A DNA stretch of 48,796 nt from an uncultured Bacilli bacterium (GTDB taxonomy: Bacteria; Bacillota_I; Bacilli_A; RF39; UBA660), in the NCBI GenBank assembly GCA_944359885.1, contig CALVTC010000002.1, positions 1-48,796 of the forward strand. Reading direction: 5' to 3'. The notes below the pieces were generated by a model that was not told the DNA's origin, did not search any database, and was given only the letters and a program-made list of their open reading frames with translations. Below are positions 1 through 48,796 of this stretch, in pieces. Position 1 is the stretch's first letter, and the number at the start of each line of letters is the position of its first letter. The position numbers and the translations under genes were made by a program.

Positions 1-126
1 ATAAAACCCTTATTTTACAATATGACTTTCATTAAATTGTGTACAATTATTTATTTGATGTCTGAACTGTTACAAAAGAAAGACACTATTACATTATGTA
101 AATACCTAAGGTCTTTCTTTAAATTA

Positions 127-978
127 TTATCTATGATATGTAGTATGTGTAGTATTTTCAGAAGAAAAAGAATCCATATTATTTAAGAAATTTACAAGTT
201 CCTCCGTAGACATCTTATCTGAACTCGTTACCTCTTTCTTACTTTTGTTATCTTTTATTTCCGTTATTTCAGGTTCAGAATTATCAGCATTTTGAGTAGT
301 CATAAATTCCTGCCCTGATACTGCTTTTTTACTTTCTTCATCCATACGTTCCCGAAAAGAATAACTCTCTTTCTTAGCTTTTTCTCTACCCTTTGTAAAT
401 CCATTTTTAAAGATAGTATAACCTAAAGTAAAAGGCTGAACAATTCTTTTCTTAAGTCCTACTTTCTCCTTTTTATTATCTTTCTTATGAAAAATAGAAA
501 CTACTTTATTTTTTATCTTAGAAAACGTACCCATTTTATTATCTTTCTTATCTTTTTTTAATCCATTTTTAAATATAGTATAACCCAAGGTAAAAGGCTG
601 AACAATTCTTTTTTTTAGTCCTACTTTCTCTTTTTTACTATTTTTTCTATGAAAAATAGAAACTGCTTTATTTTTTATACCGTCTTTAAAACTAGAAACA
701 TGCTTTCTAATAAACCCTTTATTTTTATTCTTAGTTTCACAATCTAAACAAGAACTTGTTCTGTATTTATCATAGTTTTTAATAATAGTCTCCATATCCG
801 CTTGATCAATTTCTACTTGATAATTGCCTGCTATCTCTTCTGCTTCATCTAAACTAACAACACGGACATTTCCATCACCATAAAAAACAACTGCTTGTTC
901 CCAATTATCATAATGAAAACCAACGCGATCAGTAACATTCATTTTAACAATATTTAAAATTTCTTTTTGTTCGTTCAT
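127..978 (-). CDS. Lys-rich hypothetical protein with an internal 54-aa tandem duplication
   Basis: 283-aa ORF. SD GGGGGGA lies 6 nt upstream of the ATG at 978, with a consensus promoter further upstream. Two copies of the module VSIFH(R/K)K..KKEKVGLKKRIVQPFTLGYTIFKNG. No family recognised by eye. Confidence 0.6.
   Translation of the reverse strand: MNEQKEILNIVKMNVTDRVGFHYDNWEQAVVFYGDGNVRVVSLDEAEEIAGNYQVEIDQADMETIIKNYDKYRTSSCLDCETKNKNKGFIRKHVSSFKDGIKNKAVSIFHRKNSKKEKVGLKKRIVQPFTLGYTIFKNGLKKDKKDNKMGTFSKIKNKVVSIFHKKDNKKEKVGLKKRIVQPFTLGYTIFKNGFTKGREKAKKESYSFRERMDEESKKAVSGQEFMTTQNADNSEPEITEIKDNKSKKEVTSSDKMSTEELVNFLNNMDSFSSENTTHTTYHR
399..678. repeat. Two direct copies (399-516 and 561-678) of a ~118-nt unit, period 162 nt, inside the 127-978 CDS
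   Basis: Direct comparison of the two stretches shows about 90% identity. The period is a multiple of 3, so the duplication is in frame (54 aa). Confidence 0.8.
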
Positions 979-1024
979 ATTTAATCCCCCCTATTAAACA
1001 CACCCAATTACAATAAGTGTTTAT

Positions 1025-1053
1025 ATTATAACAAAAAAATGCCCTTTTGTCAA
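1025..1053 (-). promoter_or_regulatory. Consensus sigma-A type promoter for the 127-978 gene
   Basis: The minus strand reads TTGACA (1048-1053), a 17-nt spacer, then TATAAT (1025-1030), about 45 nt upstream of the ATG. Confidence 0.55.
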
Positions 1054-1055
1054 TC

Positions 1056-1316
1056 TTAACAACGTTCTTTTAAGCAAACAATCGTTTGCCCTGCATTAAA
1101 AATATCCAATTTAGCATCTACTACGTAGGGATTCTTTTTTAATACCATCTGAGTGGTCTTTCTTAATACACCACTTCCAATTCCATGAATAATAATTGCT
1201 TTCTTACTACGCATAATATAACAATCTCTAATAAAATCATCAATCATAATTCGTGCATAATCCCTATCAAACCCATGCAAATCTAATACAGGAAATTGAT
1301 TATATAAGTTCATCAT
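1056..1316 (-). CDS. Stand-alone Smr (small MutS-related) domain protein
   Basis: 86 aa. LDLHG near the N-terminus and IIHGIGSGVLR match the Smr domain signature (LDLHG ... HGxG). The start overlaps the 3' end of the upstream kinase gene. Confidence 0.7.
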   Translation of the reverse strand: MMNLYNQFPVLDLHGFDRDYARIMIDDFIRDCYIMRSKKAIIIHGIGSGVLRKTTQMVLKKNPYVVDAKLDIFNAGQTIVCLKERC

Positions 1317-2193
1317 AATCTAACACTTCTTTTAACTCTGGAATAGAAATACGTGCCCCCACTCTAGTAACTGAAATAGCAGACGTAATAGAGGCATAAT
1401 GAATAGCGTCACGCAAAGAATAACCATTACCAACAAAATAAGTAAAAGCGCCATGAAAAATATCACCAGCACCAGTCGAATCAACTGCCCGTACTTTTAT
1501 ACTAGGAATAACCTCATAATCAGAAATCTTAGTAAAACTTCCCTTTTCTTCTAAAGTAATAATTATATTAGTTTGAAAATACTCTTTCATTTTTTCATAA
1601 CAAAAGATTAAACTTTCTCTGTCATCTGCATCTACTTTTCTACCTGAAAACTCTTCTGCAAAAGTTTTAGAGCAAACAACATACTTCACTAATTTTCCAA
1701 GACGTCTCGTATCATCATTTAATCTACCAGCATCAAGCACACTAACAGCATCAGGATTAAACTGTAACAATTCAAAAGCAGTATCAGGGTGTTCACCATC
1801 AATCAAAATTAAATCTGCATTTCTCTGACCAGGATGATTCAATTTACGAACACTCTCTCCCTTAGAAGTAATAACTGTTCTACTGCCATTCGTACGATTA
1901 GCAATAATATAACTACTAGATGTTTTAAAACCAGGATGAACCTCAATACCATCAACAGCAGCATGAACTTTACGAAATTCCTCTATAATTTGACGACCAT
2001 AATAATCATCTCCTACCGCACACAATAAAGTTGTATCCATTCCCCACTTTGCAAGTAAATAAGCACCATTAGAAGCGGGACCACCACCACACTCAATACG
2101 TTCAGAAATACGATATTTTAAATTTTCTTCTGGATAGGAATCCATAGGTAATGTTGTATCATAAGTAGAATGACCTACACATACGACTTTCAT
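1300..2193 (-). CDS. PfkB/ribokinase-family carbohydrate kinase
   Basis: 297 aa. N-terminal GGGPASNGA and C-terminal DSTGAGDIFHGAF match the PfkB signature motifs. Substrate is not assignable. Confidence 0.8.
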   Translation of the reverse strand: MKVVCVGHSTYDTTLPMDSYPEENLKYRISERIECGGGPASNGAYLLAKWGMDTTLLCAVGDDYYGRQIIEEFRKVHAAVDGIEVHPGFKTSSSYIIANRTNGSRTVITSKGESVRKLNHPGQRNADLILIDGEHPDTAFELLQFNPDAVSVLDAGRLNDDTRRLGKLVKYVVCSKTFAEEFSGRKVDADDRESLIFCYEKMKEYFQTNIIITLEEKGSFTKISDYEVIPSIKVRAVDSTGAGDIFHGAFTYFVGNGYSLRDAIHYASITSAISVTRVGARISIPELKEVLDYDELI

Positions 2194-2242
2194 TATATCA
2201 CCTCAATATTCTAAAATTATTATACCAAAAAGAAGACTAGTT

Positions 2243-2271
2243 TAAAAGAAAAACTTGCCATCAGCAAGTTT
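2243..2271 (-). terminator. Rho-independent terminator after ppdK
   Basis: Minus strand: AAACTTGC-tgatg-GCAAGTTT followed by TTCTTTT, starting 9 nt after the ppdK stop. Confidence 0.6.
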
Positions 2272-2280
2272 AACTTTTTA

Positions 2281-4902
2281 CTATTTATTACGAATAGCAG
2301 CTTGTGCCGCAGCAAGTCTAGCAACAGGAACTCTAAATGGAGAACAAGATACATAATTAAGACCTACTCTATGACAAAAATCAACAGTCATAGGATCTCC
2401 GCCATGCTCACCACAGATACCAAGTTCTAAATCAGGTCTTGTCTTTCTACCAAGTTTAGCTGCCATATCTACTAGCTTACCAACACCAGTTTGATCAAGT
2501 GTTGCGAAAGGATCCTGATCTAAAATACCTTTTTGATAATAATCAGTCAAGAATTTAGAAGCATCATCTCTAGAGAATCCAAATGTCATTTGAGTTAAAT
2601 CATTCGTACCAAAACTAAAGAATTCAGCTTCTTTTGCTACTTCATCAGCAAGCAAAGCAGCTCTAGGAATTTCAATCATCGTACCAACTTTATAATCAAT
2701 TGTAACACCAGCCTTATCCATTACTTCTTTAGCTGTATCAACAACAATTTTCTTAACAAATTGTAACTCTTTTACAATACCAACAAGTGGAATCATAATT
2801 TCAGGTTTAACATGAATTCCCACTTTTTCAACATTAATAGCAGCTTCTATTACCGCTCTTGTTTGCATTTTAGCAATCTCTGGATAAGTAACAGCTAAAC
2901 GACATCCACGATGTCCCATCATAGGATTAAATTCCTTTAAAGAATCTACTCTATTTTTAAGTTCCTCATAACTAATTCCCAAACTATCTGCAAGAGGTCT
3001 CATTTCTTCTTCTGTCTTAGGTAAAAATTCATGTAGTGGTGGATCTAAGAAACGAATAATAACGCACTTATCATCCATCGTTTTAAATAATCCCTCAAAA
3101 TCTTCCCTTTGATAAGGTAAAATCTTTTCTAATGCTTTTTCCCTACTTTCAACATCTGTTGCAGTAATCATCTTACGGAAATTAAAGATTCTCTCTTCAT
3201 CAAAGAACATATGCTCTGTACGACATAGACCAATTCCTTCTGCACCAAACTTCTTAGCTTGTAAAGCATCTCTTGGAGTATCAGCATTCGCACGAACTTC
3301 TAACGTACGATACTGATCAGCCCAGTTCATAAAAGTTTCAAAATTTCCAGTAATACTAGCATCAACTGTCTTAATTTGTTCTGCATAAACGCAACCAGTA
3401 CTACCATCTAAACTAATATAATCTCCCTCTTTTAAAATACGTCCATCTTTTAAAGTCAATGTCTTCTTATGTTCATCAATTACTAAATCTCCACATCCAG
3501 AAACACAACATGTTCCCATACCACGAGCAACAACAGCTGCATGAGAAGTCATTCCTCCACGAAGAGTCAAAATCCCATGAGCAAGATTCATACCCTCAAT
3601 ATCTTCAGGTGAAGTCTCAAGTCGAACCAAGATAATATCTTTTTCACCCTCATCATGCATACGAACAACATCTTCCGCTGTAAAAGCAATATGCCCCGTT
3701 GCAGCTCCAGGACTTGCCGCAAGACCAGTCGCAACACATTGTGCTTTGCGCAAACTCTCTGCATCAAACATTGGATGAAGCAATTGATCTAGCTGTTTTG
3801 GATCAACCATCAATAAAGCTTCTTCTTGCGTAACCATACCCTCATCAACCATATCAACAGCAATCTTCAATGCAGCAGTTGCAGTACGTTTACCATTTCT
3901 TGTTTGAAGCATAAATAATTTCCCATCCTCAATCGTAAACTCCATATCCTGCATATCTTTATAATGAGACTCTAATATTTTACAAATTTTACTAAATTCT
4001 TCATAACATTCTGGCATTACTTCTTTTAATGTATCAATAGATTGAGGCGTTCTAATACCAGCAACAACATCTTCTCCTTGAGCATTCATCAAATATTCAC
4101 CAAATAGTTTATTTTCTCCAGTTGCCGGATTTCTAGTAAATGCAACACCTGTACCAGATGTTTCTCCTCTATTTCCATAAACCATTTCTTGAACATTAAC
4201 AGCAGTACCCCAACTACTAGGAATATCATTAAGTCTACGATAAGTAATTGCTCTATCATTCATCCAACTTCTAAACACAGCTTCAACTGCAGCCATCAAT
4301 TGTTCTTTTGGATCTTGAGGAAATTCGCATCCTGCATGTTTTTTATACTCCTCTTTATAAATTTGAACAACCTCTTCTAAATCTTCTGCAGTAAGCTCAG
4401 TATCAAGTTCGACACCTTTTTCTTCTTTAATATCATCAAACTTTCTTTCAAAAGAAGATTTTGGAAATCCCATAACAACATCCGCAAACATCTGAATAAA
4501 GCGGCGATAAGAATCATAAACAAATCGTTTATTATTCGTAACTTCACTAAATCCATCTGCTACTTCGTCATTCATTCCAAGATTCAAAATAGTATCCATC
4601 ATACCAGGCATACTGGCACGAGCACCACTTCGAACAGACACTAACAAAGGATTTTTCTTATCTCCCAAGGTTTTACCGGTAATACCTTCTAATTCATGAA
4701 TCTTTTCATCAATCTGTTTTACAATTTCATCAGATAACTTTTGATCATGATCATAATAACTAGTACAAGCTTCTGTTGTTACAGTAAACCCTTGAGGTAC
4801 TGGTAATCCAATATTAGTCATCTCTGCCAAGTTGGCCCCTTTTCCTCCTAATAGATTTCTCATATCTTTACTGCCTTCAGTAAATAAATAGACGTATTTC
4901 AT
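2281..4902 (-). CDS. ppdK: Pyruvate, phosphate dikinase
   Basis: 873 aa. N-terminal LGGKGANLAEM ATP-grasp motif, phosphohistidine loop GGMTSHAAVVARGMG, and a C-terminal PEP-utilising TIM barrel (GICGEHGGDP). SD AGGAGG is upstream. Confidence 0.95.
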   Translation of the reverse strand: MKYVYLFTEGSKDMRNLLGGKGANLAEMTNIGLPVPQGFTVTTEACTSYYDHDQKLSDEIVKQIDEKIHELEGITGKTLGDKKNPLLVSVRSGARASMPGMMDTILNLGMNDEVADGFSEVTNNKRFVYDSYRRFIQMFADVVMGFPKSSFERKFDDIKEEKGVELDTELTAEDLEEVVQIYKEEYKKHAGCEFPQDPKEQLMAAVEAVFRSWMNDRAITYRRLNDIPSSWGTAVNVQEMVYGNRGETSGTGVAFTRNPATGENKLFGEYLMNAQGEDVVAGIRTPQSIDTLKEVMPECYEEFSKICKILESHYKDMQDMEFTIEDGKLFMLQTRNGKRTATAALKIAVDMVDEGMVTQEEALLMVDPKQLDQLLHPMFDAESLRKAQCVATGLAASPGAATGHIAFTAEDVVRMHDEGEKDIILVRLETSPEDIEGMNLAHGILTLRGGMTSHAAVVARGMGTCCVSGCGDLVIDEHKKTLTLKDGRILKEGDYISLDGSTGCVYAEQIKTVDASITGNFETFMNWADQYRTLEVRANADTPRDALQAKKFGAEGIGLCRTEHMFFDEERIFNFRKMITATDVESREKALEKILPYQREDFEGLFKTMDDKCVIIRFLDPPLHEFLPKTEEEMRPLADSLGISYEELKNRVDSLKEFNPMMGHRGCRLAVTYPEIAKMQTRAVIEAAINVEKVGIHVKPEIMIPLVGIVKELQFVKKIVVDTAKEVMDKAGVTIDYKVGTMIEIPRAALLADEVAKEAEFFSFGTNDLTQMTFGFSRDDASKFLTDYYQKGILDQDPFATLDQTGVGKLVDMAAKLGRKTRPDLELGICGEHGGDPMTVDFCHRVGLNYVSCSPFRVPVARLAAAQAAIRNK

Positions 4903-4993
4903 TTATAGCCTCCTATTCTCTCTATTTACAATTTAAGTATAACACAGAAAATAAAAAAAGAAAAAATATTTTCATAAGAAAAAAAGAATTAGC

Positions 4994-5293
4994 TTAACGA
5001 ACAAATTCTACTAACTCTTCTTCATCCATAAATCCAACATTCTTTTTTACTTCTTCTCCCTTAGAAAAAACAATTACAGTAGGAATAGACATAATACCAT
5101 AACGTCTTGCAATATCTACAAATTCATCAACATTAACTTTGTAAGTATCTAATCCCATCTGATTACTTACTTTTTCTAAAATGAGACTTAACATTTTACA
5201 TGGACCACACCATTCTGCATAAAAGTCTACAACAACTTTATCCTTTTGAATCACTTCATCAAATTCTTTTTCACTTTTTATAAGATTCATCAA
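4994..5293 (-). CDS. trxA: Thioredoxin
   Basis: 99 aa with a WCGPC active site and the typical thioredoxin length. Confidence 0.9.
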   Translation of the reverse strand: MMNLIKSEKEFDEVIQKDKVVVDFYAEWCGPCKMLSLILEKVSNQMGLDTYKVNVDEFVDIARRYGIMSIPTVIVFSKGEEVKKNVGFMDEEELVEFVR

Positions 5294-5294
5294 A

Positions 5295-6263
5295 TCATCT
5301 TTCCTTTCTCTTCTTTTTATTTAGTATATCATATCTTTCTTTCATATTACCATACATTATTTGATAAACATCACAAGAACTATATTCTTGTTCTAATAAA
5401 CTTCTAACTCTACTAGCAACAGCAGGATACGGAAAAATAGAAACTTCTCCGTACTCAGGATCCGCATTCTTACAAAAGTCCATGTCATCTGTTGAAATAC
5501 CTACATGTAAAATACCAACAAGATTAACGACATGACGAATATGATCAAAATAACGCTCCTCTTTCTCCTCTTGTTCTACAACATCTTTTATTTCCATAGG
5601 AACAACAAAGTTACGATTAGAAAAAACACCAATTAATCCATCTAAATCTTTTATTTTAAGAATCTCTTCATCAGATAAATTTCGATCTCTATTACATAAA
5701 CTTCTAACATTAGAATGACTCGCCATAACAAGAAAATTATATCCAAGTTTCTTCTTTTCTTTCAAATATTGAATAATATCATAAAATGACTTTTCATTAG
5801 TATGTGATAAATCGATAGAAATACCAAGAGAGATTGCTTTATCTAAAAGTCTACGTCCCATATCCGTTAAACCATCATCACTTCTTCCACCAGATGCATA
5901 TTTATTTTTACAGTTCCAAACTGGTAAAATATTACGTAGACCTGCCTCATAAAGATCATCTAAATCTTCTACCTCTAAATAATCACATCCCTCAATGCTA
6001 AATAGAAGTTCCGTATTAGGTAAATATTTCTTTGCTATTTCAGTACTAATTTGAAACATTTCTAAAACAGAAACATTCTCTCGATAATAATCTGGATGCA
6101 ACTCTTCACTCATTTCCTCGCGACTCATAAAATAAAGATTGCAAACAACTCCCAAGACATTATCATCTCGATAATTTTTACACCACTCTTCTAAATAAGA
6201 ATAGTCATTTTTTAAATAACAAACATAACAGACACTCAACAAATCATAATGCAAATCAAACAC
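5295..6263 (-). CDS. Membrane dipeptidase family (peptidase M19-like) protein
   Basis: 322 aa. DLHYDLL at the N-terminus, DLSHTNEKSF and ASHSNVRSLCNRDRNLSDEE match conserved M19 blocks. GTG start is preceded by AGGTGA. Confidence 0.7.
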   Translation of the reverse strand: MFDLHYDLLSVCYVCYLKNDYSYLEEWCKNYRDDNVLGVVCNLYFMSREEMSEELHPDYYRENVSVLEMFQISTEIAKKYLPNTELLFSIEGCDYLEVEDLDDLYEAGLRNILPVWNCKNKYASGGRSDDGLTDMGRRLLDKAISLGISIDLSHTNEKSFYDIIQYLKEKKKLGYNFLVMASHSNVRSLCNRDRNLSDEEILKIKDLDGLIGVFSNRNFVVPMEIKDVVEQEEKEERYFDHIRHVVNLVGILHVGISTDDMDFCKNADPEYGEVSIFPYPAVASRVRSLLEQEYSSCDVYQIMYGNMKERYDILNKKKRKER

Positions 6264-6271
6264 ACAATCAC

Positions 6272-6988
6272 CTACTGATAACGTTCAATTACATCTTCCA
6301 ATCCCGAAATACCATCTAATTTATCTAAAACAATTAAATCTTCTGCAGCATCTGGACTAATAATATGATATTTCAATAAGATATCAAGAGTCTCTACATT
6401 AGCATCATTTTTACTAATATTGCCTTTTGATAAATCTTCTCCCAAGGCATAAACTTCTTGAATTGAATTACTAATATCCTTAGAACTTTCTGCCAAAACA
6501 GGACTCTCATAAACGATATAATGAGCAAACTTACTCTCTTGGAAGAAACTACTATCATGAAGAGGAATCAACAACACAAGTAACAAAACAAAAACCATAA
6601 CATATCCAGTTATTAAAGCAACCACAGCTCCAATTATTTTAGAAGGAAGTAATAAAACAACAGTCATATGGACTAATTTTTGCAAAATACCAGACAATTT
6701 CACAACAATCATATAAATACTAAATAACAAACTATATATAATTAAGAAAGCAATTAATTGATATAGTAAGATATTTAAAACCTTAACTCCCTCTAAACTA
6801 CCAGCAAAATTAAAAAATGGTAACCATTTGCATAGAATGTTTCCTAAAACACCCTTTAAAGAAAAAGAAACAACAAAAACAATAATAATTCCAACTAAAG
6901 ATACAATCTCTTTAATAGCACCTCTTTTAAATCCAATAACAGCACACATTGCCAAAATTAAAATAATAATAACATCTAACAAATTCAT
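6272..6988 (-). CDS. cvpA: CvpA-family membrane protein
   Basis: 238 aa. N-terminal NLLDVIIILILAMCAVIGFKRGAIKE and four to five TM segments are typical of CvpA/YshB. It is divergent from rnhC, as in Bacillus. Confidence 0.65.
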   Translation of the reverse strand: MNLLDVIIILILAMCAVIGFKRGAIKEIVSLVGIIIVFVVSFSLKGVLGNILCKWLPFFNFAGSLEGVKVLNILLYQLIAFLIIYSLLFSIYMIVVKLSGILQKLVHMTVVLLLPSKIIGAVVALITGYVMVFVLLLVLLIPLHDSSFFQESKFAHYIVYESPVLAESSKDISNSIQEVYALGEDLSKGNISKNDANVETLDILLKYHIISPDAAEDLIVLDKLDGISGLEDVIERYQ

Positions 6989-7060
6989 AAAACATCAACT
7001 CCTACTATTTTATTATAAACGTTTTTCCTCATTTATGCTATAATATTTTTGAGGTGGAAC

Positions 7061-7972
7061 ATGAATATTGTTATTAAAGTAAATGAAGAAACAAAGCAAA
7101 AAATGATTGAATATTATAAAGACAAAGTAAGAGATAAAAAAATTCCCTATGCAATCTTTCAGGCACAAGAAGAAGATACTGTAATTACTTTATACGAATC
7201 CGGAAAAGCAATGTTTCAGGGAACAAGTGCTGATGTAGATGCAGCAATGTGGACAACTGTTTTAGATAATACGAAAGAAAAAAAAGAAGAACAAAAAAAG
7301 AAAGATGAAAAATATCATAATTGTTCTTCAGTAGGATCAGATGAAGTAGGAACCGGAGACTACTTTGGTCCAATTGTCGTAACTGCTACTTACGTTAAAA
7401 AAGAAAATGTATCCCAACTAGAAAAATTAGGTGTTGGCGACTCTAAAAAAATAACCGATGAAAAAATAAAGAAAATAACACCAGAATTAATAAAAATTGT
7501 AAAATATAGAAGTATGATTCTAACCAATCAAGAATATAATGAAAAGTATACCAAAGATATTAATATGAACAAAATAAAAGCAATTCTTCATAATAAGGTG
7601 CTATATCAATTAATAGAAGAAGAAAAGCCTAATATTGATTATATAATTGTAGATGAATTTGCAAGAGAAAAAAGATATTATGAATATTTAGAAGGAATTC
7701 CAAACATTCAAAGAAATATCACTTTTATGACCAAGGCGGAAGATAAAAATTTAGCTGTTGCTGCCGCATCTATCATCAGTAGATATATTTTCTTAAAAGA
7801 ATTCGATAAACTATCAGACTCCATTCACATACCTCTACCAAAAGGTGCTGGACATGACGTAGATAAAATTGGAGAAGAAGTAGTTGAAAAATATGGAGAA
7901 GAAAAACTAAAAGAAATTGCTAAATATAATTTTAAAAATACAGATAGAATCTTACATACATTAATATACTAA
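7061..7972 (+). CDS. rnhC: Ribonuclease HIII
   Basis: GSDEVGTGDYFGP catalytic motif and about 300 aa length with an N-terminal TBP-like domain. I prefer the ATG at 7061 (SD GAGGTGG at 7051-7057) over the TTG at 7049 used by the ORF track. An extended -10, TGCTATAAT, lies at 7036-7044. Confidence 0.85.
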   Translation: MNIVIKVNEETKQKMIEYYKDKVRDKKIPYAIFQAQEEDTVITLYESGKAMFQGTSADVDAAMWTTVLDNTKEKKEEQKKKDEKYHNCSSVGSDEVGTGDYFGPIVVTATYVKKENVSQLEKLGVGDSKKITDEKIKKITPELIKIVKYRSMILTNQEYNEKYTKDINMNKIKAILHNKVLYQLIEEEKPNIDYIIVDEFAREKRYYEYLEGIPNIQRNITFMTKAEDKNLAVAAASIISRYIFLKEFDKLSDSIHIPLPKGAGHDVDKIGEEVVEKYGEEKLKEIAKYNFKNTDRILHTLIY

Positions 7973-8000
7973 AAAGAGACCGAAGTCTCTTTATTTTTTT
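7973..8000. terminator. Bidirectional terminator between convergent rnhC and folA
   Basis: AAAGAGAC-cgaa-GTCTCTTT, flanked by an A-run on one side and a T-run on the other. It overlaps the folA stop codon. Confidence 0.6.
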
Positions 8001-8482
8001 CTTGTATAAACGAAATGTTTATAAGAAATACCTCTTTCTTCTTGTTCACTTAAAACAACACTATCCCAATCTTCCTTGTTAAAAGATGGAAAATAAACAT
8101 CCGCATCACTTTCCGCATCTATTTTTGTAAGTAACATCGTATCAGAATAAGGTAATAATTCCTGGTAAATACTAGCACCACCAATGACCATAAATTCTTC
8201 TTCACATTGTTCGATATGAGAAAGTAAGTCTGAAATAGAATGCATAACTAACACTTCATCAGGAAATTCTAGCAAACGCTTTGTCAAAACAATATGCTGT
8301 CTTTCTGGCAATAATCCTGGTAAAGATTCTAATGTTTTCCTTCCCATAATAATCGGTTTATGAATAGTATGTTTTCGAAAAAACTGCATATCTTCTCTAA
8401 AATGCCAAATTAAATGATTATCTTTTCCCAACTCTAAATTTTTGCCAATAGCTGCAATCAAAGTAATATTTTTCATACTCAA
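7991..8482 (-). CDS. folA: Dihydrofolate reductase
   Basis: 163 aa. IAAIGKN..LG....LIW, then IMGRKTLESL and VIGGASIY motifs. 4-nt overlap with thyA. Confidence 0.85.
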   Translation of the reverse strand: MSMKNITLIAAIGKNLELGKDNHLIWHFREDMQFFRKHTIHKPIIMGRKTLESLPGLLPERQHIVLTKRLLEFPDEVLVMHSISDLLSHIEQCEEEFMVIGGASIYQELLPYSDTMLLTKIDAESDADVYFPSFNKEDWDSVVLSEQEERGISYKHFVYTRKK

Positions 8483-9510
8483 ATTCCCTTATCAAATTTT
8501 TGTTGAGGATTTTTTGTTTTTATTAACTGACGAGGATAATTTTTAATATGAATATCTTCTAAAGTAAAATCGTAAAAATCTAAAACATCGGGATTTAATT
8601 CAAAATAAGGTTCCATATGACCTTCAGAAGTACAAGAAATAGCATCTCTTCGTAACTGTTCTACTGCTTGACGAATATGTCTATCATAAATCTGAATATT
8701 TTCAACATCCCAAGTAAAAGTTCCAGGGGTATATCCTGTAGATTGTGCAACCATCAACATAAGCGCCAAATATTGCATTTGATTGATACAACCTGCTACC
8801 ATAAAATCACTAGAACGCTGAATCAATTTCATATCCAAATAACAAACACCATCTCTACCGTGTCTCACATTCCACACTGTAGAATAAGCACAAGGCTTTA
8901 AACCATGAGGCCTCTTAAAATCTTCAAGCTGCCACATATCAATAATATGCCTTCTACCATCTGGATTATCTTTTAACCCTTGAATTAAATTTCTCATTTG
9001 ATCATAATGAGAAATAATTGTTCCATAAGTTGAACCAATATTTCGTAAAGCAACTCCAGAATCATTATATAAATCCCATTCATCCCACCAAGTAACTCCA
9101 TATTTATCTTTTAAAACATCTAAATCTGTAGTAGCATCCTGATAAATCCATAATACTTCCCCAATGCTCTTTTTAACTGCAATAGGACGTAGAGTAATCA
9201 TAGGAGACTCTCCTTTAGAAATATCATAAGTAAAATGAACTACGTTATTTAAAGACAATGTGTTTGCCTTTGCTCCATCAGATTCATAACGAGGGCGAGG
9301 ATTTTCATCATAACATCCTTCTTTCAACAATCTATCCATAATTAGTTTAGAATACATATCTCCTTTTGTACCAATTGGATTACCATAACAATCCAATAAA
9401 TGCACGCCATCTGTCTTTATATCTGGATACTCCAAATCTTCTTGTTGGAATGGAATATCTCCTTTTTCAATTAACTTTTTATTAATATAATTAATATCAA
9501 TTCCTACCAT
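8479..9510 (-). CDS. thyA: Thymidylate synthase (Bacillus ThyA / phage phi3T-like subtype)
   Basis: RRHIIDMW, catalytic Cys in LKPCAYSTVWNV, SSDFMVAG and NPDVLDFYDFTLEDIHIKNY. Strong SD AGGAGGA lies before the ATG at 9510. At 343 aa it is longer than usual. Confidence 0.9.
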   Translation of the reverse strand: MVGIDINYINKKLIEKGDIPFQQEDLEYPDIKTDGVHLLDCYGNPIGTKGDMYSKLIMDRLLKEGCYDENPRPRYESDGAKANTLSLNNVVHFTYDISKGESPMITLRPIAVKKSIGEVLWIYQDATTDLDVLKDKYGVTWWDEWDLYNDSGVALRNIGSTYGTIISHYDQMRNLIQGLKDNPDGRRHIIDMWQLEDFKRPHGLKPCAYSTVWNVRHGRDGVCYLDMKLIQRSSDFMVAGCINQMQYLALMLMVAQSTGYTPGTFTWDVENIQIYDRHIRQAVEQLRRDAISCTSEGHMEPYFELNPDVLDFYDFTLEDIHIKNYPRQLIKTKNPQQKFDKGI

Positions 9511-9543
9511 ATCATATCCTCCTACTTCATTATAACAAAGAAG

Positions 9544-9573
9544 TAAAAAATAAACAGTTGCATTTGCAACAGT
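9544..9573 (-). terminator. Possible terminator after the XRE-family gene
   Basis: Imperfect hairpin ACTGTTGC-aaat-GCAACTGT (one mismatch) followed by TTTATTTTTT on the minus strand. Confidence 0.4.
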
Positions 9574-9591
9574 AAAAGGAAAAAGAGCATT

Positions 9592-10998
9592 TTAATAATA
9601 CTCTTCCTCCAAATATTTTTGATAATTCTCTTTTATTTTATCAAGATTAGCTCGACTAGAAGTAATCGTCATAGAAATACAATTTAATTGATCATAAGCA
9701 TGAATTTCTCCATTTTTTAAATCATCAATCACTGTATCCGTAATCTTTTTCAAATTAATACCATCAACAACATTATAATTTAGAAAAACCTCGCGATTAT
9801 CTTCTACTAGCTCAACATCATTCGCTACTTCATAATACTCTATCTTAACACGAACCATATCTTGCAAACTATCATCCTCTACAAACTCTAAATTATGATA
9901 ACGACCATAATCATAATAATGGATTAATAACTCATCATTCATCGTATATACTTCTTCATCAATCTCACTCTTAAAACCATTTGGTACTTCATTAACAACA
10001 TTTAAATTCAAAAAATACCAAATAGAAAGGCCAAAACCAATAGCACTAACAATAATAGAAGATAACATAGTAATAATAACCCTACGTTTACTAAACTTCA
10101 AATTGAAAATAAAATCAAGAATTAACTCAATAATAACAATAGAGAAAATACTAATTCCTAAAACCAATAAAATTGCCCCTGCTAAAAATAAACCTCTAAA
10201 AATCAATACAATAAGTATAACAAGTGCAATAATCAACATAACTACACCAATAACTGCTGGAATTAATAAAAATATTAAAACTCCTTTTAAACAAAGTGTA
10301 ATCGCTTTAGAAAGCAAATCTAACAAACTAAAATCATTATGACGTTTAATTCGAACTTTTGTCCTTTTCTTTTCTTTATTTTCTTCTAAATTTAAACTGC
10401 TCTGTGGAACGTCCTCTAAATCAGAAGAATTATCTTCTACTTCTTCTATAATAATTTCCTCACCATCTAAAAATTTAACTTTAAAAACATAAAGGAAAGT
10501 AGCGATTGCTAAGATAGCATAACTTGCATTAAACAAAAATTCCCAAAATTTAGAAAAGAAAATACTAACCCAGTTATTACCAGTATAAAAAAGATCAATA
10601 ACAATTTCTTTTAATAGCATAAAAGGAATAAAAAAGCACAAAATAACACAGACTATCAAAATAATTTGAGCACACATTTTTATAATATCTTTAAAACTCT
10701 TATGTTCAAAAAGAAGAATAGTTCGTTTAACATAATCAGCTGCTTTTTCAAAAAAATCCTTAATCATACGACTAGCATCTTTTCTCTGTCTTTCTTCTGT
10801 AATATCCTTATTAACCAAAACATCTAAATCACAATGAAACATCTGACAAAGAGAGACAATTTTATCCATCTCTGGATAACTAGCACCAGATTCCCATTTT
10901 GAAACGGACTGCCTAGTTACTCCTAATTGTTCTGCTAACTGTTCTTGAGAAATACCTTTTTCTTTTCTTAGCCTCTGTAAGTTTTCACCAAACTTCAC
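9592..10998 (-). CDS. Membrane-embedded XRE-family (HTH_3) transcriptional regulator
   Basis: N-terminal LRKEKGISQEQLAEQLGVTRQSVSKWESG is a classic Cro/C1 HTH. It is followed by two clusters of TM helices separated by an acidic linker, and then a ~130-aa C-terminal domain. GTG start has SD GAGGTGA. Confidence 0.75.
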   Translation of the reverse strand: MKFGENLQRLRKEKGISQEQLAEQLGVTRQSVSKWESGASYPEMDKIVSLCQMFHCDLDVLVNKDITEERQRKDASRMIKDFFEKAADYVKRTILLFEHKSFKDIIKMCAQIILIVCVILCFFIPFMLLKEIVIDLFYTGNNWVSIFFSKFWEFLFNASYAILAIATFLYVFKVKFLDGEEIIIEEVEDNSSDLEDVPQSSLNLEENKEKKRTKVRIKRHNDFSLLDLLSKAITLCLKGVLIFLLIPAVIGVVMLIIALVILIVLIFRGLFLAGAILLVLGISIFSIVIIELILDFIFNLKFSKRRVIITMLSSIIVSAIGFGLSIWYFLNLNVVNEVPNGFKSEIDEEVYTMNDELLIHYYDYGRYHNLEFVEDDSLQDMVRVKIEYYEVANDVELVEDNREVFLNYNVVDGINLKKITDTVIDDLKNGEIHAYDQLNCISMTITSSRANLDKIKENYQKYLEEEYY

Positions 10999-11308
10999 TT
11001 TTTCATCACCTCGTCAAAAATCATACTATGTTAATCGGTTGCGTACCACCAATTTTAAGTTGTTTTTTGTAAAATATCGGTTGCTATGACAAAACAATTA
11101 AATAAACCTAACTGTTTTACTTCATAAACTTAACTTCCGATAGTAACTCTCTTTTATTTTTTTATATACTTTTTAATGCTTCAAATATAATAAAATATCT
11201 TGTATTAGAAACTTTATCCTGCATCTACTATATAATATATTTGTTGATATATCAATCTCTTTTATCAACTTTCTAAAATTGCATTTTATACAAACAACCC
11301 CTTATAAA

Positions 11309-11335
11309 TGAAAAAAGAGGCAATATTTACCTCTT
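11309..11335 (-). terminator. Terminator after dnaJ
   Basis: Minus strand: AAGAGG-taaatattg-CCTCTT followed by TTTTC. It overlaps the dnaJ stop. Confidence 0.5.
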
Positions 11336-12488
11336 AATCATTATTTTTAACAAAACGATTAAACTCTTTAATCTCTGGAGTATCCATTTCTGTCTTAGCT
11401 AACTTTTCAATTAAACTTTTTTGTTCACGAGAAAGTTTCTTTGGAGTATATACTTTAAAGATAACATACATATCTCCCTTACTCTTCTGATATTTATTAT
11501 CAACACCTTTTCCACGAATTCTCTGTTTATCCCCACTATTCGTACCAGGCATAATATTGATTTTAACATTACCATAAAGAGTAGGAATTTTCTTTTTGCA
11601 ACCAATAATTGCTTCTGTCAACGTAAGCGGAACTTCTACATAAATATCATCGCCTTGACGAATAAACACATCATGTTCCTCAACAACAAACTCTAAATAT
11701 AAATCTCCATTTTCTCCACCATTACTTCCAGGATTACCTTTTCCACTAACACGTAAACGATTCCCTGTATTAATTCCCGCCGGAATATTAATCGTTAAAG
11801 TCTTATTTTTACGAATTTTACCTTTTCCTTTACAATGGCTACAACGTCTTTTGAAAGTATGACCAGTACCACCACAATCAGGGCAAGTACTTTTAGATAA
11901 AAATGAACCTAAAATAGTATGTTGTTCCGAAGTAATAGTACCACTACCATGACAAGTAGGACATTTTATCTCATCAAAACCACCCTTACCATCACATTCA
12001 TCACAATCTTCAACAACATCTATATCAAATTTCTTTTCACAACCAAAGACAGCTTCATGAAAATCCAAGTTCATTCTCATCAAAACATCGCTACCGCGGC
12101 GAGCTCTACTTCCTCTGCCGCTAGAAGATGTACTACTTCCAAAACCAAAACCACCACCGAAGATAGAATCAAAAATATCACCAAAATCAAAATCTGTTGC
12201 ATCAAAACCGCCAAAATTAGAGTAACCTCCTGCTCCTCTAGGTCCATTACCTACACCAGCATGTCCGTACTGATCATACATTTTTCTCTTACTTTCATCA
12301 GACAAAACAGAATAAGCTTCCTGAGCTTCCTTAAACTTCTCGCTAGCATCAGGGTTATCTTTGTTTAAATCAGGGTGATATTGTTTTGCTTTCTTACGAA
12401 AGGCACTTTTTATCTCATCTTGTGTAGCATTCCGACTAACACCAAGCACCTCGTAATAATCTCGTTTATTTTCGCTAGAATTGGCCAT
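11334..12488 (-). CDS. dnaJ: Molecular chaperone DnaJ
   Basis: J domain with HPD (KQYHPDLNK), a G/F-rich region and four CxxCxGxG zinc motifs. 384 aa. Confidence 0.95.
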
Positions 12489-12504
12489 ATTATCACTTCC
12501 TTAC

Positions 12505-14301
12505 TTAACTTTGTAGTTGTTCGAATGTATCTACCGTCTCTTTAAACATTGTTAAAGATTTCTGTAATACTTTTGTATCGGTTAGATCAACATCGACTAT
12601 TTTTAAGAGCTCTAATGGATCATCTTTACCACCAGAAGATAAAAACTCTAAATACTGATTGCGAAATCCATCTTTTCCCTCTAAAATATTTTGAGCAATA
12701 TAACTTGCAATAGATAGTCCAGTTGCATATTGATATACATAAAATGGTCTATAAAAATGAGGTATTCTCAACCATTCATACCGAATATCATGATCAACCA
12801 CCACATCATCACCAAAATATAATTTATTTAGCTCATAATACTTATCACATAGCATCTCCGCAGTTAACACTTCTCCCTTATCAACAGCATCATGCATATA
12901 TAATTCAAACTCTGCAAACATAGTCTGACGATAAATAGTACCTTTAAAAGTATCTAATCGCTCATTTATTATAGCAAGTTTTTCTTCCTTCGTATCAGCA
13001 TGATTTTCCATATAATAAGATAATAATAATTCATTAACCGTAGATGCAATCTCTGCAAGAAAAATAGGATAACTAGCATTCGTATGTTCATTATGGGTAT
13101 TAGATAAATAACTATGCATAGAATGTCCTAATTCATGAGCAAGTGTAGACACATCACTGTAATCACCCATATAATTTAATAATACAAATGGTTTAGTATC
13201 ATAAGTTCCAGAAGAATAAGCACCAGATGTCTTCCCCCTATTTGGATAAATATCAATCCATCTATCTGCAAAAGCTTTCTCTAATACGTGAATATAATCA
13301 TCACCTAATACAGATAACGCATCAAGTACTAATTGTTTTCCCTCTTCAAAAGAATATTTTTTAGTAATATCAAGAACTGTAGATACATAACCATCATATA
13401 AATGAAATTCCTCTAAACCTAACTTCTTCTTTTTAACACTAAAATATTTATATAAAGGTTCTAAATTATCATGCACTACACGAATTAAATTATGATAAAG
13501 TACAGTTGGTATATTATTTCCAAATAAAGAAAGTTCTAAAGAACTATCAAAATTCTTTAATCTAGCAGTAACACTATTACATTTTACAGTACTTTCTAAA
13601 GTAGTCGCTAAAGTATTTTTAAAATTTCCAAAAACCTGATGCATTTTTAAAAAAGCATCTTTTCTAACTCTTCTATCCTTACTACAAATATATGTGCTGT
13701 AATTACTTTGTGTTAACTCTACCTCATTACCATCTTCATCTAAAATATTACCAAATCGCATATCTGCATCCATTAGCATATCAGCAGTTTTACTAGCAGA
13801 AGATAACACTGTATTATATGCAGCAATAACTTTCTCTTCTACTTCAGACAAATGGTGGTTTTGATATCTTAAGGTATCTTCTATCATATGGCGAAAGGGC
13901 ATCAACTCTTCTTCCTCTTCCATAAAACTTTCTATCTTCTTTTTATCTTCTTTTAAAATATATGGCACTACAAAGTTTAACTTTTCACTATACTCTTGAT
14001 ATAGATTTTCACTCTTACCAAGTAATTCTTGATATTGTGTATTTGCCATATCTTCATTATTTTTTAGACTAGCATATACATAAATTTTTTCTAATAGTCT
14101 ATCCACTTGATCAGATTGTATAATAAACTCTTTAAAATTTCTAGCATTCTTTAAAAAAGTTTCTTTTTGCTCTTCCAAACTAGAAATTGCCATCCTACAC
14201 CTCTTATAATCTTCTTGCCATAAATCTATCGTTGAATAAATACTCTCTACATCCCAAGTATCTTCTTTTTTCACTTCACTTCGCTCTAAGACTTTTTCCA
14301 T
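12505..14301 (-). CDS. pepF: Oligoendopeptidase F (peptidase M3B)
   Basis: About 598 aa with HELGHSMH zinc motif and typical PepF length. I prefer the ATG at 14301 (GGAG 6 nt upstream) over the ATG at 14307. Confidence 0.9.
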   Translation of the reverse strand: MEKVLERSEVKKEDTWDVESIYSTIDLWQEDYKRCRMAISSLEEQKETFLKNARNFKEFIIQSDQVDRLLEKIYVYASLKNNEDMANTQYQELLGKSENLYQEYSEKLNFVVPYILKEDKKKIESFMEEEEELMPFRHMIEDTLRYQNHHLSEVEEKVIAAYNTVLSSASKTADMLMDADMRFGNILDEDGNEVELTQSNYSTYICSKDRRVRKDAFLKMHQVFGNFKNTLATTLESTVKCNSVTARLKNFDSSLELSLFGNNIPTVLYHNLIRVVHDNLEPLYKYFSVKKKKLGLEEFHLYDGYVSTVLDITKKYSFEEGKQLVLDALSVLGDDYIHVLEKAFADRWIDIYPNRGKTSGAYSSGTYDTKPFVLLNYMGDYSDVSTLAHELGHSMHSYLSNTHNEHTNASYPIFLAEIASTVNELLLSYYMENHADTKEEKLAIINERLDTFKGTIYRQTMFAEFELYMHDAVDKGEVLTAEMLCDKYYELNKLYFGDDVVVDHDIRYEWLRIPHFYRPFYVYQYATGLSIASYIAQNILEGKDGFRNQYLEFLSSGGKDDPLELLKIVDVDLTDTKVLQKSLTMFKETVDTFEQLQS

Positions 14302-14331
14302 TAGCATCTCCTTTTATATATTCAGAAAAGT

Positions 14332-14353
14332 AAGTAGTCCAAAAGGACTACTT
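14332..14353 (-). terminator. Stem-loop immediately after the dnaK stop (partial terminator or mRNA-stabilising hairpin)
   Basis: Perfect 9-bp stem AAGTAGTCC-tttt-GGACTACTT, 2 nt after the dnaK TAG, followed by a weak T-tract (ACTTTTCT). Confidence 0.5.
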
Positions 14354-14355
14354 AA

Positions 14356-16203
14356 CTAATCTTCCTCTATATCTGCTTCTTGAACATCATCATCTGATTT
14401 TTTATGTTTTTTATCTTTCTTTTTATCTTTTTTATCATCGGCATCATCATGTTCTTCTTGTTGTCTTTCTTTTGCTGCTTGTTCATAAACTTTAGAAGCA
14501 AGACTCATTGCTTTTTCTTGAAGTTTTTCCTTATATTTCTTGATATCATCCATATCATCTTTATCAAGTGCTTTCTTCAAATCTTTAATAAGATCTTCAG
14601 CATCTTCTTTTTCTTTCTTATCAACTTTATCTCCAAGATCTTTAATAGCTTTTTCAGTTTGGAATACTAATTGTTCTGCTTCATTTTTAACTTCAGCTTC
14701 TTCTTTACGTTTAAGATCAGCTTCTTTATTTTCTTCAGCCTCTTTACGCATCTTTTCAATTTCATCATCTGTCAAATTAGTAGATGAAGTAATTGTAATA
14801 GATTGTTCTTTATTAGTACCAAGATCTTTTGCTGTAACATTAACAATACCATTTGCATCAATATCAAATTTAACTTCAATTTGTGGAACACCTCTTGGTG
14901 CTGGTGGAATATTTCCTAATTGGAATCTTCCTAATGTTTTATTATCAGCTGCCATTGGACGCTCACCTTGTAATACATGTACATCTACAGCAGGTTGATT
15001 ATCAGCAGCAGTTGAGAATACTTCTGATTTTGAAGTAGGGATTGTTGTATTTCTTGGAATTAATGTAGTCATAACTCCACCTAATGTTTCAATACCAAGT
15101 GATAATGGTGTAACATCCAAAAGTACGATATCATTAACATCTCCAGTTAATACACCACCTTGAATAGCAGCACCCATAGCAACAACTTCATCAGGGTTAA
15201 CTTCACGAGATGGTTCTTTTCCAAGTTCTTTTGTAATTAAATCATATACCATAGGTACACGAGTAGATCCACCTACTAAAATAACTTTATCAATATCTTT
15301 CTTAGTCATATGAGCATCTTTTAATGCTTTACGAACTGGTTCCAAAGTAGATTCTACTAAATCAGAAATTAAATCTTCAAATTTAGCACGAGTTAAAGTC
15401 ATATCTAAGTGTAGAGGTTCTCCATCGTCACCCTTAGCAATAAATGGTGCAGATACTTGTGTAGATACCATACCAGATAAGTCTTTCTTAGCTTTTTCAG
15501 CAGTTTCTTTCAAACGTTGCATAGCCATTTTATCTTTAGATAAGTCAACACCATTTTCCTTCTTAAATTCACTTACTAAGTAATCCATAATAGCTTCATC
15601 AAAGTCATCTCCACCTAAATGGTTATTACCATTAGTAGATTTAACTTCAAATACACCATCACCTAATTCAAGAATAGATACATCAAATGTTCCACCACCT
15701 AAGTCATAAACTAAGATAGTTTGACCTTCATCTTTTTCAAGACCATAAGCAAGTGCAGCAGCAGTTGGCTCGTTAATAATACGTTCAACTTCAAGGCCAG
15801 CAATCTTACCAGCATTTTTAGTAGCTTGACGTTGACTATCATTAAAGTAAGCAGGAACAGTAATAACTGCTTTATCAACCTTCTCACCTAAATAACTTTC
15901 TGCATAATCTTTAATATAACTTAAAATCATAGCAGAAATCTCTTCTGGTGTATATTCTTTTCCTTCTAGTTCTACTTTTTCATTAGTTCCCATTTTTCTC
16001 TTAATAGAAATTACTGTATTTTTATTAGTCAAAGCTTGTCTTTTAGCAGCTTCACCAACAATTCTTTCACCTTTTTTAAATGCAACTACAGATGGAGTTG
16101 TTCTACTACCCTCAGGGTTTGGAATAACCTTAGGAGCACCAGCTTCCAATACTGCAGCACATGAATTTGTTGTACCTAAATCGATACCAATAATTTTACT
16201 CAT
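14356..16203 (-). CDS. dnaK: Molecular chaperone DnaK (Hsp70)
   Basis: [18 protein letters not shown] and [11 protein letters not shown] motifs. 615 aa. Confidence 0.97.
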
Positions 16204-16217
16204 ATATCATCTCTCCT

Positions 16218-16832
16218 TTATTTACTATTAACTTTTACAGAGGCAGGACGTATTACCCTACCATTTAATTTATATCCTTTTAATAACACTTCAGTGACAA
16301 CATCATCATCCATTTCAGGAATAGAATCTGTCATTAACGCTTGTTCTTCATTTGGATTAAAAACTTCACCTACACGATTAATCTCCTCAACTCCAAATTT
16401 CTTTAGAATTTCCATTAAATTCGCATACATCATTTTAAATCCATCTAAAAACTTAGATAATTCATCCGTTAAATCATTATCATCTAATTTAATTGCTCTC
16501 TCAAAATTATCAACAACATTAATTAACTCACTAATCAAGTCCTGATTAGCAAATTTCAACATATTAGATACTTCTTCATCTTTTCTTTTACGATAATTAA
16601 CAAGTTCTGCTTGCGTCATCTTAACCTTATCTAATAAAGCTTGATTATCTTCTTGTAATTGTCTAACTTGTTCTAATAATTTTTCATTTTCCTCTTTTAA
16701 TTTAGAATTACCATGTTTTTCTTTTTTATTCTTCCCATCTTTTTTATCTTTTCCCTGTTGAACAGGAACAGGGATTTCTTCTTCAAGTTTTTCAACTTGT
16801 TCATCTATAACTTGTTTTTTTCCTTCTTCCAT
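16218..16832 (-). CDS. grpE: Nucleotide exchange factor GrpE
   Basis: 204 aa. Coiled-coil N-terminus and C-terminal GrpE block (FNPNEEQALM...GYKLNGRVIRPASVKV). Positioned between hrcA and dnaK. Confidence 0.9.
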   Translation of the reverse strand: MEEGKKQVIDEQVEKLEEEIPVPVQQGKDKKDGKNKKEKHGNSKLKEENEKLLEQVRQLQEDNQALLDKVKMTQAELVNYRKRKDEEVSNMLKFANQDLISELINVVDNFERAIKLDDNDLTDELSKFLDGFKMMYANLMEILKKFGVEEINRVGEVFNPNEEQALMTDSIPEMDDDVVTEVLLKGYKLNGRVIRPASVKVNSK

Positions 16833-16838
16833 AACTAC

Positions 16839-17825
16839 CTACCTTTCTATATTTTCTTTCATGTATTCTAACATGGAAACAACTCGGTCATACTCCATCC
16901 TCTTAGGACCAATAATAGCCAGCGTTCCTTCAGTATTACCATTCTTAAATCGAGTCTTAATCACAGTAACATCATTATCGATTTTACTCTCACTACCAAT
17001 ATATACTTTAATATTGTTATCATCATCCTCTTCTATTCTATGAAGAAGTTCAGGATTATCAAGTTTACTAAACACAGACTGAATCTTTTCAACATTACTA
17101 AATTCTGGTTGTGTTAAAAACTTATTCTTTCCAACAACATTAACCTCTTGATTTGTAAAATCGCTAAATACATGATAGAAGGCATTATATAGCTGTTCAT
17201 GTTGTTTTACATATTTACCAATAATAGGTTTCACTTCGTATTCTAGTTTCGTACTAACTTCATCAATAGGAGTTCCTACAATCAAGTTGTTAATCAAATT
17301 TACTGTTTTCTTAACTTCATCAAGTGAAACGTCTTGCAAACGAATATTTTTATGTTCCACATGACCTCTATCCGTAATAACAATTACAATCATACTAACC
17401 TCATCAATCGGAACTACTTCTATTTGTTTTAGAAGATTCTCATGAGATGTACTACCAAGTACCACGGTAGTATAATTAGTCATATCAGATATTACCTGTA
17501 AACTTTTTACTATAACATCTGATAAAGCAAGCTGCTGATTATGAAAAACTGTCTGAAGTTTTAACATATCTTCACCCGTCATTTTCTTAGGTTCCATTAA
17601 ATGATCAACATAATAACGATAACCTTCTTCACTTGGAATGCGACCAGAAGAAGTATGCGTTTTCTCCAAAAGACCAGCTTCTTCCAAAGAAGACATTTCA
17701 TTTCGAACAGTTGCACTGGAACATTTCAATGTTTTAGATATTGTCTTAGAGCCAACTGGAATAGGATCTTTAATATATTTTTCAACAATCAACTTTAAGA
17801 TTTTACATTGTCTATCCGTTAACAT
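16839..17825 (-). CDS. hrcA: Heat-inducible transcription repressor HrcA
   Basis: N-terminal winged helix (LTDRQCKILKLIVEKYI...PVGSKTISK....SSATVRNEMSSLEEAGLLEKTHTSSGRIPS). 328 aa, first gene of the operon, with CIRCE upstream. Confidence 0.9.
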   Translation of the reverse strand: MLTDRQCKILKLIVEKYIKDPIPVGSKTISKTLKCSSATVRNEMSSLEEAGLLEKTHTSSGRIPSEEGYRYYVDHLMEPKKMTGEDMLKLQTVFHNQQLALSDVIVKSLQVISDMTNYTTVVLGSTSHENLLKQIEVVPIDEVSMIVIVITDRGHVEHKNIRLQDVSLDEVKKTVNLINNLIVGTPIDEVSTKLEYEVKPIIGKYVKQHEQLYNAFYHVFSDFTNQEVNVVGKNKFLTQPEFSNVEKIQSVFSKLDNPELLHRIEEDDDNNIKVYIGSESKIDNDVTVIKTRFKNGNTEGTLAIIGPKRMEYDRVVSMLEYMKENIER

Positions 17826-17842
17826 TTACTTCCCTCCTACTA

Positions 17843-17869
17843 CTAGCACTACTATTCTACGAGTGCTAA
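17843..17869. promoter_or_regulatory. CIRCE operator 1 (HrcA binding site)
   Basis: CTAGCACTA-N9-GAGTGCTAA versus the consensus TTAGCACTC-N9-GAGTGCTAA. It lies between the -10 box and the hrcA SD. Confidence 0.85.
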
Positions 17870-17873
17870 TTGT

Positions 17874-17902
17874 ATTATATGACAATATCTAGCACTTGTC
17901 AA
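17874..17902 (-). promoter_or_regulatory. Sigma-A consensus promoter of the hrcA operon
   Basis: Minus strand: TTGACA (17897-17902), a 17-nt spacer, then TATAAT (17874-17879). Confidence 0.7.
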
Positions 17903-17915
17903 TGATTTGTGCTAA
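17889..17915. promoter_or_regulatory. Second, degenerate CIRCE-like inverted repeat overlapping the -35 box
   Basis: CTAGCACTT-N9-TTGTGCTAA has the same 9-N9-9 geometry, with 7 of 9 positions pairing between the arms. Confidence 0.55.
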
Positions 17916-17919
17916 TTTT

Positions 17920-18141
17920 TTAGAATAAAAGATTAAGTAACCTTAATTCGCCTTGATCGTCACCTTCTAAGTTTCCTGCTTCATAAAGAGTTTTTACCAT
18001 TTTTAAATAATAAGTATAAACAAGTCTAGTACAACCAAATGTTTTTTGAATTAGCTTTCTTTGATTAGTTGTAGAATACATTCGAAAATGATAAGCTCTA
18101 CACATAATATTTCTCCCTAATGAGGAAACTATACAATACAT
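17920..18141 (-). pseudogene. N-terminal relic of an IS200/IS605-family TnpB (OrfB) gene
   Basis: MCRAYHFRMYSTTNQRKLIQKTFGCTRLVYTYYL matches the conserved TnpB N-terminus (KAYKFRIYP..Q...L.KTFGC.R.VYN). The likely native ATG is at 18105, with SD GGGAGA. Similarity ends after about 45 aa, with a stop at 17920. No RuvC or zinc-finger part and no tnpA are present. Confidence 0.5.
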
Positions 18142-18183
18142 TTGTTTTAAATTTTCATTTTAGACAAGCAGATTCCGTATAAA

Positions 18184-18208
18184 TAAAAAAAGAAGTAAAA
18201 TTACTTCT
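18184..18208 (-). terminator. Terminator overlapping the stop of the 583-aa gene
   Basis: Minus strand: AGAAGTA-attt-TACTTCT followed by a run of seven T. Confidence 0.5.
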
Positions 18209-19958
18209 AATAACTGGCAAAAACAAATTTAAAACGTTGCAACTTGGATTGATTCGTACTCTGTGTAAGAATTGGCGTATTATCTGGACTAGTATATCCC
18301 AATCGTCTTCCTCCATTAGAAGAAATAACATAATATCCATTTTGTAACGAAACAATAGAAAAGTTCTGTGAAACCATTGAACTATTTTCATCTAGTAAAC
18401 TAACCAATTGGCCAATACTACTACCACTTACACTCCACACTTTTTGATATTGAGTACTTTCAATCCGATATTGTCCACCACTTCGATAAACTCTCCAAAC
18501 CTGATCATCATCACCAGTAAAAGTCTGCATATCAGCAATAATAGAACTACCTTCATCTTTTGCCGTCAAAGCTAAATTTAAAGTATCAGCAGAAAAAATA
18601 TAATAATTCCCATCTGGAATCTCACCTAATACATCATATTGGAAAGAATTATAACGAACTCCATCCGATGTTTCTACTTCATTTTCTTGCCCAGAAGAAT
18701 TAGGGTCGGTACTTTTATTTCGAATATAATTCCAATTAACTCCATCAGAACTAACTGCTAAATTATGACCAATAGTAGATCCTTGATAGCGATGCCACAC
18801 GGCAACTTCATCTAAATCCTCAGCAGTAGGCAAACTAACCACTACACACTTCTCACCAACACCATAAATAGAAGCTGCTTTAGAAGAATCATCTGCAATA
18901 CCATCATTAATTTTGTCTACAGATGTAAGATTACCACCAGAAGAAGAAATAGTAACTCCACTATCATCCGCGATATTATTTCCATCTTTCATTGCTTGTA
19001 TTTCTAACCAAAAGGCAGTATTTGCCGTATCACTATCTTGAACAACACAATCACGAATGTAACGCACCTGGTTCAACTTAGTATTACTACCCTTTCTTGG
19101 AGGATTATCAATATCATTATCAGATACCTTACCAATTTTAAATTTACCATTAGAAGAATTAACACCCTCTATCATAAAGCCATTATAAATAGTTGGTGTA
19201 TAAGGTTCCAAAATCATTTCACCATCATCAGTATAATCCCCACGATGAATAGAAAAACTCTTCATCGTATCTGTAGTGACATTAGCACCATCCCGTATAC
19301 GAACACCAGCATATCCCATGATAAAAGAAGATCCACCGCCATCACCAGTAGCACCATAATAACCTCCTCCACCACGAGAAGTAGATGTTGCCATTCCAAA
19401 AGTGCCAGAAGACTGAGTACCACTAGAAGCACCGAGTCCTACCAAAGCACCACCATCTCCACTAGCACCACCACCAGCGGCCACCATAACTCTAGATTGC
19501 AAAGACTCATCACTATCCCAATCTCCACTAATCAAACGAACATCAGTAGCACCACCACCTCGGGAACCAGAGTTAAAAGTATCATCATTGCCACCACGTT
19601 CACCAACATAAAAATAAATATGCTCATTTTCACTTAAATACATAATACCAGATACATAAGCACCTCGACCGCCACTAGCACCACCGCCAGCTCCCCATAA
19701 CTCTATCTTATACCATCCAGCAGAAGGAGCAATATACTCTCTTCCAGTACTATCGATTTCTCCACCAATATACTCTCCTTCAGTATTCGCAATACTAAAC
19801 CGGTTTAATTCATCTTCTACCTTATCAACAAAAGAAGAAGTATTCTGTCTACTAGTTCCCAAATTACCAAGTAAAGCAAATACAATCAACAAAGACATTA
19901 ACATCAAACCATACAATAATGTTGAAATAGCAAAACCACGATTATTAAGTCTCTTCAT
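18207..19958 (-). CDS. Prepilin-leader-like, glycine-rich, discoidin-like and ricin-B-lectin multidomain surface protein
   Basis: 583 aa. The N-terminus KRLNNRG-FAISTLLYGLMLMSLLIVFALL resembles a class III (prepilin) signal. Residues ~75-215 are glycine-rich (ELWGAGGGASGGRGAYVSG, GERGGN, GGGATDVR, AAGGGASGDGG, GGGGYYGATGDGGGSSF). Residues ~295-400 look like a galactose-binding/discoidin domain. The C-terminal ~140 aa carry QxW-like repeats (DQVWRV, QKVWSV, LQRFKF) typical of a ricin-type beta-trefoil. Confidence 0.75.
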   Translation of the reverse strand: MKRLNNRGFAISTLLYGLMLMSLLIVFALLGNLGTSRQNTSSFVDKVEDELNRFSIANTEGEYIGGEIDSTGREYIAPSAGWYKIELWGAGGGASGGRGAYVSGIMYLSENEHIYFYVGERGGNDDTFNSGSRGGGATDVRLISGDWDSDESLQSRVMVAAGGGASGDGGALVGLGASSGTQSSGTFGMATSTSRGGGGYYGATGDGGGSSFIMGYAGVRIRDGANVTTDTMKSFSIHRGDYTDDGEMILEPYTPTIYNGFMIEGVNSSNGKFKIGKVSDNDIDNPPRKGSNTKLNQVRYIRDCVVQDSDTANTAFWLEIQAMKDGNNIADDSGVTISSSGGNLTSVDKINDGIADDSSKAASIYGVGEKCVVVSLPTAEDLDEVAVWHRYQGSTIGHNLAVSSDGVNWNYIRNKSTDPNSSGQENEVETSDGVRYNSFQYDVLGEIPDGNYYIFSADTLNLALTAKDEGSSIIADMQTFTGDDDQVWRVYRSGGQYRIESTQYQKVWSVSGSSIGQLVSLLDENSSMVSQNFSIVSLQNGYYVISSNGGRRLGYTSPDNTPILTQSTNQSKLQRFKFVFASY

Positions 19959-19985
19959 ATTATCACCTATCTTACGATTATTTTA

Positions 19986-20531
19986 TCACACTTGTCGTAA
20001 GATAGCTACCCATTTATCTCCATATTTTTTACTCTTGACAACTTCTAGATGGGAAGGAAAAATAAGCTTTTCTAAATCATCTGTCTCTACTACCAAAATC
20101 CCATTGAGTGAAAGTAAAGAAAGTCTATCAATCATAAAAATACTCTTCTCTACCAAATCAGTTTGATAAGGAGGATCAAGGAAAATAATATCAAAGGAAA
20201 TCTTTTCTTTAAAAAACAACTCCAACGCTTTAGAATAATCTAGTAAAAAAACAGTATTTAATTTAATATCTAATTGCTTCAAATTCTTTAAAATTGTCTG
20301 ATAACATATCTTACTCTTATCAACAAAATAAACAGTCTTTGCGCCTTCACTTAACGCTTCAATTCCTAAATTACCACTACCAGCAAATAAATCAAGTACT
20401 ACCGCATCTGGGATTTTAGACTGAATCATCGCAAATACACTTTCTTTTACTCTATCCATAGTAGGTCTTGTACCCTGAATATGAAATCCATCTAAACTTC
20501 TTCCTTTATATTTTCCACTAATAATTTTCAC
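19986..20531 (-). CDS. rsmD: 16S rRNA (guanine966-N2)-methyltransferase RsmD
   Basis: VKIISGKYKGR, RPTMDRVKESVF, DLFAGSGNLGIEALSEGA and FLDPPY motifs. I prefer the GTG at 20531 (SD AGAGGGA) over the TTG at 20552 used by the ORF track. Confidence 0.85.
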   Translation of the reverse strand: MKIISGKYKGRSLDGFHIQGTRPTMDRVKESVFAMIQSKIPDAVVLDLFAGSGNLGIEALSEGAKTVYFVDKSKICYQTILKNLKQLDIKLNTVFLLDYSKALELFFKEKISFDIIFLDPPYQTDLVEKSIFMIDRLSLLSLNGILVVETDDLEKLIFPSHLEVVKSKKYGDKWVAILRQV

Positions 20532-20824
20532 AACATCCCTCTTTTCTGACAATCAACGCTACTTCTTAATTTTCTAAACTTCTGATTTATTCCAAAAATA
20601 AGAAGCTGTAACTCACTTTCTTTTTCTTTATACGCTAAAAAAGAAGGCGACTGTTCTATCTCCTTTTTTAAAGCATCAGAAGGCAATTTGTGATAAGACT
20701 CGATTTTTAAAACAAGTTCTCTATCTTCAAATGTTTTCTTCTTCTGTATCAAAAACTCTAAAACCACATCTTCCTGATAAATAATATCTTTTAATTGTTC
20801 TAATTTCTCAATTAACTCTTCCAT
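20528..20824 (-). CDS. Small helical protein, possibly YlbF/YmcA-like
   Basis: 98 aa. The assignment rests mainly on its position between a ylbE-like gene and rsmD, plus helical, heptad-like sequence. Direct similarity is weak. Confidence 0.35.
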   Translation of the reverse strand: MEELIEKLEQLKDIIYQEDVVLEFLIQKKKTFEDRELVLKIESYHKLPSDALKKEIEQSPSFLAYKEKESELQLLIFGINQKFRKLRSSVDCQKRGML

Positions 20825-20845
20825 AAGAACATTGTATCACAAAAT

Positions 20846-21067
20846 CTATTTTAATACATCCATAAACGTAGAAATCATCTGCATACTATTGGTAAACTTT
20901 TCAAAGCAATCAGAAAAAGTTAATTTATAATATTGCTTCGCTTCTTTTTCCATTTCTTTTAAAGCGTTAGAACTTCGATTTAATCTCTTATACCAAGAAG
21001 AATTTGCTCGTAGATAAGAATAAAGTAAGGGGTTACTTTTAATACTTTGAATAGTATATAAATCCAT
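20846..21067 (-). CDS. YlbE-like protein
   Basis: 73 aa. The SWYKRLNRS...YYKLTF...EKF...MQM pattern resembles Bacillus YlbE (WYRKLSR...YKKT...F..Q.QM, recalled from memory). Synteny agrees. Confidence 0.5.
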   Translation of the reverse strand: MDLYTIQSIKSNPLLYSYLRANSSWYKRLNRSSNALKEMEKEAKQYYKLTFSDCFEKFTNSMQMISTFMDVLK

Positions 21068-21069
21068 AA

Positions 21070-21450
21070 TTAGTCATCAAAATGTTGATATAATGGTCTA
21101 GGTTCATAATTAGTAGTATCACCACTACCACTACCATGACCAATACCAATATCTTGTAATAATCCTAAAGCTTTTTGAATATTCGTAATCCCTTTTTGAA
21201 CAGAGTTTAAATCAATATTCTTAATATTTTGCATCAATTCTCTTAACGTACCAGAAAGATCACTCCCTTGTGTTGCAGAAGATAAAGAGCTAGAAGAAGT
21301 AGAAGAAAAATAATCTTTCCAAATACTGCTATTTTCTCCGTAAATTTCATATAGTTCATAAAGTCTTTGCCAACTAGTTTTCCCATTCATAACATAATTT
21401 GCAAGCTCGGTATGACCTCTTGCAAAAGATTTAAAAGACTCTTTTGACAT
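21070..21450 (-). CDS. YlbD-like (putative coat-associated) protein
   Basis: 126 aa. SWQRLYELYEIYGENSSIWKDY resembles the YlbD block SWQDVYE.W.L.GE.D.IW..Y (recalled from memory). It is followed by a Ser/Gly-rich region. Synteny with ylbE and rsmD agrees. Confidence 0.5.
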   Translation of the reverse strand: MSKESFKSFARGHTELANYVMNGKTSWQRLYELYEIYGENSSIWKDYFSSTSSSSLSSATQGSDLSGTLRELMQNIKNIDLNSVQKGITNIQKALGLLQDIGIGHGSGSGDTTNYEPRPLYQHFDD

Positions 21451-21478
21451 ATTACCACCACTACATTATATGAAAGGC

Positions 21479-21508
21479 AAAAAAAAAGAAGAACTATATC
21501 TTCTTCTT
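21479..21508 (-). terminator. Weak AT-rich terminator after the 21520-21900 gene
   Basis: Minus strand: AAGAAGAA-gatatag-TTCTTCTT followed by TTTTTTT. Confidence 0.4.
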
Positions 21509-21519
21509 AATTATTATAT

Positions 21520-21900
21520 TTATTTTGTCACTCCCATGACATTAACAACCTCATTAGGCCATTTTTCTAAAACAACTTCTCTACAAGCTCCCTCGATTTC
21601 ATCAAATGTATATCCTTGGTCTAAAAGAGTGCTTTCATGAACATCACGTAAAAATTCATATTTTCCATACTCATCTTTTTCATAAAAAGAAGAATCAACT
21701 GGAACAAATTTACCAAATATCTCCAAACCATCAACTGTTGTTAAATTAAAATTATGATTTACTACTTCGTCAATAAGAGAATAATTACTCATAGGATTCG
21801 TAATAATATTCTCAGAGTTCAATTCAAAATTAGAATTTTTACATATAAAATCAAGCAACAAGTGATATCTTATAGTAGCAACAACATCCTTTTTTTGCAT
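21520..21900 (-). CDS. Hypothetical cytoplasmic protein
   Basis: 126-aa ORF on the gene-dense strand. No SD is obvious and no family is recognised. Confidence 0.45.
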   Translation of the reverse strand: MQKKDVVATIRYHLLLDFICKNSNFELNSENIITNPMSNYSLIDEVVNHNFNLTTVDGLEIFGKFVPVDSSFYEKDEYGKYEFLRDVHESTLLDQGYTFDEIEGACREVVLEKWPNEVVNVMGVTK

Positions 21901-22105
21901 GATAATCTAACAATCGTCTCTCATTATAAAGAGGTACTAGTTTATGTCGTCCAAATCCAAATGTAGAAACATTATTTCTAGTCCCCAAATCAACACCCAA
22001 TTTTTTCACGCTCTACTTCTTCTTTTCTAATAAAAAGTTCTTCCTCAATAATATCTTTCAATTTTTTCCATCCATAAAAATTATTCCCTTCAAATAATGA
22101 CTTAA

Positions 22106-22135
22106 TTATACCATAAACAAAACATCTACTTCAAG
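22106..22135 (-). promoter_or_regulatory. Possible extended -10 promoter downstream of parC
   Basis: Minus strand: TTGAAG (22130-22135), an 18-nt spacer, then TGGTATAAT (22106-22114). This would give a leader of about 200 nt before the 21900 ATG. Confidence 0.3.
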
Positions 22136-24687
22136 AAGTCATCAATGGTCATCAATCGATCATCAATTTCTTTTAAGGAAACCTTCTCTTTTTTAGGTAT
22201 AACTTTCTCCTTTTTTTCTTCTACCTCTACCAAGTCATCTACTTTTTCTTCTTCTAAATTTTCTCTTCTTTTTAATGTTGCTATCAAGAAACTATCTGTA
22301 AGAGGATGCTTAGATATTTGTCCACCAGTAGAATAACGATCAGAAATACTTAGCTCTGTTAGCTTCAATGTGTGAATGTCCCCATTTTTAATACCAATAT
22401 AATTTTTAGAATCCGTAATAAATGTTTTAATAACATGATAAGGATTACTTTTTACTTCACGTATCATTAATAATCCTCTACGAGAACGTGTAGAAAGTTC
22501 AAATTCTGAAAGACGCACTCTCTTACCAGTACCCTTATCTGTAATAACAGAAAGATATTCCGCATGATTTGGATCAAATTGATTCATAGATACAATATAA
22601 TCATCTTTTAATTTCATAGCTCTAACACCAGCAGCTTTTACACCAACAATTGGCACATCTTCTGTTAAAAAGCTTAACCCATAACCGGTATTCGTAGTAA
22701 GAAATAATGCATTTTCTTCTTCAATAAAACTATCAACAACCAAATCATCATCTTTTAACTTCATACAACTCGTAGGTTTAGAATAACGTGAAAGTTTAAA
22801 ATCTTTTAACTTACTACGTTTAATCATACCATTTCTACTAACAATAACAACATTCTTACTAACCTCAAAAGAAGAAACCGGAATGGCACTCACTACCGCT
22901 TCATCTGGAGACATCGCAATAACATTGCTAACATGTTTAGGCATATCTTTCCATTTCAAATCCGGTAAAATATGAACCGGAATATGTAAATAATTACCAT
23001 GTGTAGTAAACACCAATAAAGTATCTAGGGTACTCATCTCATAAATTCCTAAAATATAATCTCCCTCTTTAATTGTAATATCCTCTGGATTAGATGCTGT
23101 ATAACTTCTAAACGATGTACGTTTTACATAACCATCTCTCGTTACCATAACAACACAATCTTCTTTTGGAATCATAGCAGCTGTATCAATCTTAATCTCC
23201 GTAATTTCAGCTTTAACATCTGTAAGACGTTCCGTTGGATAATTTTTCTTTACATCTCGTAAATCTTTCTTCATAACAGACTTCATTACCTCTTCACTAC
23301 CAAGTATAGCAGTAAGCCCATTAATAATTTTCTCTAAATTTGCCATCTCTTCTTCCAATGAAACAACATCTGTATTCGTCAAACGATAAAGTTGTAAAGT
23401 AACAATTGCTTCTGCTTGTTCCATAGTAAAAAGGAATTCTTTTACTAAGTTATCTTTAGCATCACTCTTATTCTTAGACTCACGAATTACTCGAATAACA
23501 TCATCTAAAATAGAAATACATTTAATTAAACCTTCTACAATATGATAACGAGCCTTTGCATGTTTCAAATCAAACTCTGTACGACGACGTACCACTTCTT
23601 TTTGATGTTGAATAAAAGCATCTAGACAACCAGTAAGTCCTAATAATTTTGGTCTTTTATTAACAATCGCAACCATATTAAAATTATAATTAATTTGCAT
23701 ATCCGTATTTTTAAGTAAATAATTAACAACTAAATCAACATTAGCATTCTTCTTTAAATCAATAACAACTCTAACATCACTAGCTGACTCATCTCTTACT
23801 TCACTAATTCCATCAATCTTTTTATCAATACGAATATCATCAATTTTCTTTACCATCAACGCCTTATTAACTTCAAATGGAATCTCAGTAATTACAATAG
23901 ATTTACCATTTTTTGTCTCTTCGATTGTATATCTACTTTTTACAACAATCTTTCCACGGCCAGTTTCATATGCTTGTCGAATCCCAGCAATTCCTTCAAT
24001 CACTCCACCAGTTGGAAAATCAGGACCTTTAACATAATTCATTAAAGTATCTAAACTACAATTAGGACTATCGATTCTATGAATGGTTGCATCAATAATC
24101 TCTCCCAAATTATGTGGTGGAATATTAGTAGCATAACCAGCAGAAATTCCCATTGCTCCATAAACAAGAAGTGCTGGAAAACGTGCCGGTAAAACCGTAG
24201 GTTCAACAGTAGTATCATCAAAGTTCGGAGCAAACTCTACAGTATCCTTATCAATATCTCGAAGCATCTCATTACTAATTTTAGAAAGTCTTGCTTCAGT
24301 ATAACGATAGGCAGCTGGACTGTCTCCATCAATAGACCCATTATTACCATGCATATCAATATAAGGAAGTCTAGTTTTCCATGGTTGACTCATACGAACC
24401 ATTGCATCATAAATAGAACTATCACCATGAGGATGATAATTACCAATAACATCTCCTACAGTCTTAGCACTCTTACGATACCCATGATCATAAGTATTTT
24501 TTTCCTTATGCATAGAATATAAAATACGACGTTGAACTGGTTTTAATCCATCTCTGGCATCAGGAATAGCTCGATCTTGAATAATATATTTCGAATAACT
24601 TCCAAACCGCTCTCCCATGATATCTTCTAATGTATAATCAAAAATCTTTTCAATTACTTCCTGTGTTTCTGTTTTTTTCTTAGGCAT
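22126..24687 (-). CDS. parC: DNA topoisomerase IV subunit A
   Basis: 853 aa. GERFGSYSKYIIQDRAIPDARDGLKPVQRRILYSM is the ParC-type N-terminus (RFG.YSKYIIQ), and the active-site region reads AAYRYTEARL. I saw no GyrA-box (QRRGGKG). Confidence 0.9.
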   Translation of the reverse strand: MPKKKTETQEVIEKIFDYTLEDIMGERFGSYSKYIIQDRAIPDARDGLKPVQRRILYSMHKEKNTYDHGYRKSAKTVGDVIGNYHPHGDSSIYDAMVRMSQPWKTRLPYIDMHGNNGSIDGDSPAAYRYTEARLSKISNEMLRDIDKDTVEFAPNFDDTTVEPTVLPARFPALLVYGAMGISAGYATNIPPHNLGEIIDATIHRIDSPNCSLDTLMNYVKGPDFPTGGVIEGIAGIRQAYETGRGKIVVKSRYTIEETKNGKSIVITEIPFEVNKALMVKKIDDIRIDKKIDGISEVRDESASDVRVVIDLKKNANVDLVVNYLLKNTDMQINYNFNMVAIVNKRPKLLGLTGCLDAFIQHQKEVVRRRTEFDLKHAKARYHIVEGLIKCISILDDVIRVIRESKNKSDAKDNLVKEFLFTMEQAEAIVTLQLYRLTNTDVVSLEEEMANLEKIINGLTAILGSEEVMKSVMKKDLRDVKKNYPTERLTDVKAEITEIKIDTAAMIPKEDCVVMVTRDGYVKRTSFRSYTASNPEDITIKEGDYILGIYEMSTLDTLLVFTTHGNYLHIPVHILPDLKWKDMPKHVSNVIAMSPDEAVVSAIPVSSFEVSKNVVIVSRNGMIKRSKLKDFKLSRYSKPTSCMKLKDDDLVVDSFIEEENALFLTTNTGYGLSFLTEDVPIVGVKAAGVRAMKLKDDYIVSMNQFDPNHAEYLSVITDKGTGKRVRLSEFELSTRSRRGLLMIREVKSNPYHVIKTFITDSKNYIGIKNGDIHTLKLTELSISDRYSTGGQISKHPLTDSFLIATLKRRENLEEEKVDDLVEVEEKKEKVIPKKEKVSLKEIDDRLMTIDDFLK

Positions 24688-24710
24688 AACTACACTCCCT
24701 CATCTTCTAA

Positions 24711-25184
24711 TTAATGAATGAGACACCCCTCATCCTCAGATATTATTATTTTATCATCACTAGACTGTATATATTGATCCACAAAACTCGAAAAATATGG
24801 AAAAATATCCTCATCTAGTATACCGAATTTTTCCAAGAAAAGATAACCAGTTAAATCATCAATCTCCCGATTCATAAATCTTGGATGTGAAAAAAGATCG
24901 GAAGAGTAAAAACATGGCATTTCAATAAAATCTGCTGTTAATGGTTTATCTTTCTCTTTGGCAAATACCATCATCCCTGTATATTTTGATCCATCCCCTT
25001 GCAAAATAACTTCATCAATTTCACGAAAAGTAAGTCCATGCATCATCCCAAAGGGAATAACTCTAGTATCTTTACTACCAATATTCAAACTAACTTCCGC
25101 CTCAAAATCCTCACTGCAAAAAGCGCCTTGATATAGTGCTACATACCATTCAATATTCGAACTAATCTTATAATTTTTATTCAT
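24711..25184 (-). CDS. parE-parC array paralog P5 (unknown family)
   Basis: 157 aa from the ATG at 25184 (SD GGGGG 6 nt upstream). Motifs: IEWYVALY, RVIPFG, LTFREI, YTGMMVFAKEKDK, FPYFSSFV. Ends in LIH. Confidence 0.7.
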   Translation of the reverse strand: MNKNYKISSNIEWYVALYQGAFCSEDFEAEVSLNIGSKDTRVIPFGMMHGLTFREIDEVILQGDGSKYTGMMVFAKEKDKPLTADFIEMPCFYSSDLFSHPRFMNREIDDLTGYLFLEKFGILDEDIFPYFSSFVDQYIQSSDDKIIISEDEGCLIH

Positions 25185-25207
25185 AAATAACCCCCACGAA
25201 ATAACAA

Positions 25208-25678
25208 TCAATGTATTAAATTATCCTTTGGTTGTTTGATATAACTTTTATTTTCATTTTTATATTGAGATATAAAGTCTTTAGCAACAATTTTTTCTGC
25301 TTCGCTAAAAGAGACAAAATTGACATTAAAATAAGAAAGTAAATGATAATCGATTCGGCTATTACATAAAGAAGAGTCATAGAAACAATCCTCCTTATAA
25401 AAGCGATAATATAAAGGTTTTGTAGGATAATTTCCACGACTTCTATCATTAGCAAATACTAACATACCATGATAGCCCATAACTTTATCTAAAACAGGAT
25501 CATAATTCATATCCTCAAAGGTAAAATCTCGAACAAAACCAAATGGAATAACTTTTGTCTGCTTATCATCAATTTTGGAAATAGCATCACCCAAAGGATC
25601 ATTCGCATTAATATATTGAGGAAATAATGCAACATACCATCGCAACTTACTTCTCCTTTCAAAATTACTATTTCTCAT
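25208..25678 (-). CDS. parE-parC array paralog P4 (unknown family)
   Basis: 156 aa with SD GGAGGTGG. Motifs: LRWYVALF, KVIPFG, FTFEDM, YHGMLVFANDRS. Ends in LIH. Confidence 0.7.
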   Translation of the reverse strand: MRNSNFERRSKLRWYVALFPQYINANDPLGDAISKIDDKQTKVIPFGFVRDFTFEDMNYDPVLDKVMGYHGMLVFANDRSRGNYPTKPLYYRFYKEDCFYDSSLCNSRIDYHLLSYFNVNFVSFSEAEKIVAKDFISQYKNENKSYIKQPKDNLIH

Positions 25679-25734
25679 AACACCACCTCCAAAATCAAAA
25701 TAGCAGCATTTATTTCTAAAATAAAACTTAAAAA

Positions 25735-26169
25735 CTAAGAAAACTTTATTGTTTTCACAAGTTTACTTTCTTCTTCCATATAAGAATATCCACAATATCT
25801 TACCAAGAAATCAATCAAAAAGGGTTGAAAATCTTCAGGATAAAATGAAAAATCATTACTAATAATAGCTTCCATAATCTCCACTAGAGAAAAATCTTGA
25901 TTGCCATTAAAAATATCATTTATAAATAGTTCTACACAATAAGTAGAATCATCATCTTTACAAGCAAACACGTACATTCCACTATATTGGTCATAATCCT
26001 TATCCAATAAATCTGAAAAAGAAAAATCTTTTACTTCATCAAAAGAATAAGAAGAAAAACACTCATCTAGCATATTACTATTTTCGAAAAGGATATCTTT
26101 ATCAATTCCTGCATCAGGAAAAGCACAGTACCAGCTAATATCGGGAATAAATACTTTATTAAAATTCAT
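25735..26169 (-). CDS. parE-parC array paralog P3 (unknown family, most divergent)
   Basis: 144 aa from the ATG at 26169 (SD GGAGGA; the ORF track starts at a GTG inside the SD). Motifs: ISWYCAF, FSFSDL, YSGMYVFACKDDD, FYPEDFQPFLIDFL. Confidence 0.65.
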   Translation of the reverse strand: MNFNKVFIPDISWYCAFPDAGIDKDILFENSNMLDECFSSYSFDEVKDFSFSDLLDKDYDQYSGMYVFACKDDDSTYCVELFINDIFNGNQDFSLVEIMEAIISNDFSFYPEDFQPFLIDFLVRYCGYSYMEEESKLVKTIKFS

Positions 26170-26186
26170 AATTTCCTCCACCTAAA

Positions 26187-26654
26187 CTAATTTACTATAT
26201 CATCATTCTTTTCTAACGTCTTGCCATATTCACTTTCCTTAGGATATCGTTCTAAAAAGTCATCAAAATAAGGATAAAACTCCTCTGTAAACAAATCTTC
26301 GTTGCCCCTACATAAAACTTTCATAACATCCTCAATACTTTTATCCTGATAAAAATCAATATTAAAATCTTCCGGATAATAGAAAAAAGCAGCAGCAGGA
26401 GAAAATGGCAACAACTTTTTATCTTTTTCCTGAGTAAATATCAAAACAGCAGAATAAGATACACCAGTCGTTTCTAAAAAATAATCATTTATCTCTGAAA
26501 AAGTCAATTCTTTCAATAGTCCAAATGGCACAATTCGTGTCGCTTCTTCTCCGATTTTAGAAAAAGCATCTCTAACTGGATCCTCACTAGATAAACTTTG
26601 ACTAAAAAACGCAACATACCATTGAATATCTAACAAATTTGATTGTCTTTTCAT
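26187..26654 (-). CDS. parE-parC array paralog P2 (unknown family)
   Basis: 155 aa with SD AGAGGAGA. Motifs: IQWYVAFF, RIVPFG, LTFSEI, YSAVLIFTQEKDK, FYPYFDDFLERY. Confidence 0.7.
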   Translation of the reverse strand: MKRQSNLLDIQWYVAFFSQSLSSEDPVRDAFSKIGEEATRIVPFGLLKELTFSEINDYFLETTGVSYSAVLIFTQEKDKKLLPFSPAAAFFYYPEDFNIDFYQDKSIEDVMKVLCRGNEDLFTEEFYPYFDDFLERYPKESEYGKTLEKNDDIVN

Positions 26655-26683
26655 AACACATCTCCTCTAATTAATTTAAGTAA

Positions 26684-27148
26684 TTATCTTTTTTCTTGAT
26701 AATGTCGTAGAATTCTTTGGTCTCGTTTATAATATTTCTCTACAAATTGATAAACTAAAGTATCATTAGAAAAGGAAGAAGAAAATTCAAGATAATAATT
26801 AGCGCAAATATCTTCAATTTTCTGATTTTGCATCTCCTCCTCCAGTAACTCTACTCTAGAAAAAACAATTGGAACTAAAACAGAGGAAGAAAAAGACAAG
26901 ACAGCATCATCATGAGCAAAAATCATAATATCAGAAAACCCACCATCTTTTTGATTCAAAAAAGATGCAACATCCATGAGTGTAAAACCACAAAATGCCC
27001 AAAATGGAAAAATAACGGCATTCCCCTCAGCCATTTCCTTTTTATAATAATCAAATATTTCTGAACTAGTCGTATAACTATCAGGTACAGGATTATGCAA
27101 CAAAGAAATATACCACTGAGCACTCTCATTAAAACTAGACTTTTCCAT
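26684..27148 (-). CDS. parE-parC array paralog P1 (unknown family)
   Basis: 154 aa from the ATG at 27148. SD GGAGGA (27154-27159) lies in the 13-nt gap after the parE stop. Motifs: AQWYISLL, VIFPFW, FTLMDV, FSDIMIFAHDD. Confidence 0.65.
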   Translation of the reverse strand: MEKSSFNESAQWYISLLHNPVPDSYTTSSEIFDYYKKEMAEGNAVIFPFWAFCGFTLMDVASFLNQKDGGFSDIMIFAHDDAVLSFSSSVLVPIVFSRVELLEEEMQNQKIEDICANYYLEFSSSFSNDTLVYQFVEKYYKRDQRILRHYQEKR

Positions 27149-27161
27149 ACTAATCCTCCAT

Positions 27162-29066
27162 TTAAGAAATTTGGTAATCATCTTCTAATGTAAATTCAAC
27201 ATTCTCATCGATCCATTCCTTACGTGGAGCAACTTCATCTCCCATCAAAACAGACACTCTTTTTTCAGCTAGCTGCGCATCCTCAATATTAACCCGAATT
27301 AAAGTACGAGTTCCTGGCTGCATAGTTGTCTCACACAACTGATCAGCATTCATCTCACCAAGTCCTTTGTATCGCTGAATCTCACATTTCTTACCCTTTG
27401 CCTTTTGTTGCATCTCCTCAACTGTATAAGCATACTCAATATTTTTACCAGATTGAATTTTAAATAGCGGAGGAAGCGCAACAAAAAGTCTACCATCCTC
27501 AATCAAAGGCCTCATATATCGATAGAAAAAAGTTAGAAGCAAACACTGAATATGTCCACCATCTTCATCAGCATCACTCATAATAATAACCTTACTATAC
27601 TCACAATCATGAATATCAAAATTAGCACCATAACCAGCACCAATCGTATAAATCATAGTATTAATCTCTTCATTTTTTAAAATATCTTCTTCTTTTGTCT
27701 TTTCAGTATTTAAAACCTTACCACGTAAAGGAAGAATTGCTTGATAACGTCTATCCCTTCCTTGCTTTGCAGAACCACCTGCACTATCTCCTTCGACTAA
27801 AAACAATTCTTTTTTACTTTTATCCTTACTAGTTGCTGGAGCAAGTTTTCCAGATAAACTTCTCTCTTCTTTCTTTTTACTTGTTCCCTTACGAGCTTCC
27901 TCTCTAGCTTTTCTAGCAGCTTCCCTAGCAATTTTACTTCTTAAACTCTTATTAATAATTTCAGTTGCAATAGATTTATTTTCTTCTAAGAAAACCCTCA
28001 TTTGCTCTGTAACAATATTTTCAACAGCTACTCTAGCACTAGGAGTACCAAGTTTACCTTTTGTTTGCCCTTCAAATTGCAATATACCTTCTGGAATTTT
28101 CAAACTGATAACTGCCGTCAAGCCCTCACGAACATCGCTTCCCTCCAAAGCCTTATCTTTTGCTTTCAAAAAACCATTATTCTTAGCATAATCATTAAAA
28201 ACTCTAGTTAGCGCAGTCTTAAAACCAACTTCATGCGTACCACCGTCAATAGTTTTAACATTATTAACAAAGCTAACAATTGTTTCATTATAAGAATCTG
28301 TATATTGCATCGCAACATCTACTTCCATCTTATCTCTAACACCAGTAATAGAAAGAACCTTATGCAAGACATTTTTACCCTTATTCATATCTTCAACAAA
28401 CTCTTCAATACCACGTTCATAATGAAACCTACTACTACGTTCATCCTCTTCATCAATAACTTCAATAGTAATTCCCTTTAAAAGGAAAGCGGACTCCTGC
28501 ATTCTTTCACAAACTGTTGTATAAGAAAAATTAGTACTAGAAAAAATAGAATCATCTGGTAAAAAACGAATGGTAGTTCCTGTTTTATTAGTAGTCCCAA
28601 TCTTTTTTAAAGGTACTGAAACATTACCACCATTTTCAAAGCGAATATAATACTCACTCTTATCATGCTTAATATCAACTTCCATCCACTTAGATAAAGC
28701 ATTAACAACACTAGCTCCAACACCATGAAGTCCACCAGATACTTTATAACCATCACTTTCAAATTTACCACCAGCATGAAGTACCGTAAAAATAACTTCA
28801 GGAGTAGAACGACCAGAAGCATGCATACCAGTAGGAATACCACGACCATGATCTTCTACACTAACAGACTTATCACTATGTAAAATAATTTTAATATAGT
28901 CACCAAAACCATTAATCGCCTCATCAATAGCATTATCTACAATTTCCCAGATAAGATGGTGAAGTCCTCTTTTATCAGTAGAACCAATATACATACCAGG
29001 TCTTTTTCGAACAGCTTCAAGTCCTTCTAATATTTTAATCGATGACTCATCATACTTTAATGCCAT
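27162..29066 (-). CDS. parE: DNA topoisomerase IV subunit B
   Basis: 634 aa. ILEGLEAVRKRPGMYIGST, the GHKL ATPase fold (GGLHGVGASVVNALS) and the Toprim EGDSAGGSAKQGRDR motif. Assigned to ParE through pairing with the ParC-type gene. Confidence 0.88.
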   Translation of the reverse strand: MALKYDESSIKILEGLEAVRKRPGMYIGSTDKRGLHHLIWEIVDNAIDEAINGFGDYIKIILHSDKSVSVEDHGRGIPTGMHASGRSTPEVIFTVLHAGGKFESDGYKVSGGLHGVGASVVNALSKWMEVDIKHDKSEYYIRFENGGNVSVPLKKIGTTNKTGTTIRFLPDDSIFSSTNFSYTTVCERMQESAFLLKGITIEVIDEEDERSSRFHYERGIEEFVEDMNKGKNVLHKVLSITGVRDKMEVDVAMQYTDSYNETIVSFVNNVKTIDGGTHEVGFKTALTRVFNDYAKNNGFLKAKDKALEGSDVREGLTAVISLKIPEGILQFEGQTKGKLGTPSARVAVENIVTEQMRVFLEENKSIATEIINKSLRSKIAREAARKAREEARKGTSKKKEERSLSGKLAPATSKDKSKKELFLVEGDSAGGSAKQGRDRRYQAILPLRGKVLNTEKTKEEDILKNEEINTMIYTIGAGYGANFDIHDCEYSKVIIMSDADEDGGHIQCLLLTFFYRYMRPLIEDGRLFVALPPLFKIQSGKNIEYAYTVEEMQQKAKGKKCEIQRYKGLGEMNADQLCETTMQPGTRTLIRVNIEDAQLAEKRVSVLMGDEVAPRKEWIDENVEFTLEDDYQIS

Positions 29067-29096
29067 TTATTATCACTCCTAATCCAACTACTACTT

Positions 29097-29124
29097 ATTA
29101 TAACAAAAAAGTAAAGTTTTTCAA
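29097..29124 (-). promoter_or_regulatory. Candidate promoter of the parE operon
   Basis: Minus strand: TTGAAA (29119-29124), a 16-nt spacer, then TATAAT (29097-29102), about 30 nt upstream of the parE ATG. It overlaps the upstream terminator hairpin. Confidence 0.4.
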
Positions 29125-29137
29125 AACAAACTTTACT
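29104..29137 (-). terminator. Rho-independent terminator upstream of parE
   Basis: Minus strand: perfect 10-bp stem AGTAAAGTTT-gttttgaa-AAACTTTACT followed by TTTTTT. Confidence 0.6.
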
Positions 29138-29306
29138 TTATTTGACACAATCAAAACAACAATTATTTCTTCTTTACCTTTTCACTGTTTCCATCACTTC
29201 CATAAATAAGTAACAATAAAGCATCTTCAATAACAAAAAATTCATCATTAGCACATACAATAATAGTAAAAAGCAAAATAAAAAGGCACTACTCTGTAAT
29301 GTCTTT

Positions 29307-29474
29307 TTAATCAATATCTTCCAACTTATCATAAGTCATTTTAGCAGCATTCTTAGCCATTTCTTTCATGTTTGACATAGCATTAGGATTCTTTTTCATA
29401 TACATATATCCTGCTACTCCCATACCACCAAGAATTGCTGCCCAAAACATTTTATTCATGGTTTTCTTTTCCAT
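29307..29474 (-). CDS. Small (55 aa) membrane protein, absent from the ORF track
   Basis: Hand translation: MEKKTMNKMFWAAILGGMGVAGYMYMKKNPNAMSNMKEMAKNAAKMTYDKLEDID. SD GAGGTGA lies 5 nt upstream of the ATG. One hydrophobic helix is followed by an amphipathic tail. The gene starts 36 nt after the recD2 stop. Confidence 0.5.
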   Translation of the reverse strand: MEKKTMNKMFWAAILGGMGVAGYMYMKKNPNAMSNMKEMAKNAAKMTYDKLEDID

Positions 29475-29510
29475 ATTTTTCACCTCATTTTTATTATGAA
29501 GTGTTTTTTT

Positions 29511-31709
29511 CTATTTTATACCATTTTCTAGAAAATCTTGAATTGTTGTCCTTCTAATATCAGAAGAAATATTACGGACTGCTTGATGAAGAGCACCAAT
29601 ATCTCCTATAATATATAACATTTTTTTACTTCTAGTAATTCCCGTATAAACAAGTCTTCGATAAAGCATCTTCCTATATCCCTTGACAATAGGCATGACA
29701 ACAACATCAAATTCGCTTCCCTGGGATTTATGAATAGAAATAGCATAAGCTAATCGAAATTTATTAAAGTTAGCAGCAGTAAACACAACCTCATTCCCAT
29801 CAAAATCAATTGTAATTTTCTTACTAGGTTGCACACTAATCTGACTAATAATTCCAATATCTCCATTGTAAATATTTTCTTCTGGCATATTGCTAAGTTC
29901 AATTACTTTATCTCCTTCACGGAAAACCACTTCTCCAACAACCAACTCTTTTTTTGACTTATCTTTTGGATTAAAAATCTTTTGTAACTCTTGATTAATC
30001 ACATCAATCCCATGTCTTGTTTTATACATTGGTGCCAAAACCTGAAAATTTTTATAAGATAAATCTTTAAATGTAGAACATACATCCATCAAATTAGAGA
30101 TAACATCATTATCTTGACAATCAATAAAAGTCAAATCATCATCTTGGTTAAAGACATCTTCTTCTACATTACCATTTCTAACATCATAAGCAAGCGTCAA
30201 AATATTAGAATCTTTTCCTTGACGATACAACTCTTTCAAAGTAACAACTGGTAATACTCCACTTTCAATAACATCATGTAATACTTGTCCAGGTCCAACA
30301 GAAGGTAACTGATAACTATCACCCACCATAATAACTTTACAATTAGCAGAAATACCACGCAATAAACTAGCCATCAGCAAAGTATCCACCATACTAGCTT
30401 CATCTAAAATAATCACTTCTGCCTTGCTTTTATGATACTCATTAACTTGAAACTTATTCGTATCTTTCTGCCATTTTAAAAAACGATGAATAGTACTTGC
30501 TGGCATCAAAGTAGCATCACTCATCCTCTTTGCTGCTCTACCGGTAGGAGCAAGCAAAAAAACTTTCTCTAACAATTGATCATAACTCAATTTATAAACT
30601 TCTTTATAAAGTTCTAATATTCCTTTCATAATAGTAGTCTTACCAGTTCCAGGTCCACCAGTAATAACCAAAAAATGTTTACAAACACTATCTAAAATTG
30701 CTTTTCTTTGTTCTTCATTATAAGAAATACCAAAAACTTTTTCCATCTCTAAAAACTTATCATTTAAATTTTTAAACTCCTCGTCCTTCTTATGAGCAAG
30801 TAAGCGGAATCGTTTTACAATCAACGTCTCTGCCTCATACATATCTTTTAAATAATACTTTCCATCCTTCTCGATAACCATCAGATCTTCTTTCAAAGAC
30901 TCCATTGCCTCTTGAAAAATCTCTTCATGAATAAGAACTAACAAAACACGTGGTAAATATTCAAATATTTCATCATAGAAAAAATAACTATGGCCATACG
31001 TATTACCAACTTCCTCCATAATATATAAAATAGCTGCACGTATTCTAATATTAGCATCTTTATCAATACCATTTTTAAGAGCAATTCGATCAATCTTTTT
31101 AAAATTAAGCTCATAAATATCATACTCTAATTGATAAATATCTTGACTGATTACATCTTTTACCCTATCTTTATAATAATTACAAATAAGCATAGAATCT
31201 TTAGTAGAAAACCCAAGATTTGACAAATATAAAACGACTTCATAACTAGACTCATATTCTTTTAATTTTGTATGTAAGGTATCAATATTTTTACGTGTAA
31301 TTCCTGGAATCAAAATCAAATTATCCGGATTTTCTAAAATAATCTGTAGAGTATCTTTTCCTAAAACATCAACAATCGTTTTAGCTTTCTTTTCACCAAT
31401 CCCTTTAAATAGTCCACTCGTTAAAAATTCAACAATAGCATCTTTTTCTTCTGGTTTACATCTTTCATAACTAGAAACAGAAAATTGCTTTCCATATTTA
31501 GGATGCTCTACCATTTGTCCAAAAAAAAGATAAGTATCCATATCATTAAGTTCATGAAAATATCCCGTAAAAGTAATGGTTTTATCTAAAAAGGGCGTAA
31601 ATTCATCACAATTTGTCTCTATTACTTTAAAAAGACCAATATGATAACCATTCCCATTCTGATAAATACTTCTTTGATAATGTCCCTTAATATAGTTATC
31701 CATACTCAA
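29511..31709 (-). CDS. recD2: ATP-dependent RecD2-type (RecD/TraA family) DNA helicase
   Basis: 732 aa. Walker A GGPGTGKTT, DEASMVD, and C-terminal YAISIHKSQGSEFD and TRSKK motifs. The N-terminal domain organisation is typical of RecD2. Confidence 0.9.
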   Translation of the reverse strand: MSMDNYIKGHYQRSIYQNGNGYHIGLFKVIETNCDEFTPFLDKTITFTGYFHELNDMDTYLFFGQMVEHPKYGKQFSVSSYERCKPEEKDAIVEFLTSGLFKGIGEKKAKTIVDVLGKDTLQIILENPDNLILIPGITRKNIDTLHTKLKEYESSYEVVLYLSNLGFSTKDSMLICNYYKDRVKDVISQDIYQLEYDIYELNFKKIDRIALKNGIDKDANIRIRAAILYIMEEVGNTYGHSYFFYDEIFEYLPRVLLVLIHEEIFQEAMESLKEDLMVIEKDGKYYLKDMYEAETLIVKRFRLLAHKKDEEFKNLNDKFLEMEKVFGISYNEEQRKAILDSVCKHFLVITGGPGTGKTTIMKGILELYKEVYKLSYDQLLEKVFLLAPTGRAAKRMSDATLMPASTIHRFLKWQKDTNKFQVNEYHKSKAEVIILDEASMVDTLLMASLLRGISANCKVIMVGDSYQLPSVGPGQVLHDVIESGVLPVVTLKELYRQGKDSNILTLAYDVRNGNVEEDVFNQDDDLTFIDCQDNDVISNLMDVCSTFKDLSYKNFQVLAPMYKTRHGIDVINQELQKIFNPKDKSKKELVVGEVVFREGDKVIELSNMPEENIYNGDIGIISQISVQPSKKITIDFDGNEVVFTAANFNKFRLAYAISIHKSQGSEFDVVVMPIVKGYRKMLYRRLVYTGITRSKKMLYIIGDIGALHQAVRNISSDIRRTTIQDFLENGIK

Positions 31710-31743
31710 TCCCCTCTCTTTAGTGAGCCACTAGAAAAATAAA

Positions 31744-33030
31744 TTACTTTAACAAAGAAGTATCAGCAACACAATAAGGATAAGATACTTCTTTAATAGG
31801 AACAGTAACAAAAGTATTATGAGGAATTTCTCTATCTAGTTCTACATGTAAATAAGTATCTGTGTGTCCATAACTCTTACCGTTTTTCACATCTTCTATC
31901 AACACTTCTACATTTTTCCCAATAAAAGATTGAAAATACTTCATTTCCAATTCTTTAGATACTTCTAAAAGTTCTCTAGCACGACTCTTCTTAATAGCAG
32001 CATCAATGTGATTATCCAACTCCATTGCTTTTGTTCCTTTTCTTTCGCTATAAGGAAATACATGAATTTTCGTAAATCCTATACTCTTGCAAGTTGAAAT
32101 CGTCTTTTTAAAATCCGCATCACTCTCACCAGGAAACCCAACAATGACATCGGTCGTAATAGCCATATCAGGACGAATGGTTCGAATATCACGAATCTTT
32201 TGAAAAAAATAATCTAAATCATATTTACGATTCATAAGTTGCAAAACATGATTACTTCCCGCTTGTAATGGAATATGCATATGATTAACAATAACCGAAT
32301 TATCTTTCATAACTTCTAAAACATCATCCGTTAATTCTGTTATTTCAATAGATGAAATACGTAAACGGCGAAGACCATCAATTTCAACAATCCTACGAAG
32401 TAAATCAGCAAAACTAGTATCCAAATCCACTCCATAATTACCAGTATGAATACCAGTTAATACAACTTCTTGATAGCCATGAAGAACTAAATCAGTAATT
32501 TCTTTCACAACAACATCTGACTCCTTACTGCGACACTTTCCACGTACATAAGGAATGATACAATAAGAACAAAAATTCTCACATCCATCTTGAATTTTAA
32601 CAAAAGCTCTAGTTCTACCCGGAAATTCATTAATATACATATCTTCAAACTTTCTAGGTAGTTCTTGATATAAATGACGAATATCTTCCCTTTTAGAAAA
32701 CCATTCATCTAAAAGTTCAATAATTTTAGATTTATCTCTATTACCAAGTACAATATCTAACCCAGGAATAGAAAAATCTTTATTCGCTTCAATAAAACAC
32801 CCCATCGCAACAACACAAGCATCTGGATTCCTTCGAATTGCTTTTCGAATCATCTTACGAGACTTAATATCACTAGTATTAGTAACTGTACAAGTATTAA
32901 TAATATAAACATCACAAATATCATCAAAATTTTTAATTTCATAATGATTCTCTTTTAATAAATGAATAATATATTCACTTTCATAAGTATTTACTTTACA
33001 TCCCAATGTTAAAATTCCAACTGTATGCAA
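31744..33030 (-). CDS. mtaB: tRNA t6A37 methylthiotransferase MtaB (radical SAM, MiaB-like)
   Basis: 428 aa. N-terminal UPF0004 Cys triad (LGCKVN, NTCTVT, GC) and radical SAM CSYCIIPYVRG. TTG start, with SD AGGGAG inside the upstream gene's end. Confidence 0.8.
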   Translation of the reverse strand: MHTVGILTLGCKVNTYESEYIIHLLKENHYEIKNFDDICDVYIINTCTVTNTSDIKSRKMIRKAIRRNPDACVVAMGCFIEANKDFSIPGLDIVLGNRDKSKIIELLDEWFSKREDIRHLYQELPRKFEDMYINEFPGRTRAFVKIQDGCENFCSYCIIPYVRGKCRSKESDVVVKEITDLVLHGYQEVVLTGIHTGNYGVDLDTSFADLLRRIVEIDGLRRLRISSIEITELTDDVLEVMKDNSVIVNHMHIPLQAGSNHVLQLMNRKYDLDYFFQKIRDIRTIRPDMAITTDVIVGFPGESDADFKKTISTCKSIGFTKIHVFPYSERKGTKAMELDNHIDAAIKKSRARELLEVSKELEMKYFQSFIGKNVEVLIEDVKNGKSYGHTDTYLHVELDREIPHNTFVTVPIKEVSYPYCVADTSLLK

Positions 33031-33031
33031 T

Positions 33032-33799
33032 TTACTCCCTACTTTCTTTAAACTCTTGATACCAACTATCTAATTTACCAATCGCACTATCAACAACGTC
33101 TTTTCCCTTTTCAATCACACTTGATCCAATATCTTTTCCCTTTTCTATATAAGGAGAATAAGCATCTTGAAACCGATTCTTATCCTCTTCAAAAGTATCT
33201 ACAACATTTTGATAAGAATTCTCCCCAACCTGTTCTTTATATTTAGAAATGATACTATCCTTTAACTCTCGAGCTTTATCAACAACAGTAGTATAACTTC
33301 TCTCTGCAGTAGATTTTATATTTTCTTTATAATTAGGAAATCTACTTTCAATATAAGAATCTATATTATAATAAAGTGTAAGTATTTTCTCTTTGGCAGT
33401 ATTCGTTAACTCTTGAAAAGTAACACCTTTAATACTCCCACCATAAAAAATAAAATCAGTAAGCGTAATAAAAGTATCTTCTAATTTTTCTTTAAGATTC
33501 TCTTCTTCTCCTTTTTGTTGTGATAACTGTTCTACTTCCTTTGTCACATGTTCCACATAAGAAACAACTTCCGCCTCATCTTTTGCTGGCAAAGTATCCA
33601 CAAACAAACTCTGATTAGAAAATGACTCTACATTCTCTGATGATTGATCATCATTCATATCTATCTTTTGATTCATATCTACAGCATCTTTTGTACTGCG
33701 ACTTCCCACCTTGTCAAATGGAATAACCAAAATAACTAATAAAATAATGATAATAATAAGACATATTAATATTGCAATATCTAATGGATGCTTCTTCAT
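33032..33799 (-). CDS. N-terminally membrane-anchored acidic coiled-coil protein
   Basis: I prefer the ATG at 33799 (MKKHPLD, SD GAGGTG) over the ORF-track start at 33853. One TM helix, then a charged helical region. No family recognised. Confidence 0.5.
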   Translation of the reverse strand: MKKHPLDIAILICLIIIIILLVILVIPFDKVGSRSTKDAVDMNQKIDMNDDQSSENVESFSNQSLFVDTLPAKDEAEVVSYVEHVTKEVEQLSQQKGEEENLKEKLEDTFITLTDFIFYGGSIKGVTFQELTNTAKEKILTLYYNIDSYIESRFPNYKENIKSTAERSYTTVVDKARELKDSIISKYKEQVGENSYQNVVDTFEEDKNRFQDAYSPYIEKGKDIGSSVIEKGKDVVDSAIGKLDSWYQEFKESRE

Positions 33800-33891
33800 A
33801 GACAACACCTCATTTCGTGTCAAAATTATAACACAAATAAGATACTTTTTCAACTAAAGAAAAAGCCCTCTAAAAGGGCATACAAACAAAT

Positions 33892-34938
33892 CTAATCTAA
33901 TTTTTTCTGCAATTCTTTTAAAGTCATTAAAAATTCATTTGTTTTTCGTATTTCTTCATCTAATTTTTCGTAATTTGCCGTATTTTCAAGTTCAATATCA
34001 GAATTACTTTGAACAGCAGGCCTTTCTATTCCAAAGACTGGAGAAATAACAGGACTGCTCTGAAATTTCTTATGTTCTTGATATACTGGTTTTTCTTCTT
34101 TTTTAACATTAACATCTACAGTAGTAAAATTAATACTAGGACTAGCAGTTACAAAATCATCAAGCTTCATTTGTTCGGTACTATCTACCGTAGAAACAAT
34201 AACTGGTTCACTTTCAACAGCAACATCAGCATCTACTTGAACAGACTTCATGCGCTCTTCTAAATCCTGAAGACTAATTGGTTCATTTCCTTCATCGTCT
34301 AACTTTTCTAATTCACCATTTTCATATAAAGTCTTATTACGGCGCATCAATTCATCCAAACTAATAATAGCATTCTGTTCTTGCTCTTCTTCAAAAGCAG
34401 TTAAATCAATATTTTTTACTTCTTCTTCCGCTTTTTCTAAAACTTCTGTCAAACGCATAAGTTCAGCCTGTGCCTCACTTGGATCTGGTTCAATACTAGT
34501 ATATTGCAACTCCTCCTGTGGATGAATATTTTCTTCTTTTGGCACCACAACCACTTCAGGAGTAACATTCTCTACCACTATAGGAGTATCCTCTACTTTA
34601 TCATTAACAGTCAAAATTTCTGGTAAAGGAGATACTGTATCAGAAGAAACAGAATCTAAAGAGACCTCTTCAGGAACAACTGCTACCACTTCTTCTTTTT
34701 TAGAATCAGTTGTAATTAATACAGGTTCTTTTTCTACATTACTCACATTCTCATTATTTTGACTTTCTTCACTCTCATCAACAATCTTTTGTAATTCTCG
34801 AGTATTTTGTCTCTGTTTTCTCTTATAATAAGTCTTATCCAAAAAATAAATTATAAAATATAAAACGGATGCAATCCCAACCAGCGAATACACCACAATC
34901 ATTTCTTCCGTTGTTAAAAATTCGATTAATCCGTTCAT
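33892..34938 (-). CDS. N-terminally membrane-anchored, Val/Glu-rich acidic protein
   Basis: I prefer the ATG at 34938 (MNGLIEF, SD GAGGTGGA). One TM helix, a low-complexity V/E/P/S region and a conserved-looking C-terminus (PVISPVFGIERP ... TLKELQKKLD). No family recognised. Confidence 0.5.
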   Translation of the reverse strand: MNGLIEFLTTEEMIVVYSLVGIASVLYFIIYFLDKTYYKRKQRQNTRELQKIVDESEESQNNENVSNVEKEPVLITTDSKKEEVVAVVPEEVSLDSVSSDTVSPLPEILTVNDKVEDTPIVVENVTPEVVVVPKEENIHPQEELQYTSIEPDPSEAQAELMRLTEVLEKAEEEVKNIDLTAFEEEQEQNAIISLDELMRRNKTLYENGELEKLDDEGNEPISLQDLEERMKSVQVDADVAVESEPVIVSTVDSTEQMKLDDFVTASPSINFTTVDVNVKKEEKPVYQEHKKFQSSPVISPVFGIERPAVQSNSDIELENTANYEKLDEEIRKTNEFLMTLKELQKKLD

Positions 34939-35182
34939 TATTTCCACCTCTACAACTAGTCTACCATACCCCTTAAAAAAGAATAAAGTACTAACCCTAA
35001 ATTTCTATCATTTTTCATTTTTTTGACAAATTTTATTTACATATTTTTACAATTGTTCGATTGACACTTATTTACAAAGAAAATCAGAACATATCTTTAT
35101 ATCAATCATATCATAAAATAAAATTTTGTGAATACTTTTGAAAGAATTTAATAGAAAAATTTTTAAAACATATACTGGTACC

Positions 35183-36487
35183 ATGAAAGAAAAATTTTTA
35201 AAATCCGTCTTCATCCTATTAATAGGTGGACTATTAACAAAAGTATTAGGTATGCTAATAAAAATAATTATGTCAAGACTAATTGGAACAGAAGGATTAG
35301 GACTTTATATGATGGTTCTACCAACATTTTCTTTATTTATTGGTCTTGGTCAATTTGGACTTCCTACTGCATTATCTAAACTAATTGCAGAAAAAAGAAA
35401 AAATAATGTAAAACTATTCTTCTCAATACTTCCAATCTCTTTAATCATTAATTTCATACTAATTTTTACAATTATTATAATTGCCCCCGTTCTATCAAAT
35501 AACCTTCTTCACGACCCAAGATGTTACTTACCAATCTTAGCAATTGCTGTTGTAATTCCATTTACAAGTTTATCCAGTATTTGCAGAAGCTATTTCTTCG
35601 GTAAAGAAAAAATGGCTCCACACGTCATTTCTAATTTAGTAGAAGATGTTGTAAGATTAACTCTAATGATAATTGGAATTCCATTCTTTTTACCAAAAGG
35701 ACTAGAATATGCTGTATGTTATATTATTTTATCTAATGTAATAAGTGAAGCAGCATCTATCGTCATTTTATTTATATTTTTACCAAAGCATTTACAAATC
35801 AAAAAAGAAGATTTAATACCAAAAAAAGATTATATGAAAGAATCCCTTTCAATTGGAATTCCAAACACAACGGGAAGACTACTTGGAAGTTTTGGCTATT
35901 TTCTAGAACCAATACTATTAACAACTACTCTATTAAAGGTAGGATACTCAACAAAATATATTACAACCGAATATGGTATATTATCAGGATATGCCATGCC
36001 ACTTTTACTGCTTCCATCATTTTTTACCATGGCCATATCACAAGCTCTATTACCAATCGTATCTAGAGAATATACAAGAGGAAATTATACTTATGTAAGA
36101 AGAAAAATAAAACAAGCAATTACCTATTCCCTCATGATAGGAATACCAGTAACTATCTTTTTTATCCTGTGTCCCGAGATTCCCTTAAAAATAATCTATC
36201 ATACAACAGAAGGTACTGCCTATATTCGTATGCTTGCACCCATTTGCCTATTCCAATACATTCAGTCTCCTCTAGCATCTGCACTCGATGCCATGGGAAA
36301 AAGTAAAGACGCCATGAAAGCAACTACAATTGGAGTTTTTATAAGATCTATATTTTTAGTATTACTATCCTTATTAAAAATAGGACTCTGGGGACTTATT
36401 ATCGCAATATCCCTAAACGTACTGGCAGTAACCTTCTATTCAATAAAAAAAGTTAAAAAACATCTTGCTACCCCTTCTTTCACATAA
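35183..36487 (+). CDS. SpoVB/MurJ-like MOP-superfamily flippase
   Basis: About 434 aa polytopic membrane protein. The N-terminus MKEKFLKSVFILLIGGLLTKVLGMLIKIIMSRLIGTEGLGLYMMVLP aligns by eye with Bacillus SpoVB from its first residue, so I prefer the ATG at 35183 over the TTG at 35138. No clear SD is present. Confidence 0.7.
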   Translation: MKEKFLKSVFILLIGGLLTKVLGMLIKIIMSRLIGTEGLGLYMMVLPTFSLFIGLGQFGLPTALSKLIAEKRKNNVKLFFSILPISLIINFILIFTIIIIAPVLSNNLLHDPRCYLPILAIAVVIPFTSLSSICRSYFFGKEKMAPHVISNLVEDVVRLTLMIIGIPFFLPKGLEYAVCYIILSNVISEAASIVILFIFLPKHLQIKKEDLIPKKDYMKESLSIGIPNTTGRLLGSFGYFLEPILLTTTLLKVGYSTKYITTEYGILSGYAMPLLLLPSFFTMAISQALLPIVSREYTRGNYTYVRRKIKQAITYSLMIGIPVTIFFILCPEIPLKIIYHTTEGTAYIRMLAPICLFQYIQSPLASALDAMGKSKDAMKATTIGVFIRSIFLVLLSLLKIGLWGLIIAISLNVLAVTFYSIKKVKKHLATPSFT

Positions 36488-36564
36488 AATACTAAAAAAA
36501 TGCTTGATATTTCACGCAATTTACACATTATTTAGTATAATATTACTACAGGGAGGGATTTCAG

Positions 36565-37239
36565 ATGAAAATATTAGTTGTAGATGACGAAACTATGATT
36601 CGTGAAGTCATCAAAGAATATTGTGCTGCTAATCACTTTACAACAGACGAAGCAGCGAGTGGAAAAGAAGCTTTAAAAAAGCTAGAAACCAATACTTATG
36701 ATTTAATGGTATTAGATATAATGATGCCAGAAATGGACGGTTATACATTACTAGAAGAACTTCCAAAAGAAAAGAAAATCCCAACTCTTGTACTATCAGC
36801 AAGAGGAGAAGAAATTGATAAACTTCGTGGATTTGAATTAGGAATTGACGACTATTTAACCAAACCATTCTCACCAAAGGAGTTAATAGCTCGTATTAAA
36901 GCAATATATAATCGTACCAACCAAAATTTACCCAATATATATAAACTCAATACTCTCGAACTTAACTTTTCTGCTCATACATTAAAAATCGATAATAAAC
37001 TAATAAATGTTACTCCGAAAGAATTTGAAATCCTTACCTACCTAATTAAAAACAAAGGAATTGCCATATCAAGAGAACAATTATTATCTAGATTATGGGG
37101 TTATGATTACTTCGGCGATGATAGAACAATTGATACTCACATCAAAATGCTTCGTAATAATCTAGGAGAATATAGAAATCACATCGTAACAGTTAGAGGC
37201 ACAGGATATAAATTTGTAGAAAACAATGAAGAAGAATAG
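36565..37239 (+). CDS. OmpR-family response regulator
   Basis: Receiver domain (DD..., phospho-acceptor in LMVLDIMMPEMDG, KPF) plus a winged-helix output domain (LTPKEFEILTYL, RTIDTHIKMLRNNL, VRGTGYKF). SD GGGAGGGA. Confidence 0.9.
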   Translation: MKILVVDDETMIREVIKEYCAANHFTTDEAASGKEALKKLETNTYDLMVLDIMMPEMDGYTLLEELPKEKKIPTLVLSARGEEIDKLRGFELGIDDYLTKPFSPKELIARIKAIYNRTNQNLPNIYKLNTLELNFSAHTLKIDNKLINVTPKEFEILTYLIKNKGIAISREQLLSRLWGYDYFGDDRTIDTHIKMLRNNLGEYRNHIVTVRGTGYKFVENNEEE

Positions 37240-38623
37240 TCTACATATTAAAATATGGCAATACTTTTTAATATTTTCCTTATTAATATTGGGATTCCTC
37301 TGGGCATTCCAAGTTCTTTTTTTGAACCAATTTTATCGTATGAGTAAAACCAAAGACATTGCGGAAGTTGCGAATACATTAATCAAATATAAAAACAGTC
37401 AAAATTTAGTAAGTATTATTGACCAAGAGGCAATGGATAATAGTGTTTGTGTAGAAATTGTTAATGAAAAAGCAAGTACCATTTATGCATCCGCCTATTT
37501 TGGAAAAGGTTGTGTTTCTGGAAAAGAACAAAATCTAGAATATAAATCTGATTTTATAAATAGTAATAAAAGAAGACAAACATATGAATTAATTAATCCA
37601 ATGTTTGATAATCGTACTTTAGTACAAGCAATTAAACTAGATTCCGAAAACTACGCATTTATCAATACATCAATGGATCCCATTGATGGAACAGTCCACA
37701 TTCTACAAACACAATTAATTTTTGTAACCATCATCGTCTTATTATTATCCTTCATTATTGCCTACTTCATCTCTCGTCATATTTCTAACCCAATCGTACA
37801 AATGAACAAAGCTGCTAAAACTTTAGCAGAAGGACAATTTAATATTTCTTTTAAATCTGATGAAGATATCAAAGAATTAGACGAACTTGCAACTACATTA
37901 AACTATGCAAAGGATGAACTTGCCAAAACAGATGAATTACGACAAGATTTAATGGCCAATGTTTCTCATGATCTAAAGACACCACTAACTATGATAAAAG
38001 CTTATGCTGAAATGAGTCGTGATCTTCATGCCAAAAACAAAAAGAAACAAGAAGAAGACATGAATATTATTATTAGTGAAGTAGATAGACTAACTATTTT
38101 AGTAAATGATATATTAGAATTATCTAGTATGCAGTCAAATATCAATGAGCTACAAAAAGAAGAATTTGACCTAATTCACTTAACCAAGGAAATACTCCAC
38201 CGCTATCAAGTATTACAAGAAACAGAAAACTACCAATTCGAATTTAACCATCAAGAAAAAGAACTAATGATATATGCTGATAAAAAGAAAATAGAACAAG
38301 TTATCTACAACCTAGTAAATAATGCAATAAATTATACTGGAGAAGATAACAAAGTTATCATAAATATTATATCAGAAGAAAAAGATATCCTAATAGAAAT
38401 AAAAGATACTGGTAAAGGAATTAAAGAAAGTGATTTACCATATATTTGGGATAAATACTATAAGAATAAGAAAAAACACAAAAGAAATTTAGTAGGAACA
38501 GGGCTTGGCCTTTCTATTGTAAAAAATGCCCTACAACTACATCATTATGAATTTGGAGTTACATCTGAAAAGAATAAAGGTTCTTGTTTCTATTTCAAAA
38601 TACCAATCACAAAAGAAAAATAA
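37226..38623 (+). CDS. Sensor histidine kinase (two TM helices, HAMP, HisKA, HATPase_c)
   Basis: H-box VSHDLKTPLT, N-box NLVNNAINYT, G-boxes DTGKGI and GTGLGLSIVK. 14-nt overlap with the regulator gene. Confidence 0.9.
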   Translation: MKKNSLHIKIWQYFLIFSLLILGFLWAFQVLFLNQFYRMSKTKDIAEVANTLIKYKNSQNLVSIIDQEAMDNSVCVEIVNEKASTIYASAYFGKGCVSGKEQNLEYKSDFINSNKRRQTYELINPMFDNRTLVQAIKLDSENYAFINTSMDPIDGTVHILQTQLIFVTIIVLLLSFIIAYFISRHISNPIVQMNKAAKTLAEGQFNISFKSDEDIKELDELATTLNYAKDELAKTDELRQDLMANVSHDLKTPLTMIKAYAEMSRDLHAKNKKKQEEDMNIIISEVDRLTILVNDILELSSMQSNINELQKEEFDLIHLTKEILHRYQVLQETENYQFEFNHQEKELMIYADKKKIEQVIYNLVNNAINYTGEDNKVIINIISEEKDILIEIKDTGKGIKESDLPYIWDKYYKNKKKHKRNLVGTGLGLSIVKNALQLHHYEFGVTSEKNKGSCFYFKIPITKEK

Positions 38624-38625
38624 AG

Positions 38626-38667
38626 AAATCCCAGTTGAATATTTATTCAATTGGGATTTTATATTTT
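38626..38667 (+). terminator. Terminator after the histidine kinase gene
   Basis: A 16-bp stem AAATCCCAGTTGAATA / TATTCAATTGGGATTT (one G-U pair) followed by a T-rich tract, beginning 3 nt after the stop. Confidence 0.7.
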
Positions 38668-38719
38668 AATATATAGTTTAATTTTTTAGCAACTATTCCA
38701 CTACTTTTCTGATACAAAA

Positions 38720-39643
38720 TTATATCTCACCATTTAGATATTTCTCATCTAAATCATCTAAAATATTGATTAATTTATCTCCGAAAGCTCTACACTCTCG
38801 AAAGACCTCATTAGTAGAAGAGTACAAATTATTAAACACAGTTCTTTCTAAAATAGGAATTAAAAGAATCTGATCACCAACAGTCACACGTAAAACCATT
38901 TCGTAGCAGCTACTTTTATTAGCAGTAATACGAGAACGTCTACTACTCTTCTTCTCTCTTACAACCATATCATCAAGTAACAATTCATAATTCTTAATAT
39001 CTTGAATCATATATTTTACATGAGACTCCTTAGTATGAAAAACAATTTCATTATGATCACCAATACTAATACCAGAACCAAGGGAATTTAAATAGAACGT
39101 TTTAGGATGTGCATTACAAAACATAGCTAACTTATTACGGATAACTTCACTTCGATAATTAACATCTAAAAACAACTTTTCAAACTGACTAACCGCATCC
39201 CCTAATCCATTAACCGTAAACAACATATTACCAAGTAAAATTACTTGACTCATAAGACCACTTTTAACAGGCGAAACACTAATACCCTGATACTGATATT
39301 TCAAATAAGTCTTATCAATAGGATTAATCAACCATAAAAAACTAGTAGTCGCAACAAAATAAAATTTAACACCACTCTTACACTCACTAGCATAAAAACA
39401 TTCTAAACATACTTCGTCAATCGGAATAAGACCTCGAATCACAACCGCATTTGCTTCATTTAAATCGGGACAAATTTCTTGTAATTGCTTATGACTAATA
39501 GTTAAGTTTTTCTTATCAATCGCCGTAAACGGATAAAACTCAGGAAGTAGAGCTACCTTACCAAGCAACTGATAATATAACTCATCCCCTTCTTGCATCT
39601 TCTTATACTTTTCTTGAATACCACTCCATAACTTTTGAAACAT
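38720..39643 (-). CDS. Hypothetical cytoplasmic protein (307 aa)
   Basis: Long ORF on the coding-dense strand. No TM segments and no family recognised by eye. It starts 148 nt downstream of helD. Confidence 0.55.
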   Translation of the reverse strand: MFQKLWSGIQEKYKKMQEGDELYYQLLGKVALLPEFYPFTAIDKKNLTISHKQLQEICPDLNEANAVVIRGLIPIDEVCLECFYASECKSGVKFYFVATTSFLWLINPIDKTYLKYQYQGISVSPVKSGLMSQVILLGNMLFTVNGLGDAVSQFEKLFLDVNYRSEVIRNKLAMFCNAHPKTFYLNSLGSGISIGDHNEIVFHTKESHVKYMIQDIKNYELLLDDMVVREKKSSRRSRITANKSSCYEMVLRVTVGDQILLIPILERTVFNNLYSSTNEVFRECRAFGDKLINILDDLDEKYLNGEI

Positions 39644-39791
39644 CTTTCTCTCTCCTCAATAAATATATTCAAAATATCCAATCTAACATATTTTCTACTC
39701 ATCATAAGTATATCAATAAATTATCAATTTTTCCACGCATTAAAACAAAAGATTACCCAGAAGGCAATCTCCATTATACAAATTTACTTAT

Positions 39792-41822
39792 CTAATTATA
39801 AATATAAAGTTCATGTTGTGCTCTTGTACACGCAACATATAATAAATTTCTCTCATTCCTTTTATAAGAATTATCTCTATCATTATATAAAATAACACTA
39901 TCAAACTCTAATCCCTTTGCTAAATATGCAGGCAACAAAACAAAACCCTTAGAAAAATTCTTCGTTTGCAAAGTAACATAAGAAACATCCACATCATCCT
40001 TAATAAGTGAATAAATTTTTTCTGCTTCTAAATCATCTTTAGTAATAATCGCAACACTAGCATATTCACCTCTTAAAGTTTTAACATCTTTTAATAATTG
40101 TTCTTTTAAATCTTCTAAATGTCTTCTAAAAACAATAGGTTTATGATTATCCCTACGAATAGCATTTACATGATGCAAATTTAATATCTTATTTGTATAT
40201 TCTATAATTTCTGGAGAAGACCGATATGTTTTTAAAAGTTCAATATACTTGCTTTCATTTTTTAAAAGTGGTCTTAACTCTTCTAAAGATTCATAATGAT
40301 AATAAGGATTAATATTTTGATTAACATCACCTAAAATAGTAAAATCTGCCTTCCTAAATATTTTAGAAATAATAATATATTGAAGTTTATTATAATCTTG
40401 TGCTTCATCAATTACTACTTGCTTAATCTGACCTTCGTATGGAAATCCATCCAAAATACCTTTCATATAAGAAAATAATAAAGCATCTTCATAATAAATA
40501 ATTTTTCGTTTAATAAACTGATTAATTTCTCGTTCTGTTAAACTTATCTTACAATAAGGACTAAGATAAAATCCATGATAGATTTCCTTAAAATCTCGTT
40601 TAAAATTAGCATGTTCTCTTAATAATTTACGAAATGTTCCTCTCTTTTTCCCACTACCCTCATAAAAATTAGAAGAAAGTCTCTTAGCAAGTTCCTCAAC
40701 TCTTTCAAATAAAGGAAGTCTATCATATTTATGATGAAGCAAATCATTTAATTCATCTTTATCTACATAATGAATTTCTCCCTCATAAAACGATTCTATA
40801 AATTTAGCATTAGAAATATAATCCTCTAAATACTGATCAAAGTCATGAATAATTTCATCACTTTGCTTATACTTAATTAATTCTATATTAGGTACTTGAT
40901 ATGTATAATATCTCGCAACAAAATCAGTAAAAGCCTCTACTTCCTTATATTCTGTAATAGAAAAAGATAAATAGTCATTAAAAGTAGTTTGTAATGTATT
41001 ATCTTCACCTAAAGATGGTAAAACATCTGAAATATACTCTGTAAAAATAGGATTAGGTGAAAAAATTAAAATATGATTACTAGACAAATTTTTCAAACGA
41101 TATAAAAGAAAAGCAATTCTATGAAGAGCAACCGTTGTTTTACCAGATCCAGCAATACCTTGAACAATTAAATTATGATCTTCAAGATTACGAATCACTT
41201 GATTTTGTTCTTGTTGAATTGTATTGACAACATTCTGCATCTTATCGCTAGATTCATGTGCCAAAACATCTTGTAATACCTCATCATCAATATTTAACGA
41301 ATTATCAAATACTCCAAGTAACCTCCCACATTCAATCTTATATTGCCTTTTCCTCTTTAATTCACCCCTATATTCACCACCTGGTGCAGTATATGAGCAT
41401 GGACCTACTTCATAGTCATAAAACAAACTACAAATAGGACTTCTCCAATCATATAAAATATTATTAAAGTTATCATCTTTCAAATAAGTAAGAGAAATAT
41501 AAATATTCCATATTTTATTAAATTCATCTTTAAATACAATAGATGCAAAATATGGTTTATTTTTTATTTGGTTTAATCTTTTAAAATACTGTCTTTTTTG
41601 TAATACCCTCTCTGCCTCTTGACTAGTAGCAGCCATCACCTGATTCATTTCTCCCTTATCAAAACTACTAGCATTTTCCCAAAGCATCTTTTTAAATTCT
41701 GTAAAATCTTCTTCATCTTGAAAAACATCTCCACCAAGAGACTCTAAAGTTTCTCCTAGCAATTGACGAACTTTAGCTAAAATTACTTCTTCTTTTTCAT
41801 ACTCTTCTTTTGTAACTGCCAT
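39792..41822 (-). CDS. helD: HelD-type (helicase IV-like, UvrD superfamily 1) RNA polymerase-associated ATPase
   Basis: 676 aa. N-terminal coiled-coil, the KPYFASIVF ... LYDWRSPICSLFYDYE block characteristic of HelD, Walker A GIAGSGKTTVALHRIAFLLY, VVIDEAQDY, and C-terminal LLYVACTRAQHELYIY. Confidence 0.85.
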   Translation of the reverse strand: MAVTKEEYEKEEVILAKVRQLLGETLESLGGDVFQDEEDFTEFKKMLWENASSFDKGEMNQVMAATSQEAERVLQKRQYFKRLNQIKNKPYFASIVFKDEFNKIWNIYISLTYLKDDNFNNILYDWRSPICSLFYDYEVGPCSYTAPGGEYRGELKRKRQYKIECGRLLGVFDNSLNIDDEVLQDVLAHESSDKMQNVVNTIQQEQNQVIRNLEDHNLIVQGIAGSGKTTVALHRIAFLLYRLKNLSSNHILIFSPNPIFTEYISDVLPSLGEDNTLQTTFNDYLSFSITEYKEVEAFTDFVARYYTYQVPNIELIKYKQSDEIIHDFDQYLEDYISNAKFIESFYEGEIHYVDKDELNDLLHHKYDRLPLFERVEELAKRLSSNFYEGSGKKRGTFRKLLREHANFKRDFKEIYHGFYLSPYCKISLTEREINQFIKRKIIYYEDALLFSYMKGILDGFPYEGQIKQVVIDEAQDYNKLQYIIISKIFRKADFTILGDVNQNINPYYHYESLEELRPLLKNESKYIELLKTYRSSPEIIEYTNKILNLHHVNAIRRDNHKPIVFRRHLEDLKEQLLKDVKTLRGEYASVAIITKDDLEAEKIYSLIKDDVDVSYVTLQTKNFSKGFVLLPAYLAKGLEFDSVILYNDRDNSYKRNERNLLYVACTRAQHELYIYN

Positions 41823-42012
41823 ATTACCTCCTATTTATTCTTTAAAAACCAAGCAACAACAAAAAACCACATAAGTTATGTAGTTATTATACTACTATGT
41901 GATTTTTAAGCTAACGTCTATTTCACTATAGCATAAAAGAGATTTTGTTTCAAGAAAATTTTATTGAGATTAGTTGCTGAAAACTCATCTCTTTTTAATC
42001 TCTGATACTGGA

Positions 42013-42438
42013 CTAATATGTTTTTTCTTTTACCATACTTTTATCATAAAACGTTACTTTCATAATTTCAGCAATATTTTCATCTTTTGTTCCAATTAGT
42101 TTTTCTACACTTGGTAATTCATAAAAAGCTACTGTATTTTCTAGACTAAAATCAATCTCTGTTTGTGAACATAAAAATAACCTTTTTCCTAATGCTAATG
42201 CCATACCTAATTCAATATGAGCACCTCTTCCAGCCGGTAATAAAATAATTACTACATCGGCATCCACTATACCTTGTTTTTCTAATGTTGCATATTCCTT
42301 CATATCTTCCATTGAAACATCACCATTTACATTCCCTACCCAGTCATAAGTTTGATGCCATCCATATTCTTTTAATCTCTCTGCATAATAAGTTACCAAT
42401 TCACAATTCTTCATTCCGGATCCAACATAAAAATTCAT
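42013..42438 (-). CDS. Nucleoside 2-deoxyribosyltransferase-like (Rossmann-like) protein
   Basis: 141 aa. N-terminal MNFYVGSG and ADVVIILLPAGRGAHIELGMALALGK resemble the NDT-like pattern (the catalytic Glu in ..G...ELG.A...GK). Assignment is by eye only. Confidence 0.45.
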   Translation of the reverse strand: MNFYVGSGMKNCELVTYYAERLKEYGWHQTYDWVGNVNGDVSMEDMKEYATLEKQGIVDADVVIILLPAGRGAHIELGMALALGKRLFLCSQTEIDFSLENTVAFYELPSVEKLIGTKDENIAEIMKVTFYDKSMVKEKTY

Positions 42439-42505
42439 CTGTTTATCACTTCCTCTTAAATATACTATAAAACCAATACAAAAATGTACTGGTCTTAATC
42501 ATTTA

Positions 42506-43879
42506 TTATTTTAGTAAATCTTGTAAAATAGTTGTAAATTCATTTTGTAATTCTTCTAATCTTTCATGAGTCCTCGCTTCAAATCTAGCTGTAATATTAG
42601 GTCCAGTATTACTAGCACGTACTAGAGCCCAACCATCTTCAAATAATACTTTAACACCATCAATATCTAAATACTTATATACTTTGCCTTTAGCATACTC
42701 TCTTATTTTTTCTACAATACCAAATTTAATGTCATCACTTACTTTAAACTTTAATTCAGGTGTTGAGTAATAAACTGGTATCCCTAAAGCAAGTTCATCT
42801 ACAGTTTTTTCGGTATGAGATAATATTTCTAACATACGAAGTCCAGCATAAAGTCCAGAGTCAAATCCTGGAAAACGGTCTCTAAAATACACATGGCCTG
42901 ATAACTCTCCACCAAATGGTAAATCTAAATTTTTAACAGCCGCTTTTGTATAAGAGTTACCCGTACGATAACAAATTCCTTTACCACCTAAACGCTCTAT
43001 TTCATCTTCCAAGGCCTTAGAACATTTAACATCATACAAGAACTCCTTTTTATCTACTTTATTTATAATATCCCTAATAATTAATATCATATATAAATCT
43101 GTTGGTAAAAACCTAGCAGAATTGGTCACCATTCCCATACGATCCCCATCTCCATCAAACGATAGACCAATATCAGCATTCTCTTCTAAAACTTTTTCTT
43201 TTAACTGCTTTAAGTTTTCTTCTACACAAGGATCTGGATGATGATTAGGGAAATGTCCATCACTTTCTCCATTTATTACAATCAAATCCATTGGAAACAT
43301 TTCATATAATTCTTTCGCTATAATACTTGTTGTTCCATTTCCTGGATCAATTACTACTTTTAGACGGCGTGGTCCAAAATGAAGATTATTTCTAAATAAT
43401 TCTAAATATTCTGGTTCTATATTATACATAGATAAAGACCCATTTCCGTGTTGAAATTTTCCTCGTAAAATATAAGCTAAAAAATCTTGTATTTCTTGCC
43501 CTTTACAATTACCACTTTCATCAAAAGCGAACTTAAATCCATTATCATCTTTTGGATTATGAGATGCCGTTACCATTACTCCACTATAGATTTGCAATTT
43601 AATACAAGCATAATAATACATAGGCGTGGTACAAAGACCTAATCCAACAACATCAATACCAGTAGATAAAATCCCTTTTGTCAAAGCATCATATAACTTT
43701 GGACTACTAAGGCGATTATCATGACCAATAATACAAGTACTCCTACCTTGTTCTCTAATATAACTACCAAAACCTAGTCCAATCGTATAAGCAGTATCTT
43801 CATCTATTTCACTAGGATAAACTCCTCTAATATCATATCCCCTAAATATATTTTTGTTTATATTTTCTTTATATTTCAT
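42506..43879 (-). CDS. Phosphoglucomutase/phosphomannomutase family protein
   Basis: 457 aa. Active-site TASHNPKDDNGFK, metal loop FDGDGDR and sugar-binding GELSGH. Confidence 0.85.
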   Translation of the reverse strand: MKYKENINKNIFRGYDIRGVYPSEIDEDTAYTIGLGFGSYIREQGRSTCIIGHDNRLSSPKLYDALTKGILSTGIDVVGLGLCTTPMYYYACIKLQIYSGVMVTASHNPKDDNGFKFAFDESGNCKGQEIQDFLAYILRGKFQHGNGSLSMYNIEPEYLELFRNNLHFGPRRLKVVIDPGNGTTSIIAKELYEMFPMDLIVINGESDGHFPNHHPDPCVEENLKQLKEKVLEENADIGLSFDGDGDRMGMVTNSARFLPTDLYMILIIRDIINKVDKKEFLYDVKCSKALEDEIERLGGKGICYRTGNSYTKAAVKNLDLPFGGELSGHVYFRDRFPGFDSGLYAGLRMLEILSHTEKTVDELALGIPVYYSTPELKFKVSDDIKFGIVEKIREYAKGKVYKYLDIDGVKVLFEDGWALVRASNTGPNITARFEARTHERLEELQNEFTTILQDLLK

Positions 43880-43931
43880 ATTACCCTCCTACTTACAAGT
43901 ATATCATACTCCAAAAGAAAAAACATCCGAA

Positions 43932-44699
43932 TTATCGCATGCTTTCCTTTTCTTTCTTTTGTCGTTGCTTAGCCTTTAATTTTTGAATTTTAACTTCTCT
44001 TTTAGTAGTATCAAAAAGCTCTAAGAACTCACGAAATTTCTTATTTGCATGATATGTTGCAGTAGGAAACGCCTTTAAAAGACGAGAAGTTAAAAGTGTA
44101 TGTTTACGAATTGCTTTCAAAACTTCCTCTTTCACAGTAGCAGTTGCATCTACACCTACATATTTATTCAAATTAATTTTTAATCGTGAAGTAATATAAC
44201 AAGACTCTATAACATCCACCATAAAGATAGTAAACAAAATAACAGCAATACAAATTGTAATAGTACTAGATGGTAAATAAACAATCCAAGATAAGAATGG
44301 ATGAACCACTTTAACAACAACGATACCACCTAATCCAAACAAAATAGAATTAAAAAGACAAATTCGCCCATTTAAATTAAATTTTTCTTTAGAATAATCC
44401 CACCAACGTAATTTAAAAATCTTCTCCATTAATAAACTAGTAAGATATTCCAGTAAAGAACAATAAAAGGCACTCATAATAAATAAAGCAACTAAATCAT
44501 CTTGATACCGAGATAAAAATAACACCATAATAAGACAACCAAAACCATAAATTGGTAAATAAGGTCCAATCAAAAATCCCCGGTTAAAAACAACCTTTTT
44601 AGATTTTAAACTACAGCTAATTATCTCAGCAATATATCCTAAAATAGAATATAATAAAAACAAAATAAACCAAAAAGATATATTATATAACATAAACAA
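43932..44699 (-). CDS. Polytopic membrane protein (putative ABC-transporter type IV / DUF1113-like)
   Basis: 255 aa. The N-terminal pattern FLLYSILGYIAEIISCSL....V.NRGFLIGPYLPIYGFG is typical of that family by eye. The C-terminal tail is basic. Confidence 0.55.
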   Translation of the reverse strand: MFMLYNISFWFILFLLYSILGYIAEIISCSLKSKKVVFNRGFLIGPYLPIYGFGCLIMVLFLSRYQDDLVALFIMSAFYCSLLEYLTSLLMEKIFKLRWWDYSKEKFNLNGRICLFNSILFGLGGIVVVKVVHPFLSWIVYLPSSTITICIAVILFTIFMVDVIESCYITSRLKINLNKYVGVDATATVKEEVLKAIRKHTLLTSRLLKAFPTATYHANKKFREFLELFDTTKREVKIQKLKAKQRQKKEKESMR

Positions 44700-44702
44700 C
44701 CC

Positions 44703-45464
44703 CTAAATAATTAAAGATAATACCATAATAAGGATTCCTAACAAAATTCCAAAATTTCTTTCAGATTGAAATTTGCTCTTACGAATTCTTGGCCACAATT
44801 CAGAAAACAAAATGAAAAGTAACATTCCAAGTGTAAGAGACAATAAACTTCCTAATACCCATTCTGGTATCACTTGATTACTGAAAAGAAGTCCAAAACA
44901 TCCACCTACTAAAGTAGATAAACTAACAGCTCCAATTGATAGCCACACTTTAGAAGACTTTTGTCCACCTTGATAGAAAGTCGTTGCAATAACCATTCCC
45001 AGTGGCAAATTATGAAAACCAATTCCAATTGCCAAAATCAAACCAGTACTAACATTACTAAGTACAGTAGAATATACGGCCATTCCCTCAATAATATTAT
45101 GAATAATAAGAGCAATAGAAGAAATAATTCCAATATGTGCCAGATTACTATTAGATTCAGCCTTCGTCATTCTATCATGCTCATGATGGTCAGGAATAAA
45201 GTGATCAAGTCCTCTTAATACACCATATCCTAAAACAACAAAAATCAAAAACAACCAAATATAGCGAAGCCCAAGATGTTCAATTATTTCAGGAATCAAA
45301 TCCAAAACAATTAACATAATAATAACACTAAAAGCAAGTCCTAAAGAAAAATCAATAATTTGCCCTTTCTTATTCGCTAGAAAAGCAACCATTGCCCCAA
45401 TTAAAACAAAAATTCCTAATAAAAATGTAATTAATAATCCGATCCATTCTACACGCATTTGCAT
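44703..45464 (-). CDS. ZIP-family divalent metal transporter (ZupT-like)
   Basis: 253 aa with about 8 TM helices. HNIIEGMAV and GFHNLPLGM motifs plus a His-rich loop (DHHEHD). Confidence 0.8.
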   Translation of the reverse strand: MQMRVEWIGLLITFLLGIFVLIGAMVAFLANKKGQIIDFSLGLAFSVIIMLIVLDLIPEIIEHLGLRYIWLFLIFVVLGYGVLRGLDHFIPDHHEHDRMTKAESNSNLAHIGIISSIALIIHNIIEGMAVYSTVLSNVSTGLILAIGIGFHNLPLGMVIATTFYQGGQKSSKVWLSIGAVSLSTLVGGCFGLLFSNQVIPEWVLGSLLSLTLGMLLFILFSELWPRIRKSKFQSERNFGILLGILIMVLSLII

Positions 45465-45468
45465 CCAC

Positions 45469-46284
45469 CTATCTTATAAAAATATAAACCAAAACAATTA
45501 CAGCCAAAACCACCCTATAAATCATAAATATCTTAAAATTATGTTTTTGTAAATATTTAAGTAAATATTTAATACATAACAAGCCAATAACAAAAGATAC
45601 TAAGATTCCTGAAATAAAGGTACCAAGATTCGCCATAATAACACTCCAAGCACTACCTTTAATTAATTGTAACACAACTGCGCCTAAAACAACAGGGGCA
45701 CTTAGGAAAAAAGAAAATTTTGCAGCACTTTCCCTATCTAGTCCCAAGACTCTTCCACAAGCTATTGTCGTACCACTACGAGAAAAACCAGGGATAAGTG
45801 CAAATACTTGACTGCATCCAATAATAACAGCATCCTTTAAAGTCATTTCCTTAATACCTTTAGACTGCTTACTATACTTATCTGCAAGATAAATAATAAT
45901 ACCCATAAAAGCCAACGCTAATGCAATAACAACATAATTAGAACGAATAATCTTTTCTATAGACTCTTCAAAAAGAACTCCAACAATCGCAGCAGGAATT
46001 GTTGCTGCTACCAAATACCATAAGATTTTTCCTTCATCATCTTTAACGCCTTTCGTAAATCCTTTTTGAATCATCCGAATAAATTCCCAGAAGAAAAAAA
46101 CTCCAATAGCAAGTAAAGTACCAAAATGTAAAGCAATATCAAAAGTAAGCTCCATATTAGCACTCATTCCCGCTCCTATACCAAAGATATCTCTAAAAAT
46201 AATTAAATGTGCTGATGATGAAATTGGTAAAAATTCCGCAATCCCCTGAATAAATCCCAAAATTAAAATCTCAATAATATCCAT
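45469..46284 (-). CDS. uppP: Undecaprenyl-diphosphate phosphatase
   Basis: 271 aa. GIAEFLPISSSAHL and PGFSRSGTTI motifs. Confidence 0.9.
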   Translation of the reverse strand: MDIIEILILGFIQGIAEFLPISSSAHLIIFRDIFGIGAGMSANMELTFDIALHFGTLLAIGVFFFWEFIRMIQKGFTKGVKDDEGKILWYLVAATIPAAIVGVLFEESIEKIIRSNYVVIALALAFMGIIIYLADKYSKQSKGIKEMTLKDAVIIGCSQVFALIPGFSRSGTTIACGRVLGLDRESAAKFSFFLSAPVVLGAVVLQLIKGSAWSVIMANLGTFISGILVSFVIGLLCIKYLLKYLQKHNFKIFMIYRVVLAVIVLVYIFIR

Positions 46285-46298
46285 GCTATTCTCCTCAA

Positions 46299-47918
46299 TT
46301 AATTTTCAAATACTTCCATCACTAATGGTACTACATGTTTTTTACGAGAAACACAATTCTCAATAAAATGTCCCTCTTCTACATTTTCTAGTTCGTAAAT
46401 AACATTAACTACTTCTTGACCTTTTGTATTAAAAATAACATAACTACCATTCTTAATAATATCTGTAACATACAAAGCAACAAAATCATAGTGATTTGCT
46501 TCTGCAACTTCATCTAAAGTAGCAACATATCCATTCAATTCTTTTTTCATCTCATCAAAATTCATAGTAAAGAATTGTCCAATTGCAAAAGTCTTCTCAT
46601 TAACAGTATATAATTTAAAGTCATTATATAATACATCTTCTTTACTCATACCCTCTAAAGAAGTACCTGCTTTCAACATATCCATACCATACACTTGATA
46701 ATCTACACCACTAATACGTGCCAACTCTTCTACAGCTTCTCTATCTTTAGGTGTCGCTGTTGGACTCTTTAAAATTAAAGTATCAGATAATATTCCAGAA
46801 AGTAAAGCTCCAGCAATCTCCCTTGGAATATCTACTCCTCTTTCCTTATATAAAGTATATACAATCGTACAAGTAGAACCAACTGCCATATTACGAAAAT
46901 TAATAGGACTACTTGTAGTAATACTACCCAAATTATGGTGATCGAATATCTCTAAAATATTAGCTTCATCTAATCCCTCTATACTTTGCAATTTTTCATT
47001 ATGATCAACTAAAATAACATTTTTAGGGTGTTTTTCATTTAAATCTGTAATACGAAGTAATCCCAAACAATGATTTTTCTTATCAACAATAGGATAATTA
47101 GTATGTTTTAATTTATTATTAATATCAAGAACTGTATCCACATACTCATTTTCTTCAAACTTAGTAGGATTATAACTTCTAATCATCATCTTAATATAAT
47201 TAGTAAGTGGTAAAAGTCTAGCAATATGATAAGAATCATATGGTGTACGAATAATATTAACTTTATTTTTTCTAGCAATCTCAATATGCTCATCTTTAAT
47301 AACAGAATCTCCTGCTAAGATAAGTAATTTAACTCCAGAAGAGACTGCATACTCAATTACACTATGACGATCCCCTACAATTAAAATATCTTTAGAAGTA
47401 AGAGAAATTTGATTAATAAATGTACTACTGCGATAAGCAGCAACTAATATTTTACCAACAATCTCTTCATCAAATTTTAAAACTTCTTCTCCCTTTAAAA
47501 CATGCATAACATTCTGATAAGAAGTATATAACTCCTCATAATTAGCATTAACAATCATATGAGATAAATCTTTAATAGTTATAAGACCAAGAAATTTATT
47601 TTTCTTCTCTACTACAGGAACTCCAGTTACTCCTTCCTGCAACATCTTTTGATAACCATCATAAATAGAATCTGTATCTTTAATAAAAAATCCCTTATGA
47701 TAATTAACATCTTTAATTTGTAATTTTACATCATTTAAATATTCTGGTTCCTTTAAACCAAAATAATCAAGAGCATATTTAGTTTCTTTATTAACATTAC
47801 CCAAAATTCTTGGCTCTGTATTTTCATTTAATTGATTTTTTAAATAAGAAAGTCCAATTGCAGACATAACAGAATCAGAATCTGGTTTTTTATGCCCAAA
47901 AATATATGTTTTTTCCAT
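46299..47918 (-). CDS. ppaC: CBS-domain-containing family II inorganic pyrophosphatase (DHH/DHHA2 with a CBS-DRTGG insert)
   Basis: GHKKPDSDSV, VDHNE and DHH-type FDHHNLG motifs, CBS pairs, a GDRHS (DRTGG-like) segment and the DHHA2 C-terminus. I prefer the ATG at 47918 (MEKTYIFGH) over the ORF-track start at 47981. Confidence 0.85.
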   Translation of the reverse strand: MEKTYIFGHKKPDSDSVMSAIGLSYLKNQLNENTEPRILGNVNKETKYALDYFGLKEPEYLNDVKLQIKDVNYHKGFFIKDTDSIYDGYQKMLQEGVTGVPVVEKKNKFLGLITIKDLSHMIVNANYEELYTSYQNVMHVLKGEEVLKFDEEIVGKILVAAYRSSTFINQISLTSKDILIVGDRHSVIEYAVSSGVKLLILAGDSVIKDEHIEIARKNKVNIIRTPYDSYHIARLLPLTNYIKMMIRSYNPTKFEENEYVDTVLDINNKLKHTNYPIVDKKNHCLGLLRITDLNEKHPKNVILVDHNEKLQSIEGLDEANILEIFDHHNLGSITTSSPINFRNMAVGSTCTIVYTLYKERGVDIPREIAGALLSGILSDTLILKSPTATPKDREAVEELARISGVDYQVYGMDMLKAGTSLEGMSKEDVLYNDFKLYTVNEKTFAIGQFFTMNFDEMKKELNGYVATLDEVAEANHYDFVALYVTDIIKNGSYVIFNTKGQEVVNVIYELENVEEGHFIENCVSRKKHVVPLVMEVFEN

Positions 47919-48042
47919 ACTATCACTTCTTTCTTGCAAAATTATAACATAAAAATAAAAGAAAAAAAAGAGCGAAAACACCTCAAATATTCCAAATTAT
48001 GTATATTTTTAGCGATTTCTCGAAAAGAAAAAGATAGCAAAG

Positions 48043-48543
48043 CTATCTCATTTTAACAAAATTTACTACTAAGAACATAAACAAAAACATAGCAGTACGA
48101 AGTTGTCGATGCATACAATATCCTTTTTCATACAATGCCGCAACATCATCAACCGCATCCACAATCCAACTCTCCAAATATTTTGGTGGAGTAAACGTAA
48201 CAGGAAACATATGCGTACGAATAATATCAATTTGTTTTTCTGATAAATCAACATATTTAGAAGCATTTTTTACAGCATATTCTGGATGATGTCTCAAACG
48301 TCCAACTCTATTCTCACTATCTACTTCATCCAAGAAAAAATCATGAAGCAAAGCAGCTTCAGTTACTTCTTTATAATCTAATCTTAATGACTTACTAATT
48401 TTATAAGAATAATAAGCAACTCTCATAGAATGATCAAATCTAGTAATCCCATGATGAGTAATATATTTTAAACGGTTAAACTCTTCTATTTCAAGAATCG
48501 GACTAACAATACTATCAAACTCTTCATCTGTATAACTATTCAT
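48043..48543 (-). CDS. HD-domain phosphohydrolase with a C-terminal hydrophobic tail
   Basis: 166 aa. H...HS.RVA and LLHDF (the HD motif). The last ~20 aa are hydrophobic. Confidence 0.7.
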   Translation of the reverse strand: MNSYTDEEFDSIVSPILEIEEFNRLKYITHHGITRFDHSMRVAYYSYKISKSLRLDYKEVTEAALLHDFFLDEVDSENRVGRLRHHPEYAVKNASKYVDLSEKQIDIIRTHMFPVTFTPPKYLESWIVDAVDDVAALYEKGYCMHRQLRTAMFLFMFLVVNFVKMR

Positions 48544-48796
48544 ATAAACATCCTTTTCTATATCCCATATATTTTATGCAACTTCTTACCCTATCATGAT
48601 AACATAAAACCATATAGAGTGCAAGTTATAATTTTCCAATATCATAAAGAATAGAGGAAAATGTCCACTAAAGTATAACACAAATCATCAAAGATAGTGT
48701 AAAATTATTTGGGGCAAACAAAAAAGAAAGACCTTAATGTTATAATAAACTTGATCAACATATAATAACGGAGGTCTTTCTTATGGATATAATATC

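Follow-up and report, generated by a model that had tools for sequence, protein, structure and literature searches.

Defence islands and integration hotspots in the pan-genomes of E. coli and Pseudomonas are variable accessory loci flanked by conserved core genes, and cassette loci such as the pneumococcal capsule locus (dexB-aliA) and the O-antigen locus (galF-gnd) are exchanged via homologous recombination in their flanking genes. The parE-parC junction was analyzed here in a 48,796-nt stretch of DNA (the window) from an uncultured gut Bacilli bacterium. It resembled the defence hotspots in its fixed position between core genes, a content varying between close relatives, patchy occupancy, mixed cargo families including one candidate defence gene, and a cargo history apparently decoupled from the flanks. 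Unlike the hotspots, it lay within an essential operon, bordered by the genes for both subunits of a single enzyme, and showed no mobile-element hallmark such as an integrase, a tRNA or an att-like repeat; the cargo consisted of one to five small genes rather than an island, co-oriented and packed as if translationally coupled. As in capsule and O-antigen loci, identity dropped sharply at the segment borders (flanks 92-96%, cargo 62-67% or unalignable), whereas the cargo encoded small cytoplasmic proteins instead of surface-polysaccharide genes, and exchange would be read from the divergence patterns.

In the window, the 2.47 kb that separate the parE stop (27162-27164) from the parC ATG (24687) were filled by five minus-strand ORFs of 144-157 aa, P1-P5 (Table 1). 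The identity of parE was supported by the Pfam domains HATPase_c, DNA_gyraseB, Toprim and DNA_gyraseB_C (scan of the identical L001 protein), and that of parC by DNA_topoisoIV and DNA_gyraseA_C (scan of the L001 copy); the window ParE shared 70-94% amino-acid identity with 80 relatives. P1 started 13 nt past the parE stop, and the subsequent gaps down to parC were 29, 17, 56, 23 and 23 nt. The five-gene array was recovered on six independent metagenome contigs at 99.5-99.8% nucleotide identity, and P1-P5 were all intact on three independent contigs.

Table 1. Features of the parE-parC region in the window, in the order of transcription.
Feature	Coordinates	Strand	Description	Remark
Candidate promoter	29097..29124	-	best match to a sigma-70-like promoter	TTGAAA, 16-nt spacer, TG-extended TATAAT
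parE	27162..29066	-	topoisomerase IV subunit B, 634 aa	conserved gene bordering cassette site upstream
P1	26684..27148	-	family A paralog, 154 aa, pI 4.65	SD GGAGGA
P2	26187..26654	-	family A paralog, 155 aa, pI 4.33	
P3	25735..26169	-	most degenerate paralog, 144 aa, pI 4.05	PF motif missing
P4	25208..25678	-	family A paralog, 156 aa, pI 8.4	56-nt gap before gene, the longest
P5	24711..25184	-	family A paralog, 157 aa, pI 4.37	23 nt from P5 end to parC ATG
parC	22126..24687	-	topoisomerase IV subunit A, 853 aa	conserved gene bordering cassette site downstream

Reading of the sequence revealed the Shine-Dalgarno motifs GGAGGA, AGAGGAGA, GGAGGA, GGAGGTGG and GGGGG, rightly spaced from the start codons, and a pattern scan of the minus strand from 22126 to 29066 detected no terminator-like site. 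The best promoter match (29124-29097), which fitted 11 of 12 hexamer positions in a pattern match, preceded the parE ATG by about 30 nt and is a candidate promoter of the whole parE-to-parC unit. These pattern scans suggested that P1-P5 are probably part of one such transcription unit, and the five ORFs had the look of expressed genes.

The relatedness of the five proteins was evaluated by BLASTP and by an HMM built from family members outside the window. P2, P4 and P5 matched one another at E 1e-13 to 1e-22 (P2 versus P5, 8e-22; P2 versus P4, 6e-15), and the HMM matched P1, P2, P4 and P5 at E 3e-7 to 4e-6 (3.3e-7, 8e-7, 3.8e-6 and 8.7e-7, respectively), while the best E among 200 shuffled control sequences was 3. 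The homology of P3 was weak, with E 0.83 against this HMM, 0.014 in the leave-one-out search and 1e-3 for BLASTP to P2. Judged by these comparisons, the five proteins are homologous beyond chance and P3 is the weakest member, with identity between the window copies as low as 15-28%. Four of the five were acidic (pI 4.0-4.7), a property not kept family-wide (pI 5.3-8.3 in members outside the window), and neither a TM segment nor a signal-peptide-like segment was found in P1-P5.

The family to which the five belong, designated family A, gave 9 matches among 1.84 billion representative proteins in the first search, and profile extension yielded about 100 clusters among 5.8 billion proteins, none carrying a name and all from uncultured small-genome gut Bacilli. 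All of its members belonged to a single clade, whose ParE proteins share 83% or more identity with the window ParE. No sequence match to family A was obtained in Pfam, NCBIfam, PADLOC, PHROG or PDB, and scanning Pfam member by member gave no match common to the family. Neither profile nor fold searches linked the family to Imm or SUKH proteins, profile searches gave no similarity to the Qnr, GyrI and YacG families, and none was seen to ParE or ParC. An origin from mobile elements was not detected either, with no match among viral contigs or among the records of phages and plasmids. In the bulk of the family, the N- and C-terminal motifs MKENTFDVPAYKF, IPFENVDGL and RCFFERYQDGSYEKTKERIK were strongly conserved; nearly all of these residues were lost from the window copies, in which conservation was limited to fold-core residues and the surfaces varied freely. 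AlphaFold2 models were obtained for P2 (pLDDT 79.4, pTM 0.74) and P0012 (pLDDT 88.7, pTM 0.82), and in the P2 model helices at the C-terminus followed an N-terminal alpha/beta part. Foldseek detected no neighbour of the models in PDB (best E 0.46 and 0.39, TM at most 0.24) or in BFVD (best E 0.056, TM at most 0.4). Family A is an undescribed family of soluble alpha/beta proteins of about 150 aa, and P1-P5 are a species-specific five-fold tandem expansion of it.

The original prediction, made from the window alone, had described five diverged, soluble paralogs of an unrecognised family, lacking TM segments and signal peptides, with common motif blocks and an LIH ending common to P4 and P5. It had placed them at these coordinates on this strand between the parE stop and the parC ATG, each with its own strong Shine-Dalgarno motif and with no terminator-like hairpin in the region, and had read parE to parC as one transcription unit. 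The present analysis agreed with this description, weakly so for the homology of P3 and with the single transcription unit as probable, and the fold modelling with Foldseek that it had proposed gave confident models with no PDB or BFVD neighbour. Its range of 5-56 nt for the intergenic gaps was right in the upper figure and trivially off in the lower one (13-56 nt measured).

Among 11 family A contexts gathered through homology, the parE-parC junction is the usual home of the family, accounting for eight contexts that span all subfamilies (P0006, P0009, P0021, P0069, P0039, P0074, P0060 and P0040); two others were located at mfd-spoVT (P0053 and P0028) and one upstream of argS (P0048). Location of most relatives at unrelated loci, which the original prediction had named as weakening its claim, was seen in part, in three of the 11 contexts, with eight at the junction. 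At the junction, family A genes followed the parE stop by 8-13 nt and preceded the parC start by 0-23 nt, overlapping parC in L115, and this spacing alone makes their translation from the mRNA of the topoisomerase IV operon probable. No toxin, LXG/WXG100, secretion or known defence gene adjoined family A in the 11 contexts, nor was a toxin, LXG/WXG100 or secretion gene present in the window. Turnover of the family is visible in a 51-aa remnant persisting in L092-L094 and in truncated P1 and P5 variants in other metagenomes.

The junction was surveyed in 70 related GTDB species representatives, parE and parC being scored as adjacent at a gap of at most 130 nt. They were adjacent in 36 species and separated by an insert in 34. 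The original prediction had called such an insert unusual, which is right for Bacillota as a whole but not for this clade. Of the 34 loci, 13 held family B, seven family C, four family A, four family D and six other genes. The inserts came from six or more gene families with no relation to one another, among which were LRR proteins, a GNAT acetyltransferase and a bacterial sugar transferase. Family B, also of about 150 aa and unrelated to family A, was kept at the junction by a sister clade in 13 species. Family D contained a Bro-N domain and matched PADLOC PDC-S13 at E 8e-105; PDC systems have been predicted rather than tested (bioRxiv 10.1101/2024.01.29.577857). Even in the closest relatives, with ParE 92-94% identical, the junction was variously empty, A-only, C-only or A+C.

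Nucleotide homology between the window and its relatives ended at the parE stop and resumed exactly at the parC ATG. Between L035 and L113, the nucleotide identity of 92-96% in parE and parC gave way to 62-67% within the exact limits of the family A gene, and the flanks showed dS 0.36-0.37 and dN 0.012-0.02, compared with dN 0.53 and dS 0.82 for this A2 gene (Nei-Gojobori estimates from saturated sequences that are hard to align). Subfamily A1 exhibited the opposite pattern, with dS 0.29-0.67 versus 0.8-1.3 in adjacent parE, and was fairly conserved (74-88% identity, dN/dS 0.2-0.4). Because A2 dN exceeded flank dS, A1 dS fell below flank dS and homology broke at gene borders, the sequence history of the cargo is, on these estimates, decoupled from its parE/parC flanks. 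Given that the junction was empty in about half of the species and otherwise held unrelated cargo with such a decoupled history, it is a replaceable cassette site and not a fixed part of the topoisomerase IV operon.

Hypothesis (a) of the original prediction was a diversified set of topoisomerase IV protectors or modulators. In a wider form of it, the proteins would be accessory partners of the enzyme (modulators, protectors or decoys), produced together with ParE and ParC from one shared mRNA, and the five copies would be tuned to different topoisomerase poisons or phage inhibitors. The eight junction contexts in all subfamilies, the tight translational packing with its overlap in L115, the presence of family B of similar size in the same place in 13 sister-clade species, and the acidity of four window copies, like that of DNA mimics, are consistent with it, as is the purifying selection on A1, conservation being also expected from a topoisomerase-linked function. 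Like Qnr/MfpA/AlbG pentapeptide-repeat proteins, GyrI (SbmC) and YacG, the family A proteins are small and most window copies acidic, and their role may be analogous given how near their genes lie to those of a type II topoisomerase, binding to topoisomerase IV being hypothetical. Unlike these protectors, family A displayed no sequence or fold similarity to them, its predicted alpha/beta fold with helices differing from their beta-helix, GyrI-like fold and zinc finger, and the genes of the protectors are not known to lie between enzyme subunit genes. Moreover, parE and parC were adjacent in 36 of 70 species, including relatives with ParE 92% identical, family copies also occurred at mfd-spoVT and argS, and the junction accepted LRR proteins, PDC-S13, GNAT and the sugar transferase, all unrelated. 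The cargo was hypervariable while its presumed partners are highly conserved, acidity was not retained outside the window, and there was no similarity to ParE or ParC; such a partnership is unlikely.

A lineage-specific housekeeping or regulatory role outside both conflict and topoisomerase IV, following an ancestral insertion with vertical inheritance and losses, would agree with the restriction to one clade (ParE at least 83% identical), the conserved terminal motifs of the main body and the lack of an adjoining mobile-element or defence hallmark. The dN and dS values of A2 and A1 relative to the flanks are incompatible with simple vertical descent, and with the patchy presence among near relatives, the near-complete loss of motif residues from the window copies and their five-fold multiplication, this origin has a rather slim chance. 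That P1-P5 are decaying, functionless remnants, i.e. non-coding or relaxed pseudogene-like ORFs open by chance, appears very improbable. The low identity between copies, the lost invariant residues, the truncated or read-through forms in which P1, P3 and P5 occur in other metagenomes (P0010, P0003 and P0004), and the three nonsynonymous and zero synonymous differences between P4 and six metagenome copies point that way; yet all five ORFs remain open over 144-157 codons in DNA of 30% G+C with good Shine-Dalgarno sites, are intact on three independent contigs, match in four of five cases a profile built from other species, and include P2 with its confident fold.

About an even chance is given to the reading that the junction is an accessory cassette site whose content is exchanged by recombination in the parE/parC flanks and probably consists of conflict-related binding proteins. 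The highly conserved, essential parE and parC would serve as homology arms, between which cargo may be swapped, added or deleted by recombination between related strains or species, as the divergence patterns suggest. The position inside an essential operon would provide constitutive expression, and imprecise deletion of cargo there would be lethal. As the weakest step, the family A proteins may be non-enzymatic binders that act as immunity, defence or decoy factors in a conflict between genomes; this is suggested by their hypervariability, their tandem expansion and the junction they have in common with the candidate defence gene PDC-S13. They recall tandem immunity arrays (SUKH, Imm and CdiI orphans) as fast-diverging, soluble and often acidic proteins of about 150 aa in tandem, conserved only in the fold core; unlike those arrays, they gave no Imm/SUKH Pfam match or fold match to solved immunity proteins, and toxin, LXG/WXG100 and secretion genes were absent from the window and the 11 contexts. 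Hypothesis (b), an orphan immunity-gene cassette hitch-hiking on an essential operon, accordingly lost its immunity-gene label, with no toxin gene beside the 11 contexts and no Imm/SUKH match. Its notion of hitch-hiking cargo fitted better than hypothesis (a), given the patchy occupancy in the closest relatives, the breaks at gene borders, the decoupled divergence and the two unrelated loci. In this species, the cargo would have undergone tandem duplication and then divergence, and P1-P5 have the appearance of exchangeable accessory cargo and not of established topoisomerase partners, because the junction of related species is empty or filled with quite different genes.

The parE-parC junction was compared among 80 species representatives obtained by a genome scan with ParE, and parE and parC lay on one contig in 70 of them. 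The representatives, among them Candidatus Faecimonas gallistercoris and Mycoplasma sp. CAG:611, are MAGs of uncultured gut "Bacilli"/"Tenericutes" from what we take to be an RF39-type lineage. The two genes were adjacent (12-118 nt) in 36 of the 70 loci, and the other junctions contained family B, an unrelated family of 129-178 aa (13 loci), BspA-type LRR proteins of 600-770 aa named family C (7), family A, the ~150-aa family discussed below with P1-P5 (4), family D (4) or other genes (6), the last including a GNAT, a bacterial sugar transferase and a LemA-looking ORF. The nearest relatives, with ParE 92-94% identical, differ in their junctions: L012 and L013 have an empty one, L007, L020 and L093 have family A only, L014 and L015 family C only, and L107 both families. 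In nucleotide comparison of the window with nine relatives, homology extended to the end of parE and was regained at the parC ATG, and none of the intervening sequence could be aligned. Thus, the parE-parC junction is a variable cassette or hotspot locus, the content of which differs in close relatives and at whose cargo borders homology breaks. The sequence GAAAGTAGTGRTAAW immediately upstream of parC was retained in filled and empty junctions alike, which fits a precise replacement preserving parC translation. The original prediction had regarded the 2.46-kb array inside parE-parC as unusual. This held for the array itself, which was found in no other sampled species, and the five-fold expansion of family A is species-specific; but cargo as such is common in the clade.

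In the window, the five ORFs P1-P5 were found on the minus strand between parE and parC as originally proposed, each preceded by its own Shine-Dalgarno motif at normal spacing, and the gaps along parE-P1-P2-P3-P4-P5-parC were 13, 29, 17, 56, 23 and 23 nt. A pattern scan of the minus strand from the parE start to the parC end found no terminator-like hairpin, again as expected from the earlier reading, and its best promoter-like site was located just upstream of parE (TTGAAA-16-TGnTATAAT). The scan agrees with, and does not prove, a single parE-P1-P5-parC transcription unit. All of the motif blocks listed previously were present in P1-P5, and the predicted lack of TM segments was borne out: the proteins are soluble, no 19-residue window being sufficiently hydrophobic for a TM helix. 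P1, P2, P3 and P5 are acidic, P4 being the exception.

Coordinates of the P1-P5 array, its flanks and junction cargo or variable regions of related loci
Feature	Sequence	Coordinates	Strand	Description
P1	window	26684-27148	-	ORF between parE and parC
P2	window	26187-26654	-	ORF between parE and parC
P3	window	25735-26169	-	ORF between parE and parC
P4	window	25208-25678	-	ORF between parE and parC
P5	window	24711-25184	-	ORF between parE and parC
parE	window	27162-29066	-	flank
parC	window	22126-24687	-	flank
41-nt direct repeat	window	27180-27220		parE 3' end (peptide ...NVEFTLEDD)
41-nt direct repeat	window	24622-24662		parC 5' end (peptide ...IFDYTLEDI)
126-aa ORF	window	21520-21900	-	between parC and ylbD
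A2 N-terminus ORF	L092	6489-6644		51-53 aa
A2 N-terminus ORF	L093	6489-6644		51-53 aa
A2 N-terminus ORF	L094	6489-6650		51-53 aa
mfd to spoVT-metS	L095	184-3564		second variable region
mfd to spoVT-metS	L105	4333-6085		second variable region
mfd to spoVT-metS	L106	4333-6205		second variable region
Family B	L045	8862-9338		junction cargo
Family B	L056	4450-4947		junction cargo
Family C	L008	8185-10011		junction cargo
Family C	L009	5816-7447		junction cargo
Family C	L011	1578-3278		junction cargo
Family C	L107	5531-8673		junction cargo
Family D	L021	11993-12823		junction cargo

P1-P5 are real genes. The array recurred on six independent metagenome contigs with 99.5-99.8% nucleotide identity, and all five genes were intact on 3/3 contigs long enough to hold it. 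Altered copies were also seen in further metagenome assemblies of this species, namely P5 in truncated form (P0004, 102 aa), P1 with a frameshift (P0010, 72 aa) and P3 with a lost stop (P0003, 164 aa), and these may represent either real strain variation or assembly error. Compared with P4 of the window, each of the six metagenome copies showed the three differences F6L, N24D and D27N and 0 synonymous changes, within-species polymorphism being sparse. AGG reassignment has been reported in uncultured Bacilli (PMC8629427); an alternative code of this type was rejected here, as relatives have Arg or Lys at the positions of the AGG codons of parE. A 41-nt direct repeat with 76% identity and a 13-nt exact core brackets the array, and by rough estimate the odds that it arose by chance are about even. 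Repeats in and around the array were only short and at chance level. By the marks of integrase or transposase genes, flanking repeats and phage or plasmid homologs, the array does not qualify as a mobile element, and family A was without relatives among the viral contigs of IMG/VR, the phages of INPHARED and the plasmids of PLSDB, and had no PHROG match.

The five proteins had been described as homologous paralogs. In BLASTP, P2, P4 and P5 matched one another at E 1e-13 to 1e-22, P3 matched P2 at E 1e-3 over 146 aa, and P1 matched P5 at E 1e-2. For a stricter test, an HMM was built from family A members of other species only, with 200 shuffled sequences as control (best E 3). P1 (3.3e-7), P2 (8e-7), P5 (8.7e-7) and P4 (3.8e-6) were recovered in this way and are members of family A; the homology of P3 was only marginal, with E 0.83 in the same test and 0.014 in a leave-one-out test, and its membership is supported by its length, its location and the WY and VFA blocks that it has in common with the others. 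The five-copy profile aligned with the family A main-body profile in hhalign at a probability of 82.6% and E 1e-5.

When 1.84 billion representative proteins were searched exhaustively with HMMER, 9 matched, comprising four clusters of the window species itself (those of P2, P3, P4 and P5), the truncated P1 copy P0010, and four distant proteins of 134-161 aa (E 3e-7 to 3e-5). After extension of the profile with synteny-recovered members, family A contained 100 clusters, all unnamed, without a Pfam domain and derived, via metagenomes or MAGs, from uncultured gut Bacilli; a metagenome scan with a narrower alignment yielded only 7 short loci, which were left out of the analysis. Across the main body of the family, the ends are strongly conserved (MKENTFDVPAYKF, IPFENVDGL, KRMYRCFFERYQDGSYEKTKERIK) and the middle is variable and rich in indels. 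Family A as a whole falls into four groups, namely the conserved subfamily A1 (74-88% identical), the hypervariable A2 (39-54% identical), A3, and a divergent window/L007 group. P1-P5 are outliers with 12-16% identity to the family member P0012, and keep little beyond hydrophobic core positions.

The proposal that P1-P5 form an unrecognised family was supported, as Pfam (at E <= 1), NCBIfam and PADLOC models gave no match to them. Pfam and PHROG scans of 92 aligned family A members showed no meaningful or shared match, and a sequence-profile search of the PDB returned only spurious haemagglutinin matches (E 0.015 or worse). In the confident AlphaFold2 models of P2 (pLDDT 79.4, pTM 0.74) and P0012 (pLDDT 88.7, pTM 0.82), the N-terminal part is a four- to six-stranded alpha/beta structure and the C-terminal part is helical. 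At E <= 0.001, Foldseek gave no neighbour for the two models against the PDB (TM-scores <= 0.24) or for one model against BFVD (TM-scores <= 0.41), so that "no known fold" here means a predicted fold without solved or viral counterpart. Family A is a new, clade-restricted family; no description of it or of a parE-parC cassette site was found in the literature, and we know of none.

Where family A genes lie was examined in 11 contexts sampled through homology and hence without bias to any locus. The arrangement parE-[A]-parC was found in eight of them, with one family A copy (P0009, P0039, P0074, P0060), one copy plus a 51-aa remnant (P0021), two copies (P0040), two copies flanking an LRR protein (P0006) or the order A-A-C-C (P0069). 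In these eight, family A started 8-13 nt past the parE stop and ended 0-11 nt before parC. In the remaining three contexts, family A was located in the mfd to spoVT-metS interval, amid further tandem paralogs of unknown type (P0053, P0028), or upstream of argS (P0048). Junction-resident family A was confined to genomes with ParE at least 83% identical to that of the window. This interval is a second variable region, in which further families of unknown type flank a family A gene; one of these has tandem paralogs as well (113, 205 and 230 aa), which share an RLEQMPDEIK-like C-terminal motif. The order parE-A1 (152 aa)-A2 (155-158 aa)-parC recurred in L029, L107 and L117-L119, which suggests that a conserved and a variable paralog are paired in a two-gene module; neither A1 nor A2 was present in recognisable form in the window species. 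In L092-L094, a 51-53-aa ORF between an intact A1 gene and parC begins as the A2 N-terminus (MKENTFDVPAYKFF...) and then breaks off; from its sequence it looks like a deletion remnant of cargo decaying in place.

The cargo and its flanks differed in divergence. In four species with ParE 95-98% identical, the nucleotide identity of parE and parC was 92-96% and that of the A2 gene 62-67%, the drop coinciding exactly with this gene. By Nei-Gojobori estimates, L035 and L113 had flank dS of 0.36-0.37 and dN of 0.012-0.02, and A2 dN of 0.53 and dS of 0.82; for L029 and L113, parC dS was 0.23 and A2 dN 0.50. Overall, A2 dN was 0.31-0.57 against flank dS of 0.23-1.05, and exceeded the flank dS in these two pairs. 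An A2 dN above the neutral divergence next door indicates very strong positive selection or imported alleles predating the species split. A1 pairs had cargo dS of 0.29-0.67 and dN/dS of 0.2-0.4 with parE dS of 0.8-1.3, and this low dS points to recent spread between lineages. Whichever cause applies to A2, the cargo and parE/parC have different histories.

Family B was compared with family A by hhalign and rejected as its diverged form (probability 0.1-0.2%). It occupied 13 loci among L045-L061, held the junction in most species of a sister clade, whose ParE has 75-80% identity with that of the window, looked helical by eye and had no database match. Family C proteins (480-770 aa, without signal peptide) have a conserved N-terminal region of ~400 aa (motif GKNTGWCTAG...GDFYIYYT) and C-terminal BspA-type LRRs, whose number varied among near-identical contigs (543, 566 and 608 aa). 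They were also found in the L014, L015, L030, L033 and L076 junctions, and together with family A in those of L008 and L107. A toxin or known sensor identity for family C was rejected, there being no match in the PDB, PADLOC or NCBIfam. Family D proteins (275-297 aa; L021, L022, L025 and L036 junctions, four species) have a Bro-N domain and match the PADLOC candidate PDC-S13 over their full length (E 8e-105). PDC systems are predictions via guilt-by-embedding (bioRxiv 10.1101/2024.01.29.577857), and no literature on PDC-S13 was found.

The 126-aa ORF downstream of parC had no Pfam or NCBIfam match and was rejected as a sixth paralog by BLASTP and HMM comparison. The same site was empty in L007, L113 and L115 and held unrelated ORFs of 302 aa (L008), 358 aa (L092), 216 aa (L111) and 369 aa (L117); judged from these sequences it looks like a second cassette slot. 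Over positions 1-48796, the plus-strand GC skew was strongly negative nearly throughout (about -0.2 to -0.45) and long ORFs were almost all on the minus strand, the exceptions at ~7-8 kb and 35-39 kb carrying plus-strand ORFs. No Rfam family reached the gathering threshold there.

Hotspots of variable content lying between core genes are known, as is the exchange of cassettes via conserved flanks. The parE-parC site appears to be a slot of this kind, whose cassettes are exchangeable by recombination; judging from the divergence patterns, the simplest mechanism would be homologous recombination through the conserved flanks, and the essential operon would give the cargo expression and protection from deletion. 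What is new is the cassette setting in an essential operon, without mobile-element hallmarks and in reduced genomes, and the cargo family itself. With less confidence, family A proteins may be non-enzymatic binders of immunity, defence or decoy type, because only core residues survive in P1-P5, copies multiply and diverge with A2 hypervariable, and the same slot also takes an LRR family and a candidate defence gene. The more specific label of an orphan immunity cassette was not supported, because no toxin partner was found: in the 11 contexts the neighbours were parE, parC, LRR proteins or unknown proteins, with no recognisable toxin or secretion domain, and no Imm/SUKH profile matched P1-P5 (Pfam, E <= 1) or was common to the 92 members. 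PADLOC-DB 2.0 profiles had no significant match to P1-P5 or P0012; among the junction cargo, a PADLOC match was confined to family D, which is unrelated and occurs in other species.

The main rival, that family A is a genuine topoisomerase IV partner, keeps real weight. The 8/11 linkage to parE-parC, the tight packing between the two genes, the conservation of A1 and the second ~150-aa family at the same position in the sister clade would all suit such a partner, while the empty junction in half the clade, the family A copies at other loci and the heterogeneous cargo speak against it. Family A is unlike the known protectors and inhibitors. Qnr, MfpA, AlbG and McbG consist of tandem pentapeptide repeats in a right-handed beta-helix, whereas P1-P5 and family A have no Pentapeptide Pfam match and a predicted alpha/beta fold with C-terminal helices; unlike the gyrase inhibitors GyrI/SbmC and YacG, family A has no Pfam or NCBIfam match to a GyrI-like domain or zinc finger and no fold neighbour in the PDB. 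A decoy arising by duplication of ParE or ParC was rejected, since family A resembles neither in sequence. It seems rather improbable that in this clade the topoisomerase IV operon would have family A as its third, hypervariable component, serving as a guard, decoy or protector of novel fold that binds ParE/ParC or their attackers. An arms race with topoisomerase poisons of phages or competitors would then have driven its diversification and, here, its multiplication to five copies, and family B would have the same role in the sister clade.

If the cassette reading is true, the operon of an essential two-subunit enzyme would act in reduced genomes as a dock at which accessory genes are exchanged by recombination, and 1.5-Mb genomes would carry a flexible gene pool compactly with no need for mobile-element machinery. 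If instead the topoisomerase reading is true, family A would represent a new class of topoisomerase IV partners and bear on quinolone and poison biology in abundant, uncultured gut bacteria. Whatever the function, these results revealed a new family of ~100 clusters with a confidently predicted fold without solved counterpart, one subfamily of which outpaces the neutral sites of its neighbours in divergence.
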